36,740 nt of DNA from Octopus sinensis (taxonomy: Eukaryota): assembly GCF_006345805.1 (NCBI RefSeq), contig NW_021836881.1, positions 1 through 36,740 on the forward strand. The letters are read 5' to 3'. Positions 1 to 36,740 of the stretch are shown here, piece after piece. Below the pieces are notes generated by a model that saw nothing but the letters and a program-made list of their open reading frames with translations, had not been told where the DNA came from and searched no databases. Made by a program: the position numbers and the translations under genes. How positions within the stretch are numbered: position 1 is the stretch's first letter; each line of letters starts with the position of its first letter.

Positions 1-300
1 TATGTGTATATGTATGTGTGTGCATCTGTATGTACGTATCCTGCACATTTATGTGCTTGCCTGTCCGTGTTTGTGTATATATGCACCTCTGTCCCCTTGT
101 GCGTGCACCTCTGTCCCCTTGTGCGTGCATGTCTGTGTGTGTGTGTGTGTGTTATGTAACTATGTACCATGTTTGTATGTATGGATGTGCATCTTTATAT
201 GTGTGGATCCGTGTCTCCATATGTGTCTGTTCATATAGTCTACATACCTATCCGTCTGTATATTGATCTGTATATTGATAACAACTTGTTATCACACACA
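1..300. repeat. Degenerate (TG/TATG)n low-complexity microsatellite
   Basis: Runs of tatgtg/tgtgtg and a short direct repeat (gcacctctgtccccttgtgcgt x2 at ~83-128). The ORFs here are C/V/M/Y low-complexity. Confidence 0.85.
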
Positions 301-612
301 CATATCTTTTTTTTACTATGAATAAATTTATGTTTACAAGTTATTTTCTGAACGGAATGGAGTTTAAAAAGCAGCCTGTGTCCAGGTAAACTATGTGAAT
401 GCCATGTAAGAATCTACTAACGTGGCTGAAGTGGTTGGCATAAGGAAGGGCATCTGGCTGTAAAATAATATCTCAAAAGGGTAACCACGATGTGTATGGT
501 TACTGTCAGGGGTTAAATGATTATTGTTAAGAGCACAAAGGTTAAGCCATGATTTGACAGGGGAAACAGATTTATATATTGGGTCTTCCAATGGATTTTG
601 ACAATGATACAA

Positions 613-1224
613 TCATATTTTCCCATGGATAGCTGCATGTGTAGTTAAGTTCCTTCTTCGGAAAAATGATTTACCACAGATATCACAGTGAAACTGTCTC
701 TCGCCTGTATGAGTACGTTTGTGACTAGTCAAGGTCGAGTTGTCAGAGAATGATTTACCACAGGTAATACAGTGAAATGGCTTTTCTCCTGTATGAATAT
801 ATGTGTGTGTAGTTAATTCACTGTTTTGAGAGAATGATTTGCCACAGGTAACACAGTGATACGGTTTCTCTCCTGTATGAAAACGTTTGTGTCGATTTAA
901 GTGACTGTTTTGAGAGAATGACTTACTACAGGTATCACAGTGAAATGGCTTTTCACCTGTATGAACACGTTTGTGATTAGTTAAGGCACTGTTTTGAGAG
1001 AATGATTTACCACAGGTAACACAGTGAAATGGCTTTTCTCCTGTATGGATACGTATGTGTGTAGTTAATTCACTGTTTTGAGAGAATGATTTACCGCAGG
1101 TAACACAATGAAATGGCTTCTCACCTGTATGAACACGAATGTGATTAATTAAGTTACTGCTTGTAGAGAATGATTTACCACAGATTTCACAACTATGTTG
1201 CGATTTTCCTAATTCTTTTGACAT
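613..1224 (-). CDS. C2H2 zinc-finger protein A, 7 tandem fingers, no effector domain (203 aa from ATG 1224)
   Basis: Seven CxxC-x12-HxxxH repeats with TGEKP(F/Y) linkers. The ORF-track start at 1251 is TTG; the first in-frame ATG is 1224 ([15 protein letters not shown]). Confidence 0.9.
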
Positions 1225-1649
1225 TTCTCTAAGGGATACAAACAGACCCAACCATTGAAGTTTCTCACAGTATTAAATTTTCCCCTTATCTTTCTTCTCT
1301 CACCACAGAATGTAATTTTCTTATTCTCGTTCTTGTAATTTATTCCCCAGAAATATTTCAAATCCTATCAACCTTGATTTTATTGATATCCAAAATTCTG
1401 CAAACTTCTTTGTAAATATATTCAAGAATAATTAGAATGCAAAAGTACCAGATAAGGAGATGGAGAAATGTTGCTATGAATTGTTGCTCAGAGCAAATAT
1501 TTCACAGTAATTCAATCCCAGATTTATAGCAGTTGGGTTATTATATCTGTTCTCTAAAACGTTTTCATTTCGTCTTCAAAAAAACATGGTAAATATTCCA
1601 GATGTATCCAATGAACAAAAGATGTTTGGTGCCAATGTCATCTGTGAAT

Positions 1650-1672
1650 CTGAAATAATAAAGAAACAGTTT
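1650..1672 (-). promoter_or_regulatory. Splice acceptor upstream of ZNF A coding exon
   Basis: Minus strand reads ctgtttctttattatttcAG|attcacagatgacattgg (polypyrimidine tract plus CAG). Homologous sites precede ZNF B and ZNF C. Confidence 0.7.
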
Positions 1673-1893
1673 TAGATAGAGAGGAGAGATCAAAATGGAA
1701 GTGTTACAACATTTCTATATTGATTAACAAATGATATCAAATAACATTGGGTGGAATCTAAAAATATGTAAACTACAACTACACTTTCACACAGTGTAAC
1801 ATTACACACACATATATGTATATATATGTATATATATATCAATCAGGTCATCCCATAAGTTCTGTCTGAAATTTGAATAAAGAAAACAAGTGA

Positions 1894-3045
1894 TCAAACT
1901 GCATCTAACCAGACTCTCTCCCTAATTAGTTGGGCTATGACCCTCTCCGTGACCATCACCTGATCCAACACTTTGATACCCCTGTAGTTATTTCTATCTA
2001 AAGCATCACCTTTACCCTTGTAGCAGTTGACTAAGGGGCTGCTATGCCAGTCATTGGGTATGACTCCATCATGAACTACCTGGTTTACAAAACAGGTGAC
2101 TTGGCCATAGCTCAGACCACCAGATATTTTAAGCATCTCAGCAATGATTCCTGATGGACCGGGGGCTTTTTCTGGCTTCATACTCTTAATTGCTTTATCT
2201 ACCAGGGTGCAATCTATTCGGGTAGCTGGTCCTTTTACTGGGTCAACATTTGGCAGGCTTTCCTCCTCCCATTCATTCTCCATGTTCAGCAGTCTTTCAT
2301 AATGGCTTCTCCAAGCCTCTTTCTTTTCAGAATCATTAAAAGCAAGGGCACCATCATCCATGCAGACACATTTCTCTCCTGTAACATCACAATTTTCTCC
2401 CACACACTGTCTTGCAATCTGAAATACTTCAGTTCTTTGGTCCCCACGTCACAGGACATTGGCAACTTCCTTCTTTTCTACTTCACCCTTGGCTATGTAT
2501 ACAGGTCGCCCAGCCCCTCTTCTGGCTATCTGGTACACTCCCCCCCTACCCTCACCCTTCCAGGTTTGTTTCTTTGCTTTGATGGCTTTGCCTATCATAT
2601 TATTCCACCCCCACATTACTCTAGGTCTGGAAGGGACTTTGCACAGACTTGCTCTGTGGCACTCAGTAAACTTGCTCCATAAGGATATCCAGCAGCCTTC
2701 TATTTCTTGATGAGGAGGTCCCTAAATCTCTGACCATGTGAAGGGTTCATTAGCTTCCAAATCCTTCTTTTCTGGATTGGTCTGCTTCTGGACATCCTTC
2801 TGGCCTCAAGTCTAAAGTCACCAATGATAATGATTAGTCTATGCTGGGGGTTATATTCTTCACTCGGGAGGGTCTTTGTATTTAAGAGCAACCCTGCATC
2901 CTGCTGTCTGTTGAGGATGAAATCAATCTGGCTAGCAGAGTCCCCTGATTGGTAGGTTATAAGGTAGCTGTCTGCTTTCCTGAAGTTAGTGTTGCAGATT
3001 AAAAGGTTGCATGCATCACAGAACTCCAGAAGCCCGGTTCCCTCA
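1894..3045 (-). mobile_element. Decayed non-LTR retrotransposon (RTE-like LINE) ORF fragment: endonuclease C-terminus to start of reverse transcriptase
   Basis: The minus strand gives EGTGLLEFCDACNLLICNTNFRK...ITYQSGDSASQIDFIL...QHRLI (APE endonuclease end), then WNNMIGKAIKAKKQTWK, then KAPGPSGI...IPNDW...YKGKGDALDRNNYRGI (pre-RT/RT domain 0-1). It contains stops and frameshifts and is truncated at both ends. Confidence 0.88.
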
Positions 3046-3131
3046 CTGTATCAAGTATTGGTGGTGGGGGGCAGGAGAGGACGAGCACACCGCGAACAAA
3101 GTTTAATTTGGGAGATGGTACGAGGAACGAA

Positions 3132-3167
<36 letters not shown>
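3132..3167 (+). repeat. (AAT)n microsatellite
   Basis: About 12 perfect AAT units. Confidence 0.95.
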
Positions 3168-3168
<1 letters not shown>

Positions 3169-3469
3169 TACATTCAAAGTGTTCATGGGGGATGAGAAAT
3201 TAAACAAACCAGGGAACAAGTAATTATCTTAACGAAATTACATGAGATGAAGAGGGTATATATTGAGGTATATATCAGTTGAAATGGTTAGCTTCTGAAA
3301 ACTAGCTGTTAGTAAGTAATACATTTAAAGAGTTAATAGTGTTAATTAATGTATTAATTAATGTGTTAATGGCGAATGAATGCATGAAAGATTGAAAAAA
3401 ATGAGAGAATCTTAACTTAGCAATGCATCATCATTTGGCGACTATTTAAGTTAATTATTATATAATTTT

Positions 3470-3840
3470 GTAGCTTGCTTACCAACCACATGGTTCCGGG
3501 TTCAGTCCCACTGTGTGGCACCTTGGGCAAGTGTTTCAACTATAGCCTCGGGCCGACCAAAGCCTTGTAAGTGGATTTGGTAGACGGAAACTGAAAGAAG
3601 CCCATTGTATATGTGTATATATATGTGTGTCTGTGTTTGTCCCCCTAGCATTGCTTGACAACCAATGCTGGTGTGTTCATGTCCCCCTTACTTAGCGGTT
3701 CGGCAAAAGTGACCGATAGAATAAGTACTAGGCTTACAAAGAATAAGTCCTGGGGTCGATTTCCTCGACTAAAGGCGGTGCTCCAACATGGCCACAGTCA
3801 CATGACTGAAACAAGTAAAAGATTAAAGAGCAAAAGAGTA
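3470..3840 (+). mobile_element. tRNA-derived SINE, family 1 (5'-truncated copy)
   Basis: Colinear and highly similar to 4766-5198. B-box-like ggttcagtccc, CORE-like caccttgggcaagtg, internal (TA/TG)n, A-rich tail gtaaaaga. Confidence 0.85.
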
Positions 3841-4334
3841 AGTCAGTTATTTCTTTGTGGCCCGATAGCAAACCATTCATGAACCAGTACCAGCTGTGGC
3901 CTGGGGGTTATGGACCTCTCATATACAAGATTACATTGTCTGTCCTGTGTCCATTCATGGTTCTAGAAGATATTTTATATTTATGGTTACATAAGATACA
4001 TATTTTGAGAAGCAATTTCGACATAGTATTTGTACCCAGTTTAGAACAGAAGTGGAAACAGATAGAATCCCATCTCCCTGTCTGTTGCCAGGGGCTACAA
4101 ACAGAGAAACAGGTAAAAGAAGAAAAGAATATATTCAGCTGAATTTTATTTGTTTATCAATATTTTCTTTTTGTTTGATCAATATATGGTCACTTCACCT
4201 GCTAGAAACAACAGCTAAATTCTATGCAATTTAAACCTTCTGGTCCTGAAAACTAGAGATTACTTGCTGATTTAACGCTGGATAAAGAACGTTAGAAAAA
4301 AAACAAAAAACAGGAGAGTCATGGATGGAATATA

Positions 4335-4567
4335 TATTTCTTTATTGCCCACAGGGGGTTAAACATAGAGGGGACAAACAAAGACAGACAAACGGATTAA
4401 GTCGATTACATCGACCCCAGTGCGTAACTGGTACTTTATTTATCGACCCCGAAAGGATGAAAGGCAAAGTCGACCTCTGCGGAATTTGAACTCACAACGT
4501 AACGACAGACAAAATAGAGCTACGCATTTCGCCCGGCGTGCTAATGTTTCTGCCAGCTCGCCGCCTT
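4335..4567 (-). mobile_element. tRNA-derived SINE, family 2 (full-length-looking)
   Basis: Minus strand begins aaggcggcgagctggcagaaacattagc (A-box-like), with B-box-like gttcaaattcc and an A/T-rich tail. Partial copies at 9678-9784 and 10300-10410. Confidence 0.8.
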
Positions 4568-4765
4568 AATATAGCAACCATACCAGCATGAATGTCCATG
4601 GGACCCAAACCCTTTCTCTGCAAGTACTTGATGCCAAATTTTATCCATTTTCAAGAGATGTTGCTACTAGTTGCTTCCAGAGTCTTCTTTGAACAGTCTT
4701 TGTTCTTTGGAAAGAAATGATGCAGTTTTTAATAAGAAGTGTTGAAATTATTACATGCAAGAAAT

Positions 4766-4929
4766 GGCACAGGAGTGGCTGTGTGGTAAGAAGCTTGCTT
4801 ACCAACCACATGGTTCCGGTTCAGTCCCACTGCGTGGCACCTTGGGCAAGTGCTTTCTACTATAGCCTCGGGCCGACCAATGCCTTGTGAGTGGATTTGG
4901 TAGACGGAAACTGAAAGAAGCCTGTCGTA

Positions 4930-4979
<50 letters not shown>

Positions 4980-5198
4980 TGTGTGTGTGTTTGTGTGTCT
5001 GTGTTTGTCCCCCTATCATTGCTTGACAACCGATGCTGGTGTGTTTACGTCCCCGTCACTTAGCGGTTCGGCAAAAGAGACCGATAGAATAAGTACTGGG
5101 CTTACAAAGAATAAGTCCCAGGGTCGATTTGCTCGACTGAAGGCGGTACTCCAGCATGGCCGCATTCAAATGACTGAAACAAGTAAAAGAGTAAAGAG
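4766..5198 (+). mobile_element. tRNA-derived SINE, family 1 (full copy) with internal (TA)n at 4928-4976
   Basis: Head ggcacaggagtggctgtgtggtaag (A-box-like), ggttcagtccc (B-box-like), CORE-like segment. Second copy at 3470-3840. Confidence 0.88.
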
Positions 5199-5377
5199 AG
5201 CAAGATTTCAAAGTTCTAGCATCCCTCCTTCATAGTAAGCCTATAAACCTTTTAGACCAGCCTCATAGCCATTTCCCTGAATGATTTATCATATACATCC
5301 AGCATATTTTTGAGCTTAGCTGAGGTTCATCTTTCAGCAAATGACTCACCACAGACATCACAATGAAATGGCTTCTT

Positions 5378-6559
5378 TCAAGTGTGAATACGTTTGTGTC
5401 TAGTTAACTTCCTTCCTACAGAGAAAGACTGACCGCAGATATCACAGTGATAAGGTCTCTCTCCAGTGTGAATGTGCCTGTGTGTAATTAAGTGGTCATT
5501 TCGAGAGAATGATTGACCACAGATATCACACTGATAAGGTTTCTCTCCCGTATGAATGCGTTGGTGTTTTGTTAAGATATGACTTTGAGAGAATGATTGA
5601 CCACAGATATCACACTGATAAGGTTTCTCCCCTGTGTGAATACGTTTGTGCTTAGTTAGGGAACGTCCCTCAGCATATGACTGACCACAGACGTCACAAT
5701 GAAAAGGCTTCTCTCCAGTATGAACACGTTTGTGTCTGGTCAATGTACTCCCTTCAGAGAACGACTGACCACAGATAACGCACTGATATGGTTTCTCTCC
5801 TGTATGAATGCGTCTGTGATTAGTTAAGACAAAATTCTGAGAGAAGGATTTACCACAGATGTCACAGTCATATGGTTTTTCACCTGTATGAACGTGTTTG
5901 TGTTTACTTAAGTAATTAGGCCGAGAGAATGATTTGCCACAGGTATCACAGTGAAATGGCTTCTCACCTGTATGAATACGTTTGTGCTTAGTTAAGTGAT
6001 CGGACTGGGAGAAGGATTTACTACAGGTATCACACTGATAAGGTTTCTCACCTGTATGGATACGTTTGTGCTTAGTTAAGGTCCCTCCATCACAGAATGA
6101 CTGGCCACAGAAAACACACTGATATGGTCTCTCTCCTGTATGAATGCGTATATGTGTAGTCAAGCCATGATTTTGAGAGAATGATTTACCACAGACATCA
6201 CAGTGATATGGTCTCCCTCCTGTATGAATGCGTTTGTGAGTAGTTAAGTGGTAATTCTGAGTGAATGATTTACCACAGATATCACAGTGGTAGGGCCTCT
6301 CCCCTGTATGAATACGCTTGTGGGCAGTTAAGTGTTTATTTTGAGATAATGATTTTCCACAGATATCACAGCGATATGGTTTCTCTCCTGTATGACTACG
6401 TTTGTGAACCGTGAGGCTTTCTTTCCGAGTAAATGACTTTTTACAGATATCACAGTTGTGAGATGTTTTTCCTCTATCTTTTGGCACCTCCTCAATAAAG
6501 TCAAGACTTTCCGTCAGCATTTTACATTTCACATTGTCCTCACGCAATTCACTTTCCAT
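5378..6559 (-). CDS. C2H2 zinc-finger protein B, 13 tandem fingers, short N-terminal leader, no KRAB/SCAN/BTB (393 aa)
   Basis: ATG start and an intact 393-codon ORF with 13 CxxC-x12-HxxxH units joined by TGE(K/R)P(Y/F) linkers. Confidence 0.95.
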
Positions 6560-6840
6560 AATTTATATTTTCTCACCACAATATGCAGATGTTTACACAC
6601 TTCATTCCTATAAAATTTCTTATCTTGGTCAATATCTGCAGAAGCTGCCAGCTCTTTTGTAATCCAAGGTTAATAGGAATGCAAAATCCTCATTGAAGAA
6701 GAAATATTGCTGCAGTCGCAAGAAATATTTCACACAAAATTTACCTTCTTTCTATAAACAGGGATCTCTTTGTTCTGTGTCACAGCTTTATTTAATCTTT
6801 CAAAAATGATAAATCCATTAATCCAATGTTATCCCGTAAT

Positions 6841-6865
6841 CTGAAATAAGAGAGAAACAACAGAA
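6841..6865 (-). promoter_or_regulatory. Splice acceptor upstream of ZNF B coding exon
   Basis: Minus strand ctgttgtttctctcttatttcAG|attacgggataacattgg, homologous to the acceptors before A and C. Confidence 0.7.
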
Positions 6866-7206
6866 ATTACAGAGGATACTTGATAAAACAACAGAGACTA
6901 CACAGTGGAAGATTTTACCTGTTATATTCATGACTATGGGAAGATATTTTTTTCATCTTTCACTTGTTTGACTGTGGCCATGCTGGGGCACAGCATTGAA
7001 GGGCTTAGATACACAAACCAACACTAATACTTAGTTTTTTAAGAGACTCTATTAGTCTCTGGCAAAACTGCTAGGTCAGAAGGATGTAAACAAACCTACT
7101 CCAGTTGTGATGCAGTCATGGGGGACAAATGCAACAGAAATACTCACACACACACATATGTAATGAAAGGGACTTCCTAAATCACAAAAGCAACAGAAAT
7201 ACATAC

Positions 7207-7590
7207 ATCAACATCATTTAACCCTTTCGTTACAGTATTTATTTTGAGATGCTCTGTGTTCAATTTTAAATATAACAAAGAATTTAGTAAAATAACTTCG
7301 TTATCATTAAGCTAGTGTTAGGAATATAAATTGTGACTAAGGTTTGGTGGAAGATTTTAATTCAGAACTTATGTAAACAAGACATTTGTACTCAGAACCA
7401 GAGCCAGTTTCAGCCGGGTTGGTAACGAAAGGGTTAATGTCTGCTTTCCATACTGGCATGGGTCACACAGTTTGACCGGAGCCGATGAGCCGGAGAGCTA
7501 CACCAGGTTCCAGTGTGATTTGGCATGGTTTCTATGGCTGGATGCCCTTCCTAACACCAACCACCCCAGGGGTGTAGTGGGTGCTTTTAT
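7207..7590 (-). mobile_element. Retroposon 3' tail repeat ((GAT)n-tailed family), interrupted by the MITE
   Basis: Removing the MITE restores catcatttaatgtctgctttccatactggcatggg..., colinear with the copy at 7849-7988. Confidence 0.7.
7222..7433. mobile_element. Non-autonomous piggyBac-type MITE (212 bp) with TTAA target-site duplication
   Basis: TTAA(7218-21) CCCTTTCGTTAC ... GTAACGAAAGGG TTAA(7434-37): perfect 12-bp TIRs with CCC/GGG termini and an AT-rich non-coding interior. Confidence 0.9.
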
Positions 7591-7599
7591 ACACTACCG

Positions 7600-7845
7600 G
7601 CAAGGGTGCCGTTTACATGACACCGGCAACAACCAGGACTACGATTCAAGGCAATGACTATGATGCAAGGGTGTCGTTTACACGGCACTAGCGGCACCCA
7701 CGATGACTCATGAGTCCTATTTCCATGACTCTGGTGACCACTATGACTCACAGGTGCAATTTACATGGCATTTGCACTGACCACGATTCCCAGGTGCCAA
7801 TGTACATGGCACCATCAATGACCATGGCTATGATGCACAGCACTA
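7600..7845. repeat. Degenerate minisatellite (~4 units, 40-85 bp)
   Basis: Recurring ggtgcc/gtc..tttacatggcac..gaccac/tatgat cores at ~7601, 7666, 7751 and 7791. Confidence 0.55.
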
Positions 7846-7848
7846 GCA

Positions 7849-7988
7849 TTCATCATCATCATCGTCATCATCGTTTAACGTCCGTTCTCCATGCTAGCAC
7901 GGGTTGGACAGTTCGACCGGGGTCTGGGAAGCCAGGAGGCTGCACCAGGCTCCAGTCTGATCTGGCAGTGTTTCTACAGCTGGATGCC
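7849..7988 (-). mobile_element. Second copy of (GAT)n-tailed retroposon 3' end
   Basis: (CAT)n run followed by gtttaacgtccgttctccatgctagcacgggttggacagtt...tttctacagctggatgcc. A small opposite-orientation fragment is at ~10225-10253. Confidence 0.7.
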
Positions 7989-8124
7989 AAGAGGGGCATA
8001 AAACCTGCTTCCAGGAGATACCCCTCTTTAATGAGAGGCCCACCTCCGCCATTTACAAAGTCATCCCTCAACATCCTACTGGGGTAAAAAGAATTGAAGG
8101 CACAATGAGTTTTTGGGACCCTAC

Positions 8125-8385
8125 ACACTTAAAAAGTATACAAGAAGCCTTTTTGGTAAAAAAAAAATACACATTTTCTGACAAAAAGATTTAAGGGAGA
8201 TATGGCTGTTGTTTCTAGCATATCCTGTGACTGGTAAGGTTTCGGGTTGATAAAAAATAATTTCTTAATAGCATAAATGGGTTTATGATACTGATGGGGA
8301 GAATATATTGAAAATCATCAGAGTGAGAAAGACACGAGGAAGGTCATGAGATATGCTAGACACAGCAGCCAAATCGCCATTCAAT
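8125..8385. repeat. Two inverted copies of a short interspersed repeat (gatttggctg.t.tttctagcatatc core)
   Basis: 8188-8230 and 8342-8385 are reverse-complement related. Further copies lie at 11125-11165 and ~4198-4222. Confidence 0.6.
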
Positions 8386-8749
8386 ACGAGATCTACCGCG
8401 CACTATCTGTAGTCTATGCTGTGAAATAACCTCATCTGTTTTTCTCAATTTTCATCCTATGAATGTATTACTGGGATTAGGATTAGGGTTGGATTGAGCT
8501 TTTCCCCAGTCACACCTTCATCGTATTTGCTAGAAAGTAGTGAGAAAAGATGCTGCCGATTCGTTTGTGGGTTTCCTAAAAGAAATACGAAGCATCATCG
8601 TTAAAGGATTCAAGTGTAAATTCTGTCAGCAGTTCCGTCTGTCATTAAGAATAAATAATTATTCAATATTATTCAACTTGATTTTATAATCGTGCAGTAT
8701 AAATGGTTGTGGTGGAAGTAGACGGCACACAAAAGTGACATAGAATTAA

Positions 8750-9250
8750 TTGGCGGCCGGAAATGAGTGTAGAGCGAAATATTTCGATATTTTGGTCTTA
8801 CCTCGGTCTTAATCAGTCGTTTTTCCTCTGCCAGGTCGTGTCAGGACGTCGACGAAGAACAAGAGAAACGACAGAACCTAATTTACAACTCAAATAAACA
8901 GACATTCGCTTTCCGTTTACCATAAGAGATGGAGGAGGAAGAAACAAGGTTCGAACACGCTTCGTTTCTCTCTAAATTACAAAAAAAAAAAAAAACCACG
9001 CCTTCTTCTGCTCCAGCCACATCTTTAGGGGCCGCCTGGTGACGTCACGTCCGCTTTCCCTATCAGACAATCAATGTCCCCCGATGCGGTTTCGATTCCC
9101 GGACCGGGCGATGCGTTGTGTTTATTAAGCAAAACACTTCGGATCTTTTTAGCCCCTTGCATAGGAGAATGGAAGAAGCACCCGCGTACAAGGCGAAAGA
9201 CTACGCCCGTGTAGCCAGCAGCCTGGGAGAAGCAACTTCTGCTCAATGTT
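8750..9250. promoter_or_regulatory. CpG-enriched promoter-like region with CRE palindrome, ETS-like site and a minus-strand donor
   Basis: Visibly more CG dinucleotides than the flanks. GTGACGTCAC at 9039-9048, GGCCGGAAAT at 8755-8764, and minus-strand GAG|GTAAGA (intron would start at 8801) pointing to ZNF B/A. Confidence 0.5.
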
Positions 9251-9335
9251 CTTGCTATTTGTGAGTAAATCTAAGAAGAAAAAAAAACAGAACCAAAGCC
9301 TTAAAATTGTGATACCTGTGCAGGTGGCACGTAAA

Positions 9336-9510
9336 AAGTATTCCCGGATTACTGTAAGCCAGGTAAGAGATCCGGCACGTACGATAGATCGATAGATAGG
9401 TGTGGATATCTTACCCGTTATGCTTTACAAATCAATATTTAGCGTGAAAATATATTTACTCACATCAAAATCTCCGTGAAGACATACAAAAACACGTTAT
9501 GGTTCTTCTG
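9336..9510 (-). repeat. Left arm of inverted duplication (partner 10667-10841); contains candidate donor GAT|GTGAGT at 9463 (minus)
   Basis: Its reverse complement aligns to 10667-10841 with few mismatches, e.g. gccaggtaagagatccggcacgtacgat and gtgaaaatatatttactcacatcaaaatctccgtgaagaca. Confidence 0.9.
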
Positions 9511-9677
9511 CCGATTCCAGAGACAGCAGAGAAAGGTTCCCGCTGGATGCGATCGAAGAGGGACAAAAATCGACTTCGAAACTCTTTGAAGACAAAATTT
9601 TTGCGTCTTTAGCGCGAAGGGAAGTAACTCTGGGCATGTCTTTCTGGTGGCATTGACCTTTCACTGCCACAAGAACC

Positions 9678-9784
9678 TATTTCTTTTACTACCCCCAAGG
9701 GGCCAAACGCAGAGAGGACAAACAAGGATAGACGAACGGATTAAGTCGATTATATCGACCCAGTGCCGTAACTGGTACTTATTT
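9678..9784 (-). mobile_element. SINE family 2, 3' fragment
   Basis: Colinear with 4337-4440 (ggacaaaca..gacaaacggattaagtcgatta.atcgacc..agtg..taactggtact). Confidence 0.8.
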
Positions 9785-9838
9785 CTTTATTTCTACTTCT
9801 ATATAAATAAGTTTAACAGGGTGCCAGGGAGTCTTTCC

Positions 9839-10135
9839 GGATCTTTTCCGTTTGACCGGCAGTTTTTTAAAATAATTTCCACGAAACTAAAAACTTTTAA
9901 ACTTCGTATTCTGGTAGAATGTGTTTATAAAACATCATTTTCTCTTGGCTTTATTGAGAAAATTCTATATTTTGTAAGATATTTATTGCTGTTTTTTCTT
10001 TAATTTCTGCAATTTCAACCAATCAATGACCTCTATTGAGGTGAAAACATCCTGTGCCGTATGAATATGTCCCTCGTTTAAGAAACAGATTGGGTTTATT
10101 TACATTTGTGAAGAAAAAAAGATACCCTTCCCCCG
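9839..10135. repeat. Probable truncated interspersed repeat (non-autonomous DNA-transposon-like)
   Basis: Starts ggatcttttccgtttgaccggcagtttttt, which I recall as a terminal motif of an abundant octopus repeat. No partner end is present in the window, so this is unverified. Confidence 0.35.
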
Positions 10136-10299
10136 GGTCGTCTAAAACCTTGTCACTAGACTCGCATGATGGAATCTTTGTAGAAGCCTTTTTGTGTATG
10201 GTGCAGCCTTCCAGCTCGCCATTCCTCTTCAAACCGTCGAACCCATGCCAGCAGTAGGGTTAGGGTTAAATTATGATATTTATATATTGGAAATATTTC

Positions 10300-10410
10300 A
10301 GTGGTATTTACTTCATTGACCACCAAAAACGAATTTGAACTCAACGTAAAACGGTCAAAATACCGCCAAGGATTTCGTCCAACGAGCAAACGGTTCTGTC
10401 AGCTCGCCAA
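10300..10410 (-). mobile_element. SINE family 2, degenerate 5' fragment
   Basis: gaatttgaactc..aacgtaa...atttcg.cc....ctg.cagctcgcc matches 4482-4562. Confidence 0.65.
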
Positions 10411-10666
10411 CTGAAGTAACCTTAATCACCATGAAGTATAAACTATGTCTTTTTCAACATTACCAGCAAGGCCGCTGCTGACAATAATGAAGATTCGTTT
10501 ATCATAGCGAGATGCTAACCACAGTAACCATGGTGATTGGCATCAAACTATTGCAAGTTCCCGCTTTATGATAACATTCTTGGTTTTATTCATTAGAGAG
10601 CGTTGGGTTTATTGTTGTCACATGACACACCGTACTTCCGTTTCTTCTGCAACCTGCTTCAATGGA

Positions 10667-10841
10667 CAGAAGAACAGAAAAGGGTTTTTCGTTGTCTTCA
10701 CGGAGATTTTGATGTGAGTAAATATATTTTCACTCTAAATATTGATTTGTGTAGCATAACAAGTAAGATATACACACCTATCTATCGATCGATCGTACGT
10801 GCCGGATCTCTTACCTGGCTTCCAGAAATCCGGCAATACTT
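10667..10841 (+). repeat. Right arm of inverted duplication; contains candidate donor GAT|GTGAGT at 10714 (plus), candidate first exon of ZNF C ~10635-10713
   Basis: Inverted match to 9336-9510, preceded by ACTTCCG (ETS-like) at 10634-10640. The donor faces the acceptor at 11324. Confidence 0.85.
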
Positions 10842-10927
10842 ATACCGTGTATTGAGTATTCGGTTCCGCCCTTCCCGTCTCGGAATTTCTCCGTCGTGGC
10901 AGGGAGTTTTCCGATATTTTTTTCTTT

Positions 10928-10929
<2 letters not shown>

Positions 10930-10964
<35 letters not shown>
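10930..10964 (+). repeat. (ATT)n microsatellite
   Basis: About 11 perfect ATT units. Confidence 0.95.
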
Positions 10965-10965
<1 letters not shown>

Positions 10966-11302
10966 TTTTTCGTTTCTTACACACAGTCCTATTCCACCAG
11001 TTTTCCCCTTTTCCTAACCAATTTCGGTCCATTTTCTGGGCATGATGCACTTGGAAAAAAGTAGGAGAAACCTTTTTGGTAAAAAAAGAATTAAAAGTAG
11101 ATATTTTCAGAAGTAAAGGTGTGTGATTTAATGGTGATTTGGCTGTTATGTCTAGCATATCCCATAACCACATTCCCCGATTCTTTCTCACTCAGGCAAG
11201 TTTACAGATTTTTAGATTCCACCCAATGTTATTTGATGTCATTTGTTAATCAATGTAGAAATGTTGTAACACTTCCAATTTGATCTCTCCTCTCTATCTA
11301 AA

Positions 11303-11324
11303 TACTGTTTCTTTATTATTTCAG
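11303..11324 (+). promoter_or_regulatory. Splice acceptor upstream of ZNF C coding exon
   Basis: actgtttctttattatttcAG|attcacagatgacattggc, essentially identical to the acceptor before ZNF A. Confidence 0.7.
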
Positions 11325-11742
11325 ATTCACAGATGACATTGGCACAAAACGACTTTTGTACATTGGATACATCTGGAATATTTACCATGTTTTCTTGAAG
11401 ACGAAATGAAAACGTTTTAGAGAACAGATATAATAACCCAACTGCTATAAATCCAAGATTGAATTACTGTGAAATATTTGCCCTGAGCAACAATTCATAG
11501 CAACATTTCTCCATCTCCTTACCTGGTGCTTTTGCATTCTAATTAAACTTGAATATATTTACAAAGGAGTTTGCAGCCTCTTTAGATATCAATAAAAGAG
11601 CAGTGGAAATACTTCTAAGAAATAAACTATAACAAGAAGAAGAAGAAGGAAATTACATGCTGAGGTGAGAGAAGAAAGATAAGGGGAAAATTTAATACTG
11701 TGAGAAACTTTAACGGTTGGGTCTATTTTGTCTCTTGGAGAA

Positions 11743-12595
<853 letters not shown>

Positions 12596-12773
12596 GACAA
12601 GGAAATCTTGTTCCTTACACTATCAACAAGAAGCACAAGTTTGCGGATAAACCATTTCTCGAATCTAGGAAGTGTTTCATGAAAAAGTATCAAACTAGGG
12701 GCCTTACCCAGGAAGAGAAGCTGGATATTCTGTGTGTAGAAGTGAAATTTTATCATAGATATGTGGTGCTGCA

Positions 12774-15700
12774 CAGTAATAAGAGACCCGGGTGAATGAA
12801 GAAGAATGCAAATGCCATGAATTGTATTATGAATGCCCTCGATTGATGCAAGAAGCTCTGCAATGACATCTGGACCCAATTTGTTGAGACTGGAGAAGTT
12901 TCAGAGCAGAAGTTGACTGGAAATGGAAATCCAAAATCTTCAGTAATAAGAGACCCGGGTGAATGAAGAAGAATGCAAATGCCATGAATTGTATTATGAA
13001 TGCCCTCGATTGATGCAAGAAGCTCTGCAATGACATCTGGACCCATTTGTTGAGACTGGAGAAGTTTCAGAGCAGAAGTTGACTGGAAATGGAAATCCAA
13101 AATCTTCAGTAATAAGAGACCGGGTGAATGAAGAAGAATGCAAATGCCATGAATTGTATTATGAATGCCCTCAATTGATGCAAGAAGCTCTGCAATGACA
13201 TCTGGACCCAATTTGTTGAGACTGGAGAAGTTTCAGAGCAGAAGTTGACTGGAAATGGAAATCCAAAATCTTCAGTAATAAGAGACCCGGGTGAATGAAG
13301 AAGAATGCAAATGCCATGAATTGTATTATGAATGCCCTCGATTGATGCAAGAAGCTCTGCAATGACATCTGGACCCAATTTGTTGAGACTGGAGAAGTTT
13401 CAGAGCAGAAGTTGACTGGAAATGGAAATCCAAAATCTTCAGTAATAAGAGACCCGGATGAATGAAGAAGAATGCAAATGCCATGAATTTTATTATAATG
13501 CCCTCAATTGATGTAAGAAGCTCTGCAATGACATCTGACCCAATTTGTTGTGAGTGGAAGAAGTTTCAGAGCAGGAAGTGACTGGAAATGGAAATCCAAA
13601 ATCGTTCAGTAATAAGAGACCGGGTGATGAAGAAGAATGCAAATGCCATGAATTGTATATGATGCCATCGATTGATGCAAGAAGCTCTGCAATGACATCT
13701 GGACCCAATTTGTTGAGACTGGAGAAGTTTCAAGCAGAAGTTGACTGGAAATGGAAATCCAAAATCTTCAGTAATAAGAGACCCGGGTGAATGAAGAAGA
13801 ATGCACTGCCATGAATTGTATTATGAATGCCCTCGATTGATGCAAGAAGCTCTGCAAGACATCTGGACCCAATTTGTTGAGACTGGAGAAGTTTCAGAGC
13901 AAAGTTGACTGGAATGGAAATCCAAAATCTTCAGTAATAAGAGACCCGGTGAATGAAGAAGAATGCAAATGCCATGAATTGTATATGAATGCCCCGATGA
14001 TGCAAGAAGCTCTGCAATGACATCTGGACCCAATTTGTTGAGACTGGAGAAGTTTCAGAGCAGAAGTTGACTGGAAATGGAAATCAAAACCTTCAGTAAT
14101 AAGAGACCCGGGTGAATGAAGAAGAATGCAAATGCCATGAATTGTATTATGAATGCCCCAATTGATGCAAGAAGCTCTGCAATGACATCTGGACCCAATT
14201 TGTTGAGACTGGAGAAGTTTCAGAGCAGAAGTTGACTGGAAATGGAAATCCAAAATCTTCAGTAATAAGAGACCCGGGTGAATGAAAAGAATGCAAATGC
14301 CATGAATTGTATTATGATGAATGCCCTCGATTGATGCAAGAAGCTCTGCAATGACATTGGACCCAATTTGTTGAGACTGGAGAATTTTCAGAGCAGAAGT
14401 TGACTGGAAATGGAAATCCAAAATCTTCAGTAATAAGAGACCCGGGTGAATGAAGAAGAATGCAAATGCCATGAATTGTAATTATGAATGCCCTCAATTG
14501 ATGTAAGAAGCTCTGCAATGACATCTGGACCCAATTTGTTGAGACTGGAGAGTTTCAGAGCAGAAGTTGACTGGAAATGGAAATCCAATCTTCAGTAATA
14601 AGAGACCCGGGTGAATGAAGAAGAATGCAAATGCCATGAATTGGTATTATGAATGCCCTCGATGATGCAAGAAGCTCTGCAATGACATCTGGACCCAATT
14701 TGTTGAGACTGGAGAAGTTTCAGAGCAGAAGTTGACTGGAATGAAATCCAAATCTTCAGTAATAAGAGACCCGGGTGAATGAAGAAGAGATGCAATGCCA
14801 TGATTGTATTATGAATGCCCTCGATTGATGTAAGAAGCTCTGCAATGACATCTGGCCCCAATTTGTTGAGACTGGAGAAGTTTCAGAGCAGAGTTGACTG
14901 GAAATGGAAATCCAAAATCTTCAGTAATAAGACCCGGGTGAATGAAGAAGAATGCAAATGCCATGAATTGTATTATGAATGCCCTCAATTGATGTAAGAA
15001 GCTCTGCAATGACATCTGGCCCCAATTTGTTGAGACTGGAGAAGTTTCAGAGCAGAAGTTGACTGGAAATGGAAATCCAAAATCTTCAGTAATAAGAGAC
15101 CCGGGTGAATGAAGAAGAATGCAAATGCCATGAATTGTATTATGAATGCCCTCAATTGATGTAGAAGCTCTGCAATGACATCTGGACCCAATTTGTTGAG
15201 ACTGGAGAAGTTTCAGAGCAGAAGTTGACTGGAAATGGAAATCCAAAATCTTCAGTAATAAGAGACCCGGGTGAATGAAGAAGAATGCAAATGCCATGAA
15301 TTGTATTATGAATGCCCTCGATTGATGCAAGAGAGTCTCTGCAATGACATCTGGACCCAATTTGTTGAGACTGGAGAAGTTTCAGAGCAGAAGTTGACTG
15401 GAAATGGAAATCCAAAATCTTCAGTAATAAGAGACCCGGTGAATGAAGAAGTGCAATGCCATGAATTGTATTATGAATGCCCTCGATTGATGTAAGAAGC
15501 TCTGCAATGACATCTGGACCCAATTTGTTGAGACTGGAGAAGTTTCAGAGCAGAAGTTGACTGGAAATGGAATCCAAATCTTCAGTAATAAGAGACCCGG
15601 GTGAATGAAGAAGAATGCAAATGCCATGATTGTATTATGAATGCCTCGATTGATGCAATAAGCTCTGCAATGACATCTGGACCCAATTTGTTGAGACTGG

Positions 15701-18700
15701 AGAAGTTTCAGAGCAGAAGTTGACTGGAAATGGAAATCCAAAATTCAGTAATAATAAGAGACCCGGGTGAATGAAGAAGAATGCAAATGCCATGAATTGT
15801 ATTATGAATGCCCTCGATTGATGCAAGAAGCTCTGCATGACATCTGGCCCAATTTGTTGAGACTGGAGAAGTTTCAGAGCAGAGTTGACTGGAATGGAAA
15901 TCCAAAATTCAGTAATAAGAGACCCGGGTGAATGAAGAGAATTCAAATGCCATGAATTGTATTATGAATGCCCTCGATTGATGCAAGAAGCTCTGCAATG
16001 ACATCTGGACCCAATTTGTTGAGACTGGAGAGTTTCAGAGCAGAAGTTGACTGGAAATGGAAATCCAAAATCTTCAGTAATAAGAGACCCGGGTGAATGA
16101 AGAAGAATGCAAATGCCATGATTGTATTATGAATGCCCTCGATGATGCAAGAAGCTCTGCAATGACATCTGGACCCAATTTGTTGAGACTGGAGAAGTTT
16201 CAGAGCAGAAGTTGACTGGAAATGGAAATCCAAAATCTCTTCAGTAATAAGAGACCCGGATGAATGAAGAAGAATGCAAATGCCATAATTGTATTATGAA
16301 TGCCCTCGATTGATGTAAGAAGCTCTGCAATGACATCTGGACCCAATTGTTGAGACTGGAGAAGTTTCAGAGCAGAAGTTGACTGGAAATGAATCCAAAA
16401 TCTTCAGTAATAAGAGACCCGGGTGAATGAAGAAGAATGCAAATGCCATGAATTGTATTATGAATGCCCTCAATTGATGTAAGAAGCTCTGCAATGACAT
16501 CTGGACACCAATTTGTTGAGACTGGAGAAGTTTCAGAGCAGCAGTTGACTGGAAATGGAAATCCAAAATCTTCTTAATAAGAGAACCCGGGTGAATGAAG
16601 AAATGCAAATGCCAGAATTGTATTATGAATGCCTCCGAATGATGCAAGAAGCTCTGCAATGACATCTGGACCCAATTTGTTGAGACTGGAGAAGTTTCAG
16701 AGCAGAAGTTGACTGGAAATGGAAATCCAAAATCTTCAGTAATAAGAGACCCGGGAATGAAGAAGAATGCAAATGCCATGAATTGTATTATGAATGCCCT
16801 CGATTGATGCAAGAAGCTCTGCAATGACATCTGGACCCAATTTGTTGAGACTGGAGAAGTTTCAGAGCAGAAGTTGACTGGAAATGGAAATCCAAAATCT
16901 TCAGTAATAAGAGACCCGGGTGAATGAAGAAGAATGCAAATGCCATGAATTGTATTATGAATGCCCTCAATTGATGTAAGAAGCTCTGCAATGACATCTG
17001 GACCCAATTTGTTGAGACTGGAGAAGTTTCAGAGCAGAAGTTGACTGGAAATGGAAATCCAAAATCTTCAGTAATAAGAGACCCGGGTGAATGAAGAAGA
17101 ATGCAAATGCCATGAATTGTATTATGAATGCCCTCGATTGATGCAAGAAGCTCTGCAATGACATCTGGACCCAATTTGTTGAGACTGGAGAAGTTTCAGA
17201 GCAGAAGTTGACTGGAAATGGAAATCCAAAATCTTCAGTAATAAGAGACCCGGGTGAATGAAGAAGAATGCAAATGCCATGAATTGTATTATGAATGCCC
17301 TCGATTGATGTAAGAAGCTCTGCAATGACATCTGGACCCAATTTGTTGAGACTGGAGAAGTTTCAGAGCAGAAGTTGACTGGAAATGGAAATCCAAAATC
17401 TTCAGTAATAGAGACCGGGTGAATGAAGAAGAATGCAAATGCCATGAATTGTATTATGAATGCCCTCAATTGATGTAAGAAGCTCTGCAATGACATCTGG
17501 ACCCAATTTGTTGAGACTGGAGAAGTTTCAGAGCAGAAGTTGACTGGAAATGGAAATCCAAAATCTTCAGTAATAAGAGACCGGGTGAATGAAGAAGAAT
17601 GCAAATGCCATGAATTGTATTATGAATGCCCTCAATTGATGTAAGAAGCTCTGCAATGACATCTGGACCCAATTTGTTGAGACTGGAGAAGTTTCAGAGC
17701 AGAAGTTGACTGGAAATGGAAATCCAAAATCTTCAGTAATAAGAGACCCGGGTGAATGAAGAAGAATGCAAATGCCATGAATTGTATTATGAATGCCCTC
17801 GATTGATGCAAGAAGCTCTGCAATGACATCTGGACCCAATTTGTTGAGACTGGAGAAGTTTCAGAGCAGAAGTTGACTGGAAATGGAAATCCAAAATCTT
17901 CAGTAATAAGAGACCCGGGTGAATGAAGAAGAATGCAAATGCCATGAATTGTATTATGAATGCCCTCGATTGATGTAAGAAGCTCTGCAATGACATCTGG
18001 ACCCAATTTGTTGAGACTGGAGAAGTTTCAGAGCAGAAGTTGACTGGAAATGGAAATCCAAAATCTTCAGTAATAAGAGACCCGGGTGAATGAAGAAATG
18101 CAAATGCCATGAATTGTATTATGAATGCCCTCGATTGATGCAAGAAGCTCTGCAATGACATCTGGACCCAATTTGTTGAGACTGGAGAAGTTTCAGAGCA
18201 GAAGTTGACTGGAAATGGAAATCCAAAATCTTCAGTAATAAGAGACCCGGGTGAATGAAGAAGAATGCAAATGCCATGAATTGTATTATGAATGCCCTCG
18301 ATTGATGCAAGAAGCTCTGCAATGACATCTGGACCCAATTGTTTTGAGACTGGAGAAGTTTCAGAGCAGAAGTTGACTGGAAATGGAAATCCAAAATCTT
18401 CAGTAATAAGAGACCCGGGTGAATGAAGAAGAATGCAAATGCCATGAATTGTATTATGAATGCCCTCGATTGATGCAAGAAGCTCTGCAATGACATCTGG
18501 ACCCAATTGTTGAGACTGGAGAAGTTTCAGAGCAGAAGTTGACTGGAAATGGAAATCCAAAATCTTCAGTAATAAGAGACCCGGGTGAATGAAGAAGAAT
18601 GCAAATGCCATGAATTGTATTATGAATGCCCTCGATTGATGCAAGAAGCTCTGCAATGACATCTGGACCCAATTTGTTGAGACTGGAGAAGTTTCAGAGC

Positions 18701-21700
18701 AGAAGTTGACTGGAAATGGAAATCCAAAATCTTCAGTAATAAGAGACCCGGATGAATGAAGAAGAATGCAAATGCCATGAATTGTATTATGAATGCCCTC
18801 GATTGATGTAAGAAGCTCTGCAATGACATCTGGACCCAATTTGTTGAGACTGGAGAAGTTTCAGAGCAGAAGTTGACTGGAAATGGAAATCCAAAATCTT
18901 CAGTAATAAGAGACCCGGGTGAATGAAGAAGAATGCAAATGCCATGAATTGTATTATGAATGCCCTCAATTGATGTAAGAAGCTCTGCAATGACATCTGG
19001 ACCCAATTTGTTGAGACTGGAGAAGTTTCAGAGCAGAAGTTGACTGGAAATGGAAATCCAAAATCTTCAGTAATAAGAGACCCGGGTGAATGAAGAAGAA
19101 TGCAAATGCCATGAATTGTATTATGAATGCCCTCAATTGATGTAAGAAGCTCTGCAATGACATCTGGACCCAATTTGTTGAGACTGGAGAAGTTTCAGAG
19201 CAGAAGTTGACTGGAAATGGAAATCCAAAATCTTCAGTAATAAGAGACCCGGGTGAATGAAGAAGAATGCAAATGCCATGAATTGTATTATGAATGCCCT
19301 CAATTGATGCAAGAAGCTCTGCAATGACATCTGGACCAATTTGTTGAGACTGGAGAAGTTTCAGAGCAGAAGTTGACTGGAAATGGAAATCCAAATCTTC
19401 AGTAATAAGAGACCCGGGTGAATGAAGAAGAATGCAAATGCCATGAATTGTATTATGAATGCCCTCAATTGATGCAAGAAGCTCTCTGCAATACATATCT
19501 GGACCCAATTGTTGAGACTGGAGAAGTTTCAGAGCAGAAGTTGACTGGAAATGGAAATCCAAAATCTTCAGTAATAAAGAACCCGGTGAATAAGAAGAAT
19601 GCAAATGCCATGAATTGTATTATGAATGCCCTCGTTGATGTAAGAAGCTCTGCAATGACATCTGGACCCAATTTGTTGAGACTGGAGAAGTTTCAGAGCA
19701 GAAGTTGACTGGAAATGGAAATCCAAAATCTTCAGTAATAAGAGACCCGGGTGAATGAAGAAGAATGCAAATGCCATGATTGTATTATGAATGCCCTCGA
19801 TTGATGCAAAAGCTCTGCAATGACATCTGGACCCAATTTGTGAGACTGGAGAAGTTTCAGAGCAGAAGTTGACTGGAATAGGAAATCCAAATCTTCAGTA
19901 ATAAGAGACCCGGGTGAATGAAGAAGAATGCAAATGCCATGAATTGTATTATGAATGCCCTCGATTGATGCAAGAAGCTCTGCAATGACATCTGGACCCA
20001 ATTTGTTGAGACTGGAGAAGTTTCAGAGCAGAAGTTGACTGGAAATGGAAATCCAAAATCTTCAGTAATAAGAGACCTGGGTGAATGAAGAAGAATGCAA
20101 ATGCCATGAATTGTATTATGAATGCCCTTGATTGATGCAAGAAGCTCTGCATGACATCTGGACCCAATTTATTGAGACTGGAGAAGTTTCAGAGCAGAAG
20201 TTGACTGGAAATGGAAATCCAAAATCTTCAGTAATAGAGAGCCCGGGTGAATGAAGAAGAATGCAAATGCCATGAATTGTATTATGAATGCCCTCGATTG
20301 ATGCAAGAAGCTCTGCAATGACATCTGGACCCAATTTGTTGAGACTGGAGAAGTTTCAGAGCAGAAGTTGACTGGAAATGGAAATCCAAAATCTTCAGTA
20401 ATAAGAGACCCGGGTGAATGAAGAAGAATGCAAATGCCATGAATTGTATTATGAATGCCCTCGATTGATGCAAGAAGCTCTGCAATGACATCTGGACCAA
20501 TTTGTTGAGACTGGAGAAGTTTCAGAGCAGAAGTTGACTGGAAATGGAATCCAAAATCTTCAGTAATAGAGACCCGGGTGAATGAAGAAGAATGCAAATG
20601 CCATGATTGTATTATGAATGCCCTCGATTGATGCAAGAAGCTCTGCAATGACATCTGGACCAATTTTTGAGACTGGAGAAGTTTCAGAGCAAAGTTGACT
20701 GAAATGGAAATCCAAAATCTTCAGTAATAAGAGACCCGGTTGAATGAAGAAGAATGCAAATGCCCTGAATTGTATTATGAATGCCCTCGATTGATGCAAG
20801 AAGCTCTGCAATGACATCTGGACCCAATTTGTTGAGACTGGAGAAGTTTCAGAGCAGAAGTTGACTGGAAATGGAAATCCAAAATCTTCAGTAATAAGAG
20901 ACCCGGTGAATGAAGAAGAATGCAAATGCCATGATTGTATTATGATGCCCTCGATTGATGCAAGAAGCTCTGCAATGACATCGGACCCAATTTGTTGAAC
21001 TGGAGAAGTTTCAGAGCAGAAGTTGACTGGAAATGGAAATCCAAATCTTCAGTAATAAGAGACCCGTGAATGAAGAAGAATGCAAATGCCATGAATTGTA
21101 TTATGAATGCCCTCGATTGATGCAAGAAGCTCTGCAATGACATCTGGACCCAATTTGTTGAGACTGGAGAAGTTTCAGAGCAGAAGTTGACTGGAAATGG
21201 AAATCCAAAATCTTCAGTAATAAGAGACACCCGGGTGAATGAAGAAGAATGCAATGCCATGAATTGTATTATGAATGCCCTCGATTGATGCAAGAAGCTC
21301 TGCAATGACATCTGGACCCAATTTGTTGAGACTGGAGAAGTTTCAGAGCAGAAGTTGACTGAAATAGAAATCCAAAATCTTCAGTAATAAGAGACCCGGG
21401 TGAATGAAGAAGAATGCAAATGCCATGAATTGTATTATGAATGCCCTCGATTGATGCAAGAAGCTCTGCAATGACATCTGGACCCATTTGTTGAGACTGG
21501 AGAAGTTTCTGAGCAGAAGTTGACTGGAAATGGAAATCCAAAATCTTCAGTAATAAGAGACCCGGGTGAATGAAGAAGAATGCAAATGCCATGAATTGTA
21601 TTATGAATGCCCTCGATTGATGTAAGAAGCTCTGCAATAACATCTGGACCCCATTTGTTGAGACTGGAGAAGTTTCAGAGCAGAAGTTGACTGGAAATGG

Positions 21701-24700
21701 AAATCCAAAATCTTCAGTAATAAGAGACCCGGGTAATGAAGAAGAATGCAAATGCCATGAATTGTATTATGAATGCCCTCGATTGATGCAAGAGCTCTGC
21801 AATGACATCTGGACCCAATTTGTTGAGACTGGAGAAGTTTCAGAGCAGAAGTTGACTGGAAATGGAAATCCAAATCTTCAGTAATAAGAGACCCGGGTGA
21901 ATGAAGAAGAATGCAAATGCCATGAATTGTATTATGAATGCCCTCGATTGATGCAAGAAGCTCTGCAATGACATCTGGACCCAATTGTTGATAGACTGGA
22001 GAAGTTTCAGAGCAGAAGTTGACTGGAAATGGAAATCCAAAATCTTCAGTAATAAGAGACCCGGTGAATGAAGAAGAATGCAAATGCCATGAATTGTATT
22101 ATGAATGCCCTCGATTGATGCAAGAAGCTCTGCAATGACATCTGGACCCAATTTATTGAGACAGGAGAAGTTTCAGAGCAGAAGTGACTGGAAATGGAAA
22201 TCCAAAATCTTCAGTAATAAGATACCCGGGTGAATGAAGAAGAATGCAAATGCCATGAATTGTATTATGAATGCCCTCGATTGATGCAAGAAGCTCTGCA
22301 ATGACATCTGGACCCATTTTTTGAGACTGGAAAGTTTCAGAGCAGAAGTTGACTGGAAATGGAAAACCAAAATCTTCAGTAATAAGAGACCCGGGTGAAT
22401 GAAGAAGATGCAAATGCCATGAATTGTTTATGAATGCCCTCGATTGATGCAAGAAGCTCTGCAATGACATCTGGACCCAATTTGTTGAGACTGGAGAAGT
22501 TTCAGAGCAGAAGTTGACTGGAAATGGAAATCCAAAATCTTCAGTAATAAGAGACCCGGGTGAATGAAGAAGAATGCAAATGCCATGAATTGTATTATGA
22601 ATGCCCTCGATTGATGCAAGAAGCTCTGCAATGACATCTGGACCCAATTTTTGAGACTGGAGAAGTTTCAGAGCAGAAGTTGACTGGAAATGGAAATCCA
22701 AAATCTTCAGTAATAAGAGACCCGGGTGAATGAAGAAGATGCAAATGCCATGAATTGTATTATGAATGCCCTCGATTGATGCAAGAAGCTCTGCAATGAC
22801 ATCTGGACCCAATTTGTTGAGACTGGAGAAGTTTCAGAGCAGAAGTTGACTGGAAATGGAAATCCAAAATCTTCAGTAATAAGAGACCCGGTGAATGAAG
22901 AGAATGCAAATGCCATGATTGTATTATGAATGCCTCGATTGATGCAAGAAGCTCGGCAATGACATCTGGACCCATTATTGAGACAGGAGAAGTTTCAGAG
23001 CAGAAGTTGACTGGAAATGGAAATCCAAAATCTTCAGTAATAAGAGACCCGGTGAATGAAGAAGAATGCAAATGCCATGAATTGTATTATGAATGCCCTC
23101 GATTGATGTAAGAAGCTCTGCAATGACATCTGGACCCATTTTGTTGAGACTGGAGAAGTTTCAGAGCAGAAGTTGACTGGAAATGGAAATCCAAATCTTC
23201 AGTATAAAGAGACCCGGGTGAATGAGAAGAATGCAAATGCCATGAATTGTATTATGAATGCCCTCATTGATGCAGAAGCTCTGCAAAGACATCTGGACCC
23301 ATTTTTTGAGACTGGAGAAGTTTCAGAGCAGAAGTTGACTGGAAATGGAAATCCAAAATCTTCAGTAATAAAGACCCGGGTGAATGAAGAAAATGCAATG
23401 CCATGAATTGTATTATGAATGCCCTCGATTGATGTAAGAAGCTCTGCAATGACATCTGGACCCAATTTGTTGAGACTGGAGAAGTTTCAGAGCAGAAGTT
23501 GACTGGAAATGGAAATCCAAATCTTCAGTAATAAGAGACCCGGGTGAATGAAGAAGAATGCAAATGCCATGAATCGTATTATGAATGCCCTCGATTGATG
23601 CAAGAAGCTCTGCAATGACATCTGGACCCAATTTGTTGAGACTGGAGAAGTTTCAGAGCAGAAGTTGACTGGAAATGGAAATCCAAAATCTTCAGTAATA
23701 AGAGACCCAGGTGAATGAAGAAGAATGCAAATGCCATGAATTGTATTATGAATGCCCTCGATTGATGCAAGAAGCTCTGCAATGACATCTGGACCCAATT
23801 TGTTGAGACTGGAGAAGTTTCAGAGCAGAAGTTGACTGGAAATGGAAATCCAAAATCTTCAGTAATAAGAGACCCGGGTGAATGAAGAAGAATGCAAATG
23901 CCATGAATTGTATTATGAATGCCCTCGATTGATGCAAGAAGCTCTGCAATGACATCTGGACCCAATTTGTTGAGACTGGAGAAGTTTCAGAGCAGAAGTT
24001 GACTGGAAATGGAAATCCAAATCTTCAGTAATAAGAGACCCGGGTGAATGAAAGAATGCAAATGCCATGAATTGTATTATGATGCCCTCGATTGATGCAA
24101 GAAGCTCTGCAATGACATCTGGACCCAATTTGTTGAGACTGGAGAAGTTTCAGAGCAGAAGTTGACTGGAAATGGAAATCCAAAATCTTCAGTAATAAGA
24201 GACCCGGGTGAATGAAGAAGAATGCAAATGCCATGAATTGTATTATGAATGCCCTCGATTGATGCAAGAAGCTCTGCAATGACATCTGGACCCAATTTGT
24301 TGAGACTGGAGAAGTTTCAGAGCAGAAGTTGACTGGAAATGGAAATCCAATCTTCAGTAATAAGAGACCCGGGAATGAAGAAGAATGCAAATGCCATGAA
24401 TTGTATTATGAATGCCCTCGATTGATGCAAGAAGCTCTGCAATGACATCTGGACCCAATTTGTTGAGACTGGAGAAGTTTCAGAGCAGAAGTTGACTGGA
24501 AATGGAAATCAAAATCTTCAGTAATAAGAGACCCGGGTGAATGAAGAAGAATGCAAATGCCATGAATTGTATTATGAATGCCCTCGATTGATGCAAGAAG
24601 CTCTGCAATGACATCTGGACCCAATTTGTTGAGACTGGAGATGTTTCAGAGCAGAAGTTGACTGGAAATGGAAATCCAAAATCTTCAGTAATAAGAGACC

Positions 24701-27700
24701 CGGGTGAATGAAGAAGAATGCAAATGCCATGAATTGTATTATGAATGCCCTCGATTGATGCAAGAAGCTCTGCAATGACATCTGGACCCAATTTGTTGAG
24801 ACTGGAGAAGTTTCAGAGCAGAAGTTGACTGGAAATGGAAATCCAAAATCTTCAGTAATAAGAGACCCGGGTGAATGAAGAAGAATGCAAATGCCATGAA
24901 TTGTATTATGAATGCCCTCGATTGATGCAAGAAGCTCTGCAATGACATCTGGACCCAATTTGTTGAGACTGGAGAAGTTTCAGAGCAGAAGTTGACTGGA
25001 AATGGAAATCCAAAATCTTCAGTAATAAGAGACCCGGGTGAATGAAGAAGAATGCAAATGCCATGAATTGTATTATGAATGCCCTCGATTGATGCAAGAA
25101 GCTCTGCAATGACATCTGGACCCAATTTGTTGAGACTGGAGAAGTTTCAGAGCAGAAGTTGACTGGAATGGAAATCCAAAATCTTCAGTAATAAGAGACC
25201 CGGATGAATGAAGAAATGCAATGCCATGAATTTTATTATGAATGCCCTCAATTGATGTAAGAAGCTCTGCAATGACATCTGGACCCAATTTGTTGAGACT
25301 GGAGAAGTTTCAGAGCAGAAGTTGACTGGAAATGGAAATCCAAAATCTTCAGTAATAAGAGACCCGGGTGAATGAAGAAGAATGCAAATGCCATGAATTG
25401 TATTATGAATGCCATCGATTGATGCAAGAAGCTCTGCAATGACATCTGGACCCAATTTGTTGAGACTGGAGAAGTTTCAGAGCAGAAGTTGACTGGAAAT
25501 GGAAATCCAAAATCTTCAGTAATAAGAGACCCGGTGAATGAAGAAGAATGCAAATGCCATGAATTGTTATGAATGCCCTCGATTGATGCAAGAAGCTCTG
25601 CAATGACATCTGGACCCAATTTGTTGAGACTGGAGAAGTTTCAGAGCAGAAGTTGACTGGAAATGGAAATCCAAAATCTTCAGTAATAAGAGACCCGGGT
25701 GAATGAAGAAGAATGCAAATGCCATGAATTGTATTATGAATGCCCTCGATTGATGCAAGAAGCTCTGCAATGACATCTGGACCCAATTTGTTGAGACTGG
25801 AGAAGTTTCAGAGCAGAAGTTGACTGGAAATGGAATTCCAAAACCTTCAGTAATAAGAGACCCGGGTGAATGAAGAAGAATGCAAATGCCATGAATTGTA
25901 TTATGAATGCCCTCAATTGATGCAAGAAGCTCTGCAATGACATCTGGACCCAATTTGTTGAGACTGGAGAAGTTTCAGAGCAGAAGTTGACTGGAAATGG
26001 AAATCCAAAATCTTCAGTAATAAGACCCGGGTGAATGAAGAAGAATGCAAATGCCATGAATTGTATTATGATGCCCTCGATTGATGCAAGAAGCTCTGCA
26101 ATGACATCTGGACCCAATTTGTTGAGACTGGAGAAGTTTCAGAGCAGAAGTTGAATGGAAATGGAAATCCAAAATCTTCAGTAATAAGAGACCCGGTGAA
26201 TGAAGAAGAATGCAAATGCCATGAATTGTATTATGAATGCCCTCGATTGATGCAAGAAGCTCTGCAATGACATCTGGACCCAATTTGTTGAGACTGGAGA
26301 AGTTTCAGAGCAGAAGTTGACTGGAAATGGAATCCAAAATCTTCAGTAATAAGAGACCCGGGTGAATGAAGAAGAATGCAAATGCCATGAATTGTATTAT
26401 GAATGCCCTCGATTGATGCAAGAAGCTCTGCAATGACATCTGGACCCAATTTGTTGAGACTGGAGAAGTTTCAGAGCAGAAGTTGAATGGAAATGGAAAT
26501 CCAAAATCTTCAGTAATAAGAGACCCGGGTGAATGAAGAAGAATGCAAATGCCATGAATTGTATTATGAATGCCCTCGATTGATGCAAGAAGCTCTGCAA
26601 TGACATCTGGACCCAATTTGTTGAGACTGGAGAAGTTTCAGAGCAGAAGTTGACTGGAAATGGAAATCCAAAATCTTCAGTAATAAGACCCGGGTGAATG
26701 AAGAAGAATGCAAATGCCATGAATTGTATTATGAATGCCCTCGATTGATGTAAGAAGCTCTGCAATGACATCTGGACCCAATTTGTTGAGACTGGAGAAG
26801 TTTCAGAGCAGAAGTTGACTGGAAATGGAAATCCAAAATCTTCAGTAATAAGAGACCCGGGTGAATGAAGAAGAATGCAAATGCCATGAATTGTATTATG
26901 AATGCCCTCAATTGATGTAAGAAGCTCTGCAATGACATCTGGACCCAATTTGTTGAGACTGGAGAAGTTTCAGAGCAGAAGTTGACTGGAAATGGAAATC
27001 CAAAATCTTCAGTAATAAGAGACCCGGGTGAATGAAGAAGAATGCAAATGCCATGAATTGTATTATGAATGCCCTCAATTGATGTAAGAAGCTCTGCAAT
27101 GACATCTGGACCCAATTTGTTGAGACTGGAGAAGTTTCAGAGCAGAAGTTGACTGGAAATGGAAATCCAAAATCTTCAGTAATAAGAGACCCGGGTGAAT
27201 GAAGAAGAATGCAAATGCCATGAATTGTATTATGAATGCCCTCGATTGATGCAAGAAGCTCTGCAATGACATCTGGACCCAATTTGTTGAGACTGGAGAA
27301 GTTTCAGAGCAGAAGTTGACTGGAAATGGAAATCCAAAATCTTCAGTAATAAGAGACCCGGGTGAATGAAGAAGAATGCAAATGCCATGAATTGTATTAT
27401 GAATGCCCTCGATTGATGTAAGAATCTCTGCAATGACATCTGGACCCAATTTGTTGAGACTGGAGAAGTTTCAGAGCAGAAGTTGACTGGAAATGGAAAT
27501 CCAAAATCTTCAGTAATAAGAGCCCCGGGTGAATGAAGAAGAATGCAAATGCCATGAATTGTATTATGAATGCCCTCGATTGATGCAAGAAGCTCTGCAA
27601 TGACATCTGGACCCAATTTGTTGAGACTGGAGAAGTTTCAGAGCAGAAGTTGACTGGAAATGGAAATCCAAAATCTTCAGTAATAAGAGACCCGGGTGAA

Positions 27701-30700
27701 TGAAGAAGAATGCAAATGCCATGAATTGTATTATGAATGCCCTCGATTGATGCAAGAAGCTCTGCAATGACATCTGGACCCAATTTGTTGAGACTGGAGA
27801 AGTTTCAGAGCAGAAGTTGACTGGAAATGGAAATCCAAAATCTTCAGTAATAAGAGACCCGGGTGAATGAAGAAGAATGCAAATGCCATGAATTGTATTA
27901 TGAATGCCCTCGATTGATGCAAGAAGCTCTGCAATGACATCTGGACCCATTTGTTGAGACTGGAGAAGTTTCAGAGCAGAAGTTGACTGGAAATGGAAAT
28001 CCAAAATCTTCAGTAATAAGAGACCCGGGTGAATGAAGAAGAATGCAAATGCCATGAATTGTATTATGAATGCCCTCGATTGATGCAAGAAGCTCTGCAA
28101 TGACATCTGGACCCAATTTGTTGAGACTGGAGAAGTTTCAGAGCAGAAGTTGACTGGAAATGGAAATCCAAAATCTTCAGTAATAAGAGACCCGGATGAA
28201 TGAAGAAGAATGCAAATGCCATGAATTGTATTATGAATGCCCTCGATTGATGTAAGAAGCTCTGCAATGACATCTGGACCCAATTTGTTGAGACTGGAGA
28301 AGTTTCAGAGCAGAAGTTGACTGGAAATGGAACCAAAATCTTCAGTAATAAGAGACCCGGTGAATGAAGAAGAATGCAAATGCCATGAATTGTATTATGA
28401 ATGCCCTCAATTGATGTAAGAAGCTCTGCAATGACATCTGGACCCAATTTGTTGAGACTGGAGAAGTTTCAGAGCAGCAGTTGACTGGAAATGGAAATCC
28501 AAAATCTTCAGTAATAAGAGACCGGGTGAATGAAGAAGAATGCAAATGCCATGAATTGTATTATGAATGCCCTCGAATGATGCAAGAAGCTCTGCAATGA
28601 CATCTGGACCCAATTTGTTGAGACTGGAGAAGTTTCAGAGCAGAAGTTGACTGGAAATGGAAATCCAAAATCTTCAGTAATAAGAGACCCGGGTGAATGA
28701 AGAAGAATGCAAATGCCATGAATTGTATTATGAATGCCCTCGATTGATGCAAGAAGCTCTGCAATGACATCTGGACCCAATTTGTTGAGACTGGAGAAGT
28801 TTCAGAGCAGAAGTTGACTGGAAATGGAAATCCAAAATCTTCAGTAATAAGAGACCCGGGTGAATGAAGAAGAATGCAAATGCCATGAATTGTATTATGA
28901 ATGCCCTCAATTGATGTAAGAAGCTCTGCAATGACATCTGGACCCAATTTGTTGAGACTGGAGAAGTTTCAGAGCAGAAGTTGACTGGAAATGGAAATCC
29001 AAAATCTTCAGTAATAAGAGACCCGGGTGAATGAGAAGAATGCAAATGCCATGAATTGTATTATGAATGCCCTCGATTGATGCAAGAAGCTCTGCAATGA
29101 CATCTGGACCCAATTTGTTGAGACTGGAGAAGTTTCAGAGCAGAAGTTGACTGGAAATGGAAATCCAAAATCTTCAGTAATAAGAGACCCGGGTGAATGA
29201 AGAAGAATGCAAATGCCATGAATTGTATTATGAATGCCCTCGATTGATGTAAGAAGCTCTGCAATGACATCTGGACCCAATTTGTTGAGACTGGAGAAGT
29301 TTCAGAGCAGAAGTTGACTGGAAATGGAAATCCAAAATCTTCAGTAATAAGACCCGGGTGAATGAAGAAGAATGCAAATGCCATGAATTGTATTATGAAT
29401 GCCCTCATTGATGTAAGAAGCTCTGCAATGACATCTGGACCCAATTTGTTGAGACTGGAGAAGTTTCAGAGCAGAAGTTGACTGGAAATGGAAATCCAAA
29501 ATCTTCAGTAATAAGAGACCCGGGTGAATGAAGAAGAATGCAAATGCCATGAATTGTATTATGAATGCCCTCAATTGATGTAAGAAGCTCTGCAATGACA
29601 TCTGGACCCAATTTGTTGAGACTGGAGAAGTTTCAGAGCAGAAGTTGACTGGAAATGGAAATCCAAAATCTTCAGTAATAGAGACCCGGGTGAATGAAGA
29701 AGAATGCAAATGCCATGAATTGTATTATGAATGCCCTCGATTGATGCAAGAAGCTCTGCAATGACATCTGGACCCAATTTGTTGAGACTGGAGAAGTTTC
29801 AGAGCAGAAGTTGACTGGAAATGGAAATCCAAAATCTTCAGTAATAAGAGACCCGGGTGAATGAAGAAGAATGCAAATGCCATGAATTGTATTATGAATG
29901 CCCTCGATTGATGCAAGAAGCTCTGCAATGACATCTGGACCCAATTTGTTGAGACTGAGAAGTTTCAGAGCAGAAGTTGACTGGAAATGGAAATCCAAAT
30001 CTTCAGTAATAAGAGACCCGGGTGAATGAAGAAGAATGCAAATGCCATGAATTGTATTATGAATCCCTCGATTGATGCAAGAAGCTCTGCAATGACATCT
30101 GGACCCAATTTGTTGAGACTGGAGAAGTTTCAGAGCAGAAGTTGACTGGAAATGGAAATCCAAAATCTTCAGTAATAAGAGACCCGGGTGAATGAAGAAG
30201 AATGCAAATGCCATGAATTGTATTATGAATGCCCTCGATTGATGCAAGAAGCTCTGCAATGACATCTGGACCCAATTTGTTGAGACTGGAGAAGTTTCAG
30301 AGCAGAAGTTGACTGGAAATGGAAATCCAAATCTTCAGTAATAAGAGACCCGGATGAAGAAGAATGCAAATGCCATGAATTGTATTATGAATGCCCTCGA
30401 TTGATGTAAGAAGCTCTGCAATGACATCTGGACCCAATTTGTTGAGACTGGAGAAGTTTCAGAGCAGAAGTTGACTGGAATGGAAATCCAAAATCTTCAG
30501 TAATAAGAGACCCCGGTGTGAATGAAGAAGAATGCAAATGCCATGAATTGTATTATGAATGCCCTCAATTGATGTAAGAAGCTCTGCAATGACATCTGGA
30601 CCCAATTTGTTGAGACTGGAGAAGTTTCAGAGCAGAATTTGACTGGAAATGAAATCCAAAATCTTCAGTAATAAGAGACCCGGGTGAATGAAGAAGAATG

Positions 30701-33700
30701 CAAATGCCATGAATTGTATTATGAATGCCCTCAATTGATGTAAGAAGCTCTGCAATGACATCTGGACCCATTTGTTGAGACTGGAGAAGTTTCAGAGCAG
30801 AATTGACTGGAAATGGAAATCCAAAATCTTCAGTAATAAGAGACCCGGTGAATGAAGAAGAATGCAAATGCCATGAATTGTATTATGAATGCACTCGATT
30901 GATGCAAGAAGCTCTGCAATGACATCTGGACCCAATTTGTTGAGACTGGAGAAGTTTCAGAGCAGAAGTTGACTGGAATGGAAATCCAAAATCTTCAGTA
31001 ATAAGAGACCCGGGTGAATGAAGAAGAATGCAAATGCCATGAATTGTATTATGAATGCCCTCGTTTGATGTAAGAAGCTCTGCAATGACATCTGGACCCA
31101 ATTTGTTGAGACTGGAGAAGTTTCAGAGCAGAAGTTGACTGGAAATGGAAATCCAAAATCTTCAGTAATAAGAGACCCGGGTGAATGAAGAGAATGCAAA
31201 TGCCATGAATTGTATTATGAATGCCCTCGATTGATGCAAGAAGCTCTGCAATGACATCTGGACCCAATTTGTTGAGACTGGAGAAGTTCAGAGCAGAAGT
31301 TGACTGGAAATGGAAATCCAAAATCTTCAGTAATAGAGACCCGGGTGAATGAAGAAGAATGCAAATGCCATGAATTGTATTATGAATGCCCTCGATTGAT
31401 GCAAGAAGCTCTGCAATGACATCTGGACCCAATTTGTTGAGACTGGAGAAGTTTCAGAGCAGAAGTTGACTGGAAATGGAAATCCAAAATCTTCAGTAAT
31501 AAGAGACCTGGGTGAATGAAGAAGAATGCAAATGCCATGAATTGTATTATGAATGCCCTTGATTGATGCAAGAAGCTCTGCAATGACATCTGGACCCAAT
31601 TTATTGAGACTGGAGAAGTTTCAGAGCAGAAGTTGACTGGAAATGGAAATCCAAAATCTTCAGTAATAAGAGACCCGGGTGAATGAAGAAGAATGCAAAT
31701 GCCATGAATTGTATTATGAATGCCCTCGATTGATGCAAGAAGCTCTGCAATGACATCTGGACCCAATTTGTTGAGACTGCAGAAGTTTCAGAGCAGAAGT
31801 TGACTGGAAATGGAAATCCAAAATCTTCAGTAATAAGAGACCCGGGTGAATGAAGAAGAATGCAAATGCCATGAATTGTATTATGAATGCCCTCGATTGA
31901 TGCAAGAAGCTCTGCAATGACATCTGGACCCAATTTGTTGAGACTGGAGAAGTTTCAGAGCAGAAGTTGACTGGAAATGGAAATCCAAAATCTTCAGTAA
32001 TAAGAGACCCGGGTGAATGAAGAAGAATGCAAATGCCATGAATTGTATTATGAATGCCCTCGATTGATGCAAGAAGCTCTGCAATGACATCTGGACCCAA
32101 TTTATTGAGACAGGAGAAGTTTCAGAGCAGAAGTTGACTGGAAATGGAAATCCAAAATCTTCAGTAATAAGAGACCCGGGTGAATGAAGAAGAATGCAAA
32201 TGCCATGAATTGTATTATGAATGCCCTCGATTGATGCAAGAAGCTCTGCAATGACATCTGGACCCAATTTGTTGAGACTGGAGAAGTTTCAGAGCAGAAG
32301 TTGACTGGAATGGAAAACCAAAATCTTCAGTAATAAGAGACCCGGTGAATGAAGAAGAATGCAAATGCCATGAATTGTATTATGAATGCCCTCGATTGAT
32401 GCAAGAAGCTCTGCAATGACATCTGGACCCAATTTGTTGAGACTGGAGAAGTTTCAGAGCAGAAGTTGACTGGAAATGGAAATCCAAAATCTTCAGTAAT
32501 AAGAGACCCGGGTGAATGAAGAAGAATGCAAATGCCATGAATTGTATTATGAATGCCCTCGATTGATGCAAGAAGCTCTGCAATGACATCTGGACCCAAT
32601 TTGTTGAGACTGGAGAAGTTTCAGAGCAGAAGTTGGCTGGAAATGGAAATCCAAAATCTTCAGTAATAAGAGACCCGGGTGAATGAAGAAGAATGCAAAT
32701 GCCATGAATTGTATTATGAATGCCCTCGATTGATGCAAGAAGCTCTGCAATGACATCTGGACCCAATTTGTTGAGACTGGAGAAGTTTCAGAGCAGAAGT
32801 TGACTGGAAATGGAAATCCAAAATCTTCAGTAATAAGAGACCCGGGTGAATGAAGAAGAATGCAAATGCCATGAATTGTATTATGAATGCCCTCGATTGA
32901 TGCAAGAAGCTCTGCAATGACATCTGGACCCAATTTATTGAGACAGGAGAAGTTTCAGAGCAGAAGTTGACTGGAAATGGAAATCCAAAATCTTCAGTAA
33001 TAAGAGACCTGGGTGAATGAAGAAGAATGCAAATGCCATGAATTGTATTATGAATGCCCTCGATTGATGTAAGAAGCTCTGCAATGACATCTGGACCCAA
33101 TTTGTTGAGACTGGAGAAGTTTCAGAGCAGAAGTTGACTGGAAATGGAAATCCAAAATCTTCAGTAATAAGAGACCCGGTGAATGAAGAAGAATGCAAAT
33201 GCCATGAATTGTATTATGAATGCCCTCGATTGATGCAAGAAGCTCTGCAAAGACATCTGGACCCAATTTGTTGAGACTGGAGAAGTTTCAGAGCAGAAGT
33301 TGACTGGAAATGGAAATCCAAAATCTTCAGTAATAAGACCCGGTGAATGAAGAAGAATGCAAATGCCATGAATTGTATTATGAATGCCCTCGATTGATGT
33401 AAGAAGCTCTGCAATGACATCTGGACCCAATTTGTTGAGACTGGAGAAGTTTCAGAGCAGAAGTTGACTGGAAATGGAAATCCAAAATCTTCAGTAATAA
33501 GAACCGGTGAATGAGAAGAATGCAAATGCCATGAATCGTATTATGAATGCCCTCGATTGATGCAAGAAGCTCTGCAATGACATCTGGACCCAATTTGTTG
33601 AGACTGGAGAAGTTTCAGAGCAGAAGTTGACTGGAAATGGAAATTCAAAATCTTCAGTAATAAGAGACCCAGGTGAATGAAGAAGAATGCAAATGCCATG

Positions 33701-36700
33701 AATTGTATTATGAATGCCCCGATTCGATTGATGCAAGAAGCTCTGCAATGACATCTGGACCCAATTTGTTGAGACTGGAGAAGTTTCAGAGCAGAAGTTG
33801 ACTGGAAATGGAAATCCAAAATCTTCAGTAATAAGAGACCCGGGTGAATGAAGAAGATGCAAATGCCATGAATTGTATTATGAATGCCCTCGATTGATGC
33901 AAGAAGCTCTGCAATGACATCTGGACCCAATTTGTTGAGACTGGAGAAGTTTCAGAGCAGAAGTTGACTGGAAATGGAAATCCAAAACCTTCAGTAATAA
34001 GAGACCCGGGTGAATGAAGAAGAATGCAAATGCCATGAATTGTATTATGAATGCCCTCGATTGATGCAAGAAGCTCTGCAATGACATCTGGACCCAATTT
34101 GTTGAGACTGGAGAAGTTTCAGAGCAGAAGTTGACTGGAAATGGAAATCCAAAATCTTCAGTAATAAGAGACCCGGTGAATGAAGAAGAATACAAATGCC
34201 ATGAATTGTATTATGAATGCCCTCGATTGATGCAAGAAGCTCTGCAATGACATCTGGACCCAATTTGTTGAGACTGGAGAAGTTTCAGAGCAGAAGTTGA
34301 CTGGAAATGGAAATCCAAAATCTTCAGTAATAAGAGACCCGGTGAATGAAGAAGAATGCAAATGCCATGAATTGTATTATGAATGCCCTCGATTGATGCA
34401 AGAAGCTCTGCAATGACATCTGGACCCAATTTGTTGAGACTGGAGAAGTTTCAGAGCAGAAGTTGACAGTGACTGAATGGAATCCAAAATCTTCAGTAAT
34501 AAGACCCCCGGGTGAATGAAGAAGAATGCAAATGCCATGAATTGTATTATGAATGCCCTCGATTGATGCAAGAAGCTCTGCAATGACATCTGGACCCAAT
34601 TTGTTGAGACTGGAGATGTTTCAGAGCAGAAGTTGACTGGAAATGGAAATCCAAAATCTTCAGTAATAAGAGACCCGGGTGAATGAAGAAGAATGCAAAT
34701 GCCATGAATTGTATTATGAATGCCCTCGATTGATGCAAGAAGCTCTGCAATGACATCTGGACCCAATTTGTTGAGACTGGAGAAGTTTCAGAGCAGAGTT
34801 GACTGGAAATGGAAATCCAAAATCTTCAGTAATAAGAGACCCGGGTGAATGAAGAAGAATGCAAATGCCATGAATTGTATTATGAATGCCCTCGATTGAT
34901 GTAAGAAGCTCTGCAATGACATCTGGACCCAATTTGTTGAGACTGGAGAAGTTTCAGAGCAGAAGTTGACTGGAAATGGAAATCCAAAATCTTCAGTAAT
35001 AAGAGACCCGGGTGAATGAAGAAGAATGCAAATGCCATGAATTGTATTATGAATGCCCTCGATTGATGCAAGAAGCTCTGCAAAGACATCTGGACCCAAT
35101 TTGTTGAGACTGGAGAAGTTTCAGAGCAGAAGTTGACTGGAAATGGAATCCAAAATCTTCAGTAATAAGAGACACGGTGAATGAAGAAGAATGCAAATAC
35201 CATGAATTGTATTATGAATGCCCTCGATTGATGTAAGAAGCTCTGCAATGACATCTGGACCCAATTTGTTGAGACTGGAGAAGTTTCAGAGCAGAAGTTG
35301 ACTGGAAATGGAAATCCAAAATCTTCAGTAATAAGAGACCCGGGTGAATGAAGAAGAATGCAAATGCCATGAATCGTATTCTGAATGCCCTCGATTGATG
35401 CAAGAAGCTCTGCAATGACATCTGGACCCAATTTGTTGAGACTGGAGAAGTTTCAGAGCAGAAGTTGACTGGAAATGGAAATCCAAAATCTTCAGTAATA
35501 AGAGACCCGGTGAATGAAGAAGAATGCAATGCCATGAATTGTATTATGAATGCCCTCGATTGATGCAAGAAGCTCTGCAATGACATCTGGACCCAATTTG
35601 TTGAGACTGGAGAAGTTTCAGAGCAGAAGTTGACTGGAAATGGAAATCCAAAATCTTCAGTAATAGAGACCCGGGTGAATGAAGAAGAATGCAAATGCCA
35701 TGAATTGTATTATGAATGCCCTCGATTGATGCAAGAAGCTCTGCAATGACATCTGGACCCAATTTGTTGAGACTGGTGAAGTTTCAGAGCAGAAGTTGAC
35801 TGGAAATGGAAATCCAAAACCTTCAGTAATAAGAGACCCGGGTGAATGAAGAAGAATGCAAATGCCATGAATTGTATTATGAATGCCCTCGATTGATGCA
35901 AGAAGCTCTGCAATGACATCTGGACCCAATTTGTTGAGACTGGAGAAGTTTCAGAGCAGAAGTTGACTGGAAATGGAAATCCAAAATCTTCAGTAATAAG
36001 AGACCCGGGTGAATGAAGAAGAATGCAAATGCCATGAATTGTATTATGAATGCCCTCGATTGATGCAAGAAGCTCTGCAATGACATCTGGACCCAATTTG
36101 TTGAGACTGGAGAAGTTTCAGAGCAGAAGTTGACTGGAAATGGAAATCCAAAATCTTCAGTAATAAGAGACCCGGTGAATGAAGAAGAAGCAAATGCCAT
36201 GCCATGATTGTATTATGAATGCCCTCGATTGATGCAAGAAGCTCTGCAATGACATCTGGACCCAATTTGTTGAGACTGGAGAAGTTTCAGAGCAGAAGTT
36301 GACTGGAATGGAAATCCAAAATCTTCAGTAATAAGAGACCCGGGTGAATGAAGAAGAATGCAAATGCCATGAATTGTATTATGAATGCCCTCGATTGATG
36401 TAAGAAGCTCTGCAATGACATCTGGACCCAATTTGTTGAGACTGGAGAAGTTTCAGAGCAGAAGTTGACTGGAAATGGAAATCCAAAATCTTCAGTAATA
36501 AGAGACCCGGTGAATGAAGAAGAATGCAAATGCCATGAATTATTATGAATGCCCTCGATTGATGCAAGAAGCTCTGCAAAGACATCTGGACCCAATTTGT
36601 TGAGACTGGAGAAGTTTCAGAGCAGAAGTTGACTGGAAATGGAAATCCAAAATCTTCAGTAATAAGAGACCCGGGTGAATGAAGAAGAATGCAAATGCCA

Positions 36701-36740
36701 TGAATTGTATTATGAATGCCCTCGATTGATGTAAGAAGCT
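12774..36740. repeat. 167-bp satellite DNA array, ~144 head-to-tail monomers, runs off the window end
   Basis: Monomer cagtaataagagacccgggtgaatgaagaagaatgcaaatgccatgaattgtattatgaatgccctcgattgatgcaagaagctctgcaatgacatctggacccaatttgttgagactggagaagtttcagagcagaagttgactggaaatggaaatccaaaatctt starts at 12774 and again at 12941. Monomers differ by only a few bases, and no inversions or insertions of foreign sequence were seen. Confidence 0.99.

What the first reader, a model, noticed from the sequence alone, without database searches (positions are those of the whole stretch)
1650..9625. Possible cassette system: shared non-coding first exon(s) spliced to alternative whole zinc-finger-array exons
Seen: each ZNF array is a single exon behind a homologous acceptor (tttcAG|att..acattgg at 1650, 6841, 11324). 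No promoter-like CpG-rich stretch is evident between B and A, which is mostly transposon debris. Candidate minus-strand donors are at 9463 (GAT|GTGAGT, mirror of the one facing ZNF C) and 8801 (GAG|GTAAGA), both upstream of B. Inference: A may be reached only by splicing over B, so one promoter region could choose between a 13-finger and a 7-finger protein by alternative terminal exon use. That is a constant-5'/variable-3' design, the reverse of vertebrate clustered protocadherins.
Basis: inference. Interest (0 to 1): 0.75.

Follow-up and report, generated by a model that had tools for sequence, protein, structure and literature searches.

The report
Zinc-finger gene captures neighbour's first exon
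In a zinc-finger gene cluster, likely from an octopus, assembled transcripts join two different non-coding first exons to the same 13-finger gene, one of them likely captured from the 7-finger gene behind it, which shows no promoter of its own and was not seen spliced to either exon.

Summary
The anatomy is real. There are three single-exon C2H2 arrays behind related acceptors, donors at 9464 and 8802, and no CpG-rich promoter between B and A. Both donors are used, but 4 of 4 junction contigs (3 of 4 runs) splice to B and none to A. Both first exons are non-coding, so both messages give the same 393-aa protein. B is a complete gene with its own conserved promoter and first exon (8802). The 9464 exon ends in a 189-bp scrap of the A/C-family first exon, behind a dispersed repeat. 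A is a promoterless recombinant exon; its relatives mostly keep their own first exon. Best reading: B became interposed between an A-type first exon and A, traps that exon and orphans A. What is shown is two 5' ends on one 3' exon, not a 13-versus-7-finger switch. Rare skipping to A is not excluded, because contigs drop rare forms. Two other B-type promoters in this genome each precede two tandem terminal exons and are better untested cassette candidates. The design itself is known (lola, CPNE1/RBM12). The scan noted shared octopus first exons and a lola-like array before, on other DNA.

The parts
613..1649 (-). ZNF A terminal exon (acceptor 1650; ATG 1224; 203 aa, 7 fingers; 3' end not mapped). 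Promoterless; a recombinant of paralogous copies
   Evidence: 97-100% to C10354 gene over 1-1300 but 84-88% in most bins of 1400-1800
1650..1840 (-). 3' end of an A/C-family first intron, ending at a (CA/TA) microsatellite
   Evidence: 88-96% to paralog introns
1840..3470 (.). Dispersed repeats where an A-type promoter and first exon would be: a LINE-like fragment (label recalled; no Pfam hit) and an AT-rich repeat
   Evidence: high contig depth; Pfam 0 families; 58 matches on many contigs; CpG o/e 0.05-0.16 at 1600-3000
3845..4330 (-). Cluster-specific 3' flank element that elsewhere lies downstream of A-type genes; AATAAA at 4150
5173..6840 (-). ZNF B terminal exon (acceptor 6841; ATG 6559; stop 5378; 393 aa, 13 fingers); 3' UTR covered by contigs to at least 5173
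   Evidence: 96-99% paralogs on C30
8802..9041 (-). B's own non-coding first exon (donor GAG|GTAAGA; 5' end not mapped, at or beyond 9041), spliced to B
   Evidence: X18 and X4 loose ends; homologous exons before B-type genes at C30:12666472 and C30:6130072
9036..9074 (-). Conserved B-type promoter motif with TGACGTCA (CRE-like, label recalled) and a CCAAT-like box
   Evidence: 89% over 36 nt to C30:12666387 and 81% to C30:6129834; the 8-mer alone is not above chance (24 of 100 shuffles)
9328..9463 (-). 5' 136 nt of an A/C-family first intron
   Evidence: 88-93% to paralogs
9464..9733 (-). Captured non-coding exon: 53 nt of A/C-family first exon (9464-9516) behind an old dispersed repeat (9518-9670) and a SINE-like piece; spliced to B; 5' end not mapped
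   Evidence: X1 and X18; repeat nature
10522..10713 (+). ZNF C first exon, family-type donor; C's own junction not shown (the contig ending at 10713 is a 93% paralog)
   Evidence: record 23
11325..12590 (+). ZNF C terminal exon (ATG 11743); one-base gap at 12397 relative to two other copies, likely a sequencing error

Best explanation
Gene B is a complete zinc-finger gene whose terminal exon receives two non-coding first exons, its own (8802) and an A/C-family one (9464) that it likely captured when a rearrangement placed B between that exon and A, likely leaving A an orphan exon. Shown: both junctions to B, the same protein from both, B's promoter and first exon conserved before other B-type genes, the 9464 exon's family origin, A's lack of a promoter-like stretch, and A's mosaic make-up. 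Inferred: the spliceosome takes the first family-type acceptor it meets (B's) and transcripts end at B's poly(A) signals (candidates 4733-4150), so A is seldom or never reached. Also inferred: the layout arose by unequal recombination in a tandem cluster. Whether B was inserted into A's intron, or replaced a neighbouring A-type exon while A lost its promoter separately, is not settled.
For:: loose ends at 9464 (X1, X18) and 8802 (X4, X18) are all B-type. Three match B-type acceptors directly with 0 mismatches and differ from A at 12 of 30, 13 of 30 and 9 of 23 letters; the X4 one carries 2 extra letters. X18's 9464 junction has window alleles on both sides (9616G, 6817A), X1's has C10205 alleles on both sides, as cis-splicing predicts. 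The 9464 contigs run unbranched 30 letters into B. Family norm: 13 of 22 A/C-family acceptors listed have a cognate donor within 4.6 kb with no acceptor between. The gene in A's slot in C10205 shares a premature stop with C10354:38243, which has its own first exon 1.1 kb upstream and no B. A's intact ORF lies in the part 97-100% identical to C10354:32885, which has its own first exon (4 of 203 residues differ), so it needs no selection on A. At window 1347-1365 all laid depth in X1, X3 and X14 carries that paralog's letters, none A's.
Against: Only contigs were available (5 of 24 listed runs laid). Contigs drop rare forms, and the runs are only guessed to be RNA (X18's kind is unknown). A's acceptor is intact. 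9 of 22 acceptors have no cognate donor close by, so orphan-looking exons are not rare. An A-type 3' flank element behind B does not fit a simple insertion of B. The donor-fragment tree does not resolve which gene the 9464 scrap came from.
Confidence: 0.68

Rival explanations
1. One reading: the shared first exons also splice over B to A in some tissues, giving a regulated choice of a 13- or 7-finger protein.
For: A has an intact acceptor and ORF and no promoter. The 9464 exon belongs to A's own family. The B subfamily shows one promoter before two tandem terminal exons at two more loci. Contigs 99% like A's 3' part exist in X1, X3 and X14.
Against: 0 of 4 junction contigs reach A. The A-like 3' contigs cannot be told from the C10354 paralog that has its own first exon, and the 5' letters seen are that paralog's. 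The counterpart in C10205 carries a premature stop.
Confidence: 0.17
2. A is expressed from its own cryptic, repeat-derived start between 1.8 and 5.3 kb, independent of B's exons.
For: The interval is full of transcribed repeats and holds donor-like sites. Seven C30 paralogs without a cognate donor have a CpG-rich stretch upstream.
Against: All 8 donor-like sites listed between 1650 and 5173 lie in masked repeats, and unmasked CpG o/e is 0.32. No contig with A's own 5' letters was seen (weak).
Confidence: 0.08
3. The 9464 exon is only divergent antisense transcription from C's promoter that happens to splice into B, with no history as A's first exon.
For: Only 53 nt of family exon survive; the rest is repeat-derived. 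Short copies of this donor/intron piece are scattered through the cluster, one of them inverted. The start site is unmapped.
Against: The fragment is closer to C10205:30436 (93%) than to C (88%), and the slot gene's acceptor is closest to that same gene's (93%). It lies in the right orientation and order for A's lost intron start. This rival changes the history, not the present splicing.
Confidence: 0.07

Closest known systems
Promoter and 5' exon sharing gene pairs such as CPNE1/RBM12 (PMC2568002; abstract, outline and 12 passages seen)
   Same: Non-coding 5' exons upstream of two same-strand coding units; the outcome is set by poly(A) recognition of the nearer gene versus read-through.
   Different: There both genes are shown to use the shared exons, have unrelated coding sequences and are conserved from fish to human. 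Here only the nearer gene is shown, the partners are paralogs and the layout is recent.
Drosophila lola (PMC1947980; 12 passages seen)
   Different: lola's common region encodes a BTB domain and about 20 isoforms are demonstrated. Here the 5' exons are non-coding and only one terminal exon is shown in use.
Vertebrate clustered protocadherins (described in PMC9068888; 7 passages seen)
   Same: What is shown here, several first exons on one final exon, has the same direction.
   Different: Protocadherin first exons encode the variable protein. Here they alter only the 5' UTR. The paper says cephalopod protocadherins diversify by whole-gene duplication.
Coleoid C2H2 zinc-finger expansions (PMC9068888 passages; PMC12513265 abstract, outline and 12 passages; PMC10547256 12 passages)
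   Same: Clustered tandem C2H2 arrays in a 2.7-Gb genome. The octopus label rests on earlier scan notes and recall, not on a taxonomy test.
   Different: PMC12513265's main text has 0 hits for 'exon', 'splic' and 'promoter'; exon capture between subfamilies is not treated in the passages seen.

Membership tests
lola-type alternative terminal exon locus | Common 5' exon spliced to two or more zinc-finger terminal exons | tested here: inconclusive
   4 of 4 junction contigs go to B, 0 to A; contigs cannot prove absence
lola-type alternative terminal exon locus | Common region encodes a shared (BTB) protein domain | tested here: not met
   The longest ORF starts 282 nt inside B and 426 nt inside A; the first exons hold only short upstream ORFs
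lola-type alternative terminal exon locus | Downstream cassettes lack their own promoter | tested here: met
   CpG o/e 0.32 and no cognate donor between A and B; start sites not mapped
Promoter-sharing gene pair (CPNE1/RBM12 type) | Both coding units are found joined to the same first exon | tested here: inconclusive
   Only B found
Promoter-sharing gene pair (CPNE1/RBM12 type) | Arrangement conserved across species | not testable with these tools
   No relative genomes held. Within G000 the slot gene has its own first exon in C10354
Gene with alternative first exons | Two distinct 5' exons each splice by GT-AG to one acceptor | tested here: met
   9464->6840 in X1 and X18; 8802->6840 in X18 and, with 2 extra letters, X4
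Gene with alternative first exons | Each exon has its own transcription start | not testable with these tools
   Contigs cannot show starts; a conserved promoter motif precedes the 8802 exon
Clustered protocadherin design | Variable first exons encode different proteins | tested here: not met
   Same 393-aa ORF from either exon
Tandem C2H2 zinc-finger proteins | Tandem zf-C2H2 (PF00096) repeats | tested here: met
   A, B and C, E from 1e-41 to 3e-67

The most novel reading that the evidence does not exclude
Because the whole ORF sits in one terminal exon behind interchangeable acceptors, this subfamily repeatedly builds domain-free lola-like cassettes: one promoter and non-coding first exon choose between whole, different zinc-finger proteins. 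It would have happened three times (window B/A; C30:6135146/6138791 with 11 and 9 fingers; C30:12668429/12670847), giving new DNA-binding proteins expression without a promoter of their own.
Probability: 0.27. Interest if true: 0.55.

Novelty: new member of a known kind. Interest (0 to 1): 0.3.

Why it matters
As shown, it is a small, well-resolved case of how a fast-evolving zinc-finger cluster rewires regulation. A paralog placed behind a neighbour's first exon acts like a natural gene trap: it gains a second 5' end and strands the neighbour. It also warns that intact single-exon zinc-finger ORFs in such clusters may be promoterless, so gene counts can be too high. If the tandem exons on C30 are both spliced to one first exon, cephalopod zinc-finger diversity would be partly made by terminal-exon choice, and two named loci make that directly testable.

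Tried and rejected
(1) The first read-laying on 400-12700 was swamped by repeats: none of the 15 joints shown was a donor-acceptor joint and 889 were not shown. The second laying used the unique donor region and read the partner from loose ends. (2) No RNA holder was listed as on record; the kinds are guesses. (3) dN/dS of 0.21 between the two C30:6.13 Mb exons looked like selection on the promoterless copy. I rejected it: the non-coding flank differs by only 2.4%, so the array differences likely come from finger exchange, and a neutral copy stays stop-free about half the time at that divergence. (4) Exact protein look-up found 0 of 4; the homolog search gave only generic zinc-finger proteins at 36-58% identity. 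(5) Trees of donor fragments and acceptor regions gave weak pairing only. (6) CpG-island calls are unspecific here, 59 in 300 kb of C30. (7) A processed retrocopy as source of the junctions: the exon 9500-9680 has only 4 near-identical copies, all in this block. (8) The + strand donor-like site at 9260 had no cover in 4 runs; this is no evidence. (9) X14's 82-letter exon upstream of a B-type acceptor was not identified. (10) Paper searches for this arrangement found no direct report (two returned 0 papers). No supplements were read.
Full report
Setting. The window is a whole 36.7-kb contig of a 2.7-Gb genome (G000:C13352). Bases 12774-36740 are a 167-bp satellite. The first 12.7 kb hold three C2H2 arrays: A (7 fingers, -), B (13, -) and C (+). 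That the animal is an octopus comes from earlier scan notes and recall; I did not test it.

Observation. The 9464 donor belongs to the A/C family. The 8802 donor belongs to the B family: its exon and a promoter motif recur before B-type exons at C30:12666387-12666654 and C30:6129834-6130124. So B is a complete gene lying between an A-type first-exon end and the A-type terminal exon.

Transcript evidence. 24 runs were listed, none on record as RNA; I laid 5 of them as contigs. On 400-12700, contigs ended exactly at 9464 (X1), 8802 (X4), 6841 (X14) and 10713 (X3, a 93% paralog) with unlaid tails. On 8620-9650 the tails could be read. At 9464, X1 and X18 continue into B-type letters. At 8802, X18 does, and X4 does with two extra letters. 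X14 showed no junction. These tails match B-type acceptors and not A or C. X18's 9464 junction carries the window's own alleles on both sides; X1's and X4's carry those of the C10205 copy. No tail led to A. X18 also has an unspliced contig across the 8802 donor (8620-8831).

Coding effect. Either first exon gives the same 393-aa ORF, which starts 282 nt inside B. The choice changes only the 5' leader and its short upstream ORFs. The 9464 exon is itself a chimera: 53 nt of family exon behind an old dispersed repeat. Its start is unmapped and could belong to C's divergent promoter.

Status of A. In the fetched stretches (redundant contigs C11944, C12777 and C12650 left out) I listed 22 A/C-family acceptors. 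13 have a cognate donor within 4.6 kb with no acceptor between; 9 do not, among them A and its counterpart C10205:36144. The other 7 have a CpG-rich stretch upstream, a weak sign given 59 such calls in 300 kb. The C10205 counterpart ends in a premature stop shared with C10354:38243, and that copy has its first exon 1.1 kb away and no B. Window A is a mosaic. Bases 1-1300 are 97-100% identical to C10354:32885, a gene with its own first exon. Most of 1800-4800 is 97-99% identical to C10205, and 1350-1740 matches neither well. A's intact ORF is therefore inherited from a recent exchange and is no sign of use. A-like 3' contigs exist, but at 1347-1365 all laid depth in X1, X3 and X14 has the paralog's letters. 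This is weak, since those animals may lack the window's A.

Mechanism. Most likely (0.68) B works as a natural exon trap. Transcripts from the 9464 exon meet B's family-type acceptor first and end at B's poly(A) signals, and A is stranded. The junctions and the family origins are shown. The poly(A) site, the starts and the history are inferred. An A-type 3' flank element behind B means B may have replaced a neighbouring A-type exon rather than entered A's intron. The donor and acceptor trees lean weakly to the second.

A's acceptor is intact, so rare skipping is possible (0.17). More telling, both other B-type promoters found precede two tandem terminal exons with no CpG island between them. 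One pair is C30:6135146 and 6138791 (11 and 9 fingers, both ORFs open, 89% identical); the other is C30:12668429 and 12670847. A selection test on the first pair was uninformative, and no read-laying was left for them. They are the places to test the cassette model.

Comparison. Common 5' exons joined to alternative zinc-finger ends are known from lola, and shared non-coding first exons from CPNE1/RBM12 and over 20 other human pairs. What is shown is a gene with alternative first exons, one captured from a sister subfamily. Six searches found no report of this in cephalopods. Earlier scan notes describe a family-wide first exon and recombining clusters in this genome and a lola-like array in another genome; they are unreviewed and do not count as support.

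Verdict. Observation confirmed; interpretation partly supported; interest 0.3.

Noticed in passing
G000:C30:6129800-6140000 (L080, L081) and C30:12666400-12672400 (L072, L073): Each has one B-type promoter and first exon followed by two tandem same-strand terminal exons with intact acceptors and no CpG island between; best candidates for true alternative terminal exons.
   Followed up: partly
window 12774-36740; C10205:51068; C12777:16923; C30:12772402-12775904 and 12799607-12800609: The 167-bp satellite grows out of the 3' flank of A/C-family genes. At such sites it has 1, 5, 21, 6 and about 144 copies, at 97-99% identity.
   Followed up: partly
G000:C30:12678710-12680470: A third B-type terminal exon sits behind a diverged A/C-type first exon whose usual donor is mutated and whose second donor, about 50 nt further on, is intact; a second subfamily chimera.
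   Followed up: partly
G000:C30:12804773: An A-type terminal exon whose upstream region has three tandem intron fragments without a donor; the nearest cognate donor lies 9.6 kb away, across another gene's acceptor.
   Followed up: no
window 8802->6840, run X4: The junction carries two extra letters (AG) between the exons; allele, assembly error or shifted acceptor not resolved.
   Followed up: partly
window 9260 (+): Donor-like TTT|GTGAGTAAAT in a stretch unique to this block, facing C; could give C a second first exon; no contig cover in 4 runs.
   Followed up: partly
window 12397: A one-base gap that shifts C's frame is absent from C10205 and C12777, likely a sequencing error; C10205 has 9 fingers in frame.
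   Followed up: yes
G000:C11944, C12777, C12650: Near-identical redundant contigs of the same blocks (C12650 mirrors C30 coordinates); gene counts in this assembly are likely inflated.
   Followed up: partly
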